Sequence record: MK327932.1
Source of the DNA: Escherichia phage vB_EcoM_G2248
Reading direction: 5' to 3' (one strand)
DNA: 64,000 bases
A program made the translations under genes and the position numbers. Every line of letters starts with the position of its first letter. Position 1 is the first letter of the stretch. The notes beneath the pieces are model-generated. The model saw nothing but the letters and a program-made list of their open reading frames with translations, did not search any database and was not told the DNA's origin. Positions 1-64,000 of the stretch are shown piece after piece.

Positions 1-1581
1 ACTACCAAAGAACTGATGGAAAAATGGTCCCCGCTGCTGGAAAACGAAAAACTGCCGGAAATCGCAACTGCGTCTAAGCAGAAACTGGTTGCTAAAATTC
101 TGGAATCTCAGGAAGCGGATTTTGCTGTAGACCCGATCTATAAAGATGAAAAAGTTGTTGAAGCATTTGGCGGCTTTATCACCGAAGCAGAAGTTGCTGG
201 CGACCACGGCTATGATGCATCCAAAATCGCCGCAGGTCAGACTACTGGTGCAATCACCAACGTAGGTCCGGCTGTTATCGGTATGGTTCGCCGTGCTATC
301 CCTAACCTGATCGCATTTGATATTTGTGGCGTTCAGCCGATGAGCACCCCGACTAGCCAGATCTTTGCAATCCGTTCTGTATACGGTGCTGATCCGCTTG
401 CTGTTGGTGCTAAAGAAGCATTCCATCCGATGTACTCTCCGAATGCATTCCATAGCTCTCTGGCTGCTAAAGGTGCAACTGTAGGTTCTCCGCTGGGTAC
501 GGCATTCCAGAAACTGGCTATGCAAAGTGCAATTCAGGCTGGCGATATCGTTCATCACACCTTCGCAGAAACTGGCATTGCATATCTGCAAAACGTTACC
601 GCAGAAGCAGTAACTCCGCAGAAAGCAGGGCAGGAAAGCGAAGATGAAGTAGTAATGAAACTGATGGAAGAATGTAAACTGGTCGAAATCGCTTTCGGTA
701 TGGCAACTTCCATCGCGGAAATTCAGGAAGGCTTTAACGGTTCTCAGAATAACCCGTGGGCTGAAATGTCAATGCGTATTGACAAACAGGTTGTTGAAGC
801 GAAATCTCGCCAACTGAAAGCCCGTTACTCTATCGAAGTTGCACAGGATCTGCGTGCTGTACACGGTATGGACGCTGACGCCGAACTGAATGCTATTCTG
901 GCTAACGAAGTTCTGCTTGAAATCAACCGTGAAATCGTTGATGTAATCAACTTTACCGCTCAGGTTGGTAAAACTGGTATGACTCAGACCGTTGGTTCTA
1001 AAGCTGGTGTATTTGACCTGCAAGACCCGATCGATACTCGCGGTGCTCGTTGGGCTGGTGAATCCTTCAAATCTCTGATCTACCAGATCGACAAAGAAGC
1101 TGCTGAAATCGCTCGTCAGACTGGTCGCGGTGCGGGTAACTTTGTTATCGCTTCCCGTAACGTTGTAAACATTCTGGCGTCTGCTGATCAGGGTATCAGT
1201 CTTGCTATGCAGGGTGCTGCAAAAGGTCTGAATACCGACACCACTAAAGCTGTTTTCGCTGGTGTTCTGGCTGGTAAGTACAAAGTATTCATCGACCAGT
1301 ATGCTCGTCAGGACTACTTCACCGTAGGTTACAAAGGCGACAACGAAATGGATGCTGGTATCTACTATGCTCCGTATGTTGCTCTGACTCCGCTGCGTGC
1401 AACTGACCCGCAGTCTTTCCATCCGGTTCTGGGCTTCAAGACTCGCTATGGCATCGGCATCAACCCGTTTGCTGACAGCAAATCCCAGGCGCCGTCCGCT
1501 CGCATCACCTCCGGTATGTTGAGCAAAGAAAGCGTAGGTAAAAACGCATACTTCCGCCGTGTATGGGTTAAAGGTTGCTAA
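1..1581 (+). CDS. 23: Major capsid protein gp23 (5' end outside window)
   Basis: Translation aligns along its length with T4 gp23 (e.g. RRAIPNLIAFDICGVQPM, GKNAYFRRV near C-terminus); reading frame is open from base 1, so the start lies upstream of the window. Confidence 0.95.
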   Translation, partial: TTKELMEKWSPLLENEKLPEIATASKQKLVAKILESQEADFAVDPIYKDEKVVEAFGGFITEAEVAGDHGYDASKIAAGQTTGAITNVGPAVIGMVRRAIPNLIAFDICGVQPMSTPTSQIFAIRSVYGADPLAVGAKEAFHPMYSPNAFHSSLAAKGATVGSPLGTAFQKLAMQSAIQAGDIVHHTFAETGIAYLQNVTAEAVTPQKAGQESEDEVVMKLMEECKLVEIAFGMATSIAEIQEGFNGSQNNPWAEMSMRIDKQVVEAKSRQLKARYSIEVAQDLRAVHGMDADAELNAILANEVLLEINREIVDVINFTAQVGKTGMTQTVGSKAGVFDLQDPIDTRGARWAGESFKSLIYQIDKEAAEIARQTGRGAGNFVIASRNVVNILASADQGISLAMQGAAKGLNTDTTKAVFAGVLAGKYKVFIDQYARQDYFTVGYKGDNEMDAGIYYAPYVALTPLRATDPQSFHPVLGFKTRYGIGINPFADSKSQAPSARITSGMLSKESVGKNAYFRRVWVKGC

Positions 1582-1590
1582 TTAAACTCC

Positions 1591-1615
1591 GGTCGGGTGC
1601 AATGCCCGACTTTAT
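1591..1615 (+). terminator. Hairpin after gene 23
   Basis: Inverted repeat GTCGGG/CCCGAC followed by a T-rich tract immediately after the gp23 stop. Confidence 0.5.
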
Positions 1616-1652
1616 CATAAACCTTATGACAGTGTAAAGTGTTAATTCCAAA

Positions 1653-1681
1653 GGGAAGACTCGAAAGGGTCTTCCCTTTTT
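1653..1681 (+). terminator. Rho-independent terminator after gene 23
   Basis: GGGAAGAC-loop-GTCTTCCC followed by TTTTT. Confidence 0.65.
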
Positions 1682-1697
1682 GCGTATTATATCCCGT

Positions 1698-1705
1698 TAT
1701 AAATA
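1698..1705 (+). promoter_or_regulatory. T4-type late promoter (TATAAATA)
   Basis: Exact TATAAATA about 40 nt upstream of the ORF starting at 1744. Confidence 0.6.
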
Positions 1706-1743
1706 AGGTTGCAAGCCTATATTCTAAGGGGAGCGAAAATTAG

Positions 1744-2052
1744 ATGCACACACTCATAAAGACCAAAACTCCAGCCGTTTCCGCACCCGTAAACTGTATT
1801 CATAGTTCTCACATGACCGTGCAAATGTCAGTTGAAGGGGTAAGGGAAGGGCAAAAAGTCATTGCGGAAGCCTTGTTAGAAGGTTCTCTAGATGGTAAAG
1901 GTTGGTTCACTATTTCAGAATTGAAAGCTGATGGTAATGAATATGCAACTGATGGTGGAGCGTTTGAAACATTATGGTCGTTTATTAGGGCAAATGTAAA
2001 ATCAGTATCTAATGATTCTACTGTAACGGTGTATCTTGCTAAACGGGGGTAA
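1744..2052 (+). CDS. Hypothetical late protein (102 aa)
   Basis: ORF with GGGGAG Shine-Dalgarno about 12 nt upstream of the ATG; downstream of a late promoter; no recognisable homology. Confidence 0.4.
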   Translation: MHTLIKTKTPAVSAPVNCIHSSHMTVQMSVEGVREGQKVIAEALLEGSLDGKGWFTISELKADGNEYATDGGAFETLWSFIRANVKSVSNDSTVTVYLAKRG

Positions 2053-2056
2053 TTAT

Positions 2057-3769
2057 ATGAAGCTAAATCCACAAGCTATCATTAGTGCTGGTTCCGTGAG
2101 TGGTGGTTGTTCTGGTGGTATTCAGATCGGGACTAACGTACCTAGCGGAATTAAAAATACCCATCGTTTCGAAAATGAAGAAGCGAGGGATACATATTTT
2201 ACCGAACATTTTCCAGAATTAGATAGACTAAAAACAATTATTGTTTGCGGTGCTAAACTTCAATTATGGACTGGTAATACAGCACAATCCCCGTATGATA
2301 ATTCTAAATGGGTCGATATGACCTGGGTGATTCAGGGCGAACAAGGTATTACTGGAGAGAAAGGCGAAAATGGACGTGGAATTGCTAGAATCGCAGCACA
2401 ATTATCTGACGATGATCGAAACTGGACTCTAGAAATTACATATACAGACTCAACGCAAGAATCTTTAGTATTTCCTGTTCCAGATGTATTAGCAAACTTC
2501 GTACAGCGTTTAAACGCAATCGAAGTAAAATGGACAACAACCAATCCAATCAACAATCTCGGGGTCGCTATATCACCCGGACGCTATCCGGTAGGTGATG
2601 CAACTTATGGAAAACCTCCAATGATGGCGAATAAGGGGTCCGCAGATGTATATGTCGTTGATGGTAGCGTTATTCAGGTGGTCCGTTCTGTTGATGGTGG
2701 CGTTTACACTCGTATCCGACACAATGGAGAATGGAGTGAATGGAACTCTCAAAACGATGGTGGAATTGGTGGCGGTGGTTTAACTGGTGATCAGGAAGCT
2801 ATGCTAACAAGTCTAAGCACTCGTTTACCGGAGACGTCACCAGAAATACTGGATTTAAACACTCTGACTAAACAAGGTCGCTTTTGTTATTTTGAAGGGA
2901 CCGCAAACCGTCCGAATGGAGCACAAGCACACGGTTCAGTAGACGTACATTCGTGTAAAAACTATGTGTTACAGATTGCAACCAGTGTAGAAGGGGTAAT
3001 GTATCATCGCTCATACACAAAGAAAACTGATTCATGGTCCGAATGGACACAGATCAGCGATCATACTGGAGGGGCGACAATATATGAGTTCCCTCGTGTG
3101 TCTAGTGTGTTCACGACCGCACAAAGTTTAATCGAGGCAACAACACCGGGTACTGGAGGCGGGGCATTTTATATTCCGTGGAAATATGTCATTCATGATA
3201 ACTATGGGTGTACACCACGGATATCAGAGCCAGTTAGACAGAACGATGCCGATCATTGGTGGGTGTGTCCGAAATATGGAAGTTATGACATGGAATTGAT
3301 TTTTGATGTTGGTTTTATTAAAACACCACAAACAATTCCTCCTATCTTTACAATCACGGTATGGCATCGATTAACCGACGGTCGAGAACAACAAGCAGCA
3401 CGTTATCAGATTGGATTAGATGTATCACAAAAAAACCAAACATCAAAATCGCTAAAATTGAGAATGACTCACATTACATCGGGAGAGATGTTCCGGTGGC
3501 ATGTTTCATTTAATGGTGGTAGTTGGTCGGCAAGCGATAACCCAGATGTTTCCCTTGTACCATTCCGAACATTGCTGATGGTCGATGAAGTGGAACACGA
3601 TTCAGCAAAACGAATTGGTTCGTTAGCATACAACACATGGGCGAATTTTCAAGCTAGAAAAGGTCTGGCGGCGACTGTAAGTGAAGACGAATTAAAAAAA
3701 GCTCGTCTTAATGCCGTTAAATGGAGCGCATCAATCGAAAGTGTTGATGCATCTCAGGACGACCAATAA
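2057..3769 (+). CDS. Hypothetical late protein (~570 aa) with short collagen-like G-X-Y stretch
   Basis: Long ORF; ATG at 2057 preceded by GGGGG RBS; contains GEQGITGEKGENGRG (five consecutive G-X-Y triplets) and Gly-rich tracts; no T4 counterpart at this position. Confidence 0.55.
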   Translation: MKLNPQAIISAGSVSGGCSGGIQIGTNVPSGIKNTHRFENEEARDTYFTEHFPELDRLKTIIVCGAKLQLWTGNTAQSPYDNSKWVDMTWVIQGEQGITGEKGENGRGIARIAAQLSDDDRNWTLEITYTDSTQESLVFPVPDVLANFVQRLNAIEVKWTTTNPINNLGVAISPGRYPVGDATYGKPPMMANKGSADVYVVDGSVIQVVRSVDGGVYTRIRHNGEWSEWNSQNDGGIGGGGLTGDQEAMLTSLSTRLPETSPEILDLNTLTKQGRFCYFEGTANRPNGAQAHGSVDVHSCKNYVLQIATSVEGVMYHRSYTKKTDSWSEWTQISDHTGGATIYEFPRVSSVFTTAQSLIEATTPGTGGGAFYIPWKYVIHDNYGCTPRISEPVRQNDADHWWVCPKYGSYDMELIFDVGFIKTPQTIPPIFTITVWHRLTDGREQQAARYQIGLDVSQKNQTSKSLKLRMTHITSGEMFRWHVSFNGGSWSASDNPDVSLVPFRTLLMVDEVEHDSAKRIGSLAYNTWANFQARKGLAATVSEDELKKARLNAVKWSASIESVDASQDDQ

Positions 3770-3786
3770 TTAGCGGGGGGTGATTG

Positions 3787-4716
3787 ATGACTGACATTAA
3801 GGCAAAAATTAGCCAGTTGCAAACTGATTTTGTTCAAGGCGAGATCACACATTTCACCGGAAACGAATCAAATGCTCTAATGGAAAGTGATGTTGAAAGA
3901 ATTTCAAATTCAATCAACACTCAATTAATTGATCCTGTAATTGATTTTGTTATTGCTTGTGATGAAGTAATAGCAGAAACAGCAAGCGAGGCACATCAAG
4001 CGGCAGAAGTAGCAAAAAATACTGCTGACGTGGCAGACCGAACGGCAGGTCAATCCATGAGTATGGCAACTGATGCAATTGCTAAAGCTACTACCGCTGA
4101 ATCAGAAGCAACACGAGCACACACCCGATTAGATGAACTGAATATTCCAACAATGCCTAATCTTGATAACCAGACATGGAACTGGCTATCAAGATCTTTT
4201 GATAGTGTCAGTATTAGAGTTGGTAATGGTGTAACATTAGCTGACTCTAATACTAAACCACATATCACATGGACACCAATTCGCCAAAACTTTGAAACAG
4301 GTAGCTATTACGTTGAAGGACGTTTTGAAGCTCGTTTTAAAGTAATGGTTCGAGATTGGATTCAGGGCGAAGGTGGTAATATTGTTTATCTGGCAGGAAT
4401 TGATAGTTTAGCGTCATTTAACGGTTGGATTTATCTGGATGGTTTATCATCTACGGATACGATGAAAACAACCAATATTCAGATTAACGCATACACACAA
4501 AAAGACTCGCAAGTAGTATTTGGCGCTAGTGCTGTTGCGTCTATGTCAGATTCAACAAAAGTTAAAATGGCGTTATTCGTAAACGTAGGAACAGATAGAT
4601 TTGATCAATATACAGATCCGGTCTATGTCGACCTTGTTATGACATTCCAGCGTGACGCTAGCGGTAATTTTGGTTTTGGTACGTTGTTCCCAGAATTAAC
4701 CCCATCTTCTTCATAA
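3787..4716 (+). CDS. Hypothetical late protein (~309 aa), N-terminal helical/coiled-coil-like
   Basis: ATG at 3787 preceded by GCGGGGGG RBS; N-terminal Ala/Glu/Thr-rich heptad-like region; no recognisable homology. Confidence 0.5.
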   Translation: MTDIKAKISQLQTDFVQGEITHFTGNESNALMESDVERISNSINTQLIDPVIDFVIACDEVIAETASEAHQAAEVAKNTADVADRTAGQSMSMATDAIAKATTAESEATRAHTRLDELNIPTMPNLDNQTWNWLSRSFDSVSIRVGNGVTLADSNTKPHITWTPIRQNFETGSYYVEGRFEARFKVMVRDWIQGEGGNIVYLAGIDSLASFNGWIYLDGLSSTDTMKTTNIQINAYTQKDSQVVFGASAVASMSDSTKVKMALFVNVGTDRFDQYTDPVYVDLVMTFQRDASGNFGFGTLFPELTPSSS

Positions 4717-4726
4717 GGAGGAAGGC

Positions 4727-4879
4727 ATGAGTAAGAAAGAAAACGGCTATGTTATGACTCGTAAGGAATACGACGAATTGATGTTAGCATTAGCGTATGC
4801 GATTATTCGTTCTGATCATGCAATTAATCTGGTGCACAAAGTCAATCGTAGTGTTGATAATGTTGCTAGGAAGAAGTAA
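4727..4879 (+). CDS. Small hypothetical protein (50 aa)
   Basis: ATG 7 nt after a strong AGGAGGAAGG RBS; ends just before a terminator hairpin; below the 60-aa ORF-track cut-off. Confidence 0.35.
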   Translation: MSKKENGYVMTRKEYDELMLALAYAIIRSDHAINLVHKVNRSVDNVARKK

Positions 4880-4888
4880 TTTTATTTT

Positions 4889-4916
4889 GGGAATCCTTCG
4901 GGATTCCCTTTTCTTT
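4889..4916 (+). terminator. Rho-independent terminator
   Basis: GGGAATCC-TTCG-GGATTCCC followed by a T-run. Confidence 0.65.
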
Positions 4917-4919
4917 TTG

Positions 4920-4927
4920 TATAAATA
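4920..4927 (+). promoter_or_regulatory. T4-type late promoter (TATAAATA) for gene 24
   Basis: Exact TATAAATA about 38 nt upstream of the gp24 ATG at 4965. Confidence 0.65.
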
Positions 4928-4964
4928 TGATATATCCATTAAGGCAAATACAGGATTCATAAAC

Positions 4965-6206
4965 ATGACTCATATTTTTACTGAACTGTTGCGGGAATCT
5001 ACTTCCTCAGTAGCTAACCAGACAGCGCGACCGCAACTATTATCACTGACTCGCGCGGTAAACAACCTGATTTTCTCTGATCTGGTGGCAATCCAACCAA
5101 CCGATCAACCAGTATCTGCATTGTACGGCCTACGTTATCTTAATCATGATGGTCAGATGACGTTCCGGACCGCTGCAACCTATGGCGGTGCTGTTGGTGA
5201 TCGTTCTGATATTGAAGAATTTTCACAAGAAAAATCCTATGATGTAGGAGCAAAATTTAAATCAGGCGATGTTGTATACGAAGTTGTAACCGCTGGTACA
5301 GTAGGTGCAGATGCAGCCACGCCCGAAGCCGCAATTTTTAAAGGTGTGATGACAAATCAGATTCGCTTCTATAGCGACTGTGCACCTGTAGAATACTTTG
5401 AAGATAAAAACACAGAGATCTCATCAACGTCAATGCAGTTTGATAAGTGGCAGGTTAATGTAGGTTCTCGTAAATTGAAAACCTCGTTCACCACTGAATT
5501 AATGCAGGATCTTGAAGCAAGCCAAATCAACTCTGAAAACTCTGTAATTGATCTTCTGGCTACTGTCGCTTCCGAAGAGATCAACAAAGATATTATACAG
5601 AAGTTGATCACTGTATCAACTCGCTATAAAATTAAAGGGATCACCCCTGATGGCGTACTTTCTCTAGTTAGCGTTCAGGACGCACCAAAACAAGCTCGCG
5701 AACTTTACCGCTATGCTTGCGAAATGAGCAATCAAATGTTGCGTACTTCCTCCTTTGCTGGCACATACGTTTTGGCGTCTTCTCGCGTGGTTGGTCTCCT
5801 GCAATCTACCGGATGGATGGAAGAAACCGACAATGCTCTAAGCGAAGGCCGTCTACGCTGTGGTCTGGAAGTGTACGCAGATACGGTAACTCCGTTTGAT
5901 TATATGGTCGTTGGCTGTAAACACATGATCGGTGATATGGAGAGTGTAGGTTCTCTTTTCTACTCCCCATACACAGAAGCCGATGGCGCTGGCGCATATA
6001 AGAGCGTAATCGATCCTAACAGCTTCCAACACCATGTAGCTATTATGAATCGTTATTCACTCTCTGTCAACCCATACACAGCAAAAGTTGACCAAGAAGA
6101 ACACCAGGTCATCAAGGGTGACGAGTGGGCTAAACTTGCTGGACGTTCAGAAATGTCCTACATTTTAGGTATCGAACTGCCACCGCTTGAGATTGACAAC
6201 TCTTAA
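4965..6206 (+). CDS. 24: Capsid vertex protein gp24
   Basis: From MTHIFTELLRESTSS... the translation parallels the T4 gp24 N-terminus and is gp23-like in fold; the track's 4797 start is an upstream in-frame extension. Confidence 0.85.
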   Translation: MTHIFTELLRESTSSVANQTARPQLLSLTRAVNNLIFSDLVAIQPTDQPVSALYGLRYLNHDGQMTFRTAATYGGAVGDRSDIEEFSQEKSYDVGAKFKSGDVVYEVVTAGTVGADAATPEAAIFKGVMTNQIRFYSDCAPVEYFEDKNTEISSTSMQFDKWQVNVGSRKLKTSFTTELMQDLEASQINSENSVIDLLATVASEEINKDIIQKLITVSTRYKIKGITPDGVLSLVSVQDAPKQARELYRYACEMSNQMLRTSSFAGTYVLASSRVVGLLQSTGWMEETDNALSEGRLRCGLEVYADTVTPFDYMVVGCKHMIGDMESVGSLFYSPYTEADGAGAYKSVIDPNSFQHHVAIMNRYSLSVNPYTAKVDQEEHQVIKGDEWAKLAGRSEMSYILGIELPPLEIDNS

Positions 6207-6794
6207 CTAAATATCTAACCAAGACAAGTCAGATCCGCCCAAGATTTTTTCGACGGCGGATCTATTTTCTTGATGATATAAGTTAAAACATGGTATCCCA
6301 TGTCTACGGGCAACATAAACAGCAATTCGAGTTCCGCCCGAAACAATACCATTAACTTCTTTCGCCCAAAATAACACACAATCTACAGGATCATCAAGTG
6401 TCTCACCTAAGACTTGAGCAACATTTCTAGAAAACAGATTTTGCATGTATAGCGGTATAGAACGAGGATTATCATAAACGTGTTCTAATTCATCCATCGC
6501 CAGATTCTTTTGCTCTAGAGTCTGCCACGCAATCACATCACGACCATTATGCTTATGATCGTAAAACTTCCAATTTGGAATGAAAATTTTTCTATAATCT
6601 GGGTCGTAATACTTCATGAAAGCATTGTCCATACCGTAAGCCCCTCCAGAATGCGCTACAACGCGATTTTCTGACAATACCCTCCCAATGGCACTAGCCA
6701 TTATCAAAATGTCGTTAGGCGCTTTTCTAGAGCCTATAAGAGCACATCTACGAAGTGGTTTTACTCCAAATAGATCTTGTAACTGGTCAAACAT
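6207..6794 (-). CDS. DprA/Smf-like (SLOG-type Rossmann) protein
   Basis: Motif pattern ALIGSRKAP...A..GR.L......VAHSGGAYGMD resembles the DprA/Smf core (GSR ... SGGA.G.D); ATG at 6794 with GGAGG RBS. Confidence 0.45.
   Translation of the reverse strand: MFDQLQDLFGVKPLRRCALIGSRKAPNDILIMASAIGRVLSENRVVAHSGGAYGMDNAFMKYYDPDYRKIFIPNWKFYDHKHNGRDVIAWQTLEQKNLAMDELEHVYDNPRSIPLYMQNLFSRNVAQVLGETLDDPVDCVLFWAKEVNGIVSGGTRIAVYVARRHGIPCFNLYHQENRSAVEKILGGSDLSWLDI
6231..6270 (+). terminator. Hairpin terminator after gene 24
   Basis: AGATCCGCC...GGCGGATCT inverted repeat followed by a T-rich tract; it overlaps the 3' end of the convergent minus-strand ORF. Confidence 0.5.
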
Positions 6795-7175
6795 AATATT
6801 TTCCTCCATAGAAAGCAGTATCATATTACAAGTTAATAACAAATACAAGTATCCGCGTAGCGGAAGCGAGCACAGCGAGCATTAAAACACTTCCAGTAAC
6901 TGATTAATAAATGTTCGAAACAAATTTTTATTATTCTATAAGATAAGTCTTCGTTTTGTTCATAATTTAATCATACATGTAAAAACTACACAAAAAGGAT
7001 ATCGCTTCGCGAACTCCTACGGAGTATAACATTTGTGTTACAATATGTAGTGATTAATAATTAACCAAAGATACATTTTCTATGTTCTAAAGATCTTTCT
7101 TCGTTTTGGTCACAATTTAATCAAACAGTATTAATATTGTCCACATGTAAACTAAATCATGATGATTTGTGGATA

Positions 7176-7201
7176 CAAAAAAGCCGCCCCGAAGGACGGC
7201 T
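7176..7201 (-). terminator. Rho-independent terminator (minus strand)
   Basis: On the minus strand: TAGCCGTCCTTCGGGGCGGC followed by TTTTTT, immediately downstream of the ORF ending at 7210. Confidence 0.6.
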
Positions 7202-7209
7202 AATGTTAA

Positions 7210-7647
7210 TTATTTGTTGATAACGATCTGATTTCGGCGAATGGTAACATTGCTCTTAGAGATGATCAGATCATCCGGCACTACGTTCGTTTTGTATGGC
7301 TGGAAGCGAACAAGCATCTGATTGCGTTTAGAACCTTCCTTAATCTTGATTTCCATCTGGATATTGTTGCCTACGTGAGCAATAGCAATTTGACCTTTGT
7401 TCTCATAGACCCACTTGCTGGTAACGTCGCCAGCGAAAGCCTTAATAACTTGCAATGCTTCGTCGTATGCAGTAGAGCTATGAACGTTCAGAAGACCAGC
7501 CGTCGCCAGACGTGAGCAAGTGATCGCTGGAGATTGCCAAACATCAACATTGATTTGCTCAATCAGAGCAACACCGCCATGATCAACTGCTTTGAATGCT
7601 TCAAACATTGCTTTTTTCATTGCTACGTGGTTTTTACGGAATTTCAT
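7210..7647 (-). CDS. Hypothetical protein (145 aa)
   Basis: ORF followed by its own terminator; no recognisable homology. Confidence 0.5.
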   Translation of the reverse strand: MKFRKNHVAMKKAMFEAFKAVDHGGVALIEQINVDVWQSPAITCSRLATAGLLNVHSSTAYDEALQVIKAFAGDVTSKWVYENKGQIAIAHVGNNIQMEIKIKEGSKRNQMLVRFQPYKTNVVPDDLIISKSNVTIRRNQIVINK

Positions 7648-7693
7648 AATTAGTCACCTCTATTGATTAGTTATTCAGAATATTAATTACAAA

Positions 7694-7972
7694 TCAGGAC
7701 ATTGCCCGTTTGAATGCGTCCATTATAACAGTGTTTTTCGGCTTGTCAACACGTTTTTGAACTTTATTTTTAATTTTTTTGTTGATGTGGTGTTTACGAT
7801 AAACAACCTTTTCACGGTTGGCGTAAGCCTCGCGTGCATCTTTCACCATCAACCATGCCTTAGCCGCATCTTGTCCGCTGATCCCGCCAATCTTCTTAGC
7901 AATATCAACAAAATTAAGACCGTGGTCTTCTCGTAGCATGTAAACCATTAACGCTGTTTTCCTGTCCATCAC
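7694..7972 (-). CDS. Small putative helix-turn-helix DNA-binding protein (92 aa)
   Basis: Segment LNFVDIAKKIGGISGQDAAKAW resembles an HTH; basic C-terminal tail; ATGA start/stop overlap with the upstream gene. Confidence 0.4.
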   Translation of the reverse strand: MMDRKTALMVYMLREDHGLNFVDIAKKIGGISGQDAAKAWLMVKDAREAYANREKVVYRKHHINKKIKNKVQKRVDKPKNTVIMDAFKRAMS

Positions 7973-8166
7973 TTCGCCTCATTGACGATTAACAGGATAG
8001 TGATCAGTACCGGAAACTGGATCATGACAGTACCAAAAAACCGGATAAACGCATTTTCTGACTTCCACACATTACATGCTGCTAGCTGATAGCACAATGT
8101 TGCAACCAGAGCAAGAATATACACAGAAAGTGGTGTAACTTCGATCAGTCGGGAAATCTCATTCAT
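7969..8166 (-). CDS. Small membrane protein (65 aa, two predicted TM helices)
   Basis: Two hydrophobic stretches (VYILALVATLCYQLAA and VMIQFPVLITILLIV). Confidence 0.4.
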   Translation of the reverse strand: MNEISRLIEVTPLSVYILALVATLCYQLAACNVWKSENAFIRFFGTVMIQFPVLITILLIVNEAK

Positions 8167-8289
8167 ACTTCACCTCATACATTCATAAACACAACAACGA
8201 ATAGAACAGTAACAGTTATTAAAGCCATTTTCAACCCCATATTCATAATATTTTCTTCGCCTCACTATGACAGTAGCATGTCGATGCGT

Positions 8290-8320
8290 GCCATTATAGG
8301 CATCTAAATCGCTCTGTCAA
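8290..8320 (-). promoter_or_regulatory. Sigma70-type early promoter (minus strand)
   Basis: On the minus strand: TTGACA, 16-nt spacer, TATAAT, upstream of the small membrane-protein gene. Confidence 0.5.
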
Positions 8321-8331
8321 GCGCAAAAAAA

Positions 8332-8358
8332 CAAAAAAGCCACCCCGAAGGATGGCTT
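8332..8358 (-). terminator. Rho-independent terminator (minus strand)
   Basis: AGCCACCCC-GAAG-GATGGCT hairpin with a T-run on the minus strand, downstream of the Hoc-like gene. Confidence 0.6.
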
Positions 8359-8363
8359 AATGG

Positions 8364-9593
8364 TTAAAGTGGCGGAGCTTCGCGTATACGAAGAACTCTT
8401 TCTAGTGTCTCTCGATCTAAGTGATGGAATTTGCTTGCATTGTAGCTATAACCATTTCTGGATTCCATACAAATACAATCGCCGTATTTTTCCTCTGCTG
8501 CCGCGATCGTCTCCAGGTCTTTGGCATATCGACTACGGGAATATACTTCTCTGTGTCTCCATTCTAAGTTTAACTCATTGAATTTAACAATCTCGTCAAA
8601 TACCCACCAGCCAATATAGATAAACGACGTTCTACGCCACGGAAGCGGATGGACATAACGGAACATAGTATGAAGAGACTCGACTATGTTCATCTGGCAT
8701 TTGGTACTGATTACAAATCCTACCTCAACACGAGTTCCGTCAATGGTTTGAAAGAGTTTAGCTATACACCAGAAAGTAGCATGATCGTCCTGTGTCGCTC
8801 TTTCTTTGTATAGTGTGCCGTTAGGTAAAATTGAAAATCCCTCTGATATCTCTCCTATGGTGTTTCCTAATAATACCTTATCTTGTCCTTCTCGTTGTAG
8901 ATACCAGTTGTATTGGATGGATAGCGGTGGCATATCGCTATTATCGCCTACAATGTCCTCTGACACAAAATACTGCAATATGATTGGATAACCTATTGCT
9001 ACGGTGTTATCTGCGTTCACATCGCGATCTACGCTCATTTTAGCGAGCATTACCTTAGAAGATGTTTTGTCGATTGAGTTTTCCGATTCACCCCAGACCG
9101 AGACAGTATACACCCCGTTATCGTCATCGCTAAATTCGTGTATTGTTAATGTGTCGCTTGTGTTGTCTAATACTCGACCGTCTTTCTCCCAGCGATAATG
9201 GAGAGTATATGTGTCTGACGGTGATTTTCCTGTGGAGTAACTAACCGTTGTTCGTAGGTCAACATCGGTTTTTGTCTGTACATAGAAATGAGTAGGTTCT
9301 GTTATTTTTACAACTAGTTCGGCCTCATCCATCCGCACCGCGTTACTGGTTGCTTCGTCTCCTGTGTCGGTATCGCGCACGGTTACTTTGTAAGACCCTG
9401 CATTTTCACTTGTTGCGTCAGAAATAGTTAACGTGTTAGTGTCGCCTTCTTGCGATTTATCGTCTTTTGTCCATGTATATGTTAGATTGCTTGGTGCAGG
9501 GTCATCCCCAGAATCCAAAGTCACCGTTAATGTGAACGTGTCACCAGCGAGAAAACATCTTTTATCCGATTTTAATTTAACGGTAAATGCCAT
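8364..9593 (-). CDS. hoc: Hoc-like capsid decoration protein (409 aa)
   Basis: Ig-like beta-rich repeats (e.g. GSYKVTVRDTDTGDE, GVYTVSVWGESENS) plus a C-terminal domain shared with the next ORF (RYVHPLPWRRTSFIYIGWWVFDEI); position matches T4 hoc. Confidence 0.7.
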   Translation of the reverse strand: MAFTVKLKSDKRCFLAGDTFTLTVTLDSGDDPAPSNLTYTWTKDDKSQEGDTNTLTISDATSENAGSYKVTVRDTDTGDEATSNAVRMDEAELVVKITEPTHFYVQTKTDVDLRTTVSYSTGKSPSDTYTLHYRWEKDGRVLDNTSDTLTIHEFSDDDNGVYTVSVWGESENSIDKTSSKVMLAKMSVDRDVNADNTVAIGYPIILQYFVSEDIVGDNSDMPPLSIQYNWYLQREGQDKVLLGNTIGEISEGFSILPNGTLYKERATQDDHATFWCIAKLFQTIDGTRVEVGFVISTKCQMNIVESLHTMFRYVHPLPWRRTSFIYIGWWVFDEIVKFNELNLEWRHREVYSRSRYAKDLETIAAAEEKYGDCICMESRNGYSYNASKFHHLDRETLERVLRIREAPPL

Positions 9594-9610
9594 ATAATAC
9601 TACTCCATAT

Positions 9611-9638
9611 AACAAAGACCGACCCGAAGGCCGGTCTA
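9611..9638 (-). terminator. Rho-independent terminator (minus strand)
   Basis: GACCGACCC-GAAG-GCCGGTC hairpin with flanking T-run on the minus strand, after the 846-aa ORF. Confidence 0.6.
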
Positions 9639-9644
9639 ACTATT

Positions 9645-12185
9645 TTAAAATAACTGTGTTCCGTCAACCAGATAACCGTTACGAGATTCAAGTACATGCG
9701 TATTGCTGTAATGATGCAGCGATGCCGCGATAGTCTCGATCTCATCTGGATATTTGGTATGCTCAAAATCTTCCAGCCAGTTTAATCCAGATTTAAGGCA
9801 TCGTTCGATCTCATCCATGACCCAATACCCTTGATATTGGAACGAGGTACGACGCCACGGGATGGGATGCACATAACGTTTAAGTGTCGCTTTAGTAAAC
9901 ACAATGCGAACTTTTTCTGTGTGTGCAACATGGCCTTCGTCGTCCTTGACGACCGCGTAATATGTTGCTTCATGGTTCTCTTTAGTCAACTCACCATGAG
10001 GGATAGTCAAAACTTTTTGAGTTGCCCCAGGAATTGTTTTGTCTATGCCTCCTTTGACTTTATGCCACTGCCAACTAACTACTTTATCATCATCGACGTG
10101 TTCAGCGTGCGCTTCCAGCTTAACGTCTTGCTCTTGACCTTCTTTTGCCACAACATCAACCGGATGTTTGATAATGTTGATGTTTTGATGTGGAGCCATA
10201 GTGATTTCTGCCGGATTAGTTTCTACAGTTGTTTCTGCGGCTGTAATAACGGCAGTATAACGACCTACGTCAGAAGGTTTAACATGCTCGATGATAAGAG
10301 TTTCCGAGTTTTCCCCTGGAATAATAACACCATCTTTTTTCCACTGATAAGTTGGTTTTATGCCAATCGTATTAGTGGCTTGAGCGTGTAAAATAACTCT
10401 CTGGTTGAGGTTGACGTGAGCATCTTGCGGATGTATTGTAATTCGAGTATCGTTTTCAACAATCGACGGATCGTCGGTAATGATAACCCTTGCCGGATTG
10501 GTCATTTGCGATACACGATGTTCACCAAAACCCGCTGATACACGGCAGGTGTATACACCAGATGACGTTATCTGAGCGTGATCTTCACCATAAGAATTTC
10601 GTTGTTCGACACCAGCCGGGAAAAGATCTTTACCGTCTTTAAACCAGCGATAACGAACAGGTAGCGCATCATTCGAGGTTGCCTCAACTGAGATGGTCCA
10701 TACTCCACCAGAACGAACACTAATAGCGTGTGGCTGTTTAGTGATGTTCATAGTGGATTTGGTGGCGTCTACAGAAACCTGAACTTCATTGGAATCTTTA
10801 ACGATGCGATGATTCGAGATACCCATAGAAACCACGCATTTATAACGACCCTCGTCGGCTTTAGTGATAGCAGAAAAATGTAATGAATCCGAAGTTTTAT
10901 TTGGGATCAACTCATTATCCTTATACCACTGATAATCTAATTTGAAATGTTCATAATTAGACGTTGCTCGACAAGTAAGAGTTTGAGATGAACTCACACG
11001 AACGTTATTGATCGGCTGTGGTTGTTGGGTGATCGTGATCACCGGAGATGACCCGACCAGAAGTGTTGCTACCTCTGATTCGGTGATCTGATTATTTCCA
11101 TATGTAATTCGAGCTTTGAATTTAGCCTCATTAACATCATTGGTCGCCGGAATGATTTTTAACTCTTTTTCCGTTTCTCCAACGATAGGAGTAAATTCAC
11201 CTTCTTCTTTTTTCTGGCGTAGCCACTGTATTTTAACATTGGTGTAATTTGTTACATAATCAACACTTAGTACCGCTGGCGTTAATGCCGGAACATTAGT
11301 GTTTAATGGCTGTCGGGAAATTCGGAAATATGAACGTCCAGACACAACAACATTACAATCTTTAGAATAAACTACAGTACCCCCTTGACGAACTTCGAGA
11401 CGCCAGATCCCAGCATCGGCTTGTGTTACATACGGGATGATCATTGCTGTACCGTCTTGATCGATGATCTTTTTCCCGTTATGAATCCATGTGTACTCAA
11501 TATCACGAGTTGCATCATCGGACCTTACCGTAACTTCTAAATCCAAACGAGCATCTTCTAATACGGTGACAGTATCAGAATAATGTTCTTCGATGTGAAT
11601 TACTGGCGGTTTATCGTTTTCTTCCACAACAACCGGACTAATACGGTAATATGCTCGTGCGTCCTGGATAACAAATACTTTACAAGTATAATTGCCGAAG
11701 TCTTCACGAGATACCCTATCAACGTGTACGTTTTTAGCTTGTACTTTGTTGGGGTCAATCATAACATGATCTTTATACCAGATTGTATCAAATTGATAAC
11801 CGTCTTCGACAATCGGAGTGGCAAAAACATCAAGTGCTTCGCCAATTCGTTTGTAGATGTAAGTCGGAGATTGGTCTTGTGGTGCGATAAATGGAATACG
11901 CTCAACCAAAATCGGATCAATATCCACATAATCCAGTGGATTCTCTTTCAATTTGACACGCGCGGTATATGTGCCAAATTGTTCTTGAGTCAATTCGGCA
12001 ATGTACAGAGATTGGTCTGGTTCTGCAACTTGATCCGCTGGCACACTCTGACCGTTTAGCTTCCATTCTACGATATAGTCTTTAAAATCTGATGTACTTA
12101 CTACCAATTTAAGAACAAGTTCATGTCCCACTGATGCGTGGACAGGACCAGTAGTTTGATGTAAAATATTGATTTTATCAGACAT
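9645..12185 (-). CDS. Giant Hoc-like protein (846 aa) with multiple Ig-like domains
   Basis: Repeated ~90-aa Ig-like modules (conserved W...Y.C/Y.V patterns, e.g. GRYKCVV, GVYTCRV, GNYTCKV) and a C-terminal domain paralogous to the neighbouring Hoc-like gene (RYVHPIPWRRTSFQYQGYWVMDEI). Confidence 0.7.
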   Translation of the reverse strand: MSDKINILHQTTGPVHASVGHELVLKLVVSTSDFKDYIVEWKLNGQSVPADQVAEPDQSLYIAELTQEQFGTYTARVKLKENPLDYVDIDPILVERIPFIAPQDQSPTYIYKRIGEALDVFATPIVEDGYQFDTIWYKDHVMIDPNKVQAKNVHVDRVSREDFGNYTCKVFVIQDARAYYRISPVVVEENDKPPVIHIEEHYSDTVTVLEDARLDLEVTVRSDDATRDIEYTWIHNGKKIIDQDGTAMIIPYVTQADAGIWRLEVRQGGTVVYSKDCNVVVSGRSYFRISRQPLNTNVPALTPAVLSVDYVTNYTNVKIQWLRQKKEEGEFTPIVGETEKELKIIPATNDVNEAKFKARITYGNNQITESEVATLLVGSSPVITITQQPQPINNVRVSSSQTLTCRATSNYEHFKLDYQWYKDNELIPNKTSDSLHFSAITKADEGRYKCVVSMGISNHRIVKDSNEVQVSVDATKSTMNITKQPHAISVRSGGVWTISVEATSNDALPVRYRWFKDGKDLFPAGVEQRNSYGEDHAQITSSGVYTCRVSAGFGEHRVSQMTNPARVIITDDPSIVENDTRITIHPQDAHVNLNQRVILHAQATNTIGIKPTYQWKKDGVIIPGENSETLIIEHVKPSDVGRYTAVITAAETTVETNPAEITMAPHQNINIIKHPVDVVAKEGQEQDVKLEAHAEHVDDDKVVSWQWHKVKGGIDKTIPGATQKVLTIPHGELTKENHEATYYAVVKDDEGHVAHTEKVRIVFTKATLKRYVHPIPWRRTSFQYQGYWVMDEIERCLKSGLNWLEDFEHTKYPDEIETIAASLHHYSNTHVLESRNGYLVDGTQLF

Positions 12186-12264
12186 GTTATATCCTCTTTT
12201 TAATTGTATAACGGAACTACAATTAAAATCATAACAAATATTTCACAACTTTCATCACCCAAAA

Positions 12265-12993
12265 TTACTTGAGTGTGTGAAATTGGCTATGTTTGGTTTC
12301 CCGTACCTTGACAGACCCATCACGTTTGATATAATAGATCAGTGACTTGAGGGTGTCGTGTACATACGCGTGAGGGAAACGCTCTGGATACTTCTTCCAA
12401 TCTGGAGTATTAACGATCCAGTCGAAAATCCACCACGGGCATGAGTAGTAACCACGACCGCCACCGATCAAACAAATGGTTGGACGGAAACCAGTAAGAT
12501 CGCAAAATGAATCAGTATCATGTGCAGGAGAACGATGCTCTGCTTCGTCAGAGAAAATGTTTGCTACCGGAGATTCCACTTTAACTTCCGGTACAACCAC
12601 AATTTCAACTGGTACTGTGTGTGGTTCGGCTTCTTCTACAACTGTAACTGTAATTGTAATTGGTTCTTCTTTTTGTTCTGGTTCTTTCATTGCTTCAACC
12701 AGAGACGGATCAACTTCGTCGAATACCACTTTATCATCTGCGGTATCTGCTGCCAGAATAAGGTCGTTAATGCTGGTTCCCTCTTCCTGGGTTTCTTCTT
12801 CCATTTCGGATGCCAGTTTAGTTAATTCTGTTTCTACGAACTCGATCATGTTCTCTAGTGATAGCGTCTTTTTGACCTTGATGTCAAATTGTTTTGCGTA
12901 GTCCGCTAATTCTGTTTTAGCGGCTTTCTGTGCTTCTTTGTCGTCGGACGCCGCAATAGCGCGGAGTTCTTCGAAATATTCTTTATCAAACAT
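12265..12993 (-). CDS. inh: Inh-like protein (possible prohead protease inhibitor)
   Basis: Assignment is by position only (T4 order hoc-inh-uvsW); acidic Glu/Pro/Val-rich central region; no motif confirmation. Confidence 0.35.
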   Translation of the reverse strand: MFDKEYFEELRAIAASDDKEAQKAAKTELADYAKQFDIKVKKTLSLENMIEFVETELTKLASEMEEETQEEGTSINDLILAADTADDKVVFDEVDPSLVEAMKEPEQKEEPITITVTVVEEAEPHTVPVEIVVVPEVKVESPVANIFSDEAEHRSPAHDTDSFCDLTGFRPTICLIGGGRGYYSCPWWIFDWIVNTPDWKKYPERFPHAYVHDTLKSLIYYIKRDGSVKVRETKHSQFHTLK

Positions 12994-13019
12994 GTTATTC
13001 TCCTGATTGGGGGTGTTTG

Positions 13020-13027
13020 TATAAATA
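13020..13027 (+). promoter_or_regulatory. T4-type late promoter (TATAAATA) for uvsW
   Basis: Exact TATAAATA about 37 nt upstream of the uvsW ATG. Confidence 0.6.
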
Positions 13028-13063
13028 TTTGTATACTGTATTTATTGAGTGAGGCTATTCGCT

Positions 13064-14566
13064 ATGCAAGATATTAAAATTCACTTTCTGAACTACTCCC
13101 ATGTTCAAATTGAATGTAGTGATTCAATTTTATTAGAAATGCGAGATTATTTTAGTTTTGAAGTCGAGGGAGCGCGGTTTCAAAAAAGATTTAAGTATGG
13201 CGGTTGGGATGGGCGTATTCGTCTTTTAGACTACAACGGAAAGTTGCCTATCGGCCTAACTAAAACCGTTGGTATCTTCGCTAAAAATATGGGTTATTCT
13301 GTATGGGTAGATCCTCGCTTATTCGAAAAAGAACAGGTTACAGAAGAAGAGATCACAAAATGGTGTAACGACTTAGAATTATATTCCGGTGCTAACAGGA
13401 TCACCCCGCACTGGTATCAATCAAAGGCTGTCTTTGAAGGTATTCATCATAAACGCCGTATGTTAGTTTTGCCTACGTCCGCTGGTAAATCTGCGATTGC
13501 TTGTATGTTGTCTCGTTGGTACTTAGAGAACTACGAAGGGAAAGTGCTGATCATCGTTCCTACCACGTCGCTAGTGCTGCAAATGCGTGATGATTTTGTT
13601 GATTATCGCCAGTTTCCGTATGAAGCAATTCATACTATCATGAGCGGTACTAGTAAACACGTAGGTGATCGCCTGATCGTTGTTAGTACGTGGCAATCAG
13701 CATGTAAACAGCCGAGTGAATGGTTCCAGCAATTTGGGATGGTTATTGTTGATGAATGTCACAAGGCCACTGCTAAAAACCTGCTAAACATCGTTACTGA
13801 TATGGATCATTGCCAGTTTAAGATCGGTATGACTGGTTCCCCTCGTGACGGGAAAGCTAACATGATGCAGTATGTCGGTCTTTTCGGTGATATTTCTAAG
13901 ATCGTGAGTATTGACCGCCTGATGGAAGAAGGTCAAGTGACGAAACTGAAAATCAACTGTCTTTTCCTTCGTTATACCGATGAGGAATGTAGCGCGGTTA
14001 AGGGTAGAGAATATGCGGAAGAGATCAAGTATATTACGTCTAACCCACGACGTAATAAGTTTGCTTGTAATTTGGCGCTAAAACTCGCTAAGAAGGGCGA
14101 AAACGTATTCCTGATGTTCCGCAATACTAAGCACGGAAAACTTATGTATGACGCGTTACAGAAGGTACACGACAAGGTTTATTATATTGACGGTGGAGTT
14201 AAGACAGAAGAACGTGATGAATTTAAGAAATTAGCGGAAGGGGAAACAGGGATCATTTGTGTTGCTTCCTATGGTGTTTTCTCTACTGGTGTTTCAATTA
14301 AGAATTTGCACCATGTTATTTTCGGTCATCCCGTGAAGGAATCAACTATCGTTCGTCAGAGTATCGGTCGTGCATTGCGTAAACATGGTTCGAAAGACAT
14401 TGCAACGGTCTGGGATCTTATCGATCATTTGGCAGTTAAGACAAAGAGCAAGAATGCTAAGAAACAGTTTAGTCACCTTAATTATGCTCTTAAACATGCC
14501 CTGGAAAGAATAAAAATTTACAACACAGATCGATTCGAATATGTAACGAAAACTATAGAGATTTAA
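13064..14566 (+). CDS. uvsW: UvsW DNA/RNA helicase
   Basis: MQDIKIHF... aligns with the T4 UvsW N-terminus; helicase motifs LPTSAGKS (Walker A), DECH, GSPRDGKANMMQYVGLFG; ATG at 13064 with GAGTGAGG RBS. Confidence 0.9.
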   Translation: MQDIKIHFLNYSHVQIECSDSILLEMRDYFSFEVEGARFQKRFKYGGWDGRIRLLDYNGKLPIGLTKTVGIFAKNMGYSVWVDPRLFEKEQVTEEEITKWCNDLELYSGANRITPHWYQSKAVFEGIHHKRRMLVLPTSAGKSAIACMLSRWYLENYEGKVLIIVPTTSLVLQMRDDFVDYRQFPYEAIHTIMSGTSKHVGDRLIVVSTWQSACKQPSEWFQQFGMVIVDECHKATAKNLLNIVTDMDHCQFKIGMTGSPRDGKANMMQYVGLFGDISKIVSIDRLMEEGQVTKLKINCLFLRYTDEECSAVKGREYAEEIKYITSNPRRNKFACNLALKLAKKGENVFLMFRNTKHGKLMYDALQKVHDKVYYIDGGVKTEERDEFKKLAEGETGIICVASYGVFSTGVSIKNLHHVIFGHPVKESTIVRQSIGRALRKHGSKDIATVWDLIDHLAVKTKSKNAKKQFSHLNYALKHALERIKIYNTDRFEYVTKTIEI

Positions 14567-14571
14567 TAAAT

Positions 14572-14594
14572 AGGGGCTTTAATGCCCCTTTATT
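14572..14594 (+). terminator. Hairpin after uvsW
   Basis: AGGGGC-TTTAAT-GCCCCT followed by a T-rich tract. Confidence 0.55.
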
Positions 14595-14609
14595 CTACGG
14601 AGATTAAAA

Positions 14610-14846
14610 ATGATTAGCTTTAAACGTTTTTTGGTTGAGGCCGTTATTGACGGTTTTATGAGTAAGATTTATTCTTGTAATACTATCGAGGGATTAAATG
14701 AACTTGAGGCATATTATGAGAAGCGCAAGAAAGAAACAGAATTGAAACCTGCTGATGATATTTCGATCCGTGATGCCATCGCTGGACGCCGTAAGCAACT
14801 GGAAGCGGACAACGAGCCGGAAGAGGAGCCGGAAGAGGATTTTTAA
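14610..14846 (+). CDS. uvsW.1: UvsW.1-like small acidic protein
   Basis: 78-aa ORF immediately after uvsW, as in T4; acidic C-terminus. Confidence 0.6.
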   Translation: MISFKRFLVEAVIDGFMSKIYSCNTIEGLNELEAYYEKRKKETELKPADDISIRDAIAGRRKQLEADNEPEEEPEEDF

Positions 14847-14851
14847 GATAT

Positions 14852-14884
14852 AAAAAAAGCCCCATCATTGATGGGGCAAAATAA
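14852..14884. terminator. Bidirectional terminator between convergent genes
   Basis: GCCCCATC-ATT-GATGGGGC flanked by A-run and T-run. Confidence 0.6.
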
Positions 14885-14910
14885 ACCAATTAAAATCGGT
14901 TATCAACAAA

Positions 14911-15105
14911 TTACATTAACAGCATTGTTTGCTCTACGAGTTGTTCTTGTTCTTCGCCGTTCGCATCTTCACTAATCGAACGTTCTGTTACTAGCTGTAA
15001 GCAGTAGCCAGTGTGAACAACGCCGTTTTCTGTCTGAACGGATAACGCATCCTCGACAGGTTGTTTACAACAAATACAGATTTTCATAAAAAATTCCTCC
15101 TGCAT
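14911..15105 (-). CDS. UvsY.-2-like small Cys-rich protein
   Basis: Small ORF downstream of uvsY with CxxC motif (CICCKQ...C); positional analogy to T4 uvsY.-2. Confidence 0.4.
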   Translation of the reverse strand: MQEEFFMKICICCKQPVEDALSVQTENGVVHTGYCLQLVTERSISEDANGEEQEQLVEQTMLLM

Positions 15106-15109
15106 GTAT

Positions 15110-15517
15110 TTAGCGACCAGATTCCAGCATACGCAATTCTATAGCATTCTTGATCGCAAAGCCACGAGATTTAACGATATCAAGTGCGCGACCAGCAAAA
15201 TCCATTACCATCTGGTAATATGCAATTTTTGTATCAAGCGGTAAGATCTCGTCGTCTGCTGCCATGACAACTTTCAATTCTGATTTCTCATATTCAGCAC
15301 GACACCAGTCATCACTACGGTTAGTGTAAAAGTCAAGACGATTTTTCATAGCCTTTTTCTTTTTAGCCTCAAGAGCAATCGTCTCTCTTTTCGCCTCGCT
15401 GTAAATCCTTAACCACTTTGAGTATACTACCGGATTATTCAGCGCCTCCCATTGCAACTTAGTCGCATCGATCTTCATGTCAGCTTCTAATTGTTCTTTC
15501 AAATCGTTTAGGTCCAT
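15110..15517 (-). CDS. uvsY: UvsY recombination mediator
   Basis: 135 aa; aligns with T4 UvsY (KLQWEA.NN..YSKWL, KSRGFAIK conserved). Confidence 0.9.
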   Translation of the reverse strand: MDLNDLKEQLEADMKIDATKLQWEALNNPVVYSKWLRIYSEAKRETIALEAKKKKAMKNRLDFYTNRSDDWCRAEYEKSELKVVMAADDEILPLDTKIAYYQMVMDFAGRALDIVKSRGFAIKNAIELRMLESGR

Positions 15518-15564
15518 AATATCCCCTTATTCACACTAAGACCTATATCATATCACACACAAAA

Positions 15565-15951
15565 TCACTTTGCAAGTCTTATGCGTAGTTGTTCAAGATC
15601 ATCTGGGTTGTCTATTACTGAAAAGTAGATTGATACTATGATTGAGTTATCGTCGTACTGCGGAGTTACTTCTACTGTCAGGTTTCGGACCCGTGGTTCA
15701 TAGTTTCGGATCGCCTCATTGATGTTTTTTGATAAGGTATCCACTGTCAGTGGGTTCATGTTCTCAAACAAAGATTTATTGAGATCGCATCCAAACAGTG
15801 GATCAAATGGACGAGATCCCTTGCGAGTAGTAACGATCAGTAGAATAGAATCCTTAACCGCTTTAATCCCTATGTTCTTTTTAACGTCGTTATTCCACGA
15901 TCTGGATATATTGAGATCCAAATCAGTATACATCTGATTAATAGTTGCCAT
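15565..15951 (-). CDS. 25: Baseplate wedge protein gp25
   Basis: TRKGSRPFDP.FGCDL, FSVIDNPDD motifs as in T4 gp25; start taken at MATINQMY. Confidence 0.9.
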   Translation of the reverse strand: MATINQMYTDLDLNISRSWNNDVKKNIGIKAVKDSILLIVTTRKGSRPFDPLFGCDLNKSLFENMNPLTVDTLSKNINEAIRNYEPRVRNLTVEVTPQYDDNSIIVSIYFSVIDNPDDLEQLRIRLAK

Positions 15952-15959
15952 GTTATACC

Positions 15960-16589
15960 TCAAAGAATTTTAAGGAAACTGGATAGACCTGATAATGAAT
16001 ATACACCAGATTCCCCGCATTCGCACTTGATCGGTACTGCCAGCGTGATTTGATTTCTTGTTAGCTCGTCGATCACTTCTTCCACTTTATCCGTGGTAAG
16101 CATATCCAGCAAGCGGTCAAAGTCCTGTGCGTTCAGGTCGTCTATATTGAATTGCTGATCGCCGATCACGATATATTCGATACATGCAATTACCATCTGC
16201 ATAATATCAACATCTTCTGTAAACTTAGGTTGACGAAACTTGATTTTTACTTGTCCTAAGTCTAAAATATATGGTTCAACTTCTGGTATCTGTGTGCGTG
16301 AAACATCAAGAGAGTATACTTTCTCTTTATTGCATACACCACACACCCAAGTAGCATCAATTTTCATCTTATTGAGGCTGTGACACCATAAGAGAAGAAA
16401 AATATATTCTGCTTCGCATTTCTCTAGCTCTAATGCATTGATCCCCGTACATTCATGTATGATCTCTATAACAACCTCTGACAGCTTGCCAGTCTCTTTT
16501 GCTGCTACCAGTTTTTGAAATTCGCCGAAGGTGAAAGCACGGGCGTGTATCAACTTTTCGCCTAATTGGATCTTGAAAAAGTATTGCAT
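15960..16589 (-). CDS. 26: Baseplate hub protein gp26
   Basis: Position and size (209 aa) match T4 gene 26 between 25 and 51; overlaps gene 25 start. Confidence 0.7.
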   Translation of the reverse strand: MQYFFKIQLGEKLIHARAFTFGEFQKLVAAKETGKLSEVVIEIIHECTGINALELEKCEAEYIFLLLWCHSLNKMKIDATWVCGVCNKEKVYSLDVSRTQIPEVEPYILDLGQVKIKFRQPKFTEDVDIMQMVIACIEYIVIGDQQFNIDDLNAQDFDRLLDMLTTDKVEEVIDELTRNQITLAVPIKCECGESGVYSLSGLSSFLKIL

Positions 16590-16631
16590 AATAAAACACC
16601 CTTTATAAACACATAGAATTATTTAGTATTT

Positions 16632-16639
16632 TATAAATA
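16632..16639 (+). promoter_or_regulatory. T4-type late promoter (TATAAATA) for gene 51
   Basis: Exact TATAAATA about 21 nt upstream of the gene 51 ATG. Confidence 0.55.
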
Positions 16640-16659
16640 CCCGAAAGGGGGATTATACC

Positions 16660-17430
16660 ATGAATATTATCCGAATAAAACTGCCGGAAGGTGTGCAGAG
16701 ATTTAAACCATTCACGGTAAAAGATTATAGAGATTTCCTTCTGGTGTCAACTGAAATTAAGATGAATCCAGAAGAAGAACAAACGATTCTTGATGAGCTA
16801 TTAGAAGAAATATATCCAGACGTAGACCCGGCATTTCGTGAATATATTTTCCTGAATGTCTTTACTAGTTCAATTGGTAAAACTAAGATACCGCTTTGTT
16901 TTACTTGCCCGACTTGCAACAAAGAAAGAAAAATGTTGCTTAACTTACAGGTTGAAGCACTAAAACCAATCGTTCTAGAGGCCGCAGGGCTTAAAATAAC
17001 TTTCCGGTATGTTAAACCATCAACCGACTATGCAAAAACGTTTCTGGATGCGATAGAGCGTGTATCTGATGGTATTAATGATTATCTATGGACTGAATTA
17101 CCGGAAGAAGTTAGAGAACAGGTTATCGATTCAATCTCATTTGCTGAATTTGAAGAAGTTGTTAAGCAGATGCACACAATCAAGATCGAACAAAAGATAT
17201 CTTGTTGTGAAAGTCATGACCTGAAATACATAGGTCTTCTTCCATTATTCAAATTGTTGTTGAATCCAGATGAGTTATTCATCTTTTATCGAATAAACCA
17301 TCTATTGGCAAAATCAAATTATTCTATCAGTGATCTTATGGATATGTTACCGATTGAGAGAAACATTGCACTGACACTGGTCGAGAAAGACGTAAAAGAG
17401 GCAAATAATGCAAAGAACGGGGTTTCCTAA
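16660..17430 (+). CDS. 51: Baseplate hub assembly protein gp51
   Basis: Position and size (256 aa) match T4 gene 51; Cys cluster CFTCPTCNKER. Confidence 0.7.
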   Translation: MNIIRIKLPEGVQRFKPFTVKDYRDFLLVSTEIKMNPEEEQTILDELLEEIYPDVDPAFREYIFLNVFTSSIGKTKIPLCFTCPTCNKERKMLLNLQVEALKPIVLEAAGLKITFRYVKPSTDYAKTFLDAIERVSDGINDYLWTELPEEVREQVIDSISFAEFEEVVKQMHTIKIEQKISCCESHDLKYIGLLPLFKLLLNPDELFIFYRINHLLAKSNYSISDLMDMLPIERNIALTLVEKDVKEANNAKNGVS

Positions 17431-18517
17431 TGTCTCAATAAAACTTTATCAGGATTATGAGGCATTTCTAAATCATCGCTTTATAGAGTTGGGTGCTACC
17501 TTTGTTACAATGACTCTGCGTGATTCGATTCGTGGGGTGAATGAAGGATTGTTGCAATTCTATGATAATAAGGCGATGCATACAAAATTAAACGGGAGAG
17601 AGATCATTCAGATTTCGCTATCCACTGCTAATACAGATGAAGTGTTTAACCGAATCTATGGGATCTCTCATAGTAATGTAACAATTGACCAAAAATCCGA
17701 CAATATTTTAACATTCCAGTTAAAGAGCTATCACGAAACATTAAACCTTAAATTTTCTCGCTCATTGACAAATAACGCGGTTAATAACGTAACTAGCATG
17801 ATTGATGCCATCTATAAGGAAGTTCCTTTATGGAAACCTACTATAAAGGGTGATAACGTTGTTATTCCTCGTTGTCCGTGGGTTAGTACCATAAATGACT
17901 ATATGGATTTTGTTAGGGCATACGGGCAAAGCGTAGAAACCGAGTCTTTCGTGTATTGCTGGGAAGATTTTGATGGTATAACGATTGCTGGATACGATAC
18001 AATATTAAAAAATGAGCCAATACCAGCTATAATCTGTGAGCCTAGACTCATGGGGCAATTTATTGATATGTCGCCTAATCTGATGGTTTTTAATTTCGAG
18101 TGGCAGACTAAGAGCAATGCTAAAGTTAAAAATTCATTTAGCAATGTGACATACACAACTATTGATTTTGTTACTAAGCAGTATAATAAAATTGTTGTTG
18201 GTAATGGGGATAATATTGCACACTTTGCTCATGGTGGCGCTTATGGTAATTTAACTTATAAGAATGCGTTTTTGGAAGGTTCTAAACTTGCCACAATAGA
18301 ACAATATGATTCATATGCTACCGCCGTGTGTCACGGTAATTTTTCGTTGCGCCCCGGCATGGTTATTCGATTCTTTGATGAGAAGCAACAAGCACGCAAT
18401 GATTTTATTGTTGACGAAGTGGTGCATGAAATTAGCCGAGAGCAATCATTAACTCACCTGTATATGATCGGTAACAGCGAAGAATTACAGGAAGTCAAAT
18501 TTGAAGGTAAGATATAA
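17408..18517 (+). CDS. 27: Baseplate hub protein gp27
   Basis: 369 aa in the T4 gene 27 position; overlaps the gene 51 stop. Confidence 0.75.
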   Translation: MQRTGFPNVSIKLYQDYEAFLNHRFIELGATFVTMTLRDSIRGVNEGLLQFYDNKAMHTKLNGREIIQISLSTANTDEVFNRIYGISHSNVTIDQKSDNILTFQLKSYHETLNLKFSRSLTNNAVNNVTSMIDAIYKEVPLWKPTIKGDNVVIPRCPWVSTINDYMDFVRAYGQSVETESFVYCWEDFDGITIAGYDTILKNEPIPAIICEPRLMGQFIDMSPNLMVFNFEWQTKSNAKVKNSFSNVTYTTIDFVTKQYNKIVVGNGDNIAHFAHGGAYGNLTYKNAFLEGSKLATIEQYDSYATAVCHGNFSLRPGMVIRFFDEKQQARNDFIVDEVVHEISREQSLTHLYMIGNSEELQEVKFEGKI

Positions 18518-19035
18518 TGACAGAAACTAAACCTATGTTAAAATTTGTTGTTCCTGTAAAAAAATTAGAGATAAACGGGAAACATATTAAGATCCCAAAA
18601 ATGGGGATTAAGCAACATCGATTATTAAAAGATGTTCGTAGCTGTGATGAAACATTAAAGATTCTTCTTGATTCAATCTGTCCTGGGTTAAACGCTGCCG
18701 AGTCTGAATTGGTTATGCTTAACCTTTGTGCGTTTAATGGTAAGTGTCTGGAAGAAAAAGATGGTCTTAAGCTGTCTGATGTGTATATTTGTACAGAGAC
18801 TGAATTTACTTTAAATGGTAAAGTCTTTAAATTTAAAAATCCAATGTATACTTCTGACCCCATTATCGATGACGCTGATTTCTTGAGTCATCATTATCAC
18901 GATCCTAGCGTAGACTTCCATGATTTCCCAGCTTTTATTATGGATTGGGCTACAGGATTAAGAAAAACTATTGCACTGGATACACCGGAAGGTACTATCT
19001 ATGGTGGAATTAACATATTGGATCGCCTATCATGA
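18517..19035 (+). CDS. 28: Baseplate hub distal protein gp28
   Basis: 172 aa in the T4 gene 28 position; ATGA overlap with gene 27. Confidence 0.7.
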   Translation: MTETKPMLKFVVPVKKLEINGKHIKIPKMGIKQHRLLKDVRSCDETLKILLDSICPGLNAAESELVMLNLCAFNGKCLEEKDGLKLSDVYICTETEFTLNGKVFKFKNPMYTSDPIIDDADFLSHHYHDPSVDFHDFPAFIMDWATGLRKTIALDTPEGTIYGGINILDRLS

Positions 19036-20765
19036 ATGACGCATTAACATCATTTCGCGGGATGCGCAAGGAAGCGGAAGAAAACCCGATTGATAAACTT
19101 AACAAATTAGATAAACTTGATTCTATTGATAATTTGCAAGCCGCTACCGAATTGGTGGCAGAGACAGTAGAACAAAAATCTAATGAAGTTGTTGGTGCGG
19201 TCGAGGATAACACCGCAGCCAATGAATTGACGGCAGAAAATACACAATCTACCGCTGGCAATACACAAAAAACTTATGAAGAATTGCAAAAACTCAATAA
19301 TTTCTCTTCTCAGATGAATGAGAAATTACGTGGTTTTGGTGTTATGATGGAACGTAGATTTGGTGTTGTCAGTAAAATGGCTAGCGGTATTGGTGCGATT
19401 GAAGAAGCATTGAAAAAACCGGAACAACCGCAAACAATGCCATCACCTCAGCCAGTTTTGCCTACTGTACCGGAACAGCCTAACAATGACAACTATCAAG
19501 GTCTTCCAAAGAAAAAACCAGATGTTGAGGAACGGAAGAAAAAGAACGCCGCAGATAAGCGTAATGCTGATTCTATGGAAAATCTTCTTAAAGTTGTTCG
19601 TGGAGGATTTAAAGAAACCATAGGTATCTCTAATAAGGTCTTAGGGATGTTATTTAAGATCACTTTGACCGCTATGGCAGAAGCCGCAAAATGGGGTGCT
19701 ATTTTGATGGGTATTGTTTTTGTCATTGATACCCTGATGGTTCATTTCAGATATTGGAGTGATTTATTCGAAACAAAATTCAAGGAATTTATGGATAAGG
19801 CCGGAGGATGGGCTGGTCCTATTAGCGATATTTTAACTACTGTTCGTCAGGTTCGAGATTATTGGTCTAAAGGAGAATATAAAGAATTAATTAAATCGCT
19901 GGTTATGGGTATTGGTGATGCGTTCTATAAAACCTTTATCCAACTTGATCGAATTATCACTACTGGTATTGCTAAAATTCTTCGCATGATCCCTGGTATG
20001 GGTGATTATGCCGATAATTTAGAATACGGTGCTTTAAAATCTGCTGTTGCTAAAGGCTATAAGCCAAATGAAAGAGAACTCGAATTAATGGATAAGGTCG
20101 AGTCTGAACACGAAGAAGACAAATATGGAGAGCGCACAGGATGGACAGGAAAAGCCCGTGATATTGGCGAGGCCATAGGCGAATCTATTAAAGATAAATT
20201 TAATGAAGGTCTTGTTAGTCTGGGCTGGAGAGATCAAAAGGATGTTGACGCAGAGAAACGACAAGAAGAATTAAAACGCGGGGAATACAAGTCTGTTTCT
20301 GCTGAACAACGATCTGCTAGTCGTAAACTTAAAATTAAAAGCGAGGGAGCGATCAATAATATTAATGAAGTTATGGAGAATTTGAGCGGTGACTATGACA
20401 AAGAAAGAATGGAAGAGTTGAAAAAGGATATTGATGTTTACCGTGAGCAAGTTCAAGATCCTACATTAGTTGAAAGTGACCGTTCTCAGTTAGAGCGTCT
20501 TATTGAAAAATTTGATGAGATGTATGCTGATAAAACTAAGGGTGTGGTTCCAACTAATCCTGTTCCTGCAACTGAAACGGAAACAGCAAAACAAGCGGAA
20601 CGTACTGAACAAATGCAGAAACAAGCTGCAATCCAGCAACAAACGACAAATCAGACCTCAAACGTAAATAATACACAAATTGTAACAAACAATAGAACTA
20701 TTAAACAGGGTGCACCAACAACTAGAATTGATGCCCCAGGTACAATTAATATGGGGAACTTTTAA
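19032..20765 (+). CDS. 29: Baseplate hub / tail tape-measure protein gp29
   Basis: 577 aa (T4 gp29 is about 590 aa); helical, charged, with a hydrophobic segment; position matches. Confidence 0.75.
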   Translation: MNDALTSFRGMRKEAEENPIDKLNKLDKLDSIDNLQAATELVAETVEQKSNEVVGAVEDNTAANELTAENTQSTAGNTQKTYEELQKLNNFSSQMNEKLRGFGVMMERRFGVVSKMASGIGAIEEALKKPEQPQTMPSPQPVLPTVPEQPNNDNYQGLPKKKPDVEERKKKNAADKRNADSMENLLKVVRGGFKETIGISNKVLGMLFKITLTAMAEAAKWGAILMGIVFVIDTLMVHFRYWSDLFETKFKEFMDKAGGWAGPISDILTTVRQVRDYWSKGEYKELIKSLVMGIGDAFYKTFIQLDRIITTGIAKILRMIPGMGDYADNLEYGALKSAVAKGYKPNERELELMDKVESEHEEDKYGERTGWTGKARDIGEAIGESIKDKFNEGLVSLGWRDQKDVDAEKRQEELKRGEYKSVSAEQRSASRKLKIKSEGAINNINEVMENLSGDYDKERMEELKKDIDVYREQVQDPTLVESDRSQLERLIEKFDEMYADKTKGVVPTNPVPATETETAKQAERTEQMQKQAAIQQQTTNQTSNVNNTQIVTNNRTIKQGAPTTRIDAPGTINMGNF

Positions 20766-21823
20766 TGAAAATTAGTGTTATCAATGATGCCGTTGATAGC
20801 TTTAAAGCGGGGGTTAAAACCTCCGCTGGTTTTACCTCAAAAAATAAAGGGAAAACATTAACCGCTCAATTCCCCGCTGAACGTGCTAGCGGTAATGATT
20901 CTAGCGGTTATTATATCAACGACTTATATAATAATGGTCTGTTATTCACTGCATACGATTACACATCTCGTACTACTGGATCGTTGCGTGATTTCAGGAA
21001 AAAGAAAAATGTTGCTAGCGGTTTTGGCGGTAGCGTTAATATCGCTGGTTTTGATTTAAATTTGGGTGGGAGAAATGCTGCATTTGACCGAGAGGCAATT
21101 GCTAATATTCTTCTTCCTCGTAGTCAATCTGACGTTGACGCTGCCAGCCATAAGTTTAATGATGTTGGTGAATCTGTTATTTCTCGCGGCGGTGGTACTT
21201 TAGGCGGTGCTCTTTCTAATATGGCATCTACTGCCGTTTTTGGTGGTATCGAAAGTATTACTGGTGGATACCTTGCCGATCACGGTGAACAGATTTATAA
21301 TACGGCGCGAAGCATGTATGCGGGTGCTGACGCACGAACGAAAAACTACGTATGGCATCTAACCCCACGTAGTATTGAAGACCTTCGCAATATTCTGATC
21401 ATATACGAAACGTTTTTAGAGTTGTCTTATGGTTCTAGTGGTATTTCCAGCACCGCAAAAGAATTAAAAGCGGAAGTTGATGCGTGGTATAAAAATACAC
21501 TATTGAGCAAATCCACTCCAGCCGAGGCAAAGAGAAATGATACGCTGTTTGAAGGGATCACCGATTTTCTATCAAACGTAATTACTGTATCTAACCCGAC
21601 AATATGGATGATCTCTAACTTCGGCAAGCGTACATCGTTTGAAGGGCGTAGCGATGCATTTGGTCCCGCTCAGATCTCAAGTGTACGTCTGGACAAGTCG
21701 CCTGATGGTAAGTTTAATGGCCTTGCTATTTCTCCTAACTTGCCGAGTACCTTTGTTCTGGAAGTATCATTTAGAGAGATCTTGACACTTTCCCGTGGTA
21801 CTATATTTGGGAGTGCGGCATAA
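20765..21823 (+). CDS. 48: Baseplate tail-tube cap gp48
   Basis: 352 aa in the T4 gene 48 position; translationally coupled. Confidence 0.75.
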   Translation: MKISVINDAVDSFKAGVKTSAGFTSKNKGKTLTAQFPAERASGNDSSGYYINDLYNNGLLFTAYDYTSRTTGSLRDFRKKKNVASGFGGSVNIAGFDLNLGGRNAAFDREAIANILLPRSQSDVDAASHKFNDVGESVISRGGGTLGGALSNMASTAVFGGIESITGGYLADHGEQIYNTARSMYAGADARTKNYVWHLTPRSIEDLRNILIIYETFLELSYGSSGISSTAKELKAEVDAWYKNTLLSKSTPAEAKRNDTLFEGITDFLSNVITVSNPTIWMISNFGKRTSFEGRSDAFGPAQISSVRLDKSPDGKFNGLAISPNLPSTFVLEVSFREILTLSRGTIFGSAA

Positions 21824-22755
21824 TGTTTGATTTAAATGATTTTAACGAACAAGCCGCTAACCTTGACTTTCAGCGATCTAACTTATTCAGCGTGGCATTT
21901 GCCACCACTCCAAGTAATAAGACACAAGCGATCCTAGAAAGTATGGGTGGTGCGGTATATGATATTATACCAAATGCATTAAATGACTATTTCGGGATTA
22001 CTCGTGGTGATTATACTGACGCATTAACAAATCTTGCTGTACAGGGTGTTAGGCGTGCTGTTGATTCATCTGGTGTCAAAAAGTATCTTTTAGGTGCAAT
22101 GTCATCCCGCGTAGTTCAATCTCTTCTGGGGCAATTTGATGTTGGTACATATGCGCTTGACTGGTTCAATATGGCATATAAGACAAACGGTCTTCTGGTG
22201 TATGCTGTTAAGGTTCCAGAAAACAGATTGAATTATGAAATGGACCGTAACCACAATGCGCCAAACATTCGAATTACCGGACGTGATTTTGATCCGCTTG
22301 TATTGAGCTTTAGAATGGACTCTAGCGCATCAAACTATAGAGCAATGCAGGATTGGGTTAACTCAGTAGAAGACCCCGTTACAGGGCTTCGTGCGCTTCC
22401 TGTTGACGTTGAAGCAGATATTCAGGTCAACTTACATAACCGAATGGGAGTTCCTCACACGATCATGATGTTTAATGGTTGTGTTCCTGTTGGTGTGAGT
22501 GCACCGGAATTAAACTATGAAAACAACAACGAAATCACAACATTCGATGTTACTTTCGCATATCGTTCTATGCAAACTGGTGCTGTAGGAGAGCAAGCCG
22601 CGCGAGAATGGATTGAGGATAAGGCAATAAACGCAATAACAAACACTTTCGGCAATAATTTACTTGATAGTGGGTTATCTGCTGCTGGTAATGCTTTATC
22701 GCGTCTAAATGGCGTTGGTGGGCGTGTGGTGAATACTGTCACTAACTGGTTCTGA
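21823..22755 (+). CDS. 54: Baseplate tail-tube initiator gp54
   Basis: 310 aa in the T4 gene 54 position. Confidence 0.75.
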   Translation: MFDLNDFNEQAANLDFQRSNLFSVAFATTPSNKTQAILESMGGAVYDIIPNALNDYFGITRGDYTDALTNLAVQGVRRAVDSSGVKKYLLGAMSSRVVQSLLGQFDVGTYALDWFNMAYKTNGLLVYAVKVPENRLNYEMDRNHNAPNIRITGRDFDPLVLSFRMDSSASNYRAMQDWVNSVEDPVTGLRALPVDVEADIQVNLHNRMGVPHTIMMFNGCVPVGVSAPELNYENNNEITTFDVTFAYRSMQTGAVGEQAAREWIEDKAINAITNTFGNNLLDSGLSAAGNALSRLNGVGGRVVNTVTNWF

Positions 22756-22761
22756 TAAGCG

Positions 22762-22790
22762 AAAGGCGGGGATTATCCCCGCCTTTTTAT
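22762..22790. terminator. Bidirectional terminator
   Basis: GGCGGGGA-TTA-TCCCCGCC followed by TTTTT. Confidence 0.65.
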
Positions 22791-23272
22791 TTTGCTAAAT
22801 CATTGCAGTATTTTAGTGCCTTAGTTTGAAATTCTGCGCTGTTAAGTTCTTCATAACGGTCATAATCACCGTTTAATGCTGCCTTTCTTGCTTCTTGCTC
22901 TATCTGCATGTCAGACATGATAATACAGCGATCCCGTGCTTTCAGCTTCTCAAGTTGTATAGACTCTTCTTTCTGTTTGCGCAATTCTTCTTGACGCTTC
23001 TTTTCTTCTCGTGCTTTCTCTTCCCGCGCTTCTTTGATTGCATCCTTGAACATCTGCGTTTGTGGTGCTAAACCAACTTTAACGCGATCCACGTCTCGAC
23101 GTTCCATTTTAGAAATAAAGCATGATTCGATCTGATCATCACTTGCATATGCTGCTTTACATTCACGAAGCAAGAAAACCGGATCTGATTTAGCATTCAT
23201 CATAGCTTCCATGTTGGCACAACCAGTAAGCATGAATGCAGCCGCAAGACCAATCAGTTTAATCATTTTCAT
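22787..23272 (-). CDS. Putative lipoprotein (161 aa)
   Basis: N-terminal signal peptide with lipobox (LAAAFMLTGC); charged coiled-coil-like centre; ATGA overlap with the upstream ART gene. Confidence 0.5.
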   Translation of the reverse strand: MKMIKLIGLAAAFMLTGCANMEAMMNAKSDPVFLLRECKAAYASDDQIESCFISKMERRDVDRVKVGLAPQTQMFKDAIKEAREEKAREEKKRQEELRKQKEESIQLEKLKARDRCIIMSDMQIEQEARKAALNGDYDRYEELNSAEFQTKALKYCNDLAK

Positions 23273-24093
23273 TTAGTCACCTCACCGAAAATTGTAAATT
23301 GTCTACGATTCTCATCGCCGAAAGATTCTACTACGTCGTTTACCTTGACGCAAGTCCCGCGCGGTAAAATTACTTCACATTCGCAAGGATTCCATGCAAT
23401 TGACCCAACAACAAAACCTTTATGATCTTTTACGTCAATTACCCATGATACATTACAAGAATGTTGCATCTTTCCGGTCATTGATTCATATCGATTCTCA
23501 CAATAAAGGCTAGTGCTGTTTGATAGCCATCCTCCAAAGATGATCGGTGTCATGCTGGTCGATACAAAGTTTTTAAAGGTAAACTCCTTATCTTCAATGA
23601 TGCGCTCTATTGTCTGAATGTCAAGATGTTGACCGCGATAAAGAGTACCGTTTAACTTTTCGGTTTTATCCATGACACAATCCATCAAATCAACAATCTC
23701 TGATATCTCATCGGTCATGTCTTCTTCCCCTAAGAGAGCACCATTTACCCATTCGTATTGTTCAGATACATAATCACAGATTGCATTATATTCTGCTGGG
23801 GTTATGTTGTTATGTTTGTAATGTTTGAATACATTATCTCCAAAGTCTTCGGAGTGTACTTCATACATCACATTAATGATTTTCTTGACAAATCCATAAT
23901 CTTGTGTCTCGCGCTCAAGGAAGCGGATAACCTTCACATAATCATCAAAGTTAATCTGATCGCTGATCATCTCAGTGATCATGTAACCATTAATACCCTC
24001 AATGTCATATGTTTCGATGTAATTATCCATACGTTCCATCATTGATTCGCGTGATTCTTCTGAAAGACGAAAATCCTGTAATTTCTTGAACAT
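23269..24093 (-). CDS. Alt-like ADP-ribosyltransferase paralog (274 aa)
   Basis: C-terminal region paralogous to the Alt catalytic region (LYRGQ...FKNFVSTSMTPIIFGGW versus LYRGM...FKNYVSTSLAPNIFGGW). Confidence 0.6.
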   Translation of the reverse strand: MFKKLQDFRLSEESRESMMERMDNYIETYDIEGINGYMITEMISDQINFDDYVKVIRFLERETQDYGFVKKIINVMYEVHSEDFGDNVFKHYKHNNITPAEYNAICDYVSEQYEWVNGALLGEEDMTDEISEIVDLMDCVMDKTEKLNGTLYRGQHLDIQTIERIIEDKEFTFKNFVSTSMTPIIFGGWLSNSTSLYCENRYESMTGKMQHSCNVSWVIDVKDHKGFVVGSIAWNPCECEVILPRGTCVKVNDVVESFGDENRRQFTIFGEVTK

Positions 24094-24126
24094 TTTAAAC
24101 CTCCCATATAACAGAAAACGGGGCTA

Positions 24127-24158
24127 GTATAAAACTAGTCCCCGTTTGAGTCAACCAT
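24127..24158 (-). terminator. Hairpin terminator (minus strand)
   Basis: AACGGGGCTAGT...ACTAGTCCCCGTT inverted repeat with a T-run on the minus strand. Confidence 0.55.
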
Positions 24159-24171
24159 TATTTCTTAAAAA

Positions 24172-26223
24172 TTACATTTTAAATTTATCTGGCATTGCGT
24201 CTACAGATACCAGATCAGCGATAAGCTGACGTAGAGTTGCCTTATCTGCTTTCTTACGTTCGGTTTTAGCTTCGCTAATGAAGCTGGAGAAAGACAGGTC
24301 AGAAGCAGGTTTAACAACACCTTCACGGATGAATGCATCACCGTCCGCGATCATCTCGCCAGATTCTTGTAATGCTGCCAGTTCATTTTTGTTCATAATA
24401 TGTGCCTCAATGTAATAAGTTTCTTGTGAATCCGTCGATGCCGTAGCACGAGTTACCGTATCAAAGGATAACACAACACCGCGAGGAAGTAAAATCTCGC
24501 ATTCTTTGTAAGCAAATGCTTTGTTACCTACTGGCAAGACAGGGATGTTTTCCGCGCCAGCAATGGAGAAAGCAACATTAGCGCCACCTTCACCGCGAGA
24601 GCCAGCCATAGAATCAACACCAGCAACGGCACTAGCCACGTTTGCATTCCAGCCGCCAAAAATGTTAGGTGCAAGGGAAGTGCTCACATAGTTTTTAAAG
24701 TAAAACGCTTTTTGCTTACGTGCAGTTTCCCACATTTGCGACCGGAAGTCCATACCACGATACAGAATAGTACCCGGATCAAGTTTAACGCCATAGTTGG
24801 AGAAGGCATTATCCAGTGCATCGCACATCTTGACCAATTCTTCTGGATCTGAGATGCCTTCAAACTCTTCCAGCTTACGATCAGTTAGGAAGTTGTTCAT
24901 ATTGATGTATGCTGCATCGGCATATTCGCTCAACACAAAACCTTCCGCGCCTGGCAGATCAAGATCAATATCTGCCATCATTTCACCCATGTTACTAGCA
25001 ATTGCTTCAAACATACCGGAAGCAACATTACGCAGGGCATCGGTTTTAATCTGGGTGATATGACTACGCAGCATTTCAGCTTTTACATCTGCTGGCATAG
25101 ACTGGTCTACTCGATCCATTGCCAGGGCGGTGATCTTGTTTTCGAATACTTCCTCGCTCATGATTTCTTTTAAGCGTTTGATTGATGCTGCGATAACTTC
25201 CGCAGACAACGGATCATATTGATCCTGAACTTTTACCAGTTCGCTTACTGCGTATTTTGCATCGGCTTCGCTTTCAAAAATAGTACGCATGAAACCATAG
25301 CGAGTGATAATATCACTTGTCCAGTCATTCAGAGAACGGGCGGTTGAACGTTCTAAGGCTTGACGATCAATCAGAGTATTAAACTGTTTCTTAGGTTCGG
25401 CTTCGGTGATATCTTCTTCCGGTTTAAGATTAATTTTTTCTGGATGATTCACATAGTCGCTGTTATAGGTCGCTTGAGTTTTCAGCATTTCTTCTTTAGT
25501 CAAACGAGATTTAGCCGCTACGCGTTGTTCCGCTTCCGCGTTTCGTTCTTCTTCTGACACCAGACTAGCCGCATACGCCTCATCTTTAGTCAGAGATTCA
25601 CCAGTAGCCTTAGATACCCAGCGATCACCTAAATCACTTTCTACTTTAGTGAACAAGGAATCATCAAGTTTAATCCCTTTAATCTTATCAATCGCCATAC
25701 CGCGACGCTTGACAACAACTAAAGCGATCTTTTTGCTGGTCATTACTTCCTGCTGGAATACTTCAAACTTCGGTGTACGACGCACCAAACGCTCTATAAC
25801 GCGCTTAACCAGTTCGGTCTTACCTTTCATGCGGGATACGTTAAAACGGAACATAACAGCGTCTAATTGCGCTTTACGGGCTGTTTCCATAACCACATCA
25901 AAAGCACTTGCCATAACTGCAATCGGGTTATCGCCTAGACCATTTTTAAGCTGTACAATACGACCGCTTTTGTTCATTTCGCACAGTACAACATGTGCGG
26001 TCTTGTCACCCATACGAATGATTTTAGGTGTTTTGTTGGTGAAGTTACAAAGACGGACAATCACATCTTTATCGCGTGTCTGTACTGCAAAAAGCTGTTT
26101 AGGATTCTGCTTAGGCTTTAAGCACTGTACCGGAGCAATACTGCCAAAGTTTTCTTCCTCTTCCGTCAACAGCCATTTCTCGAAAGATTCAATCATTAGA
26201 TCGTCGATTTCTAAGTTAAACAT
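24172..26223 (-). CDS. alt: Alt ADP-ribosyltransferase (packaged, modifies host RNA polymerase in T4)
   Basis: 683 aa (T4 Alt is 682 aa); position after gene 54; ART-like C-terminal motifs. Confidence 0.8.
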   Translation of the reverse strand: MFNLEIDDLMIESFEKWLLTEEEENFGSIAPVQCLKPKQNPKQLFAVQTRDKDVIVRLCNFTNKTPKIIRMGDKTAHVVLCEMNKSGRIVQLKNGLGDNPIAVMASAFDVVMETARKAQLDAVMFRFNVSRMKGKTELVKRVIERLVRRTPKFEVFQQEVMTSKKIALVVVKRRGMAIDKIKGIKLDDSLFTKVESDLGDRWVSKATGESLTKDEAYAASLVSEEERNAEAEQRVAAKSRLTKEEMLKTQATYNSDYVNHPEKINLKPEEDITEAEPKKQFNTLIDRQALERSTARSLNDWTSDIITRYGFMRTIFESEADAKYAVSELVKVQDQYDPLSAEVIAASIKRLKEIMSEEVFENKITALAMDRVDQSMPADVKAEMLRSHITQIKTDALRNVASGMFEAIASNMGEMMADIDLDLPGAEGFVLSEYADAAYINMNNFLTDRKLEEFEGISDPEELVKMCDALDNAFSNYGVKLDPGTILYRGMDFRSQMWETARKQKAFYFKNYVSTSLAPNIFGGWNANVASAVAGVDSMAGSRGEGGANVAFSIAGAENIPVLPVGNKAFAYKECEILLPRGVVLSFDTVTRATASTDSQETYYIEAHIMNKNELAALQESGEMIADGDAFIREGVVKPASDLSFSSFISEAKTERKKADKATLRQLIADLVSVDAMPDKFKM

Positions 26224-26290
26224 TTTATATCCTCTAGTTGATAACCTATAAACCTATATTTATGAAAACGGGGCTTAACGCCCCCTTTTA

Positions 26291-26503
26291 TTATAATGCA
26301 CCAGCAAGCAATTGCTCTAAGGTGTATCCTGAATAGTCTTTTTCAATCAGGGTATATTTTCCTACTCGTTTAATCCAGCCACGCATTTCAACGTATTCTG
26401 CGTAGTTGATGGTACGAGTTGTTCCATCTTCTAGCAAAGCAGTACCGATTTCGTTAATGCGGTCATAAGTTACGTCGGTAATGATGATTTCGATGTTAGC
26501 CAT
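26291..26503 (-). CDS. Small hypothetical early protein (70 aa)
   Basis: ORF immediately downstream of a PeSL-like early promoter. Confidence 0.45.
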   Translation of the reverse strand: MANIEIIITDVTYDRINEIGTALLEDGTTRTINYAEYVEMRGWIKRVGKYTLIEKDYSGYTLEQLLAGAL

Positions 26504-26570
26504 TTGATACTCCTTAGTAGTTCGTTTCGGTATGGGTGTATTATGATATACACCCTCTGTTATGTCAACA
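26504..26570 (-). promoter_or_regulatory. PeSL-like early promoter cassette
   Basis: Minus strand reads TTGACA, 17-nt spacer, CATAAT, then ACCGAAACGA leader and RBS before the ATG. Confidence 0.6.
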
Positions 26571-26573
26571 ACT

Positions 26574-26754
26574 TTTAGAACATTTTTGAAATTAATTCTG
26601 CTTTGATTTCGCAGAGAACATCTAAAGATTTCTCGTCACCCGCTTTTGCTGCTTCTGCTTGCATTTTTGAAATGGCTTCAATCTCAGTGCAATTATAAGC
26701 CGCTTGAACTTTAGCGATTGCGATGATTGCCGATTCGATGGTTAAGTGTTTCAT
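26574..26754 (-). CDS. Small hypothetical early protein (~59 aa)
   Basis: ORF below the track cut-off, preceded by a PeSL cassette and GGAGAATCAAACATG start context. Confidence 0.4.
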
Positions 26755-26816
26755 GTTTGATTCTCCTTTCGTTTCGGTATGTGTGCATTATAGGGGATCG
26801 GTGACCCCCTGTCAAC
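26755..26816 (-). promoter_or_regulatory. PeSL-like early promoter cassette
   Basis: Minus strand: TTGACA, GGGGGTCACCGATCCCC (palindromic 17-nt spacer), TATAAT, leader, GGAGAATCAAACATG. Confidence 0.65.
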
Positions 26817-26822
26817 AACTTT

Positions 26823-27341
26823 TTAGTTATTTTTTAATTGTTCATCTTGCAATAATGCAATCACATGCTGGCGATGTTCTTCCGATTGAGGCACACCGAA
26901 AAAGTTTGTTTTGTAGAAATACTCTAATCGGTCTTCTCGTGTGCTCTCTTCCATCATGATCGCGGGTAGTCCGAGATTTCGGAAACGTCGCTTTTCTGCT
27001 GGCGTAAAATCACTGTAATACAACATAGAATCATCATTACCAGCAATGCTAAACTCATCATTCATGAAGGAGAATATTGCGTTTAAACGCTGTTTACCGT
27101 CCACGATTTCGATCTCATAGCGAGAGCCATCATCAATCTTAGCCATTGCGATAGCACCAACCGGAAAATCATTAATCAGGTTTTCGATAAACATACGTTT
27201 GTTTTCGGTGTCCCATACCAAAGGACGCTGATAATCTGGGTTCATGTTGATATATCCATCTTCTAACCACGCCTCATAAACAGAGATGACAAAGTTTTTA
27301 GTATTGGTATAGTAACGGCGTTTAGGCGTTAAACGGTTCAT
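26823..27341 (-). CDS. DUF262 / ParB-like (GmrSD N-terminal-type) domain protein
   Basis: Motifs DYQRPLVW and VDGKQRLNAI match the ParB/Srx-fold DUF262 signature ((Y/F)QR...W, DG.QR); ATG at 27341 with AGGAGA RBS, TAA-ATG coupling to the upstream gene. Confidence 0.55.
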   Translation of the reverse strand: MNRLTPKRRYYTNTKNFVISVYEAWLEDGYINMNPDYQRPLVWDTENKRMFIENLINDFPVGAIAMAKIDDGSRYEIEIVDGKQRLNAIFSFMNDEFSIAGNDDSMLYYSDFTPAEKRRFRNLGLPAIMMEESTREDRLEYFYKTNFFGVPQSEEHRQHVIALLQDEQLKNN

Positions 27342-27342
27342 G

Positions 27343-27675
27343 TTATAGTCTCCTGAATGGATCATCACGTAAATCAATATCTTTTAAGAACTCATCCCAT
27401 GAATGGCGGATATTGTTCTTAATTCTCCAGATAAGCGCAGGGATTGAACGCTCTCCCATCTGGAAGTATGGATCATATGATCCGTATGCCCAATATGCTA
27501 CTACAATTCCACAATCAGCGCAATAGTATTCTATTTCACTTGCTGGCGACCAAAGTCCATCAATATGATCGGTGATCTTGCTTTCGATGTTATGGCTATG
27601 ACAATCAGGGCAACGGATGCAATGACCTTGTTTATCGTAATTTGACGTTAGCGAATACTTAAACAATCTCATCAT
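27343..27675 (-). CDS. Zinc-finger protein (110 aa)
   Basis: CIRCPDCHSH ... CADCG: two CxxC pairs. Confidence 0.45.
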   Translation of the reverse strand: MMRLFKYSLTSNYDKQGHCIRCPDCHSHNIESKITDHIDGLWSPASEIEYYCADCGIVVAYWAYGSYDPYFQMGERSIPALIWRIKNNIRHSWDEFLKDIDLRDDPFRRL

Positions 27676-28388
27676 AGATCCTTATTTGCTTCAAATACTG
27701 CCTTTGCGAATCCTCGCGGGGTAAGTGACCTGATAGTCTTTGTTTTCGTTCCTTTCCCGCCTAGCTTAGAATGCTGTTTACTGTACCCTTTATTAATCTG
27801 CAAAGGTTTCTTTTCTGGCATTATAAAGCCTTGTCCGGTCCATAAGCAAGTCTTTTTCGGGTACATATCACGGGCGGCAATATACTCAGGAAAAGTAGGA
27901 TGTTTATCATCTTCCGGCAAATAACCGCCATATTCCCACGGATGGAACATATAATCAGGCTTACGCCACATGCTAGAGATAACGCTTACAGGATTCTCTA
28001 TCATGTAGGGAACTCCTAGCCATTCACCCAAATAAGCGGTTATTTTAGCTGCCCTTACATCATGAACTTGAATCAATGGTCCTTGCTCTCGTTTCTTTCG
28101 TTCAAAGTGTGCAGCGCCACTAACAGCTAAATTGGTGCACGGTGGGAATGCAAAGATAATATCCGGTTTCCCCCATTCAAGGTCCATTGCTCTTTCCAGC
28201 CAGTTCAAATCAATCCATGTGTTTACATAGGTAATGTTTGGATGTTCAAATCGGGTATTATACTTTTTGTATGTACCGTGGTCGCCATCGTCAGCATTAA
28301 AGCAGATCACCTTATGACCTGCTTTAGCCCATTCTAACCCCATTATCCCCGATCCGTCAAAGTTGCAGAATATTAATTTTTGTTTCAC
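27672..28388 (-). CDS. C5-cytosine DNA methyltransferase-like protein (238 aa, compact)
   Basis: Motif I-like FCNFDGSGIMG (F.G.G), motif IV-like FAFPPCTNLAVSG (PC...S.G) and motif VI-like MIENP (ENV-type), with spacing resembling C5-MTase catalytic cores; lacks an obvious target-recognition domain. Confidence 0.45.
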   Translation of the reverse strand: MKQKLIFCNFDGSGIMGLEWAKAGHKVICFNADDGDHGTYKKYNTRFEHPNITYVNTWIDLNWLERAMDLEWGKPDIIFAFPPCTNLAVSGAAHFERKKREQGPLIQVHDVRAAKITAYLGEWLGVPYMIENPVSVISSMWRKPDYMFHPWEYGGYLPEDDKHPTFPEYIAARDMYPKKTCLWTGQGFIMPEKKPLQINKGYSKQHSKLGGKGTKTKTIRSLTPRGFAKAVFEANKDL

Positions 28389-28636
28389 GCTGCCCCCATT
28401 GGTTTGATAGTAACAGAATCTAAAAGACCTTTGTTAGCCAGTTCGCGGCAAGTTTTCAGATCCGCAACTTCCCAGCCAGCCGCAATCAGGTTGTCAATGA
28501 GGCTGTTAGCAACTTCTTCGCTCATGAAAGAGCACTGTTTGCCGATGGTGTAGCGTACACGCTGTAATTTCAGTTTACGGAAGCCTTTAACGTTCAGGTC
28601 TTTAGCGATTTTCTTTGCGGTTTCGATGTTAGCCAT
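28385..28636 (-). CDS. Small hypothetical protein (83 aa), first gene of the operon
   Basis: ORF directly after a PeSL promoter; ATGA overlap with the MTase-like gene. Confidence 0.45.
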   Translation of the reverse strand: MANIETAKKIAKDLNVKGFRKLKLQRVRYTIGKQCSFMSEEVANSLIDNLIAAGWEVADLKTCRELANKGLLDSVTIKPMGAA

Positions 28637-28706
28637 TGTTTGATTCTCCTAAGTGGTATCTCGTCTTGATGGTTGCATTGTAGGGGAGTTATCCTCCCCT
28701 GTCAAC
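28637..28706 (-). promoter_or_regulatory. PeSL-like early promoter cassette
   Basis: Minus strand: TTGACA, GGGGAGGATAACTCCCC palindromic spacer, TACAAT, leader, RBS. Confidence 0.6.
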
Positions 28707-28721
28707 ACTTTTTATAAAATT

Positions 28722-28886
28722 ATTTGTTAATTTCTGGTGCGTTGCTAGGATAGTAACCTTCTTTAACTCCGAGGTATTTCGCAACCATCCCTACAATCTT
28801 CTGTGCTACTACAATGTCAAATTTCAGATAATCTTCGCCGTGGGTTTCAATGATATATGCTTCACATGCTGCTTTAGTCTCGAACA
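28722..28886 (-). CDS. Small hypothetical protein (~55 aa), duplicated gene copy 1
   Basis: MFETKAACEAY...; near-identical at nucleotide level to the copy at 32000..32167, including flanks. Confidence 0.45.
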
Positions 28887-28887
28887 T

Positions 28888-28950
28888 TTTGATTCTCCTA
28901 TTTCGTTTCGGTATGTGTGTAGTATAGGGGATCTCCCGATCCCCGTCAAC
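28888..28950 (-). promoter_or_regulatory. PeSL-like early promoter cassette
   Basis: Minus strand: TTGACG, GGGATCGGGAGATCCCC palindromic spacer, TATACT, leader, RBS. Confidence 0.55.
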
Positions 28951-28963
28951 AACTTTTTTAAAA

Positions 28964-29245
28964 TTATTCGTGATTAGTTTCGATGTTGTGCATTTTGCAC
29001 CAGTTCAGCCAATCACCCAGATCCTGATAGTTAATGCTTTTATCTGCTGCCATCGTTTTTGTCTTGATACCCATATGTGCGTTATGAGTAAGCATTTTTA
29101 CAGTGAACTCGATTTTATCGCCTTTAGCTTTAACATCAACCAGTTTGGTCCACTGGCTACCAGCGCCGCGAATGTTCATGCCAACGATGTTTCCGATGTA
29201 TGCTTCTTTGTTTTTCATGATTTCGGTTGCTTTGATGAATTTCAT
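28964..29245 (-). CDS. Small hypothetical early protein (93 aa)
   Basis: ORF with PeSL cassette upstream. Confidence 0.45.
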   Translation of the reverse strand: MKFIKATEIMKNKEAYIGNIVGMNIRGAGSQWTKLVDVKAKGDKIEFTVKMLTHNAHMGIKTKTMAADKSINYQDLGDWLNWCKMHNIETNHE

Positions 29246-29309
29246 TTTTGATTCTCCAATTCGTTTCGGTATGGGTGTATTATGCTATGTTCTTACTTTG
29301 GTGTCAACA
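29246..29309 (-). promoter_or_regulatory. PeSL-like early promoter cassette
   Basis: Minus strand: TTGACA ... CATAAT, leader, GGAGAATCAAAAATG. Confidence 0.55.
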
Positions 29310-29314
29310 ACTTT

Positions 29315-29584
29315 TTAGATATTTTCAGAAATAAATTTTAAAACTTGACGTAAATGTTTCTCATCTTTGATAGTCGCCGGAAGTTCTTCTTTTACTTCTT
29401 GTGCAAGATAGATATTTCCGTTCCAAGTGAAAGATCCGTCTTCGTTTACGCGATAGCTGAACATCCACTCGCAATCATTTTCGATTTCATATACACACAG
29501 AAGGGTGTAATCGTTAAAGCTATTGATTTCAAGGTCGAAGCCGTGACGTTTTGCAAAGTTGGTAGTGGTTTTAGTCAGTACCAT
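29315..29584 (-). CDS. Small hypothetical early protein (89 aa)
   Basis: ORF with PeSL cassette upstream. Confidence 0.45.
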   Translation of the reverse strand: MVLTKTTTNFAKRHGFDLEINSFNDYTLLCVYEIENDCEWMFSYRVNEDGSFTWNGNIYLAQEVKEELPATIKDEKHLRQVLKFISENI

Positions 29585-29654
29585 TGTTTGATTCTCCTAA
29601 GTGGTATCTCGTTTCGATGGTTGTATTATGCTATACACAGGATCTGGTGTCAAT
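29585..29654 (-). promoter_or_regulatory. PeSL-like early promoter cassette
   Basis: Minus strand TTGACA ... CATAAT-like; followed upstream by a terminator hairpin (29686..29703). Confidence 0.55.
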
Positions 29655-29710
29655 ACCTTTTTTAAAAATTTTGGCAATAAAAAAGCCGACACTAAGGTCG
29701 GCTAATAAAA

Positions 29711-30019
29711 TCAACGAGATAGATAATCGTTTTGCGCGATCTGGTCGGCGTATGCTGGTGTTACGTCAATCGCCAGCACTTTAACGCGTGCTTTCTTGCG
29801 ACCTGGGTTTTCTCGTAACCAGTGCTCATGACCGTGAACATTTTTATACTGCGATGCTTCTTCGAAGGTACGGATCGGACCTGGGTAATCAGCGTAAAGG
29901 ATCTCTAGATCTTCGGTGATGTAAAAATATACATCGTAATTGCTGTTCTCTAGCTTAAGCAGAGACTTTCGGAACATTGGGAGATTTTCGCGGGTAAATT
30001 CAAAGATATTATCTTTCAT
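29711..30019 (-). CDS. H-x-H-W family small protein, paralog A (102 aa)
   Basis: YFYITEDLEILY ... HGHEHW ... VKVLAIDVT shared with six other ORFs in the block. Confidence 0.5.
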   Translation of the reverse strand: MKDNIFEFTRENLPMFRKSLLKLENSNYDVYFYITEDLEILYADYPGPIRTFEEASQYKNVHGHEHWLRENPGRKKARVKVLAIDVTPAYADQIAQNDYLSR

Positions 30020-30075
30020 AGTATTATCCTCAATAGTTGGATGAAAAGGGGGGGGGGGGCTTAATGCCCCGTATA

Positions 30076-30363
30076 TTAAAACAGTCCTTCCTGTACACCG
30101 TAGTAGAGTTCATCGCTGATAATTTCATTAATGCGACGGTGTGCATATTCCTGATTTGCGAAGTTGTCAGCAAGTTCTACTTTAGTTTCGCCGTCATGAG
30201 TCCATTTAGTGATAACTTTACCATCTGCAAATTTGAAGTTGAACTCTTTAGCTACCGCATCGCGTACCAGACGTGCAAACTTATTGTTGCGGATTGCATT
30301 GTCGGTTTCGTGTGCAGCGTGAGCGAATTTGTTAACTTTCAGAGTGATAGTAATGTATGCCAT
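30076..30363 (-). CDS. Small hypothetical protein (95 aa), paralog of the 33627..33938 ORF
   Basis: Shares the segment VR.A.AKEFN.K with the ORF at 33627..33938. Confidence 0.45.
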   Translation of the reverse strand: MAYITITLKVNKFAHAAHETDNAIRNNKFARLVRDAVAKEFNFKFADGKVITKWTHDGETKVELADNFANQEYAHRRINEIISDELYYGVQEGLF

Positions 30364-30439
30364 AATTTGATTCTCCTAGTTAGAAAGTGTATCTCGTTTC
30401 GATGGGGATATTATGCTATATCCCCGATCCGGTGTCAAC
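30364..30439 (-). promoter_or_regulatory. PeSL-like early promoter cassette
   Basis: Minus strand: TTGACA, CCGGATCGGGGATATAG spacer, CATAAT. Confidence 0.55.
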
Positions 30440-30444
30440 ACTTT

Positions 30445-30723
30445 TTATAAAATAATTTTTTGATATTTTTCTATGATGTTCGTGTAAGTCACATCAACCG
30501 CTAGCACCGTTGCTTCGAATCCACCGTTTAGCCAATGGCTATGATCATGATCGTGAAAGAAACCTAGACCAGTACGAAGACCTTCTTTATATTCTGCGCG
30601 TACATTCAGTTTGTCGTCGATAAACAGATAAAACCATGAATTTTTACTAGGATTGATGATACAACCTTTCAGATTAGGGAGAATATCACGACTAAGAATA
30701 AACTTATCACCTACTTTGAACAT
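30445..30723 (-). CDS. H-x-H-W family small protein, paralog B
   Basis: WFYLFIDDKLNV ... HDHDHSHW ... VLAVDVT; start taken at MFKVGDKF. Confidence 0.5.
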   Translation of the reverse strand: MFKVGDKFILSRDILPNLKGCIINPSKNSWFYLFIDDKLNVRAEYKEGLRTGLGFFHDHDHSHWLNGGFEATVLAVDVTYTNIIEKYQKIIL

Positions 30724-30737
30724 AATATTTTCCTCAC

Positions 30738-31046
30738 TTATAAAGTTTGACCGTTGTTTTTCGCGTAATGCTGAATGCGTGCTTGATCTGCTTCCGCTGG
30801 TGATAGATTCCATGCGATCACTACAACTTCTGGCGCATCATGATCATTATCACTTACCCAATGATTATGATTCATACAATTGTTTGCTATCGCGTGAGCA
30901 AATGATCTCATTACCGGAGACGTATAATCATAGTAACGGATTTTCAGATTTTCATCAACGTACAAGTAGATCGTATACGGCTTATATTCAGTAACCAGTA
31001 ACAGACAGTTACGCAATTCTGGGAAAATCTTTTTAGTTAATTTCAT
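30738..31046 (-). CDS. H-x-H-W family small protein, paralog C
   Basis: YLYVDENLKIRY ... NHNHW ... VVVIAW; start at MKLTKKIF with GAGGA RBS. Confidence 0.5.
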   Translation of the reverse strand: MKLTKKIFPELRNCLLLVTEYKPYTIYLYVDENLKIRYYDYTSPVMRSFAHAIANNCMNHNHWVSDNDHDAPEVVVIAWNLSPAEADQARIQHYAKNNGQTL

Positions 31047-31047
31047 T

Positions 31048-31278
31048 TTATAATCCTCGGTCGCGGCTATAGTACACGGTACGCCATACAATTTCATGTT
31101 TCGTGTCGCTCCAGCACACGATCTCATTTACTCTTAAATCTTTGTTATCAACAAAAGATGAACATTGTGACGCTTCTTTCATCATTTTATCTGCTGTTTT
31201 CTCATCAAATACAGCACAGATTTCTTTATACACTCGATAATCTTTGAATTGACTCTGGATACCCATAATTAACACCAC
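31048..31278 (-). CDS. Small Cys-containing protein (76 aa), paralog pair member 1
   Basis: FKDY.VYKEI..VF.E..A.KMM.EAS.C.SF shared with the next ORF. Confidence 0.45.
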   Translation of the reverse strand: MVLIMGIQSQFKDYRVYKEICAVFDEKTADKMMKEASQCSSFVDNKDLRVNEIVCWSDTKHEIVWRTVYYSRDRGL

Positions 31279-31478
31279 TCAAGAGTTTTTGAAAACACAT
31301 CTATCCATTGTTGAGTATATGCGGTTTCTTTCCATGAGACAATACCAGTAGAATAATGGTTTTTGTTTCCAGAAAAGGACGGGCATTTTGATGCATCTTC
31401 CATCATCTTTTCGGCGAACTCTGGTTCGTATACTCGCAAGATCTGTTGATATGCTTTATAATCTTTAAATTTGCTCAT
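31269..31478 (-). CDS. Small Cys-containing protein (69 aa), paralog pair member 2
   Basis: SKFKDYKAYQQILRVYEPEFAEKMMEDASKCPSF paralogous to the preceding ORF. Confidence 0.45.
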   Translation of the reverse strand: MSKFKDYKAYQQILRVYEPEFAEKMMEDASKCPSFSGNKNHYSTGIVSWKETAYTQQWIDVFSKTLEWC

Positions 31479-31743
31479 AATCGTTAACTACCTTATCAGC
31501 TTCTTTTATTGTTTTTACATCAACTGCGATAACCCGTAAAGGTTCGTCATGGTTCCACCAATGATCGTGAATATCGGCTTGTGATTTATCACCAAAGGAA
31601 TCACGAATATCATTTTTACATTTATAGCTAATGTGACCGTCATAGTCAACATAAAGGTAATTATCGAAAATCGGCGTTTTTAAGATCATACCGAAAAATC
31701 TTTCTTTGTGTGTCTTATCCAGCGTTGCAGTAATTCGCATCAT
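31465..31743 (-). CDS. H-x-H-W family small protein, paralog D
   Basis: YLYVDYDGHISY ... IHDHWW ... VIAVDV. Confidence 0.5.
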   Translation of the reverse strand: MMRITATLDKTHKERFFGMILKTPIFDNYLYVDYDGHISYKCKNDIRDSFGDKSQADIHDHWWNHDEPLRVIAVDVKTIKEADKVVNDYEQI

Positions 31744-31755
31744 AATATATTCCTC

Positions 31756-31935
31756 TTAGAAAGGGATGGTCATTTCTTGAGCTTGTACATTCTCGTTAGG
31801 ATTAAACTTCATCCAACCGATATTGTCTACCAGCATATGTACATTTTTATCATATCCTACTTGAGTAGTCAACACTAAATGTGCTTTACCTTCAACGATG
31901 ATTTCCATGTACTTCTGAACTTCGATAGCTTTCAT
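31756..31935 (-). CDS. Small hypothetical early protein (~59 aa)
   Basis: ORF below the track cut-off, preceded by a PeSL cassette and GGAGAATCAAAATG context. Confidence 0.35.
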   Translation of the reverse strand: MKAIEVQKYMEIIVEGKAHLVLTTQVGYDKNVHMLVDNIGWMKFNPNENVQAQEMTIPF

Positions 31936-31997
31936 TTTGATTCTCCGTTTGTTGTCTTGATGGGAGTATCTTACTACTCCCTTTAATCATTGTCAAC
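31936..31997 (-). promoter_or_regulatory. PeSL-like early promoter cassette
   Basis: Minus strand: TTGACA ... GGGAGTAGTAAGATACTCCC palindrome ... leader. Confidence 0.5.
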
Positions 31998-31999
31998 GA

Positions 32000-32167
32000 T
32001 TATTTGTTAATTTCCGGTGCGTTGCTTGGATAGTAGCCTTCTTTAACACCCAGATATTTTGCAACCATTCCGGTGATCTTCTGTGCTACTACGATATCGA
32101 ATTTCAGGTAGTCTTCACCGTGGTTTGCTACAATGTATGCTTCGCATTCTGCTTTAGTCTGGAACAT
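32000..32167 (-). CDS. Small hypothetical protein (~55 aa), duplicated gene copy 2
   Basis: MFQTKAECEAY...; near-identical to 28722..28886; the ORF-track start at 32203 runs into the promoter, so the internal ATG with GGAGAATCAAAAATG context is used. Confidence 0.45.
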   Translation of the reverse strand: MFQTKAECEAYIVANHGEDYLKFDIVVAQKITGMVAKYLGVKEGYYPSNAPEINK

Positions 32168-32232
32168 TTTTGATTCTCCTATATCTCGTTGGTATGTGTG
32201 CATTATAGGGGATCTCCCGATCCCCTGTCAAC
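32168..32232 (-). promoter_or_regulatory. PeSL-like early promoter cassette
   Basis: Minus strand: TTGACA, GGGGATCGGGAGATCCCC palindromic spacer, TATAAT. Confidence 0.6.
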
Positions 32233-32240
32233 AACTTTTT

Positions 32241-32576
32241 TTATTCTTTATACGCATATTTCATAAATTTGTCTGCTACTTCATCGGCATGTTCCGATTC
32301 TACGCCGGATTCGAGAACAATAGCAAGGTCGGTTTCGTCGTGACCTTCGTACCAGTGATTATGTGTGTCGTTTGAATCAATATAGAATTTATCACCTTCG
32401 TAAGTTCGAGCAAATACATCTAAATTCTCGTCGATGTAAAAGATCCAATCTTCATAAAGAATAACCGTATTAGCCAGATTTTTATTGCCTTCAACGAAAG
32501 GTTCGACTACAAACAAATTAGTATTTTCCTCAAAATTATACAGCTTCGTAAACTTCCCAATGTTCAGCGCCAACAC
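32241..32576 (-). CDS. H-x-H-W family small protein, paralog E (start uncertain)
   Basis: WIFYIDENLDVF ... THNHWY ... LAIVLESG; the N-terminus overlaps the next ORF so the true start may be internal. Confidence 0.45.
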   Translation of the reverse strand: MLALNIGKFTKLYNFEENTNLFVVEPFVEGNKNLANTVILYEDWIFYIDENLDVFARTYEGDKFYIDSNDTHNHWYEGHDETDLAIVLESGVESEHADEVADKFMKYAYKE

Positions 32577-32727
32577 GCTTAACGAAAAGGTTTTCTTTGA
32601 TGTTATTCATAAACGTCTGGATGGATTTAATGCGGTTGGAAGGTTTCCAGTCTTTGTTGGCATTGCGGCGATACATAATAATATTACCAGTTCGCTTATA
32701 TTCAGCAACCATTTTAAGACCACACAT
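32536..32727 (-). CDS. Small hypothetical early protein (63 aa)
   Basis: ORF directly downstream of a PeSL cassette. Confidence 0.4.
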   Translation of the reverse strand: MCGLKMVAEYKRTGNIIMYRRNANKDWKPSNRIKSIQTFMNNIKENLFVKRVGAEHWEVYEAV

Positions 32728-32783
32728 AATATTATCCTCAATTTGTGGGAGAGTATTACCCTCCCGATTATTGTTATACTACA

Positions 32784-33086
32784 TTACGCAAAATGGCGTG
32801 TCAATGCTTCTTTTGCTGTTCCGCTAAGATTCTCGATCTCTCCTGGCATAACATCAACCGCCAGAACTTCTACAACATCCTCTGATCCTAACCAGTGAGT
32901 ATGACCTTTGTAGAACTTGATATCCCATTTATCGCTATCGCTAGCCCACCACACATCACCGTCTATAAAGTTGATGTAAAGCACACTACGACACATTGAA
33001 TTAGTTACTTTCAATACTGCGCCTTTCATCTCTTCCACGGTATGGTCTTCCATTTTGAAGACCTCGCCTACCTTAACTTTTGCCAT
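32784..33086 (-). CDS. H-x-H-W family small protein, paralog F
   Basis: LYINFIDGDVWW ... KGHTHW ... VEVLAVDVMP; start at MAKVKVGEV. Confidence 0.5.
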   Translation of the reverse strand: MAKVKVGEVFKMEDHTVEEMKGAVLKVTNSMCRSVLYINFIDGDVWWASDSDKWDIKFYKGHTHWLGSEDVVEVLAVDVMPGEIENLSGTAKEALTRHFA

Positions 33087-33087
33087 G

Positions 33088-33354
33088 TTACATGCTCCGA
33101 ATATGTTTAGATGCATCTTCCAGTTCGTCGATAGTGACACTGTGAGCCAGTAAGTGTACTGGTTGTGGTTCTTCACCTTCCATAGTATTGATCAGATGAC
33201 CGTTTCCTGGGTGGAATGTATCGTTGCCGTTCCAAATAGCATACACATCATCTTCTGTTACGTAGATAATAAGTCCAATCGGTGATTCTGGTAATTGAAA
33301 AATTTTACCCACTGCATCTTTGCGATTGTTTACGATATCTTTTACTGTCTTCAT
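33088..33354 (-). CDS. Divergent H-x-H-family-like small protein, paralog G (88 aa)
   Basis: IIYVTEDDVYAIW ... HPGNGH ... VHLLAHSV follows the family layout with weaker motif conservation. Confidence 0.4.
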   Translation of the reverse strand: MKTVKDIVNNRKDAVGKIFQLPESPIGLIIYVTEDDVYAIWNGNDTFHPGNGHLINTMEGEEPQPVHLLAHSVTIDELEDASKHIRSM

Positions 33355-33373
33355 TTAGTTACCTCTCGTTAAA

Positions 33374-33553
33374 TTACATCACAATCACGCCAGCCGTTGA
33401 AAGTTGATGTTTCAACTGAGCATTTTCTGCTACTGTCAAATCAATGATTTCTTGTGACGCTGCAATCATATAGCCATTGGTGATATTGTTTTGCATCAGT
33501 TCAATGGTTTCTTCGTTGTAGCGGATTTTAGCGATGATTTCGTTGAAGTTCAT
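33374..33553 (-). CDS. Small hypothetical early protein (~59 aa)
   Basis: Start taken at MNFNEII directly after a PeSL cassette. Confidence 0.4.
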   Translation of the reverse strand: MNFNEIIAKIRYNEETIELMQNNITNGYMIAASQEIIDLTVAENAQLKHQLSTAGVIVM

Positions 33554-33618
33554 GTTTGATTCTCCTAGTTCGTTTCGGTATGTGTGTATTATAGGGGAGT
33601 TTAACCTCACCTGTCAAC
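33554..33618 (-). promoter_or_regulatory. PeSL-like early promoter cassette
   Basis: Minus strand: TTGACA ... TATAAT, leader ACCGAAACGA, GGAGAATCAAACATG. Confidence 0.6.
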
Positions 33619-33626
33619 AACTTTTT

Positions 33627-33938
33627 TTAAAGTTTTTCCATGATAACGGTCATAATTACATCTTCTGCGCGAGCGGTCAGATTATCAGCGTCAGTATGTG
33701 GGCGGTTGGTTGTTACAGAGATAACACCGTTGCGCACTGGTTTGATATTGATATCAAGATGATCCGCGAAACGTTCGCCAGTTACAGAATGAATTTTGGT
33801 GTTAAATTCTTTTGCCAGTGCCTTGCGAACTTCACGAATCAGGATAGCGTTTTTCAGTTGGTTCTCCGCGCTCATGGTCTTCTGGGTGTTCATGGTTCCG
33901 TCGAAGTCAATCATTGGCAGCGTTACGATGTATTTCAT
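33627..33938 (-). CDS. Small hypothetical protein (~103 aa), paralog of 30076..30363
   Basis: Start at MKYIVTL after a PeSL cassette; shares VRKALAKEFNTK with the 30076 ORF. Confidence 0.45.
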   Translation of the reverse strand: MKYIVTLPMIDFDGTMNTQKTMSAENQLKNAILIREVRKALAKEFNTKIHSVTGERFADHLDINIKPVRNGVISVTTNRPHTDADNLTARAEDVIMTVIMEKL

Positions 33939-34052
33939 TTTTGATTCTCCGTTTAAGAAAGTGTGTTTCGTTTTGATGTGTGTAGTATAGGGGATACGTG
34001 ATCCCCTTCGTTTTGATGTGTGTAGTATAGGGGATACGTGATCCCCTGTCAA
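33939..34052 (-). promoter_or_regulatory. PeSL-like early promoter cassette containing a perfect 40-bp tandem duplication
   Basis: The unit TCGTTTTGATGTGTGTAGTATAGGGGATACGTGATCCCCT occurs twice in direct tandem (33968..34007 and 34008..34047), duplicating the -10 region and stem-loop; -35 TTGACA lies just beyond. Confidence 0.6.
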
Positions 34053-34065
34053 CAACTTTTTTGAA

Positions 34066-34410
34066 TTATTTTTTCATGAGCTTAATGGCTTCTTCCATAG
34101 CCAGCACATTTCGATAGTTAGGGTATCGTGTTAGATCGTCATACATTCGCTTAAGGGTGGAAACTTCCTCAAACTCTGGGTTTTCTAGATATAGTTGAAC
34201 AAATTGTTTCTCTACCATCTCGGCTTTTAGCTTGTCTGCTTGTTCCTGTTCATATGATTTCGTTGGACCCAACACCAACAAAATGATAAAGGTGATCAAC
34301 GGGCTAATGATCAATGATAGGATAACATAACCGATAACGCTACGGTTTAAACGGCTTGCGTACATGCCTACCAGGAAAACAAAAAGGATATAGATAAACA
34401 GAAAGAACAT
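34066..34410 (-). CDS. Small membrane protein (114 aa)
   Basis: Two strongly hydrophobic N-terminal segments (FFLFIYILFVFLVGM, VILSLIISPLITFIILLVLG). Confidence 0.5.
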   Translation of the reverse strand: MFFLFIYILFVFLVGMYASRLNRSVIGYVILSLIISPLITFIILLVLGPTKSYEQEQADKLKAEMVEKQFVQLYLENPEFEEVSTLKRMYDDLTRYPNYRNVLAMEEAIKLMKK

Positions 34411-34417
34411 ATAATGG

Positions 34418-34891
34418 TTACTCCTTATTTTCGCGCTCGTACTTTTCGAAATAAAATTCTACTGGCTGGTCATGAATTGACAGCAAGCCAAAGCGTTTAG
34501 CCGCTCGCAATCCCATATTGCGCTGAATGTACTTCTGGAAGTTCTCGCGTATACACTTACGCCAGTATTCTAAGCCCATACAGCTTTTATAAAGATTGCA
34601 TTGCACACACGCCGGATTCATGTTATCAAGTATATCATGTTCCGGTTTATGCATTCCTACAACCTTATACTTCCACGATCCATCATCATTACGGGCAATT
34701 CGTCCATTTTCATCATAGACTACCTTTGAGCGTCGCAATACTGGTTTGATGTGGTCTGCGTGCCAGCGATCCCCTAGTTCCTCGCCACAATAGGCACAAC
34801 GTCCACCATATTTCATTTTCAGGATCTGGCGTTGCTCTTTCTTTGACAATTTTTTAGGTTTAGGGGCTTTCGCCCCTTCATTATCACACAT
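34418..34891 (-). CDS. HNH endonuclease
   Basis: CAYCGEELGDRWHADHIKPV ... NMNPACVQCN: HNH motif with two CxxC pairs; overlaps the 3' end of the ligase gene. Confidence 0.65.
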   Translation of the reverse strand: MCDNEGAKAPKPKKLSKKEQRQILKMKYGGRCAYCGEELGDRWHADHIKPVLRRSKVVYDENGRIARNDDGSWKYKVVGMHKPEHDILDNMNPACVQCNLYKSCMGLEYWRKCIRENFQKYIQRNMGLRAAKRFGLLSIHDQPVEFYFEKYERENKE

Positions 34892-36386
34892 CGAATACCT
34901 CTTTTACTGTATTTGCAGTGGTCTTGTCGTAGCGAATACGTTTGATGATCGGGAGAAATAAAGAGAACTCAGGTTCATCTTCTTTACGTGATTTGCTGCG
35001 AATGTACCCGTTGCATGTCATCTCAATGACTTTTCCAATCAGGTTATGACGGTCAGCCCATAACATTTCTCGGTCGAGTTCATTTCGACGATCGAACGGA
35101 ATTACACGTTCAATACCATCATCACCTTTTTCGGTTGTGGTGTCGGTTAATCCCGATCCGGTGTTAGTCATCATTCGTCCGCACGCACTACGGACAGTAA
35201 AACCGCCTACCTTATTAGGATCTTTACTATGCGGATATACATCAACAATTTCAGCGTCGAAGTCAATCACTTCTTTAAATTTAACCTGGTCTTTACTGCG
35301 ACGATCTTCAAATACACCATGTAAATTTTTAAGGATAATACCTTCTAAGCCCATGTTTACATAGCGATGATATACTTCGCGAGCTTCATCTATATTGTTA
35401 ACTACAGTGTTTTCGATTATCTGAACACGAGGATCGTTAAGTTCTTCAACAATCTGTTTTAGTTCTTCGAATCGATCTTTATATTGCTTCGTTGCTTTCT
35501 CGTTTCCGTAATACACATCACGGTCGATAACATCCCAGACAGTATAAACAATACATTGGGCTTCTTCTTTTGGAATAGTTCCTTTAAGTGATTTGTTGAG
35601 GATACCATTTCCGGTCTGACGATCTGCAACAACGGATTCTTTTACTGCTTCCGCTACTGGCGTTAATGGCATTTCCTCTTCTTCAAATATCCATGACAGA
35701 GTACCATCATAAACGCTCTCAACGAAGTTCTGCGCTGGTGTTTGCGAAAGGGTAGGCATATATACCAATTCGCCATCTAGAACAATTCCACGGCCTCGTA
35801 GACGCTCTAAAACCGCAAACAAATCATCAAGTCCTTGATAGGTATTACCTGAGCGGGTATAGATTGCTAATGTTTCCCCGTCAATATCAGCCATACCACG
35901 AGCGCCATCGCTTTTAAGTTGTGCATACGCCGGATACTTGATATTAGCAATAGTCTTATCAGAACATGACGATGCAAGGTGACACGGTTGCTGGGGGATC
36001 AGTTTCTTCCATACCTTGTTTGCAGTGGTAGCGGAACAACCACATTCCAGATCACGATTCAGGACCATCATTGCAACTTTAGCATCATCTTCTGACAAGC
36101 AAGTCAGAGTATCGGTAACTAGCTGTAATGCTGCGTTACCAGTTACTTGACGCGTGGCAAGTTTATTTTTAAAGACCTGTAATGCACCGGATAAAGACAA
36201 TACAGACGAATAACGCGATGGTTTATCGTATTTCTTTACGCCAAACGTAACCTGTTTGCAATATGCCAGATAAAAGCATTCTTTCAGTGTTTCATTGCTT
36301 GCAGATTCTTTCAGGATCTTTTCTTTCAGCGATGTTTTGTCTGTTGCTGCAAGCTGGTTAATGATATTAAGAATTGACATTTTCAC
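34884..36386 (-). CDS. 30: ATP-dependent DNA ligase gp30
   Basis: 500 aa; adenylation motif AQLKSDGARG (KxDG); position and size match T4 gene 30. Confidence 0.85.
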   Translation of the reverse strand: MKMSILNIINQLAATDKTSLKEKILKESASNETLKECFYLAYCKQVTFGVKKYDKPSRYSSVLSLSGALQVFKNKLATRQVTGNAALQLVTDTLTCLSEDDAKVAMMVLNRDLECGCSATTANKVWKKLIPQQPCHLASSCSDKTIANIKYPAYAQLKSDGARGMADIDGETLAIYTRSGNTYQGLDDLFAVLERLRGRGIVLDGELVYMPTLSQTPAQNFVESVYDGTLSWIFEEEEMPLTPVAEAVKESVVADRQTGNGILNKSLKGTIPKEEAQCIVYTVWDVIDRDVYYGNEKATKQYKDRFEELKQIVEELNDPRVQIIENTVVNNIDEAREVYHRYVNMGLEGIILKNLHGVFEDRRSKDQVKFKEVIDFDAEIVDVYPHSKDPNKVGGFTVRSACGRMMTNTGSGLTDTTTEKGDDGIERVIPFDRRNELDREMLWADRHNLIGKVIEMTCNGYIRSKSRKEDEPEFSLFLPIIKRIRYDKTTANTVKEVFDV

Positions 36387-36846
36387 CTCGTTTTGTTAAA
36401 CGTTCACGAATATCATTGAGGATACTACAAAATTCCGATTCAGTCAATATAGTCTTTAACGGATCAGTTCCACCTATGCTATGACGTAATTTCTTATTTC
36501 CTGTAGCGAGTAATGCTTTACAAAATTCTGGGTTATCCCGTGCCATCGTAACAAATGCCAGATGTACCAGTCTGTAATAATGCTCACTCATTCGATGAAT
36601 AGGGCGACCCTGAAAATATAACATGTGATTCTCAATCTTTTCAGTTCTTCCGGTTCTTTTTGCTTTGCCACCGTGCATCAAAAAGATTTCTCTTTGTCTC
36701 TGAGGGTTCTTAAATCTTAGCCCCTGTAAAAATCCTTCTGTGCTGTTAATATCGCAACCAAATAGACGGAATGGTCTTTTATTGAAATTGCTCAATTCAC
36801 CCGATGGATAAGGTCCACCCGCATAGATATCAATTTCAGAAGTCAT
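36367..36846 (-). CDS. NADAR (YbiA-like) domain protein
   Basis: GELSNF...F......EGFLQGLRF and ALLATGNKKLRHS resemble the YbiA/NADAR pattern (LSNF ... E..FQ..KF ... ALL.T....L.E). Confidence 0.55.
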   Translation of the reverse strand: MTSEIDIYAGGPYPSGELSNFNKRPFRLFGCDINSTEGFLQGLRFKNPQRQREIFLMHGGKAKRTGRTEKIENHMLYFQGRPIHRMSEHYYRLVHLAFVTMARDNPEFCKALLATGNKKLRHSIGGTDPLKTILTESEFCSILNDIRERLTKRGENVNS

Positions 36847-37052
36847 TGAAACTAATCTCGCTAATCAGAGAGAACGGATCATAATCGTCATTAGGAATAT
36901 CGATAGTAATCGAATGAGGATTTACCCATACACCAAACTGGTCTTCTTCGGTGAATACTTCGGTATGGATTTCGTGGATGTTTACATTCATAGTTTTCAT
37001 AATAAAATTCCTTAATAATCAATAACTTACAAAATCATATAGCCAAAATATA

Positions 37053-37071
37053 GGCGGGATTATTACCCGCC
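37053..37071 (-). terminator. Hairpin terminator after gene 31 (minus strand)
   Basis: GGCGGGATTATTACCCGCC with a T-rich tract on the minus strand. Confidence 0.55.
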
Positions 37072-37082
37072 GTTTAAAATCA

Positions 37083-37406
37083 TTAACCGTAAACTACCAC
37101 AATATTCTGTTTGTGTGTTACAGTCCATTTCAGGTCGATCTCTTCTTCCTTCTTAACGCCGTTAATAACGTCTGGATGAGGAACTTTATTCATCTTTCCA
37201 TGTGGCAGTAGAACAGTTTTACCCAGCAATTCTTGATCTACCGTTTCACCAATATCAATAATCTTACCTACCAGCGGAATCTCGCCCATAGTGCGCTTTT
37301 GCTCAATAATGATCCCCATAGAGCTTTTTACTTCGGTCCCTGCGCTTTCTGCTTTAGCTTCGATAATTACATAATCACCAAGTGCTTTAGGAGTTTTAAC
37401 GGTCAT
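37083..37406 (-). CDS. 31: Co-chaperonin gp31 (GroES-like)
   Basis: 107 aa (T4 gp31 is 111 aa); GroES-like layout (GDYVIIEA ... NKVPHP); position after ligase. Confidence 0.75.
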   Translation of the reverse strand: MTVKTPKALGDYVIIEAKAESAGTEVKSSMGIIIEQKRTMGEIPLVGKIIDIGETVDQELLGKTVLLPHGKMNKVPHPDVINGVKKEEEIDLKWTVTHKQNIVVVYG

Positions 37407-37447
37407 AATTTTATTACCTCTTCAAATCAATACAGTTTAATGATGAA

Positions 37448-37768
37448 TTATTTATAAATTTCGACGATCTGCGCTGGAGTCAGCCCGTCTACATTAATCA
37501 GACTATCAAGCCCAAAACTACGGAAACCTTCAACTGCAATTTCATATACTGGCAAAGATGTTTCTGATTCTTTACGCGGTTTTTCAACATTCGGAACTAA
37601 CCACTTTTCGTATGTTTCGAAAGGCATCAGTGCCGGATCTCGCGTAGCGATCATATCTCGGACAGTACCATCTTTCTTAGTAAACTGCAAAGAGTGAGTA
37701 CCGACCGAAAACATTTTCTTTAGTGCTTCACGAAGTGCGATATTATCAACTTGTTCAGTCATTATCAA
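37448..37768 (-). CDS. Hypothetical protein (106 aa)
   Basis: ORF between cd and 31; overlaps the cd stop. Confidence 0.4.
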   Translation of the reverse strand: MIMTEQVDNIALREALKKMFSVGTHSLQFTKKDGTVRDMIATRDPALMPFETYEKWLVPNVEKPRKESETSLPVYEIAVEGFRSFGLDSLINVDGLTPAQIVEIYK

Positions 37769-38261
37769 TACCCTTCAAATCAGTCAATAATGCTTTTGGA
37801 ATACGCGTGATCGTAATATCGGCATTATTCAGAATATCAGCCCAATCACGCCCACCATTTCGATCATATGTGTCGCAATAGTATAGATGTTTAATTCCAC
37901 TGTTTGCAATTGCTTTAGCGCAATCTGGACACGGTGAAGCAGTACACCACATACTAGCGCCTTCAATCGATACACCGCTACGGGCAGCAAACAAAATAGC
38001 ATTTAATTCAGCGTGGATCTCGTTTTTCTGTGACCATGCACTATGCTCTGGTCGTTTTTCTGGGATCATTTTGCCGTCATCATCCAGCCAACCGCTTTTA
38101 TGTGCATGACAGCTACAATTTACTTGCCCTGCTGGAGTTCCGTTAAATCCAGTAGAAATGATTCGCCCGTCTTTTTCGATCAGTGCGCCTACCTTCCACG
38201 AAACACATTTAGAGTTCTTTGCGATCAGATAGGCGATCTGCATGTAAGTTTGTGACAACAT
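37755..38261 (-). CDS. cd: dCMP deaminase
   Basis: Cytidine/dCMP deaminase zinc motifs HAELNAI and ASPCPDCAKAI. Confidence 0.8.
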   Translation of the reverse strand: MLSQTYMQIAYLIAKNSKCVSWKVGALIEKDGRIISTGFNGTPAGQVNCSCHAHKSGWLDDDGKMIPEKRPEHSAWSQKNEIHAELNAILFAARSGVSIEGASMWCTASPCPDCAKAIANSGIKHLYYCDTYDRNGGRDWADILNNADITITRIPKALLTDLKGIDND

Positions 38262-38282
38262 AATATAATCCTCACATATTAA

Positions 38283-38486
38283 TTAACCGTATACGCGAAA
38301 GTATTCTACTGATCCGTCGCTATACTGTTTTACATTGAATGTATTCACACCATGATTATTTCTCATGATGACATATACACTGCGACGCTCATCACCAAAC
38401 GGCATAACTGGCGCTGGTTCAATATCAACACTAAAACCACGTTTAGCAAGTGCTTCGCCTAATTGCTTGATTTTATCGGTAAACAT
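38283..38486 (-). CDS. Small hypothetical protein (67 aa)
   Basis: ORF between pseT and cd; adjacent start/stop. Confidence 0.4.
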   Translation of the reverse strand: MFTDKIKQLGEALAKRGFSVDIEPAPVMPFGDERRSVYVIMRNNHGVNTFNVKQYSDGSVEYFRVYG

Positions 38487-39364
38487 TAAAAGTCTCCGTA
38501 GTTAACCTGAAAACATTCTACACCAATTGAGCGGTACATGTCAACCACTTGATCACGATCATCTACTGCCAACACAACATGATAACGCGGTGCAATTTCA
38601 GAGAAGAAAATCTCTTTCTTCACTTCATGATCGGGACGACGATCATTAGTTTCACGTTGAAAGTGATCACTCGGTTCAATACCCTGTTCACGCAACCATT
38701 GCAGAGTATCTTCTTCGCAAACATCCTCACGCCCTGAGCATGTAATGATACGATAACCATTATCACGATACAGTTTAAGCATTTCGATCACTTGCGGACG
38801 CGGTTTATCTTCTTTGACCTTTGTCCAGTCAAACGGATGACGACCGCCCTTATCCGCTAATGTTCCATCAATATCAAAGATCACTGCCTTCGGCAGCATG
38901 GTATTCGGTTTGTATACTTCTTGACCCATATATTCCTGCATCAGATAAAATTGGTTACGCAAATGAGAAAGTGGAATTGCTTTCTCGCCTCGATAGAAAT
39001 TACGTTTCTTTAGTGTCTCAAATGATTCATTGAACACTTGTTCAGTATACACCGCGTTAAATTCTTTTGCAAGTTCTTTGTAGAATACACGATGTTTTTC
39101 TTTCAGGTTAGTATCAGAGATAATGATACTTAATCCGCGTGATAGAGTCTCACGAGCAATCATTCTCTGAATAGACTCTACCAGTTTTTCTTTTTCCTTA
39201 GTATACTTGTATTTCAAATGTGAGTCAACACCAAACAACATAAGACGAAGATCATCGCGATTCACATTACGATAATTACTAAACCGTTTACACGTTTCCA
39301 TAGCCCATGTAGTTTTACCGGACCCAGAACAACCAACGGTTAAAATCACTTCACATTTCGGCAT
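38486..39364 (-). CDS. pseT: Polynucleotide 5'-kinase / 3'-phosphatase
   Basis: Walker A GCSGSGKTT in the kinase domain and HAD motif VIFDIDGTL in the phosphatase domain; start at MPKCEV with TAATG coupling. Confidence 0.85.
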   Translation of the reverse strand: MPKCEVILTVGCSGSGKTTWAMETCKRFSNYRNVNRDDLRLMLFGVDSHLKYKYTKEKEKLVESIQRMIARETLSRGLSIIISDTNLKEKHRVFYKELAKEFNAVYTEQVFNESFETLKKRNFYRGEKAIPLSHLRNQFYLMQEYMGQEVYKPNTMLPKAVIFDIDGTLADKGGRHPFDWTKVKEDKPRPQVIEMLKLYRDNGYRIITCSGREDVCEEDTLQWLREQGIEPSDHFQRETNDRRPDHEVKKEIFFSEIAPRYHVVLAVDDRDQVVDMYRSIGVECFQVNYGDF

Positions 39365-39816
39365 TATTTCTCCTTCGGTTTGCACCGTTCCTCATTAAGT
39401 TCTTTTCGATAATAACACATGATCAACTTACTTTCAAGTGTATATCTCTTAATATCAGCAAGCCAGACTCTAAATTTTTGGGAGTCCTCCCACGACATAG
39501 AAACTCTAGGTTTACCGTCTATTGTATCCACTTTCAGGTCAATGTCAACTTTTTCTATTGGTGCTGGTAGTTGAGGATGTAATTTCGGTTCCTGTGAATA
39601 ATGGTCCAGTGTACACGAAGAAAGAGCAAATACAATAGGCACAGCGAAGACATGGATTATGGCGGTCTGAAAATTCTTATGTGCTTTCTTAAACATCCGG
39701 TGTATCACGAAAATTGAAAACACCATCAGGATAATAATGCTTGCCCCTATCCCCAGATAATCAACCAGATTAAAATTGCTTATCTGCTCTTGCGTAGGCA
39801 ATATTTCTATGCTCAT
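39364..39816 (-). CDS. Membrane protein (150 aa)
   Basis: Two hydrophobic helices near the N-terminus. Confidence 0.45.
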   Translation of the reverse strand: MSIEILPTQEQISNFNLVDYLGIGASIIILMVFSIFVIHRMFKKAHKNFQTAIIHVFAVPIVFALSSCTLDHYSQEPKLHPQLPAPIEKVDIDLKVDTIDGKPRVSMSWEDSQKFRVWLADIKRYTLESKLIMCYYRKELNEERCKPKEK

Positions 39817-40136
39817 TTAGTAGCCTCCTTTAATTCTTCGGTAAACTCCTTAAATGAATCATTAAGCTGTTTCTCTACCAACTTGGGTTTTTGTGCTACT
39901 ACATAGCCTCGTGTAGCGTCTTTCATTGCTTTGTTTTGTTCTTCTGCAAACTTAGTTCTTATTCCGTACATATCCTTTTGTAGTGAGTCTACGACCTTCA
40001 TCTTTTCATCTGTCTTTTTCTTATACTCTGTAAATTCCTGATTCAGTCGGTCTACCTCCTTTTTATTTTCCCACCACATATTACCACCTACCCCTAGCAA
40101 CACAGAGATGATAACAATGTATATCAGCTTTGACAT
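39813..40136 (-). CDS. Small membrane/secreted protein
   Basis: Start taken at MSKLIYIVIISVLLGVGG (hydrophobic N-terminus) downstream of the rnlA terminator hairpin. Confidence 0.4.
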   Translation of the reverse strand: MSKLIYIVIISVLLGVGGNMWWENKKEVDRLNQEFTEYKKKTDEKMKVVDSLQKDMYGIRTKFAEEQNKAMKDATRGYVVAQKPKLVEKQLNDSFKEFTEELKEATK

Positions 40137-40180
40137 ATTACCCCCAACGACAAAAGGCGGGGAACTAGCCCCGCTTATTA

Positions 40181-41350
40181 TTACCAATCAATCTTATCAG
40201 CCGGAATAAGTTTCTTATAATTCCGTAGATAGTAAGTTTTCATTGAATCCAGAATACGGTCATAATCAAGACCATCAAATGCAATCATCAGACACATGAA
40301 AATATATGCTTGTGCATCACCATGTTTACGTGATTCGATAGTCGCATTTGATGCATATGTCTTTCTGTCTTCTCCCGCGTGTGCGTTATAAAATTCTGTT
40401 GCTGTCGTGAAGGCATTGCGAAGAATAGACCTGAATGCTTCCTCGAATAGCTCGATTCGTTCCAGTGCTTCCGGTTCGCCTTCATATGCAGCACGCAAAT
40501 CATCGGTTTCGCTTTCTACGACATAGTAGATCAGGTTATTAGGAAACATCGATGTGTTTTTAATGTTATGCACACCAATATACCATTCACTCTTCACTTT
40601 GAACATTTGACCGTCTTTAGTGCGTGCAACAATTCCTTCGATACCTTCTGCGGTCCGAACTTCGTCAAGAATATTGCCAAAACGCGCTGAATCAACCTGT
40701 AACGCATTTACCAGATGAGGACGTAGGATTGCGTCAGCAAATAGCATTTGATGCGGTACGTACTCTCCTGTGACGTTATGGCGTACATTCAGAAGTGTTA
40801 GCGACGGTTCAGAATATTCTACAACAATTCGGTTGCTGGGTGCTGTATATTCAAAGTTGAAAGTATAATCAGACCCAATATCAGCAATCTTAGCGCGTAG
40901 ATCCGCATACTTCTCTGAATACAGAAGACCGTTTGCTCTCTCTGCCTGGCTTGAGTACAAGGCCGCTTTAGACTTCAACTGAACATAGCCGTTATCAATG
41001 TATGTGCTTACTAGACTACCGTCCATTTTGTCCATGACCATTTCCACATCTTCCGGCTTAAAGCGAGCGCGATCATTCTCACCCAAATTAAAAAACTTCT
41101 CCATAGGACGAGATGCGATGCGGACCGGACGACCTTTATCGTCAATTTCAAACATGATCCCGCGACACTCTAACGCATCTGGTTTATTCCACATTTCCGG
41201 TTTGCTCAAGTACAGATAACTAAAAATGCGCATACGGGTTTGCATCGCCGTAATTTCATCTTTGTAATAGAACGTATCAGATCCGTCACATAGTGCCATC
41301 AGATTTTTGAACAATGCTAAAACTTTTTTGTTGTTTTCTTTTGTTGACAT
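40181..41350 (-). CDS. rnlA: RNA ligase 1
   Basis: N-terminus aligns with T4 RnlA (RIFSY.Y ... PDALECRGIMFE ... PVRIASRPMEKFFNL.EN). Confidence 0.85.
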   Translation of the reverse strand: MSTKENNKKVLALFKNLMALCDGSDTFYYKDEITAMQTRMRIFSYLYLSKPEMWNKPDALECRGIMFEIDDKGRPVRIASRPMEKFFNLGENDRARFKPEDVEMVMDKMDGSLVSTYIDNGYVQLKSKAALYSSQAERANGLLYSEKYADLRAKIADIGSDYTFNFEYTAPSNRIVVEYSEPSLTLLNVRHNVTGEYVPHQMLFADAILRPHLVNALQVDSARFGNILDEVRTAEGIEGIVARTKDGQMFKVKSEWYIGVHNIKNTSMFPNNLIYYVVESETDDLRAAYEGEPEALERIELFEEAFRSILRNAFTTATEFYNAHAGEDRKTYASNATIESRKHGDAQAYIFMCLMIAFDGLDYDRILDSMKTYYLRNYKKLIPADKIDW

Positions 41351-41747
41351 AATTTGTGTTCCATTCTGGTTTAAATTTGGTGATCAAAACAGGTTCTTCG
41401 ATATCGGCAGTGCTTATAATATCCTTACCCGTTGGATTCTCGATGTACAACTCAAAGCACTGTCGGTAATAGAATGTTACTGTCTTACCTTCCTCTAGCG
41501 CCTTATGAATATTCTTACTCTTGCGAGTATCCGCTGTTGGTGTTTGTCTGTTAATGCTAGTCCTGTAATAATTGATCCTCTTTCTGAGATTGACAGTCTG
41601 ACCAATGTATACCAGTTCATCATCAACAACAATAGCGTAAAGAACATTTAAACGGTTCTTCTGAGGCGGCAGAATCACATCACCATCTTTACACTCTAAA
41701 CATGAATATTTAACGAATCCATAGTTTTCTATTAGCTCATTAATCAT
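41286..41747 (-). CDS. denA: GIY-YIG endonuclease (endonuclease II-like)
   Basis: GIY-YIG-type motif LVYIGQT...R..Y; position after rnlA as in T4 denA; the true start is probably internal to avoid overlap with rnlA. Confidence 0.55.
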   Translation of the reverse strand: MINELIENYGFVKYSCLECKDGDVILPPQKNRLNVLYAIVVDDELVYIGQTVNLRKRINYYRTSINRQTPTADTRKSKNIHKALEEGKTVTFYYRQCFELYIENPTGKDIISTADIEEPVLITKFKPEWNTNYVNKRKQQKSFSIVQKSDGTM

Positions 41748-41797
41748 TATCCTTTCCTCACGTCACAACAAAGGCGGGATTTCTCCCGCCCACCTTA

Positions 41798-42196
41798 TTA
41801 ACTTTCCAGAATATCGCGAGCTTCGTTACGCTCCTTGATGATTTTCAGGACAAATTCCAGTTTTTCTTTGTTCAGTGTTCCGTTTTCCATTGCTTCTTTG
41901 ACGGTAAACACTCCGCCACCTTGCCCGTATACAGTGACAGTGATTTCACCTAACATCGTGGTGTGAAAACCGCCAATTTTCGGTGATTCGAAAGAAACAA
42001 TTACCTCGCGGACAGTATTACCGTCGTTGATTTCTGAGAGGGTAATGTCGTTTTTGTAGGCGGTTGCTTTAACCATACGGATCAGCATAGTCTGATCTGG
42101 GGAGATGGTCATTTTGTCCATTGCATGTTGCAATGCAGCGTAACCGAAAACTTTAACGAAGTCCAGAACGTCTTTGCGAGTTTGAAATTTAATCAT
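41798..42196 (-). CDS. Hypothetical protein (132 aa)
   Basis: ORF with a PeSL cassette upstream and a hairpin downstream. Confidence 0.45.
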   Translation of the reverse strand: MIKFQTRKDVLDFVKVFGYAALQHAMDKMTISPDQTMLIRMVKATAYKNDITLSEINDGNTVREVIVSFESPKIGGFHTTMLGEITVTVYGQGGGVFTVKEAMENGTLNKEKLEFVLKIIKERNEARDILES

Positions 42197-42258
42197 CTTG
42201 ATACTCCTTAGTTGTTTTGGTATGGGAGTATCTTACTACTCCCGTGATATGCTGTCAA
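42197..42258 (-). promoter_or_regulatory. PeSL-like early promoter cassette
   Basis: Minus strand: TTGACA ... GGGAGTAGTAAGATACTCCC ... leader. Confidence 0.5.
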
Positions 42259-42266
42259 CTGCTTTT

Positions 42267-42416
42267 TTATGCAACCGCAAACATCAACATTTGAACATTC
42301 TTGGCTGTCTGGCTTTCAAAGTTCTGACATTCTTTGATAATGTCCTCTACTTTCTCGCCGGAGATCTCCGCGTAAGTTTCGATTGCCATTTTCAGTACCG
42401 CGTCAAAGTTGTTCAT
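42267..42416 (-). CDS. Small hypothetical early protein (~49 aa)
   Basis: Start at MNNFDAV after a PeSL cassette. Confidence 0.35.
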   Translation of the reverse strand: MNNFDAVLKMAIETYAEISGEKVEDIIKECQNFESQTAKNVQMLMFAVA

Positions 42417-42484
42417 TTGATTCTCCTTAAAGTGTATTTCGTTTCGATGGGGGTATATTACTACCCCCCGTTTCATGCTGTCAA
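42417..42484 (-). promoter_or_regulatory. PeSL-like early promoter cassette
   Basis: Minus strand: TTGACA ... GGGGGGTAGTAATATACCCCC palindrome ... leader. Confidence 0.5.
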
Positions 42485-42703
42485 CTACTTTTTAATGACA
42501 AGTTCGAATTTTGCTACCTTGCGTCCTCGTTTATTGAAAGCAACCCACGGACGATTTTCAATGTAGAACAATTCTTCGCCAATAATGAATACTGGCTGAT
42601 TGTAAAGGCGACCCATCAGGTCACGCTGGCGAATGGTAGTAGATTCGTATACTTCGCCTACTACAAAGTGCTTGCTGATAGAGTCGGTGCAAGTAAATTT
42701 CAT
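42485..42703 (-). CDS. Small hypothetical early protein (72 aa)
   Basis: ORF between two PeSL cassettes. Confidence 0.45.
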   Translation of the reverse strand: MKFTCTDSISKHFVVGEVYESTTIRQRDLMGRLYNQPVFIIGEELFYIENRPWVAFNKRGRKVAKFELVIKK

Positions 42704-42765
42704 TTTGATTCTCCTTTGTTTCGTTTCGATGGGGGTATATTACTACCCCCGTTATTCAGTGTCAA
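42704..42765 (-). promoter_or_regulatory. PeSL-like early promoter cassette
   Basis: Near-duplicate of the cassette at 42417..42484. Confidence 0.5.
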
Positions 42766-42772
42766 CTACTTT

Positions 42773-42991
42773 TTACTTGTTGTATTCATTCCACCATTGG
42801 GTTAGCTTATCAATTATTTTTGTGTTTCTATCCAACTTATCCCACCGTTTTCGAGGGTTTATCAACCGTAATAGGTAAGGTGTACTTGTTAAGTGAACTC
42901 GGTCAATGTAGTGATTGATGTACTGTTTTTCGATTCTAAGTTTCATCTTTTTACGATGAAAATATGCAATGACTTGTTCTTCTGTTTCCAT
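42773..42991 (-). CDS. Small hypothetical early protein (~72 aa)
   Basis: Start at METEEQ after a PeSL cassette; basic, helical. Confidence 0.4.
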   Translation of the reverse strand: METEEQVIAYFHRKKMKLRIEKQYINHYIDRVHLTSTPYLLRLINPRKRWDKLDRNTKIIDKLTQWWNEYNK

Positions 42992-43089
42992 ATGTTCCTC
43001 CGTTTCGATGTGCATTATGCTATACCCCGATCCGATTGTCAACACCCAATAACAAAAAAGTCGCCACGATGGGCGACTTTGAACAAACA

Positions 43090-43566
43090 TTAATCATGAC
43101 CGTGATTTGCAATATCCGCTCGCGTCTTATCTTTGTGATTTCCTACGTCAAAGACACGATAACCATTTTCACGCAAAACTTTAATCACTTCTGGGTTATC
43201 CTCAAAGACTCCGACAACTTCATCTTTATCAAAGGATTTAATTACCTCTAATTTGATGTGATAGTCTTTACGGGAATCGGTACGGCCTCTCATAAAGATT
43301 TTATCAAAACACACCCCGTTAGAAATTAACCAATCAATTGTTTCCATGTAAGCATGTGAACTTCGTCCGGTGAGGATGTAAATCAAATGCCCGTTGTCGG
43401 AAAGAGCATTAATAACACGAATTACATCGTAAATGGGGGAATCTCCCCCACATGCTTTGTTATATTCGATCCATGACTCGACTTTATCAAGATTTTCGGT
43501 TGGCATCTTTGCTAGTCGATGCGTTGGATCTGTGATCGTAAAATCTAAATCGACAAAATATATCAT
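43090..43566 (-). CDS. HAD-family phosphatase
   Basis: HAD motif I FVDLDFTIT (DxDxT), motif II ILTGR, and Asp-containing motif FEDNPE. Confidence 0.55.
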   Translation of the reverse strand: MIYFVDLDFTITDPTHRLAKMPTENLDKVESWIEYNKACGGDSPIYDVIRVINALSDNGHLIYILTGRSSHAYMETIDWLISNGVCFDKIFMRGRTDSRKDYHIKLEVIKSFDKDEVVGVFEDNPEVIKVLRENGYRVFDVGNHKDKTRADIANHGHD

Positions 43567-44723
43567 AGATATTTCCCGAATCGGTTGTAGTCGTCGTCTG
43601 TTAAATCGGTATTAACCTGAGATACCAGATACATGATCTCTACTTCTTGCGCCGCGTTTTGAACTTCGTCAGAGTTTAACCACTTACGCATCCACGGTAA
43701 AGGATGACGACGAACACTAAACGGGCTTTTCAGTCCGGCAGCACGCATACGGGAATCTGCCAGGTATTCTACATAGGTTTTCAGAATTTCCGGTGACAGG
43801 TTAGGAATTGCCCCCATTGCGAATAAGTGATCTACCCATTCTTTTTCTTGCTCGACAACATCCAGAAAGATTTTCGTTGCTTCGCCTTCAAGTTCTTCCG
43901 CAATCTGTTTCCACTCATCACCATCAGCCCCCGTTTGCCATTGACGAATAATGTATTGTGTGCCTTTTAAGTGAAGTTGTTCATCACGCGCAATAAATTT
44001 CATGATCTTCGCGTTACCTTCCAGTAAACCACGTTCGGCAAAGCTGAAAGTACATGCAAAGGACACATAAAAACGGATTGCTTCCAGTGCATTTACGCAG
44101 TGTGCACACAGATAAATCGAAGCCATCAGATCTCGTTTTGTATCTTCAAAAAATCTTCTTGCATCATCTAATTCTGTCTGATCGTCTCGTTCTTCCCAAT
44201 AGCGGAGATCTTCTTTTGCATTCTCATACTTACGAATCCAATAGAGAACATCATCATAATATTGCCCGATAGATTCCGCTCGCTTCATGATAGCAGGGTT
44301 ATCGATGATCTGGTCGAACTCACTAGCCGGATCAATGAAACAGTTACGCATAATGTGTGTATAGCTTCGGCTATGAATCGTTTCGCTGAATGTCCATGTT
44401 TGCAACCATGTATCAAGAGTCGGATCAGATACAATTGGACCAAATGCTGCGGACGGTGCGCGACCTTGAATAGAATCAAGTAATGTCTGATACTTCAAGT
44501 TTTCGGTAAAGAAACGCTTTTCAACGTCACCCATATTAAGATATTGAATACGGTCGGTTGCAAGTGAAATCTCTTCTGGACGCCAGAAAAATGACAATTG
44601 CTTTTCGATCAGTTCTTCAAATACTTGATGACGCTGAATATCATAGCGAGCGATACCCAACCCACTACCCAGAAACATTGGTTCGTTCATAATATCAACA
44701 TGTTCGCGGTTAAATACGCTCAT
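43563..44723 (-). CDS. nrdB: Ribonucleotide reductase small subunit
   Basis: 386 aa (T4 NrdB is 388 aa); di-iron ligand pattern (E..H repeats); position before nrdA. Confidence 0.8.
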   Translation of the reverse strand: MSVFNREHVDIMNEPMFLGSGLGIARYDIQRHQVFEELIEKQLSFFWRPEEISLATDRIQYLNMGDVEKRFFTENLKYQTLLDSIQGRAPSAAFGPIVSDPTLDTWLQTWTFSETIHSRSYTHIMRNCFIDPASEFDQIIDNPAIMKRAESIGQYYDDVLYWIRKYENAKEDLRYWEERDDQTELDDARRFFEDTKRDLMASIYLCAHCVNALEAIRFYVSFACTFSFAERGLLEGNAKIMKFIARDEQLHLKGTQYIIRQWQTGADGDEWKQIAEELEGEATKIFLDVVEQEKEWVDHLFAMGAIPNLSPEILKTYVEYLADSRMRAAGLKSPFSVRRHPLPWMRKWLNSDEVQNAAQEVEIMYLVSQVNTDLTDDDYNRFGKYL

Positions 44724-44735
44724 TAATTCACCTCA

Positions 44736-44903
44736 CTGTCACTTTTTAACACAAAAGAACTTAGTATTTCTGTTAACTTCGCTATCCTGCTGCAATTCCT
44801 GCACAGCTTCAAAACAATTTTGATGTGATGAAAACTCTACGCTGGTAACAGTTCCTTTATTATATAATCCTACGCTAACGGAAAGCAATAACCATATTGT
44901 AGC
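44736..44903 (-). CDS. Small secreted/membrane protein (~55 aa), tandem paralog 1
   Basis: MATIWLLLSVSVGLYNKG...; paralogous to the adjacent ORF; below the track cut-off. Confidence 0.35.
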
Positions 44904-44910
44904 CATTAGT

Positions 44911-45081
44911 TCACCTTCTGCTTTTCAACACAGTACAGATTCATAAAGCGTTTATTGTCTTCGCGGATAATCTCGCGAGCTTTAACGCAATCCTGCTTTG
45001 TTGCAAATTCAATGCTTGACATATTTCCGTAATTATACATTGAATTGCTGATTGCAATCAATAACCATACAGTAGCCATTA
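44911..45081 (-). CDS. Small secreted/membrane protein (~56 aa), tandem paralog 2
   Basis: MATVWLLIAISNSMYNYG...; paralogous to the adjacent ORF. Confidence 0.35.
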
Positions 45082-45246
45082 TCCGACAACCTCAAAACAT
45101 TTATCATCAGGAAGAATCGCCCATTCTACGCCATATTCATCCTCAACGTAGTAGCAAGCCCCATCATGTCGAGCATCATATACATCACCGACAACAAAGC
45201 TATCAGCTAGCTCAAAATCTACAGCAACACATTTTAATTTGGTCAT
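45079..45246 (-). CDS. Small hypothetical early protein (~56 aa)
   Basis: Start at MTKLKCVAVDF after a PeSL cassette. Confidence 0.35.
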   Translation of the reverse strand: MTKLKCVAVDFELADSFVVGDVYDARHDGACYYVEDEYGVEWAILPDDKCFEVVG

Positions 45247-45306
45247 AATAAAATCCTCACTTGTTTTTGATGGTTGTATTATAGCGGGGATTTCTCCCCG
45301 CGTCAA
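45247..45306 (-). promoter_or_regulatory. PeSL-like early promoter cassette
   Basis: Minus strand: TTGACG, CGGGGAGAAATCCCCGC palindromic spacer, TATAAT. Confidence 0.55.
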
Positions 45307-45314
45307 CACTTATT

Positions 45315-47558
45315 TTACAGCTTGCAAGATGAGCACTCGCTAGCGTCTTCTGTACCATCTGCACCGTCGCGAACGTTCGCATAATACAGGGTTTTCAGAC
45401 CGTAATGTTGAGCGAACAACATATCATCTAACACATCAGCAATATCGACTTTACCAGTCTTATAAGTGCTTGGATCATAGGATGTATTGGAACTAATCGC
45501 CTGATCTACAAACTTCTGCATGATCGCTGCCAGTGTCAGATAGGGCTTGTTACCTTTCTTGATCAGTGTCCAAAGCAGGTCAATAACATCAGCATTATTC
45601 TCTACGTTCGGAATAACCTGATTAAATTGCCCTTCTTTCGATCCTTTAACCGATACAATCCCGCGAGGCGGTTCAATACCGTTTGTGCTGTTAGACACCT
45701 GAGAAGATGACTCACAGGGCATCAGCGCCGAAAGCGTACTGTTACGAATGCCATATTTTTTCAGGTCTTCGCGCAGTTCTTCCCAATCCATCTCATACAC
45801 CGGATCAACCAGTTCATCTACTGTCTTTTTGTACCAGTCGATAGGAAGTTCACCGCGACCATAGCGTGTTTCGTGCATCAGTTCGCAAGCACCCTTCTCT
45901 TTAGCCAGTCGCACACTAGCCTTAATCAGAGCATATTGCAAGCGTTCAAACGTTTTATGCGTAAACTCGTTAGCGTCTTCATATGTGAAGAAATTATCTG
46001 CTAGATATGATGCAAAGTTAGTAACACCAACACCCAGAGAGCGACGTTTTTTGGCTGTCAGAGCTTGTTCTACAGGATAATCCTGATAATCTAACAGGTT
46101 GTCAAGTGCACGCACCATAACCATAGCAATGCGTTCTACTTCTTCCATATTTTCGATATCGAAATTACCTAAAACATATGCTGCCAAAGTACATAGGCTA
46201 ATTTCTGAATCATCACGACCCATCGGTTTTGTTGGCAGAGCAATTTCACAACACAGGTTAGATTGTTTAATCGGTGCTACATTACGAATAAACGCCCCGT
46301 GATTGTTCATGTTGTCTGTGAACGCTGGATAGATTCGACCAGTGTTAAAACGTTCAATTGCCACCGCTAAAAACAGGTCTTCGGCTTTAACACGAGTTTT
46401 ACGAACACTCGGATCTTTTTCCAGTTTTTCGTAAAGCTGGCGGAAACCTTCCTCATCTCGGAAGTACAGATCCCACAACAAGCCACCCGCAACATCTGGA
46501 CTAAACAGAGTAATGTAATCCCGTTTAAGGAATCGCTCTACCATCAGGTTATTAATCTGTACGCCGTAATCAAGATGACGAATGCGGTTATCTTCCACCC
46601 CCTTATTGTTCTTTAACACAATCAGACTTTCAAACTCTAAATGCCACATTGGGTAATAGAGTGTCGCTGCCCCGCCACGAATACCGCCTTGTGAGCATGA
46701 CTTAACGGCAGTCTGAAAATGTTTCCAGAATGGGATAACGCCAGTATGACGAACTTCACCATGCCCGATCTTAGATCCTTCCGCGCGAATCATACCAGCA
46801 TTGATACCGATACCAGCACGCTTGCTAATATACTTGATGATTGCATTTGCTGTTTCGTTGATGCCCGGCAATGAGTCATCACTTTCAATCACCACACACG
46901 AACTAAATTGGCGTGTTGGGGTACGCACACCTGCCATAATCGGAGTAGGCAGAGAGATTTGCTTATTCGCAACAGCATTATAAAAATCAATCACATGTTC
47001 AAGTCGATTTTCTGTCTCTTCTTGATGCAAGCACATACCGATCAGCATATACGCAAATTGCGGTGTTTCGATTATTTTCTTAGTGCTGCGATCCTGAACA
47101 AGATATTTCTCTTTTAACTGCATCGCACCAGCATAGGTCATTTTAAAATCAAGTTTATGGTCGATGAATTTCTCCAGATATTCCACTTCTTCACGGGAAT
47201 ACTTTTGCAGAATTTCGCGATCATATTTTCCGGTTGCAATATTACTCTCAATATGGCTGTAAAAATCAATCGGTTGGAATTGACCGTATACTGATTTGCG
47301 AAGCGCGAACATTGCAAGGTTACTTGCTACATATTGATAATCGGGTGTTTCTACAGTGATGTTATCTGCGGCGACCTTAATCAATACTTTCTGGATATCA
47401 TTGGTAGACATACCTTCTGTCAGAAGTGGTTCAACCATATCAAACAATTCATATGGATCAACGTTATGACCTTCGGCTGCCGCTTCCAGAATTTTCATTA
47501 CTTTTTCTTTTTCAAACGGAACAGTCAGACCGGAAGACTTAACAACATTTTTAATCAT
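45315..47558 (-). CDS. nrdA: Ribonucleotide reductase large subunit
   Basis: 747 aa (T4 NrdA is 754 aa); ATP-cone N-terminus and class I RNR catalytic core; C-terminal CxxC tail. Confidence 0.85.
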   Translation of the reverse strand: MIKNVVKSSGLTVPFEKEKVMKILEAAAEGHNVDPYELFDMVEPLLTEGMSTNDIQKVLIKVAADNITVETPDYQYVASNLAMFALRKSVYGQFQPIDFYSHIESNIATGKYDREILQKYSREEVEYLEKFIDHKLDFKMTYAGAMQLKEKYLVQDRSTKKIIETPQFAYMLIGMCLHQEETENRLEHVIDFYNAVANKQISLPTPIMAGVRTPTRQFSSCVVIESDDSLPGINETANAIIKYISKRAGIGINAGMIRAEGSKIGHGEVRHTGVIPFWKHFQTAVKSCSQGGIRGGAATLYYPMWHLEFESLIVLKNNKGVEDNRIRHLDYGVQINNLMVERFLKRDYITLFSPDVAGGLLWDLYFRDEEGFRQLYEKLEKDPSVRKTRVKAEDLFLAVAIERFNTGRIYPAFTDNMNNHGAFIRNVAPIKQSNLCCEIALPTKPMGRDDSEISLCTLAAYVLGNFDIENMEEVERIAMVMVRALDNLLDYQDYPVEQALTAKKRRSLGVGVTNFASYLADNFFTYEDANEFTHKTFERLQYALIKASVRLAKEKGACELMHETRYGRGELPIDWYKKTVDELVDPVYEMDWEELREDLKKYGIRNSTLSALMPCESSSQVSNSTNGIEPPRGIVSVKGSKEGQFNQVIPNVENNADVIDLLWTLIKKGNKPYLTLAAIMQKFVDQAISSNTSYDPSTYKTGKVDIADVLDDMLFAQHYGLKTLYYANVRDGADGTEDASECSSCKL

Positions 47559-47626
47559 ATTACCTCACTTCATATTTTAGCAGGAACAAGTTTATCCTCC
47601 ATATTGGGGGCTTTCGCCCCCTTTGT

Positions 47627-48847
47627 TTATACTGCCATTTGAGCGGTGATTGCTGGATGGCTTTGATAGTTGTGAATTTTAAAGTCTTTCGGAGTCTTTG
47701 TCAATACCTCATCTAAAGATTTAAATTCCGGCAACTCAATTGTTGGTTTATCAAACGGAACACGGCTTAACTGTTCCATAACTTGATCAAAATGGTTTTT
47801 GTAAATGTGAGTATCTCCACCAGAGAAAATCAGTTCTCCTACCTCAAGATCACACATTTTCGCTATGATGTGAGTTAACAGCGCATAGCTGGCGACGTTA
47901 AAGGGCAAGCCCAAAAAGCTGTCTACGCTTCGCTGAAACCACATACAAGACAGTTTACCTTCATTGACGTAGAATTGCACGAAAGGATGACATACACCTA
48001 ATACAGCATTATGTGTTCCTTGTACGTTCCATGAGTCAATAATGATCCGGCGATCCGTTGGATTGTTTTTAATTTGTTCAATCACGTTTTGTAACTGGTC
48101 TTCCCAAATCTTCTGGCGATAGACATATTCTTCATCGTCTTTAGGGCTTGATGTGTCTACGTCCATACTAACAAAGATCGTGGTATCCGGTGCTAAAATG
48201 TCACCGCCCAGATATTCATTATCAAGCAGATAACCGAAATAACCATCATCTACCCATTCCTGGAATCCCCACAAGCAATATGCATCATTAACAAAATTAG
48301 ATTGAGTCTTCCAGTGGTCTGCTACCAGAATATAATCAAACTCTTCATAACGCATACCACGCCAGATAGCACATAAACGGTCTTCTGTGTCGTTGGTTGG
48401 TGTAAAGTCTTCTACCCACGGGTGCTTAAATGTATGTGTATATTTGCTCTTAACGCGCTTAATTTTGATTTCACCATGTGGATGAATCGGTTTTCGTCGC
48501 CACGCCATACCATACATATTGCCGACATTATAACCATTGAATCGCAAGGGATTCTTTTCTTTCATATCAAGACAGTTGCCGCGCCAAATATCAAAGGCTT
48601 CCTCGTCAAACTTGCCGCGTGTAATTTCCTGTAAGCGACGGCGGTCAAGTGATCCCTCCATAAACCATAGCAATTCGCCAATTACAGAGGCTGTAGCCAT
48701 CTTTTTAGTGGTCAGTAATGGGAAACCCTTGCTTAAATCAATTCGCATCTCTGCGCCGAATTTAGAGAGCGTACCTACCCCCGTGCGGTCTTCACGAGGA
48801 CAGCCATTATCAAGAACATCACGCAATAGTTTCAAATATTCTTTCAT
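47627..48847 (-). CDS. td: Thymidylate synthase with ~115-aa internal insertion
   Basis: N- and C-terminal thirds align with ThyA (DRTGVGT, CHPFVQFYV, LGLPFNVASYALL), but a ~115-aa aromatic-rich segment is inserted between the YG..WR motif and the DQL..V...K..P.DRR motif, giving 406 aa. Confidence 0.75.
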   Translation of the reverse strand: MKEYLKLLRDVLDNGCPREDRTGVGTLSKFGAEMRIDLSKGFPLLTTKKMATASVIGELLWFMEGSLDRRRLQEITRGKFDEEAFDIWRGNCLDMKEKNPLRFNGYNVGNMYGMAWRRKPIHPHGEIKIKRVKSKYTHTFKHPWVEDFTPTNDTEDRLCAIWRGMRYEEFDYILVADHWKTQSNFVNDAYCLWGFQEWVDDGYFGYLLDNEYLGGDILAPDTTIFVSMDVDTSSPKDDEEYVYRQKIWEDQLQNVIEQIKNNPTDRRIIIDSWNVQGTHNAVLGVCHPFVQFYVNEGKLSCMWFQRSVDSFLGLPFNVASYALLTHIIAKMCDLEVGELIFSGGDTHIYKNHFDQVMEQLSRVPFDKPTIELPEFKSLDEVLTKTPKDFKIHNYQSHPAITAQMAV

Positions 48848-49088
48848 CCCACATCACCTTTTTCTTATTGATTGCTTTCTTACGCAGTTTTGCTACTGTA
48901 TCGTCAATGTCTATAAAGATAACACCACGGTCGAATATAGTAGCAGGTCTTGATATATCGCTATTTTCTTGCACAGGAAGCCATGATGCGCTCGCTTCAT
49001 CATAGAGATATTGTAAACCGTAATAATCTACGGCTACTGCGTAGTTTTCACTGGTAGCTGACCATAATTGAATAATACCGACTTTCAT
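48819..49088 (-). CDS. Hypothetical protein (~90 aa)
   Basis: Start taken at MKVGIIQLW; TAATG coupling to the upstream micro-ORF. Confidence 0.4.
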   Translation of the reverse strand: MKVGIIQLWSATSENYAVAVDYYGLQYLYDEASASWLPVQENSDISRPATIFDRGVIFIDIDDTVAKLRKKAINKKKVMWDERIFETIA

Positions 49089-49180
49089 TATTGTTCCCGT
49101 CCGCAATGTAAACACCGACTACCAGCAAACATCAAAGATTCACCACAATGTTTGCACTCATAATCTGTCAGAATTTTCAT
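49088..49180 (-). CDS. Zinc-ribbon micro-protein (30 aa)
   Basis: MKILTDYECKHCGESLMFAGSRCLHCGREQ: two CxxC pairs; nested between frd and the next gene with TAATG coupling. Confidence 0.35.
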   Translation of the reverse strand: MKILTDYECKHCGESLMFAGSRCLHCGREQ

Positions 49181-49181
49181 G

Positions 49182-49751
49182 TTACGCCTTCTTACGTTCT
49201 AAAATTTTTTCGCTGATCAGGTAATCATCAAGGAAGTAATTATGTTCTTCTTTTGTTGCAAAATCAAAATATAATTCCTGAATCATTTCCTTAGAGATAC
49301 CAACATCATATTCAAATGGATCGTTGATTCCTGAGCGTTGAACATACGTTAACACAATACGATCCGCAAAGTCAACCGCTTTTTCAATCAGGGAAGGTCC
49401 GCCGATAACACTTACCAAACCTTGCATTTTCTCCATGACTTTTAACAGATCCTTCAATTCAATTCCAGTATATACATCTGGTTGGTCTCCATTTTTTGTT
49501 TTCGGTTCTGGCTTGCTGGCATCGGTACTAATAACCACATTCACACGACCTTCCAGTGCTTTAGGGAGACTTTCAAAGGTATTGCGACCCATCACAACCG
49601 CAGCAAGATCAACATCTCCCATAGTGCGCATTTTAAAGTTTTCCATGTCCTTTTTGATTGGACGTCCCCACGGTAAACCGCCTTTAAAACCAAAAGCCCA
49701 ATTTTCATCTGACATTTTAGTGTTACCAATCGCAAATACACATTGAATCAT
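49182..49751 (-). CDS. frd: Dihydrofolate reductase
   Basis: 189 aa; DHFR pattern (IGN...LPW, GRNTFESLP); adjacent to td as in T4. Confidence 0.8.
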   Translation of the reverse strand: MIQCVFAIGNTKMSDENWAFGFKGGLPWGRPIKKDMENFKMRTMGDVDLAAVVMGRNTFESLPKALEGRVNVVISTDASKPEPKTKNGDQPDVYTGIELKDLLKVMEKMQGLVSVIGGPSLIEKAVDFADRIVLTYVQRSGINDPFEYDVGISKEMIQELYFDFATKEEHNYFLDDYLISEKILERKKA

Positions 49752-49765
49752 AATATAATCTCCTG

Positions 49766-50095
49766 TCAGATCAGTTTAAAGAAGTTTTCGTTTACATTTT
49801 CTTCGGTGATTGCTGTCTTAAATTCTTGACCGTTATCCGGTGTGATGAAATAACGGTCAGAATAATCACGAAAACGTTTTAAGTGAGATACCCCAACATT
49901 AACACCATTTTCCCAGAAACGAAAGGTAATCATTTTTGGTTCATATCGATAGTCGCTGGTTAACACAGTACCATCACCGCGACGGGCTTCATAAACCGTA
50001 ATACATTCACGATTAGCGGCTTTAATACATTCTTCAATAGTGCCACATGAGATAATACTTACTGTTTCATCTACGATTTGTTCTACAGTCCACAT
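49766..50095 (-). CDS. Hypothetical protein (109 aa)
   Basis: ORF after a PeSL cassette. Confidence 0.45.
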   Translation of the reverse strand: MWTVEQIVDETVSIISCGTIEECIKAANRECITVYEARRGDGTVLTSDYRYEPKMITFRFWENGVNVGVSHLKRFRDYSDRYFITPDNGQEFKTAITEENVNENFFKLI

Positions 50096-50153
50096 AATAT
50101 AATCCTCTTTGTTTCGATGTTTGTATTATACATCATCTGTGTTTGACGTCAAC
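50096..50153 (-). promoter_or_regulatory. PeSL-like early promoter cassette
   Basis: Minus strand: TTGACG ... TATAAT-like, leader, RBS. Confidence 0.5.
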
Positions 50154-50478
50154 CTTTTTGTTCCATGAAAAGCGGTGCTGTTTCTTCTTTCAGTTTAATA
50201 ACTAGCGCGGAAACTTCATCAAGAAAATCTTTTTCCATATGAGCAAGCATTGATTTAGAATCTTTGATGACTTTCAAAGAATATTCACTTAGATTTCCTT
50301 TTCCTAACAATAATGCGGGATACACACTATGTGGGATCTCGATTTCGTGATATTCGCTCATAGTATAATATTTGTGAATTTTTAAATCTATATTTCTTCG
50401 TTGTACGTCTACATCAGCAATGACATACAGAAGTTCGATTTTATCACTTTTCTGGGAAAGGGTAGCATTCAAAAACAT
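50149..50478 (-). CDS. Hypothetical protein (109 aa)
   Basis: ORF after a PeSL cassette. Confidence 0.45.
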   Translation of the reverse strand: MFLNATLSQKSDKIELLYVIADVDVQRRNIDLKIHKYYTMSEYHEIEIPHSVYPALLLGKGNLSEYSLKVIKDSKSMLAHMEKDFLDEVSALVIKLKEETAPLFMEQKG

Positions 50479-50535
50479 TGTTAATCCTCCGTTGTTTCGA
50501 TGAGTTCATTATACATTACCTCGCCAACATGTCAA
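50479..50535 (-). promoter_or_regulatory. PeSL-like early promoter cassette
   Basis: Minus strand: TTGACA ... -10-like element, leader, RBS. Confidence 0.5.
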
Positions 50536-50558
50536 CACCTTTTTCATAAATTTTTAGG

Positions 50559-50578
50559 CAATAAAAAAGCCTCCCCGA
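50559..50578 (-). terminator. Rho-independent terminator after gene 32 (minus strand)
   Basis: GCCTCCC-TTCG-GGGAGGC followed by TTTTTT on the minus strand. Confidence 0.65.
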
Positions 50579-50597
50579 AGGGAGGCTGTAAAATTCA

Positions 50598-51545
50598 TTA
50601 CATCGCTAACAGAGAGTCCAGGTCATCCAGATCAGAAGCGGAGGAAGTACCGCCACCCAAGTCCAGAGATGCCATCAGGTCATCAGCGGAAGAATCGGAC
50701 GCTGTGCTAGTTGCGGTAGTACCAGCGTCGAATGCATTCATCTGTGCATCAAAATCATCAAGCTGGCTGTTAATCGCTGCCGCAGCACCAGAAGCCGAAG
50801 CACCAGCTACCAGGCTTACACCTTTAACTTTCTTAAATTTAGCATCCAGTTCCTCGAAAGATTTAAACTGGTCTTTTGCTACGATAACATCAATATCTAC
50901 CATGTTTTCGAACAGATATTTCTGGAATGCTTCATCTTCGATGTTCGGAATCGCTGATTGCTGCATGAAACGTGAATCATCGTAGTTCAGGAATTTATCT
51001 ACTTTCTTAGCTTTCAGAAGGAAGTTAGCGCCTTCGAACGGACATACGATGTTTACAGGTTTTTCGCCCAATTCCGTGTTTACGTTGCTCATTGCCAGAA
51101 TCTTGTCATAAATTTTCTTACCGAAGCGGAATTTAAATACTTTACCTTCGTTTTCCGGCGCTTTCGGATCTTTCATTACCAGAATGTTTGCGAAGTAAGA
51201 AGATTTACGCTTAACATCTTGATATTCTTTATTGTTGGTGTTGTACAGGTCATTTTCGCTAATGTATTTGCACACAGGGCAAGAATCAAAATCGCCGTGG
51301 GTGCTAGGGCAGTTTTCCCAATAATACTTACCATTTACTTTGAAAGAATGGTTTACAAGGTTGATGATCGGTAAACCGTCTTCGGTGCGTGCTGGAAGAA
51401 AACGAATCACCGCTTCACCGTTACCCGCCGCGTCAGTTTTAATCTTCCACTCTTTCGGATCTTCTTTGGAGAAGCCGTTGCTACCTTTCAGTGCTGCCAG
51501 TTGAGCTTGCAGTTTGGAAGAATCTTGACGACGAAAAATGTTCAT
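50598..51545 (-). CDS. 32: Single-stranded DNA-binding protein gp32
   Basis: Aligns with T4 gp32 (GNG.AVIRFLP, zinc site H...[27 protein letters not shown]); start at MNIFRRQ with GAGG RBS; acidic Ser/Asp-rich C-terminus. Confidence 0.9.
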
Positions 51546-51611
51546 AATTATACCTCTTTTATACATTAACTATTAATTTGCTAGATTATTATACAGATTT
51601 AAATTTACTTG

Positions 51612-52292
51612 TCAACTATTTGTTTCGGCTTTTAATTGAGATATTTCTTTACACTCTTTAACTACTTTAACAAATAATGCTCTTGCTTTTGCGGCGTCAA
51701 TAACAAGTAGTTTCTTGTACGCCTTCATTTTAACACTATAAGTTTGCCAAATCAAGTCTTTGGCTACCTTGTCGTGTTCGTCGATTATATTTAGAAAGCT
51801 ATCTAACAACATAAACGACTCAAACGATATAATCCGATTTTGCAGTAGTTTAAAGATACCGCTAGTTTCGGTTGCGGGATTGTATGTAATTAGCTCTTTA
51901 AGAGTAACCCCGCGTTTCTCGGAGAAGTATACCAGACTTTTAATGTCATCGTCAAATCTTGTTGCTGCATCGGTTATCTTTCCTATGTATTCCATATAAA
52001 AGCCGTATGCGTCAACATCAGTGATTTCACCTACCCATGCATCGGTATTAGCTACCAGATTGCTTAGGAATAGGAAGTATAATTCTCTTAGATTGTACTT
52101 ATCCGCTAATTTCGCGAAATAATACTTATCTCTGCGTTTATTGAATGCGGCATCAGATAACCGCATCCTCCAATTATATTTTACGCAATCATAACGCCCG
52201 TTCATATGAGCTTTCATCATGCAATATAACATATACACAGATTTAGCATTAATTCGCATATCTGGATCTGGAGGAAGACGGTTTCTGATCAT
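51612..52292 (-). CDS. 59: Helicase loader gp59
   Basis: Aligns with T4 gp59 (KSVY.LY.M.K.HMNG.YD..KYNW.MR.SDAA..KRRDKY.F.KL). Confidence 0.85.
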   Translation of the reverse strand: MIRNRLPPDPDMRINAKSVYMLYCMMKAHMNGRYDCVKYNWRMRLSDAAFNKRRDKYYFAKLADKYNLRELYFLFLSNLVANTDAWVGEITDVDAYGFYMEYIGKITDAATRFDDDIKSLVYFSEKRGVTLKELITYNPATETSGIFKLLQNRIISFESFMLLDSFLNIIDEHDKVAKDLIWQTYSVKMKAYKKLLVIDAAKARALFVKVVKECKEISQLKAETNS

Positions 52293-52301
52293 ACATACCC
52301 C

Positions 52302-52571
52302 TTAAATATCGAGAGTGTTGGTCGGTTCGTCGATCACTCCCTTCCTGAGCGTTCTATTTACTATACATTCTTGTGTGATCTTGTCAATAATGGACACCGG
52401 AATATACTTCTGATAGTGACCATATTCTATAGAGTTTTCCTCTACAAACTGCGTTGTCGCTTCAAGATAAGTCAATCCCTCTTCAACAACCAGTTTTTCG
52501 ATTGCAAGACCGTTTGCTGTTTTATTCGCGGCTTTTACCGCATGTTCATTAAGCATTGAACACCCGATCAT
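52302..52571 (-). CDS. 33: Late transcription co-activator gp33
   Basis: C-terminal half aligns with T4 gp33 (YLEATT.F.EENSI ... NTLD). Confidence 0.75.
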   Translation of the reverse strand: MIGCSMLNEHAVKAANKTANGLAIEKLVVEEGLTYLEATTQFVEENSIEYGHYQKYIPVSIIDKITQECIVNRTLRKGVIDEPTNTLDI

Positions 52572-52824
52572 AGAGTTCTACCGCTTCGTCGCGTTCTGCT
52601 TCGAAGGTTTCGCGCTGTTGTTGGTGATACAGTTTAAACAGAATGCCCCACATTTTACCATCTACGCCTAATTCTTCTTTAGCACGCTGTTTGATCTCTT
52701 TGATCTTATCGCCATATGCTTCTTGAATTGTTTTCTGATCGCTGGCTTCTTTAATCAGTTGTGCCAGGGTATTTCCGTGTACTGCTTCGTCAAATACTAC
52801 TTTTTCTTTTTTCTGTTCAGTCAT
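52549..52824 (-). CDS. dsbA: DsbA-like dsDNA-binding protein
   Basis: 91 aa (T4 DsbA is 89 aa); assigned by position between 33 and rnh. Confidence 0.5.
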   Translation of the reverse strand: MTEQKKEKVVFDEAVHGNTLAQLIKEASDQKTIQEAYGDKIKEIKQRAKEELGVDGKMWGILFKLYHQQQRETFEAERDEAVELYDRVFNA

Positions 52825-52828
52825 AATA

Positions 52829-53428
52829 TTAACCCTCTTTCGTCATTAATTGAAAACCACGTTCAGCTTTTGAGATTTCGCTAGGACTTAAATCATCGCC
52901 GACATATTCTAGCATCATTTCTCGGATAATGTCAAGTGCTTTTTCATCACCTGATTTTAACTCGAACTCAAGTTCATAATGAGCAGTGTCGCCCATTCCT
53001 TCGCCTACTTTGCCATAATAGAAAGTGTCTTTGCACATTTCCACTATACCGCAACCCATATCTAGAGTCAATGACTTGCGATATGTCATTACTTGCATTA
53101 TTGTAGTGATATAGTCGGAGTTTACCCCTAGACTATCAATAAAATGGACGAACTCATCCCAATTTGAAAATGTCATTTCCTCGCGGTTGAATATTCCAGA
53201 TTCATTATCACCCATTTTGACCATGATCTCTGATTTTCTACAGTCAAGTCGTGCATAAATTCCTTTTTGACGTAGTGCATGGTCTTCGGTGTCATAATAA
53301 AAATCGTGTTTTAATATGTTATCACGGTCTACGAGATTGTACCCGTCATACATTGCCACCCACAAATCACAGATTGTTTCTACACCATCCTGTGAATGGG
53401 CATAGTATTTTAATTCAAGTTCTTTCAT
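52829..53428 (-). CDS. CYTH-like (triphosphate tunnel metalloenzyme family) protein
   Basis: N-terminal E-x-E-x-K (ELELK), central Arg/Lys residues, C-terminal acidic strand YELEFELK; size 199 aa is typical of CYTH domains; no T4 gene occupies this position. Confidence 0.5.
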   Translation of the reverse strand: MKELELKYYAHSQDGVETICDLWVAMYDGYNLVDRDNILKHDFYYDTEDHALRQKGIYARLDCRKSEIMVKMGDNESGIFNREEMTFSNWDEFVHFIDSLGVNSDYITTIMQVMTYRKSLTLDMGCGIVEMCKDTFYYGKVGEGMGDTAHYELEFELKSGDEKALDIIREMMLEYVGDDLSPSEISKAERGFQLMTKEG

Positions 53429-53438
53429 ATGTCAACCC

Positions 53439-54386
53439 TTAGAACTCACCAATTTTCTGCAACATTTTAACTAACGCATTTGTTACAAAATAGTTATAAA
53501 TTTTACCGCGTGGTGCTGGTTTAGACTTTTCCCATGACTCCAGAATCTGAGTCTGAATATCATCTGGGATGTAATCGAAATCAATAAGTTCGCGGTTTTC
53601 GTCAAAGCGTCGTGATTCTTCCTCTGTCATCAAAGACTTTGGATCTTCGGCATCGAAAATTTGCTCTAACCATTTGGTCGCAACTGGTTTAGCTCGCTCC
53701 CCTTCCAGTCGAGAGATAATAAAATCACTACGACATTTGACAGAGGCTACACCGTCTTTTGCGTCACCCTTAACACATTTTACCATAAGGTCTTTGTAAG
53801 GGCTACCATATTTGCATTTCTTCCATGCTTTCTGTACTGGCGCCCACTGTTTCACGTTTTTGTATTTGTGCAACTGTGTGTAGTCACCATCGCCGGAGTT
53901 GATCAGTACCTGGCGACCTTCTACAGAAAACTTTTTAGTTAATACAGCGATTATATCATCTGCTTCAACTTTGTCAACCTTAATAACGTGATAAGGCATG
54001 TTCTCTTTAAACTCTTCGGTGATCTTATTGATCGCAGCAAAGATCATCTCCCAATCACGCGGATCTGCGTCTCGTTTTTCCTTACGGTTGCGTTTATAGT
54101 AAGGGGCGATATCACGTCGCCAGTAACCTTTGCTTGAATCAAAAGCAAGTACCGTAATAGGGTATTGCTCTTTGAATTTTGTCATATTATAACGCATGGT
54201 GTCAAGAATAAGATGACGGATCATACCTTCACTAATAAGGTCTTCCGGTTTAAAGGTATGCGAGATAGTAGCAATCATAAGCTGAGACATATCAATCAAA
54301 TGCACACCTTCCGGCAGTTTATCTTCTGGATCATCGAAGAAATCATTAAGTGTAGCGGTAGTTTTTGTAAACGGGTTATACGTCAT
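53439..54386 (-). CDS. rnh: RNase H (5'-3' exonuclease, FEN family)
   Basis: Aligns with T4 RNase H (GYWRRD.A.YYK.NR, DDIIAVL.KKFS.EG, VKQWAP, PRGKIY.YFV). Confidence 0.85.
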   Translation of the reverse strand: MTYNPFTKTTATLNDFFDDPEDKLPEGVHLIDMSQLMIATISHTFKPEDLISEGMIRHLILDTMRYNMTKFKEQYPITVLAFDSSKGYWRRDIAPYYKRNRKEKRDADPRDWEMIFAAINKITEEFKENMPYHVIKVDKVEADDIIAVLTKKFSVEGRQVLINSGDGDYTQLHKYKNVKQWAPVQKAWKKCKYGSPYKDLMVKCVKGDAKDGVASVKCRSDFIISRLEGERAKPVATKWLEQIFDAEDPKSLMTEEESRRFDENRELIDFDYIPDDIQTQILESWEKSKPAPRGKIYNYFVTNALVKMLQKIGEF

Positions 54387-54388
54387 AA

Positions 54389-54574
54389 TTAAGTTCTCTC
54401 CACTCTCACAACAACAGTCTCATCAAACGAGTTAGATACTTCACGATCATACCCGTATTTCTCCATAACACGCAGAATTGCATTGTTTAGTTCTGCGCGA
54501 AAATAATTGTAATCCTTATCAGGGATTCTGTCAACTACCCATTTTGCACCGTCTGACAAATCAACTTTAACCAT
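54389..54574 (-). CDS. Small hypothetical protein (61 aa)
   Basis: ORF upstream of rnh with start/stop overlap. Confidence 0.4.
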   Translation of the reverse strand: MVKVDLSDGAKWVVDRIPDKDYNYFRAELNNAILRVMEKYGYDREVSNSFDETVVVRVERT

Positions 54575-54612
54575 AATATATCATCCTCTTTTGTTTCTAT
54601 CAAGCCTCATTT

Positions 54613-54620
54613 TATAAATA
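54613..54620 (+). promoter_or_regulatory. T4-type late promoter (TATAAATA) for gene 34
   Basis: Exact TATAAATA about 29 nt upstream of the gp34 ATG. Confidence 0.6.
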
Positions 54621-54648
54621 TGAACATACTATAAAAGGAGACCCAATA

Positions 54649-57600
54649 ATGGCAGATTTTTCTCAACATTTCAAGGCCACATTTGGCTTTGATGCTGGTA
54701 ATGAAAAGGTCGTCAATGTAGCATTGGCTGATAAGAATGTCAACACCGATGCGGTCAACGTTGAATTTTTCAATTACCATAATGGTATTACTCAGTATGA
54801 CACAACTCGCGGTTATGATCAATACGGAACTACAATCCATCAAAACCGTCCGTATTATGCAAAAGAAGATATCACAAAGCCAGCAGGTGACTTTGACCCG
54901 ACTAAATGGCAAGCACTGCGCACGGACCCACGTTGGGATTATGTTGCAGCAACTTCCGGCGATACTCCTTTAAAGTCCGGTGATTATATCGCAGCGGACT
55001 GTCAGTTTGCAAACTTAACATTCTCAATGCCTACTAATCCGGCAGAGGGCGACACTATAACAGTGAAAGATATCGGTGGCAAGTGCGGTGTTAATGAGTT
55101 ATCGTTCCTTGCGGCTGGTCATGAGTTCTATCATAACGGTGTGGTAAACAACCGCAAATGGTACTGTACTACCCCTTATGCAATGAACTACTTCATTTTT
55201 GTTCGCAATCGCTGGCACGTTTACCAGACGGGAACAGAGCCGCGCGGGGTATATGCACAGCCGTCTATTGATCCGATTCAGATGCAAAACGGTGATCAGG
55301 TATTCCGTCGTAGTTCTTTAGGTAACATCGTTTTGATGCTTCCTAAATTTGCTAATAACGGTGATATGATTCAGACTACCGACCTTGACGGATTGACTGC
55401 AACCAACCATGTTACGGTAAAAGTGCATGAAGGTGCGCAAGAACAATCAATCGGTACTTTCGGGTTAAAAGAAATTGTTGGTAAGCGTAGCGGTCACGGC
55501 GTATTCATCTTTGACAAGCCGGAAAACTTATGGCGTGTGTGGGATGGTGATCAGTCAGTTCGCTTGAATCCAATCATTGATGATACTCGCTTATCCCCCA
55601 ATAGCTATGTTGCTGTATTTGGTGATCATGATGTTACTCTGACATTACCGACTAACGTAGAGCCTGGCGATCGTATCCAAGTTTCTATGCAGTATATGCA
55701 CGGAAACCAGACCTGCCGAATCATTACCGCCGCAGAAGATACAAAAATTCTTATGCAGAAAAACATGGTTCAGTTTCCTAAGCGTAGCGAGTACCCATTC
55801 AATGGGACCGATACATGGACGGAAGTGTCTGAATTGTCTTTCAACGCTGCAAATGATTATGTACCTTATCTGGAGTTCTCTTATTCAGAAGGTGATGATG
55901 GTAAGAAACACTGGTTGGTGGCACATGCTCACCCGATTGTAGAACGAGTAGATCCGACTCGTAAAGATCGTGTTGGTGTAATTGCACTGGCTACCCAGGA
56001 TGAAACAAACAAAAACCATGAAGATAATCCTAGCGACGAAGTTGCGGTGACTCCAAAGGTTCTGGCTAACAAAACAGCCAACGAGACTCGACGCGGTATT
56101 GCTCGCATTGCGACTCAAGCGGAAACGCATCAAGATACTGGTTCCAGCTTCCTGGATGATGTTATCGTTACACCTAAAAAGTTAAATGACTGTGTTGCTA
56201 CCGAAGCCCGTCGTGGTGTGATGGAAATTGCAACTCAGCATGAAACCAACGAAGGTTTAGACGATACTCGCGCAATCACTCCTAAGAAGTTAGAAGAACG
56301 TCGCGCGTCCGAGGATCTTGCTGGTATCGCTGAAATTGTTCAGGTAGGCGGTAATGCTGCCGCTCGAAGGGGTGAAGCTGGCACGGGGATCTATAACATC
56401 AACGACCACGCTAAAATCGTTACTCCGCAAAACATCAACGAAGTTAAAGCTACTGAAACTTCTCGTGGTGTTGGGTATCTGGCAACTGACGCGGAAGTGC
56501 AAGGGGCTACTGAATCAACCCCGCAAGATGCATTGCTGATCACTACTCGCACGTTAACTAAGCGTATTGCTACCGAATCACGTACTGGTATCGCTGAAAT
56601 TGCAACTCAGGAAGAAACAAACTTAGGTCAAAGTGATAACCATATCATCACGCCTAAAAAGCTACATACTCGCCGTGCAACTGAAACTTTACACGGTTTA
56701 GCAGAAATTGCAACTCAACCGGAGTTTGACGCAGGTCGTGACGATGCTCGCATTTCTACCCCATTGAAGATTAAAACCTTCTTTGAGAATGCACAGCGTT
56801 TGAAAGTAGATCCGACTCAGGGGCTTAACCTTACTGGTGACTTGTGGCAGGGTATCATGATCAGCGGTCTTGATGCAACCGAAGATACAAAAGGTGTCGC
56901 GAAAGTTGCAACTACTCAGCTTACGGACGCAGGAGAAGATGACGCTACGATCATTACTCCTAAAAAGCTGCAAGGCAAAAAGGCCACCGAAGGTAAAGAA
57001 GGTATTATCCGAGTTGGTACTCAAGCCGAAACCGTCGCTGGTACTATGGACAATGTAGCAATTTCGCCTAAAAACTTCAAGTATGTTGCGCAGACAGAAG
57101 AGTCATGGCAAGCAACGGAAGCCCGTCGCGGATTCCTGAAAGTAGCAACACAAGAAAACTGTTTTGTTGGTGACAATCTGCAAGGTTCTACTCAAGATCT
57201 CGATAACTATCAGCATGATGGGATTGCAGTAACTCCGAAAGGATTAAACTACGCACTTGCTAATTTCTTACCTAAGATGGCAACAGCCCAGAATAGTTTG
57301 AAATTGGGTAACGTAGAGGCCGCTAAATGGGCGCGTAGAGACATTGATCAGACCATCGAGAGCAATTACACGTTTAATAAAAACGTCAACGTGAAGGGCG
57401 ATTTAGAGTGCTTAAAATCAGGTTCCTTTGAAACTCTGTATGTGACTAAAAACTCTACTGACGATCCAAGTAATGGTCATCTGGTATTGGGTGAGCGTGG
57501 AGTTGATGGTCACACCGGAATTACATTGCATGGTACTACCCTGTCAGAAGGTATGGAAAACTCATGGTCTATTATCGTTGGTGGTACTGGTACGGCGCAA

Positions 57601-58389
57601 GTAGTTGATAGTGATGCTATCGCTTTCGGTAAGATTAACGATTCTGGGTTTGTTGAGCATTACGCCTTTGCTATGGAACATAATGGCGACGCGGCAGCAT
57701 ATAGAGACTTTATCGCAGGTCGTAACCTGTATGCGAAACAAGGCGGTTTATACATTGTTGATCAGTCTAATCCGGCAATGACTCGCTCAGAAGATGGTAT
57801 GTTGAATATCGGTCACGGTGGAAGTGTTAACATCAAAGCAGGTTATCAGACGCTTACTACAGAGATTGCCGGGCAGAAATATCAGATCGTCCACGCAGGA
57901 AACGCAGACGAAGTTCTTAATCGTCAGTTTGTTAAGAATGCTGGCGATACAATGACTGGTAAATTGATTATGGATAATGCGTCTATTGTATCAGTTAAGC
58001 ATGAAGCGATCGCTACTACTGCACCAGCAATTGGTAACATTGGCTTCTGGAACATGCGAGTAACTACCCAAAACATCAAAGAAACCTACCCAGAAAAGAA
58101 AAATGGTACATTGATGCAATGGGGTACTGATGAAAACGGCCTTACCCAAATCTGGTCGCCTGATGGTACTCATAAGCATTATATCCGTTCCGGTACAGAT
58201 GGTCAATGGACCGCATGGGGCGAAATTTACACCAAACAGAACAAGCCTACCGCTCAGGAAATAGGGGCAGTGGTTGCCGAAGGTGGTTTGATGAACTCTA
58301 TGACGGTTCGTGACTGGATCAAGGTTGGTAATGTTAAAATTATTGCCAATAATCTGACTCGTACCGTAGATTTTATCTGGGAAGACTAA
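54649..58389 (+). CDS. 34: Long tail fibre proximal subunit gp34
   Basis: 1246 aa (T4 gp34 is 1289 aa); N-terminus aligns with T4 gp34 (INVALAD..V.TD.VNV, QYD.TRGY, KPAG.F, W.ALRTD, GDTI...DIGGK.GVN). Confidence 0.85.
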   Translation: MADFSQHFKATFGFDAGNEKVVNVALADKNVNTDAVNVEFFNYHNGITQYDTTRGYDQYGTTIHQNRPYYAKEDITKPAGDFDPTKWQALRTDPRWDYVAATSGDTPLKSGDYIAADCQFANLTFSMPTNPAEGDTITVKDIGGKCGVNELSFLAAGHEFYHNGVVNNRKWYCTTPYAMNYFIFVRNRWHVYQTGTEPRGVYAQPSIDPIQMQNGDQVFRRSSLGNIVLMLPKFANNGDMIQTTDLDGLTATNHVTVKVHEGAQEQSIGTFGLKEIVGKRSGHGVFIFDKPENLWRVWDGDQSVRLNPIIDDTRLSPNSYVAVFGDHDVTLTLPTNVEPGDRIQVSMQYMHGNQTCRIITAAEDTKILMQKNMVQFPKRSEYPFNGTDTWTEVSELSFNAANDYVPYLEFSYSEGDDGKKHWLVAHAHPIVERVDPTRKDRVGVIALATQDETNKNHEDNPSDEVAVTPKVLANKTANETRRGIARIATQAETHQDTGSSFLDDVIVTPKKLNDCVATEARRGVMEIATQHETNEGLDDTRAITPKKLEERRASEDLAGIAEIVQVGGNAAARRGEAGTGIYNINDHAKIVTPQNINEVKATETSRGVGYLATDAEVQGATESTPQDALLITTRTLTKRIATESRTGIAEIATQEETNLGQSDNHIITPKKLHTRRATETLHGLAEIATQPEFDAGRDDARISTPLKIKTFFENAQRLKVDPTQGLNLTGDLWQGIMISGLDATEDTKGVAKVATTQLTDAGEDDATIITPKKLQGKKATEGKEGIIRVGTQAETVAGTMDNVAISPKNFKYVAQTEESWQATEARRGFLKVATQENCFVGDNLQGSTQDLDNYQHDGIAVTPKGLNYALANFLPKMATAQNSLKLGNVEAAKWARRDIDQTIESNYTFNKNVNVKGDLECLKSGSFETLYVTKNSTDDPSNGHLVLGERGVDGHTGITLHGTTLSEGMENSWSIIVGGTGTAQVVDSDAIAFGKINDSGFVEHYAFAMEHNGDAAAYRDFIAGRNLYAKQGGLYIVDQSNPAMTRSEDGMLNIGHGGSVNIKAGYQTLTTEIAGQKYQIVHAGNADEVLNRQFVKNAGDTMTGKLIMDNASIVSVKHEAIATTAPAIGNIGFWNMRVTTQNIKETYPEKKNGTLMQWGTDENGLTQIWSPDGTHKHYIRSGTDGQWTAWGEIYTKQNKPTAQEIGAVVAEGGLMNSMTVRDWIKVGNVKIIANNLTRTVDFIWED

Positions 58390-58423
58390 TTAAAAGGGGG
58401 CGAAAGCCCCCTATGGGGTTATT

Positions 58424-59563
58424 ATGACACAAGAGATAGAATTACGCAATACTGGAATTAAGTTTGCGCATTTCGACGAAGACTCCGCGACATTTACAAG
58501 CATTTCAGAAAACAACTCTGTGATGTATAAGCTGGAAGTGCGCGGATCTAATGCGGATTCTTCCAAACCAGCAAGGATTAGATTTAATGGAGTGGAGATC
58601 GTCGGGACTGGCTATGAGACTGGCCTAAACTTTAAAGTTCTTACTCCAACTGGACAATTGCACGAAGAAAAGGTATTCTATGGTCGTGGTGCTGTATTGG
58701 CAATGCGTGATTATCTTTCTTTACTGAAAGGGGATTATATTATCGCAATGGCATCACATGGAGAACTATTTGCAGATGTTGTAAGTGATGGCATATTTGC
58801 TAAGTTAGGATCTGTGTCTTTCCCTAATTATATTCTATTACAGCAAATGCCTCGTGTATCGTATGCAGCAATTTACTCTACTAAAATGGGTAAAATTGTT
58901 TGTGAAGGCATGCAAGCAACTCACGGAGAAGGGCAAGATTCATCTATACAGATTGAGAAAGTCTATGATACTATAGGTGATCTTGCAATTACAGGAACAC
59001 CACAACGATTTTTAGATTATCCGGTCGAGTATGTTAGCGAAGATGCCGAACATTTCGAGCTAATACAATGGCCTCATGATGAGATCAGCGCACCACTTGA
59101 AGATTTTAACATCAAGGCAGGTGACAAACTATCAATATCTTTTGAATTGTTCCGTGATAGTGCCGCAGCCGCAGCCAACGTAACAGCGCGATTCTTCCAT
59201 AACTATTTTATGGAGGGGCAATATAAAACTGGCGTTCGCTACAATGCCAGCCAGAAAGATCAATGGGAAAAATTCGAAGCTGTTTATACTGTACCGGAAG
59301 GTGTCGATAGTGTAGTAACTGGTTGTATCAGATATCCAACCAACTCCAATGAAGGTGTTGTTAAGGTTAGAAACATCCTGATTACTCCTATAAGCGGTGT
59401 CGTCAAAACTACCGGACCTACTTCCTTTGGTGTTAACGGTATTAGAACAACTCACATTCAGGATAACGGCAATTTCGATAACCCTGTTATGAGTCTTCTT
59501 AAACTACCTAGAGATAATAAACATATCACGTCAAACAACTTTAAAGAGTTTGATGTTGATTAA
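58424..59563 (+). CDS. 35: Long tail fibre hinge protein gp35
   Basis: 379 aa (T4 gp35 is 372 aa); position after gene 34. Confidence 0.7.
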   Translation: MTQEIELRNTGIKFAHFDEDSATFTSISENNSVMYKLEVRGSNADSSKPARIRFNGVEIVGTGYETGLNFKVLTPTGQLHEEKVFYGRGAVLAMRDYLSLLKGDYIIAMASHGELFADVVSDGIFAKLGSVSFPNYILLQQMPRVSYAAIYSTKMGKIVCEGMQATHGEGQDSSIQIEKVYDTIGDLAITGTPQRFLDYPVEYVSEDAEHFELIQWPHDEISAPLEDFNIKAGDKLSISFELFRDSAAAAANVTARFFHNYFMEGQYKTGVRYNASQKDQWEKFEAVYTVPEGVDSVVTGCIRYPTNSNEGVVKVRNILITPISGVVKTTGPTSFGVNGIRTTHIQDNGNFDNPVMSLLKLPRDNKHITSNNFKEFDVD

Positions 59564-59573
59564 CATTTTTAAC

Positions 59574-59612
59574 AAGCCGATCCTCGTGGTCGGCTTTATT
59601 TTTATGCAGTTG
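59574..59612 (+). terminator. Rho-independent terminator after gene 35
   Basis: GCCGATCC-TCGT-GGTCGGC followed by TTTATTTTT. Confidence 0.6.
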
Positions 59613-59724
59613 GTTAAAACATAACCAAAACGAAGAAAGATCTTTAGAATAATAGAAAATTTGTTTCGGTTAAAAAATAATCAGTGCCTACGGCACGTCG
59701 CGAAGCGATATTTTGTTAACATTC

Positions 59725-59732
59725 TATAAATA
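59725..59732 (+). promoter_or_regulatory. T4-type late promoter (TATAAATA) for gene 36
   Basis: Exact TATAAATA about 34 nt upstream of the gp36 ATG. Confidence 0.6.
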
Positions 59733-59765
59733 CTCGGAACTATAACTAATTTTTGAGGTTACTTT

Positions 59766-61256
59766 ATGGCAGATTTGAAACATGGATCTACTGTAGGCGG
59801 ATCTCCCATTTGGACGCAAGGAAACTTGACGATCCAGCCAGCGGGGGACCAGCTTTTCTATAAAGGTCATAAAATCTATACTGCGTTTGACAAGCCAACG
59901 GCGGAAGATTCTGATTCCGTCAGTGCAACCGAAGGTGGTACATTTCAGAAACTGGTCCATTTTGAGGAAGGTTTAAGCGTAGGTAGCGCATCCGGTGGAG
60001 AAACCAAAAAGAACGGGATCTTTAAAGGCAAGAGTGATGCTGCTAACTTTGATGGTGTAAGTTGGGGTTTGCATTCGTGGAAATCCATCGGTTTTGTTAA
60101 TGCTCGTGATGATGTTATCATGGCTTATATTGACACTACCACAGGTGATTTTAAAACTAAAGGGACCATCGAAGGGACAACCATTAAAGACACTGGTCAA
60201 CGCGTCTATAGCCCTGTTAATAAGCCGACGAATAATGATTTAGATTTGGTGTCTCGTCGCGGTGATACTCTCACAGGAACATATAACTTAAACACTGTCA
60301 CTGTTAAACTATCGGTTGATTCGAAATTAATTGCAAGGGGACGTGATTTAATTAATTTTGATGCGACTAAGATCTATTATGGTAACGTTCTTGATACGTT
60401 GGTATTCCGTAGCAAAGATGAGCCTACCATTTTTGTTAATGGCAAAGAAGGTCGTTTTTATCACACCAACAATAAACCAACTAAAGCCGATGTTGGACTA
60501 GGTAATGTCACCAATGATGCACAGGTTAAACGTGCTGGTGATATTATGGAAGGTAACTTGCAAGCGCCTAGAATGTTGGCGACAAACGATCCTGCTGGTC
60601 CGAATGAATTGGTTCGTTTGAGCTACTTTGAGAAAAAATCAATGGTAGCAAATCCAACAATCATTGGAAACGTTGATTGGAACACTCTTATTAATCGCGG
60701 TATCTATCGTGTGGAAAATGCTGGATCAGGTACTAATAAACCGTCTGATAGCTATTATAACGGCGTTTTGATGGTATATCGCCCAGAAGATGCGGTCGGT
60801 ACTCGTCGAATTGTTCAGGTATACTATCCTGAATCTATTGATCATCCGATGTGTTGGCGTTCTTGTTCTAATGAATCATGGACCGCATGGAACTATGTAG
60901 ATCACCGTAAATTGGCTGATGCTCGCTATGTTAATGTGACTGGCGATACCATGACGGGTGCTTTGACAGTTCCCGCTGCAAACGGCGTTCGTACAGCAAA
61001 AGCCAACTATAATGGTGATAATTGCTACGCTGGACTTAATAGCTTAGATGGTACAGCAATGATTCATCGTGTTAGCGATATTAAAGCGCACGAGAAACTA
61101 GGCATCACACATGATTCTAAAATTATTTTCGTTAAATCCCGTGACAATACTCAGGACACCGATACATTTGAATTATACCACGAAGGACACAAACCAACTC
61201 CTGATGATGTTGGTGCTGTTCCGCTTAATGCGGTAATTGATTTTGGTACTTTCTAA
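59766..61256 (+). CDS. 36: Long tail fibre distal connector gp36 (extended, 496 aa)
   Basis: N-terminus aligns with T4 gp36 (MADLK.GST.GGS.IW.QGN...PAGD...YK..KIY); more than twice the T4 length (221 aa). Confidence 0.75.
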   Translation: MADLKHGSTVGGSPIWTQGNLTIQPAGDQLFYKGHKIYTAFDKPTAEDSDSVSATEGGTFQKLVHFEEGLSVGSASGGETKKNGIFKGKSDAANFDGVSWGLHSWKSIGFVNARDDVIMAYIDTTTGDFKTKGTIEGTTIKDTGQRVYSPVNKPTNNDLDLVSRRGDTLTGTYNLNTVTVKLSVDSKLIARGRDLINFDATKIYYGNVLDTLVFRSKDEPTIFVNGKEGRFYHTNNKPTKADVGLGNVTNDAQVKRAGDIMEGNLQAPRMLATNDPAGPNELVRLSYFEKKSMVANPTIIGNVDWNTLINRGIYRVENAGSGTNKPSDSYYNGVLMVYRPEDAVGTRRIVQVYYPESIDHPMCWRSCSNESWTAWNYVDHRKLADARYVNVTGDTMTGALTVPAANGVRTAKANYNGDNCYAGLNSLDGTAMIHRVSDIKAHEKLGITHDSKIIFVKSRDNTQDTDTFELYHEGHKPTPDDVGAVPLNAVIDFGTF

Positions 61257-61258
61257 TT

Positions 61259-61285
61259 CTAGCGGGGATAATCCCCGCTTTTCTA
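61259..61285 (+). terminator. Hairpin after gene 36
   Basis: GCGGGGATAATCCCCGC followed by TTTTCT. Confidence 0.5.
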
Positions 61286-61323
61286 AATAATATTATTCTA
61301 ATAACCGTTAAGGATTTTATAAA

Positions 61324-64000
61324 ATGGCAGATTTACAGAGAATCCAATTTAAAAGAACAAGTACGGCAGGTCGCAAGCCGGATGCGAATATTCTAACTCC
61401 GGGTGAACTTGCTATTAACCTAGCGGATCGAGAACTATATACAAAAGATGACAGCAATAATGTAATTACTTTGGGACAGTTTCGCGGTGAATTGCCATCT
61501 GATGCAAATTTAGATAATTATGGACCTACTGGTAAATTTACTGGCATTTGGTCTAAATCAACTTCAACCAACGCTCAACCAACGCATAAATTCCCAGAAG
61601 AGAATGCTGTAGGTGTATTAGAAGTATTTGTGGCTGGCCAATTTGCTGGTACTCAGCGATATACAACTAGGTACGGTAACGTCTTTATTCGATCTTTGTC
61701 TGCTAAATGGAATGGTGTTGATGGTCCGTGGGGTGTGTGGAGAAATATTCAATCCGGTACTCGTCCATTGTCAACCACAATTGATCTTAATGATCTAGGT
61801 GGCGCGGAACATTTTGGTTTGTGGCGGAATAGTTCAAATACCATTGCTACCTTTGACAGAAATTTCCCAGAAGAAGGATCGTCCGCTCAAGGACTTTTAG
61901 AAGTATATGAAGGTGGAAACTATTCTCGCACACAGAGATATACGACCAGATTTGGTGTTGTTTATACTCGTTGTCTTGCTGCTGCGTGGGATGCTACTGC
62001 TCCTAAATGGGGACCGTGGCAACAAGTCGGTAACGTCACACCAGCGACTTTCTATGACGGAAACCTGAATGATTTTAAAACTCCTGGGTTATATAATATT
62101 TTAGGCACTGATGCCGTTATTAACTGTCCTACAGGTGAAGGTTTGCCGCCTGTTATTGTTGGTTTACTGGAAGTTAAACAGCGTGCTTCCGGTGGTGCTA
62201 TTTTCCAAAAATTTACTACTGCCGGAACGAGTGCAACTACTCGCGGACGTATTTTTGAGCGTGCATATACTGGTGGTGCGTGGGGAGCATGGAACGAAGT
62301 ATATACATCTTATTCTCTGCCAATTACTTTGGGTATGGGTGGTGTTAAATCTCAATTAACAGAGTTAGATTGGCAAACATTTGACTTTATTCCTGGTGGG
62401 ATGTATAGCGTACCGCTGAATAAAGTCAAGAACATGCCAGCAAATATGGATTGGGGAACGATTGACGGTAACTTAATTATGTTATCCGTTGGACCTAGTG
62501 AGCATACCGGAACAGGTCGCACCGTTCAAGTTTGGCGTGGTACTGTGACACAAGCTAACTACCGTTATTTTGTCGTTCGTGTTGCTGGTAATCCGGGAAA
62601 TAGAACTAATACCGTTCGCCGTGTTGTTGTTGAAGATGGTCGCCACACATGGACGGCGCAGCAAGATTTTAATGGCGCTGTTAATTTCGGCGGTTCGACC
62701 GTATTTAAATCAACTACAACATTCAATACAGAAGTTAAATTCCGCTCATCTAATGCATTTAAAATGTACGGCGGTAAATTTGGTACAATTTTCCGTAATG
62801 ATGGTGAAAGTCTTTATATTCTTTCCACCGACGAAGATGATCAAGATGGAAACTTTAACACAAATAGACCTTTCCGGTATCAATTCAAAACTGGTGATGT
62901 TACTTTAGGTGGAACTAGCGGTGCTGATATTTTAAGATTAAAAAGTAGTTCGCTTGCTGCTACCTTTGGTGGTGATGTTAACTTAAGTAAAGGTACATTG
63001 ACGTTTGCAGCTGGTGGTAAGCAATCACGCGATTACTTCCGGTTTAATCATTGGGGTGATAGCAATAACGCTCGTGATAACATTATTCAGTTAGAAGATA
63101 GTAAAGGCGCTCATTTTTCCACTGAACGTACTTTAGCGACGGGTGCAATTAAAACTAAATTCTTTGGTGAAGTTGAATCCGATGGTCGATTGACTATTAA
63201 ACGTCCGGGTGATGCTATTGTATTATCGACTACAGCTAGCAACGCTTTGCATATTCGCGGCGATGTTGATGGAAACAATAACTGGTATATTGGTAAAGGT
63301 GGTGCTGATAATTCACTAGCATTTTATAGCTATGCAACTCAGGCTGGTATACACATCACGAATAATGGCGAGATAGCACTTGCGCCACAAAATTTTAATA
63401 ATGTTAGTATTAGCAAAGACCGCATCTATATCAACGCTACACAGTGGGTTGCTAATCATTCTGGTGCGTGGGATGGGCAATGGCGCGAAGAAGCACCTAT
63501 CTTTGTTGATCAGGGTAGTGTTGGAGAAGATAGCTATTATCCACTTATTAAAGGACATAGCCAGATCACAGGTCAAGGTTATTCTACTAAGGTTGATTTT
63601 GGCTTACGTCGTACTCCCCAAACATGGGGACAAGCTGTTATTCGTGTTGGTTCTGCGGAAAACTCTCCGGCTTCTGGACGCCCTCAAGGAATATTTGAGT
63701 TTCATGCTAACGGAACTTCATATTCTCCTAAAGTTAAAACCGAAGCACTTGCCATCGGTACAGAGTCTATTTGGGGATCGCCACATTTAGTTCTCGGTGA
63801 TAATGACACTGGCTTAATGTGGGGTGGTGATGGACGTATTAACCTGCTTGCTAACGGACAGCATATTGCATCATGGGGTGTTTTCCATCAAGAACATCCT
63901 GGACTATGGTCTGTCGGTGCTGGGTTATGGACAGAAGTCGATAAAGCGATTATTTCTCATGGTCATTTGATTCAGGCGAATGACAACTATTCGACATATG
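61324..64000 (+). CDS. 37: Long tail fibre distal subunit gp37 (3' end outside window)
   Basis: N-terminus aligns with T4 gp37 (MA.L..IQFKR...AG..P.A..L..GELAINL.DR...TKDDS.N); frame is open to the window end (spot-checked at 62101 and 63961). Confidence 0.85.
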   Translation, partial: MADLQRIQFKRTSTAGRKPDANILTPGELAINLADRELYTKDDSNNVITLGQFRGELPSDANLDNYGPTGKFTGIWSKSTSTNAQPTHKFPEENAVGVLEVFVAGQFAGTQRYTTRYGNVFIRSLSAKWNGVDGPWGVWRNIQSGTRPLSTTIDLNDLGGAEHFGLWRNSSNTIATFDRNFPEEGSSAQGLLEVYEGGNYSRTQRYTTRFGVVYTRCLAAAWDATAPKWGPWQQVGNVTPATFYDGNLNDFKTPGLYNILGTDAVINCPTGEGLPPVIVGLLEVKQRASGGAIFQKFTTAGTSATTRGRIFERAYTGGAWGAWNEVYTSYSLPITLGMGGVKSQLTELDWQTFDFIPGGMYSVPLNKVKNMPANMDWGTIDGNLIMLSVGPSEHTGTGRTVQVWRGTVTQANYRYFVVRVAGNPGNRTNTVRRVVVEDGRHTWTAQQDFNGAVNFGGSTVFKSTTTFNTEVKFRSSNAFKMYGGKFGTIFRNDGESLYILSTDEDDQDGNFNTNRPFRYQFKTGDVTLGGTSGADILRLKSSSLAATFGGDVNLSKGTLTFAAGGKQSRDYFRFNHWGDSNNARDNIIQLEDSKGAHFSTERTLATGAIKTKFFGEVESDGRLTIKRPGDAIVLSTTASNALHIRGDVDGNNNWYIGKGGADNSLAFYSYATQAGIHITNNGEIALAPQNFNNVSISKDRIYINATQWVANHSGAWDGQWREEAPIFVDQGSVGEDSYYPLIKGHSQITGQGYSTKVDFGLRRTPQTWGQAVIRVGSAENSPASGRPQGIFEFHANGTSYSPKVKTEALAIGTESIWGSPHLVLGDNDTGLMWGGDGRINLLANGQHIASWGVFHQEHPGLWSVGAGLWTEVDKAIISHGHLIQANDNYSTY

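What the first reader, a model, noticed from the sequence alone, without database searches (positions are those of the whole stretch)
52829..53428. CYTH-like gene inserted between dsbA and rnh
In T4 the order is 33-dsbA-rnh with no intervening gene. Here a 199-aa ORF in that slot has hallmarks of the CYTH family (CyaB adenylyl cyclase / thiamine triphosphatase / triphosphatase): N-terminal ELELK (E-x-E-x-K), conserved basic residues, and a C-terminal YELEFELK acidic strand. A phage-encoded triphosphate-acting enzyme in the replication/early region could hydrolyse or synthesise a nucleotide signal. The specific role is speculative.
Basis: partly seen in the sequence, partly recalled or inferred. 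Interest (0 to 1): 0.65.

Follow-up and report, generated by a model that had tools for sequence, protein, structure and literature searches.

The report
Phage triphosphate-tunnel (CYTH) enzyme gene
The ORF is a real CYTH-family gene that RB49-like (Krischvirus) phages carry between rnh and dsbA; it most likely encodes a metal-dependent triphosphatase rather than an adenylate cyclase, the domain call was already published in 2006, and its substrate and role in infection are still unknown.

Summary

The window is a Krischvirus (RB49-like) phage and the gene is RB49ORF244c. Its CYTH hit was published in 2006, and a few GenBank records call it "adenylate cyclase" or "inorganic triphosphatase".

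- **Distribution:** all 58 Krischvirus records carry it, as do three diverged metagenomic relatives in the same position next to dsbA. Six other T4-like lineages have rnh directly abutting dsbA.
- **Active site:** every residue shown to matter in YgiF is invariant in the family members.
- **Not a cyclase:** all three published class IV adenylyl cyclase determinants are absent.
- **Family-specific tunnel lining:** Y58-x-R60-x-D62 replaces small-x-R-x-R, and Lys40 is unique to the family. This suggests a substrate other than plain triphosphate, but that is inference.
- **Mosaic gene:** codons ~10-150 are deeply diverged between phages whose flanks are 96-98% identical. dN/dS is 0.2-0.3, so there is no sign of positive selection.

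It is an ordinary but uncharacterised member of a known enzyme family. Interest is modest.

The parts
52829..53428 (-). CYTH / triphosphate-tunnel metalloenzyme gene, 199 aa, equivalent to RB49ORF244c and phrog_14893
   Evidence: ORF. Pfam PF01928 E 6.1e-8, full length. PHROG 14893 E 1e-132. AlphaFold pLDDT 92.2. YgiF is the top structural match. RB49 annotation.
53408..53422 (-). ExExK motif, E3-L-E5-L-K7. E3 and E5 are predicted ligands of metal 2 and correspond to YgiF E4/E6.
   Evidence: Translation. The columns are E/E/K in 143 of 147 other CYTH proteins. Invariant in the 45 family members that cover this position. Role taken from PMC4641920.
53291..53311 (-). Strand beta2, K40-H-D42-F-Y44-Y-D46. 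It carries the family-specific Lys40 and the DxY water-placing motif.
   Evidence: K40 is present in 45/45 family members and is K in 0/147 other CYTH proteins. The DxY motif is described in PMC8233210.
53243..53257 (-). Y58-A-R60-L-D62. R60 is the catalytic Arg (YgiF R56). D62 replaces the second Arg of the RxR motif. Y58 occupies the position of the stacking Trp53 of thiamine triphosphatase.
   Evidence: 157-sequence alignment. hhalign. Family counts. Motif definitions in PMC8233210. R56 mutagenesis in PMC4641920.
53216..53218 (-). Lys71, corresponding to YgiF K69 (substrate binding, and orients the first Glu)
53177..53185 (-). R82-E-E84, a conserved basic and acidic pair on strand beta5
   Evidence: R in 143/147 and E in 144/147 other CYTH proteins. 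Invariant in the family.
53015..53041 (-). Strand beta7, E130-M-C132-K-D134-T-F136-Y-Y138. E130 and D134 are conserved. F136 and Y138 are family-specific bulky residues where other CYTH proteins have Gly and Ile/Val.
52955..52981 (-). Acidic strand H150-Y-E152-L-E154-F-E156-L-K158. E154 corresponds to YgiF E160 (metal 1) and E156 to YgiF E162 (metal 2).
52844..52882 (-). C-terminal plug helix with the S186-K187-x-x-R190-G191 motif
   Evidence: Helix 187-195 in the model. K187 is K in 147/147 and R190 is R in 131/147 other CYTH proteins.
52981..53399 (-). Mosaic, deeply diverged core of the gene (about codons 10-150). It has no blastn-level similarity to phage Skers, although the flanks are 96-98% identical.
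53439..54386 (-). rnh (T4 RNase H / 5'-3' exonuclease), the upstream neighbour, probably in the same transcription unit
   Evidence: Pfam RNaseH_C E 4e-39 and 5_3_exonuc_N
52549..52824 (-). dsbA (late-transcription dsDNA-binding protein), the downstream neighbour, starting 4 nt after the CYTH stop codon
   Evidence: Pfam Phage_DsbA E 5e-22

Best explanation
The ORF encodes a stand-alone, YgiF-like CYTH / triphosphate tunnel metalloenzyme. It is a fixed gene of the Krischvirus (RB49-like) lineage and sits in the leftward rnh-CYTH-dsbA-33-59 gene string.

**Proposed mechanism (inferred by homology to YgiF, AtTTM3 and SaTTM).**
- The closed beta-barrel binds a triphosphate group together with a divalent metal, held by Glu154 (site 1).
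- Arg60 polarises the beta-gamma bridging oxygen.
- The conserved basic residues Lys7, Lys71, Arg82, Arg117, Lys158, Lys187 and Arg190 are the likely phosphate ligands.
- The products are orthophosphate plus the diphosphate form of the substrate. The enzyme does not make cAMP.

**Substrate (weaker inference).** The tunnel lining differs consistently from other CYTH proteins. Asp replaces the second Arg of RxR. Lys40 is new. Bulky residues Tyr9, Tyr58, Phe136, Tyr138 and His150 stand where relatives have other, mostly smaller, residues. I therefore infer that the preferred substrate is not simply inorganic triphosphate. It may be a triphosphate carrying an organic group, nucleotide-like or thiamine-like, that stacks on Tyr58.

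**What is shown and what is not.** Shown: the gene, family, fold, conserved catalytic set, distribution and mosaic evolution. Inferred: catalytic activity, the class of substrate, and early transcription by read-through from upstream promoters. The biological role is unknown.
For: **Family and fold.**
- Pfam CYTH above the curated threshold, matched full length.
- AlphaFold model with pLDDT 92.2 and pTM 0.85. It has nine strands plus a C-terminal plug helix, the published TTM topology.
- Foldseek against PDB: YgiF 5a60, E 5.9e-12, TM 0.78; every other significant hit has the triphosphate-tunnel fold (mostly TTM/CYTH enzymes, plus non-enzymatic Mediator Med18/20).
- hhalign of the phage clade against YgiF-like CYTH: probability 99.94%, E 4e-37.

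**Catalytic residues.**
- The YgiF residues needed for catalysis are E4, E6, R56, K69, E160 and E162 (PMC4641920).
- They map to E3, E5, R60, K71, E154 and E156.
- All are invariant in every family member that covers them.
- Predicted tunnel-facing positions stay 65-81% identical in relatives whose helices have dropped to 3-50%.
- dN/dS is lower for tunnel codons (0.07-0.17) than for the rest of the core (0.17-0.30).

**Not a cyclase.** The HFxxxxExExK motif is impossible because ExExK sits at residues 3-7 with a stop codon two codons upstream. The first Arg and the second Glu of ExE are both retained.

**Fixed gene in a fixed slot.**
- 58 of 58 Krischvirus records carry it.
- Diverged metagenomic relatives P0043, P0044 and P0045 lie immediately upstream of dsbA-33. 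In P0043, whose contig extends that far, the gene is also directly downstream of rnh.

**Family-specific tunnel lining.** K40 is in 45/45 family members and 0/147 others. D62 is in 44/45, where others have R in 143/147. Y58 is in 42/45. F136, Y138, H150 and Y9 are also family-specific.
Against: - No biochemical or genetic data exist for this protein or any close homologue (literature searches).
- I could not inspect model coordinates. "Tunnel-facing" was therefore assigned from strand parity, not measured.
- In AtTTM3, mutating the second Arg had little effect on triphosphatase activity. The R-to-D change therefore need not alter specificity, and the protein could be an ordinary inorganic triphosphatase.
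- NCBIfam and PADLOC give no hit, so there is no curated functional family to lean on.
- The single-sequence PDB search was insignificant (E 0.97 for YgiF). Significance comes only from profiles and structure.
Confidence: 0.75

Rival explanations
1. It is an ordinary inorganic triphosphatase or short-chain polyphosphatase. It would do the same job as host YgiF, but without the polyphosphate-binding CHAD domain.
For: - YgiF is the closest solved structure by a wide margin. It is also the only PDB sequence found by the family profile.
- All YgiF catalytic residues are kept.
- The second Arg of RxR was dispensable for PPPi hydrolysis in AtTTM3.
- Some GenBank records already use this name.
Against: - The family consistently replaces the otherwise near-universal second Arg with Asp. 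That removes positive charge from a site that binds a highly anionic ligand.
- It adds aromatic residues in the tunnel, including one at the position thiamine triphosphatases use for stacking.
- The host already has YgiF, so the benefit to the phage is unclear.
Confidence: 0.3
2. It is a class IV (CyaB-type) adenylyl or nucleotidyl cyclase that synthesises a cyclic nucleotide signal. Several GenBank records annotate it this way, and the first reader offered it as one option.
For: - CYTH is the family that contains CyaB. The fold search also returns class IV cyclases (2fjt, 3n0z), though with weaker scores.
- GenBank labels of "adenylate cyclase" appear in KMB43, AV108 and PHB13.
Against: All three determinants defined by Vogt et al. 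2021 (PMC8233210) were tested and are absent.
- There is no HF motif four residues before ExExK, and no room for one.
- The first Arg (R60) is retained rather than replaced by a small residue.
- The second Glu of ExE (E156) is retained rather than replaced by Ala.

Confidence: 0.04
3. It is an RNA 5'-triphosphatase. It would act on 5'-ppp ends, for example RNA primers of Okazaki fragments that the neighbouring RNase H removes, or transcripts.
For: - The gene lies 10 nt downstream of rnh in the replication gene cluster.
Against: - The protein belongs to the CYTH branch with a C-terminal plug helix. In that branch the group attached to the alpha phosphate points toward the plugged end, which leaves little room for an RNA chain.
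- There is no hit to the Pfam mRNA_triPase family.
- T4 and other relatives manage without such a gene.
Confidence: 0.07
4. It is a catalytically inactive binding protein or sponge for a triphosphorylated ligand, or a decayed remnant.
For: None directly. The only basis is that no activity has been measured.
Against: - All metal-binding glutamates and the catalytic Arg are invariant in every family member that covers them, down to members so diverged that only about 3% of helix positions are unchanged.
- dN/dS is 0.07-0.17 on tunnel codons.
- The gene is intact in 57 of 58 isolate genomes. Only G2494 shows a split match.
Confidence: 0.04

Closest known systems
E. coli YgiF (PDB 5a60/5a61), N-terminal CYTH/TTM domain; an inorganic triphosphatase
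   Same: - Same strand and helix order, including the plug helix with the SKxxRG motif.
- Same two-metal catalytic set: E4/E6/R56/K69/E160/E162 correspond to E3/E5/R60/K71/E154/E156.
   Different: - No CHAD domain: 199 aa against 433 aa.
- The second Arg of RxR (R58) is Asp62.
- Leu is replaced by Lys40.
- Gly, Gly, Val and Ile are replaced by Tyr58, Phe136, Tyr138 and His150.
- Only about 21% identity, so this is not a recent copy of the host gene.
Mammalian 25-kDa thiamine triphosphatase (PDB 3bhd, 5a64)
   Same: - Single-domain CYTH enzyme of about 200 aa.
- An aromatic residue two positions before the catalytic Arg (the W/YxRxR motif). In the mouse enzyme this residue stacks on the thiazole ring. 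The phage protein has Tyr58 at that position.
   Different: - The phage motif is YxRxD, not W/YxRxR.
- Two diverged relatives have Val or Ile instead of Tyr.
Class IV adenylyl cyclase CyaB (Yersinia pestis 2fjt, 3n0z)
   Same: CYTH fold and the ExExK motif.
RB49ORF244c / PHROG 14893, the same gene in published Krischvirus genomes
   Same: Orthologue, 84-97% identical among isolates, in the same slot between rnh and dsbA.
   Different: None in kind. The window carries the Phi1/ECD7-type allele rather than the RB49-type allele.

Membership tests
CYTH / triphosphate tunnel metalloenzyme superfamily (Pfam PF01928) | Profile match above the curated threshold across the whole domain | tested here: met
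   E 6.1e-8, 33.1 bits against 23.2, residues 1-191 on profile positions 1-178 of 179. hhalign probability 99.94% against YgiF-like CYTH.
CYTH / triphosphate tunnel metalloenzyme superfamily (Pfam PF01928) | N-terminal ExExK motif on strand beta1 | tested here: met
   E3-L-E5-L-K7. Invariant in the family.
CYTH / triphosphate tunnel metalloenzyme superfamily (Pfam PF01928) | Antiparallel beta-barrel tunnel fold with a C-terminal plug helix | tested here: met
   [not shown]
CYTH / triphosphate tunnel metalloenzyme superfamily (Pfam PF01928) | Acidic ExE strand near the C-terminus that supplies the ligands for metal 1 and metal 2 | tested here: met
   E152-L-E154-F-E156 aligns with YgiF E158/E160/E162. 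Present in 46/46 family members.
CYTH / triphosphate tunnel metalloenzyme superfamily (Pfam PF01928) | Metal-dependent hydrolysis of a triphosphate substrate | not testable with these tools
   This needs an enzyme assay.
Hydrolytic TTM (triphosphatase) subclass as defined by Vogt et al. 2021 | Catalytic first Arg of the xRxR motif is retained | tested here: met
   R60 lies in the column that is Arg in 145/147 CYTH proteins and aligns with YgiF R56.
Hydrolytic TTM (triphosphatase) subclass as defined by Vogt et al. 2021 | Second Arg of the xRxR motif | tested here: not met
   Asp62. It is D in 44/45 family members and N in one. Other CYTH proteins have R in 143/147.
Class IV adenylyl cyclase (CyaB-like, AC-IV) | HFxxxxExExK extension that stacks the adenine base | tested here: not met
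   ExExK starts at residue 3, and an in-frame TGA lies two codons upstream of the ATG. Motif definition.
Class IV adenylyl cyclase (CyaB-like, AC-IV) | First Arg of xRxR replaced by a small residue (Val, Cys or Leu) | tested here: not met
   R60 is retained in 45/45 family members.
Class IV adenylyl cyclase (CyaB-like, AC-IV) | Second Glu of ExE replaced by Ala | tested here: not met
   E156 is retained in 46/46 family members.
Thiamine triphosphatase (ThTPase) subclass | W/YxRxR motif, with the aromatic residue stacking the thiazole ring | tested here: inconclusive
   The aromatic Tyr58 is present in 42/45 family members, but the motif reads YxRxD. The structural match is weaker than to YgiF.
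YgiF-type CYTH-CHAD inorganic triphosphatase | C-terminal CHAD (polyphosphate-binding) domain | tested here: not met
   The protein ends at residue 199, right after the plug helix, and has no other Pfam domain.
Cet1-like RNA triphosphatase (Pfam PF02940) | Profile match to mRNA_triPase | tested here: not met
   [not shown]
Known anti-phage defence or counter-defence protein families | Match to a PADLOC model, or a published anti-defence role | tested here: not met
   No PADLOC hit. No paper links a phage CYTH protein to defence.

The most novel reading that the evidence does not exclude
The enzyme could be a phage-specific hydrolase for an organic triphosphate that the stressed or infected host accumulates.

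**Candidate substrates.**
- Thiamine triphosphate or adenosine thiamine triphosphate. E. coli makes these under amino-acid starvation or energy collapse, and no microbial hydrolase for them is known (PMC8615392).
- A triphosphorylated alarmone.
- A triphosphorylated immune nucleotide.

In this reading the YxRxD and Lys40 tunnel would be the specificity determinant. The patchwork of anciently diverged surface alleles would reflect an interaction with a variable host factor.
Probability: 0.12. Interest if true: 0.7.

Novelty: new member of a known kind. Interest (0 to 1): 0.3.

Why it matters
If the prediction holds, T4-like phages of one genus keep a dedicated triphosphate-cleaving enzyme inside their replication and late-transcription gene block. 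Finding its substrate could reveal a small molecule that matters during infection. CYTH enzymes in general still lack clear physiological roles.

Practically, the analysis corrects the "adenylate cyclase" labels now spreading through phage genome records. It also gives a short list of residues to mutate: E5, R60 and E154 for activity, and K40, Y58 and D62 for specificity.

As it stands, this is an uncharacterised member of a well-known enzyme family whose domain identity has been in the literature since 2006. It is useful but not surprising.

Tried and rejected
- **Single-sequence PDB search.** The best hit was a T6SS immunity protein "TriTu" at E 0.14, with YgiF at E 0.97. I rejected the TriTu hit as chance. 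Profile and fold searches gave only tunnel-fold proteins.
- **HMMER profile-to-YgiF alignment.** It placed Tyr58 opposite the catalytic Arg56 of YgiF, which would have meant a missing catalytic residue. A 157-sequence alignment and hhalign show this was a two-residue shift: Arg60 is the catalytic Arg. I rejected the "catalytic Arg lost" reading.
- **NCBIfam and PADLOC.** No hits.
- **Rfam on 50400-54800.** Nothing relevant, so no RNA element explains the conserved gene ends.
- **Base composition.** The gene is 38% GC, like its neighbours, so there is no signal of recent foreign origin.
- **IMG/VR scan.** Only three near-identical loci, so no new context.
- **Positive-selection idea for the hypervariable core.** dN/dS is 0.2-0.3 and dS is saturated. 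The pattern is old alleles moved by recombination, not demonstrable diversifying selection.
- **Literature searches.** No functional study of a phage CYTH protein. There is only a 2006 domain listing and a one-line suggestion for jumbo phages that CYTH triphosphatases might degrade unmodified NTPs (PMC7824862).
- **Nudix link, considered but not tested.** Nolan et al. note that RB49 lacks nudE. I did not test whether the CYTH gene substitutes for it.

Full report
**What is there.** Window 52829-53428 on the minus strand is an ATG-initiated ORF of 199 codons.
- Its ATG lies 10 nt after the stop codon of the upstream gene, in the context TAAGGGTTGACATATG. An in-frame TGA two codons upstream rules out a longer N-terminus.
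- Its stop codon lies 4 nt before the next ATG.
- Pfam identifies the neighbours as T4-type RNase H (53439-54386), DsbA (52549-52824), gp33 and gp59. gp32 follows by position.

**Which genome.** The region is 95-97% identical to RB49-like coliphages of the genus Krischvirus; the best match is UPWr_E1 at 97.3%.
- The ORF is the orthologue of RB49ORF244c, whose GenBank note already reads "similar to ... ygiF".
- Nolan et al. 2006 list "RB49ORF244c, CYTH domain, 0.0026" in their table of Pfam hits (PMC1524935).
- Most of the 58 public records call the gene hypothetical. A few say "adenylate cyclase" or "inorganic triphosphatase".
- PHROGs holds it as family 14893, function unknown.
- The CYTH assignment is therefore correct but not new.

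**Is it an insertion?**
- DsbA homologues occur in 1420 phage records. The CYTH gene occurs in 58. This equals the number of records with more than 95% identical DsbA, and also the number matching the whole 33-to-rnh segment.
- rnh directly abuts dsbA in six other lineages. These are a Tequatrovirus whose genes are cross-referenced to the consecutive T4 proteins NP_049857 to NP_049859, a Dhakavirus, phage S13, a Slopekvirus, a Biquartavirus and Acinetobacter phage Ac42.
- Three much more diverged relatives came from metagenomic contigs: P0043 at 47% identity, and P0044 and P0045, which were found only by a profile search.
- All three lie immediately upstream of dsbA-33. In P0043, whose contig extends that far, the gene is also downstream of rnh.
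- The gene is therefore an old, fixed resident of this slot in one clade of T4-like phages. Its GC content (38%) matches its neighbours.

**Family and fold.**
- Pfam CYTH is matched end to end at E 6.1e-8, 33.1 bits against a cut-off of 23.2.
- An exhaustive profile search of 1.8 billion representative proteins found only three close relatives. After those came about 200 weak hits to ordinary CYTH and CYTH-CHAD proteins. The phage family is thus small and isolated.
- An AlphaFold model built on 14 family sequences is confident (pLDDT 92.2, pTM 0.85). It shows nine strands, interspersed helices and a C-terminal helix at 187-195. This is the published tunnel-plus-plug-helix topology.
- Foldseek against the PDB puts E. 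coli YgiF first (E 5.9e-12, TM 0.78). Other hits follow: triphosphate-tunnel enzymes, thiamine triphosphatases, class IV cyclases, Vtc polyphosphate polymerases, RNA triphosphatases and Mediator Med18/20, which share the fold.
- YgiF is also the only PDB sequence found by the family profile.

**Active site.**
- Martinez et al. 2015 showed how YgiF works. Glu160 binds metal 1 together with the substrate. Glu4, Glu6 and Glu162 bind metal 2, which activates the attacking water. Arg56 is required for catalysis, and Lys69 helps bind substrate (PMC4641920).
- The first HMMER alignment to YgiF put Tyr58 opposite Arg56, which would have meant a dead enzyme. A 157-sequence alignment and a profile-profile alignment (probability 99.94%) show this was a two-residue slip.
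- The correct correspondence is: E3/E5/K7 to E4/E6/K8, R60 to R56, K71 to K69, E154 to E160, and E156 to E162.
- All of these, plus R82, E84, R117, K187 and R190, are invariant in every family member that covers them.
- Positions predicted from strand parity to face the tunnel remain 65-81% identical in relatives whose helices have fallen to 3-50% identity. These positions also have lower dN/dS, 0.07-0.17 against 0.17-0.30.
- This is the pattern expected for a working enzyme.

**Which activity.** Vogt et al. 2021 give three sequence determinants that separate true class IV adenylyl cyclases from hydrolytic CYTH enzymes (PMC8233210).
1. An HF motif four residues before ExExK.
2. A small residue in place of the first Arg of xRxR.
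3. Ala in place of the second Glu of ExE.

The phage protein fails all three. ExExK is at residues 3-7 with a stop codon just upstream, R60 is kept and E156 is kept. The "adenylate cyclase" labels in GenBank are therefore unsupported, and hydrolysis of the terminal phosphate is the expected chemistry.

**Family-specific tunnel lining.** The same paper notes that thiamine triphosphatases have an aromatic residue two positions before the first Arg (W/YxRxR) that stacks on the thiazole ring. Other CYTH clusters have a small residue there.
- The phage family reads Y58-A-R60-L-D62. Tyr is present in 42 of 45 members.
- Asp62 is present in 44 of 45, where 143 of 147 other CYTH proteins have Arg.
- Lys40 is present in 45 of 45, and Lys never occurs at that position elsewhere.
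- Phe136, Tyr138, His150 and Tyr9 stand where relatives have Gly, Ile/Val, Ile and varied, mostly aliphatic or polar, residues.
- I read this as a remodelled substrate pocket with less positive charge and more aromatic surface. That would suit a triphosphate carrying an organic group better than bare PPPi.
- This step is inference. I could not view model coordinates. In AtTTM3, mutating the second Arg barely affected triphosphatase activity.

**Evolutionary pattern.**
- Compared with phage Skers, the flanks are 95.7% and 97.8% identical at the DNA level. About 420 nt in the middle of the CYTH gene have no blastn match at all.
- Protein identity to Skers is 57% for CYTH, against 97% for RNase H and 99% for DsbA.
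- Against RB49, CYTH is 84% identical (RNase H 98.7%, DsbA 100%). The divergence is concentrated in codons 61-140, so the breakpoints differ from those seen with Skers.
- Synonymous divergence is several-fold higher than in the neighbouring genes: 0.39 and 1.15, against 0.05-0.21. dN/dS is 0.2-0.3.
- This indicates old alleles exchanged by recombination inside a homogenised block. It is not demonstrable positive selection.
- All alleles keep the same tunnel residues.

**Expression (inferred).**
- The gene string ORF246c-rnh-CYTH-dsbA-33-59 is tightly packed on one strand and diverges from gene 34.
- Sigma-70-like promoter matches are enriched on that strand. One perfect consensus lies inside rnh at 53977-53950.
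- A strong terminator follows gene 32.
- No promoter lies directly upstream of the CYTH start codon in a position to transcribe it. It is therefore probably co-transcribed with rnh and dsbA.

**Biological role.**
- No paper reports any experiment on this or any phage CYTH protein.
- The only published suggestion I found concerns jumbo phages, where CYTH triphosphatases might degrade unmodified NTPs (PMC7824862).
- There is no PADLOC match.
- Candidate substrates remain speculative. One option is thiamine triphosphate or AThTP, which E. coli accumulates under starvation or energy collapse and for which no microbial hydrolase is known (PMC8615392). Others are triphosphorylated alarmones and the PPPi released by dNTP triphosphohydrolases.

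**Verdict.** This is a distinct phage subfamily of a well-known enzyme family. The domain call has been in the literature since 2006, and the function is untested. Interest is modest.

Noticed in passing
window 50598-51566 (-), gene 32: The gp32 allele in this window is itself divergent. It is 78.6% identical (aa) to RB49 and 79.6% to Skers, while RB49 and Skers are 97.5% identical to each other. dS is about 0.55. This is a second mosaic gene in the same otherwise near-identical block.
   Followed up: partly
window 54389-54574 (-): A 61-aa ORF (equivalent to RB49ORF246c; phrog_3594, unknown function; no Pfam hit) lies between gene 34 and rnh. The six other T4-like lineages examined have no gene in that slot.
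   Followed up: partly
window 50400-54800, minus strand: Sigma-70-like promoter matches are enriched: 27 found against 12.2 +/- 3.5 expected, nearly all on the coding strand.
- Perfect TTGACA-16-TATAAT matches lie at 53977-53950 (inside rnh), 51615-51588 (upstream of gene 32, matching RB49's annotated early promoter) and 50535-50508.
- One match at 53435-53407 has its -35 element in the rnh/CYTH spacer and its -10 element in CYTH codons 6-7.
- Another at 52935-52906 lies in the conserved 3' end of CYTH, about 75 nt upstream of dsbA.
   Followed up: no
window 54613-54620 (+): A T4-type late promoter motif, TATAAATA, lies 29 nt upstream of the gene 34 ATG at 54649.
   Followed up: no
window 50568-50587 (-): A strong intrinsic terminator (8-bp stem with 6 GC pairs, followed by TTTTTAT) lies immediately downstream of gene 32. 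It probably ends the leftward transcription unit.
   Followed up: no
L002 (phage Skers) 5802-6398; PQ306574.1 (phage vB_EcoM_PTE-Eco09, not fetched as a locus) 107917-110210: Some Krischvirus genomes carry an HNH homing endonuclease gene between genes 59 and 32, or close to this block. Such elements could drive the local gene-conversion tracts seen in CYTH and gene 32.
   Followed up: no
MK327935.1 (phage vB_EcoM_G2494) 146593-147185: In this one isolate the CYTH match is split into two pieces and annotated as two hypothetical proteins. This suggests a frameshift or a sequencing error in that record.
   Followed up: no
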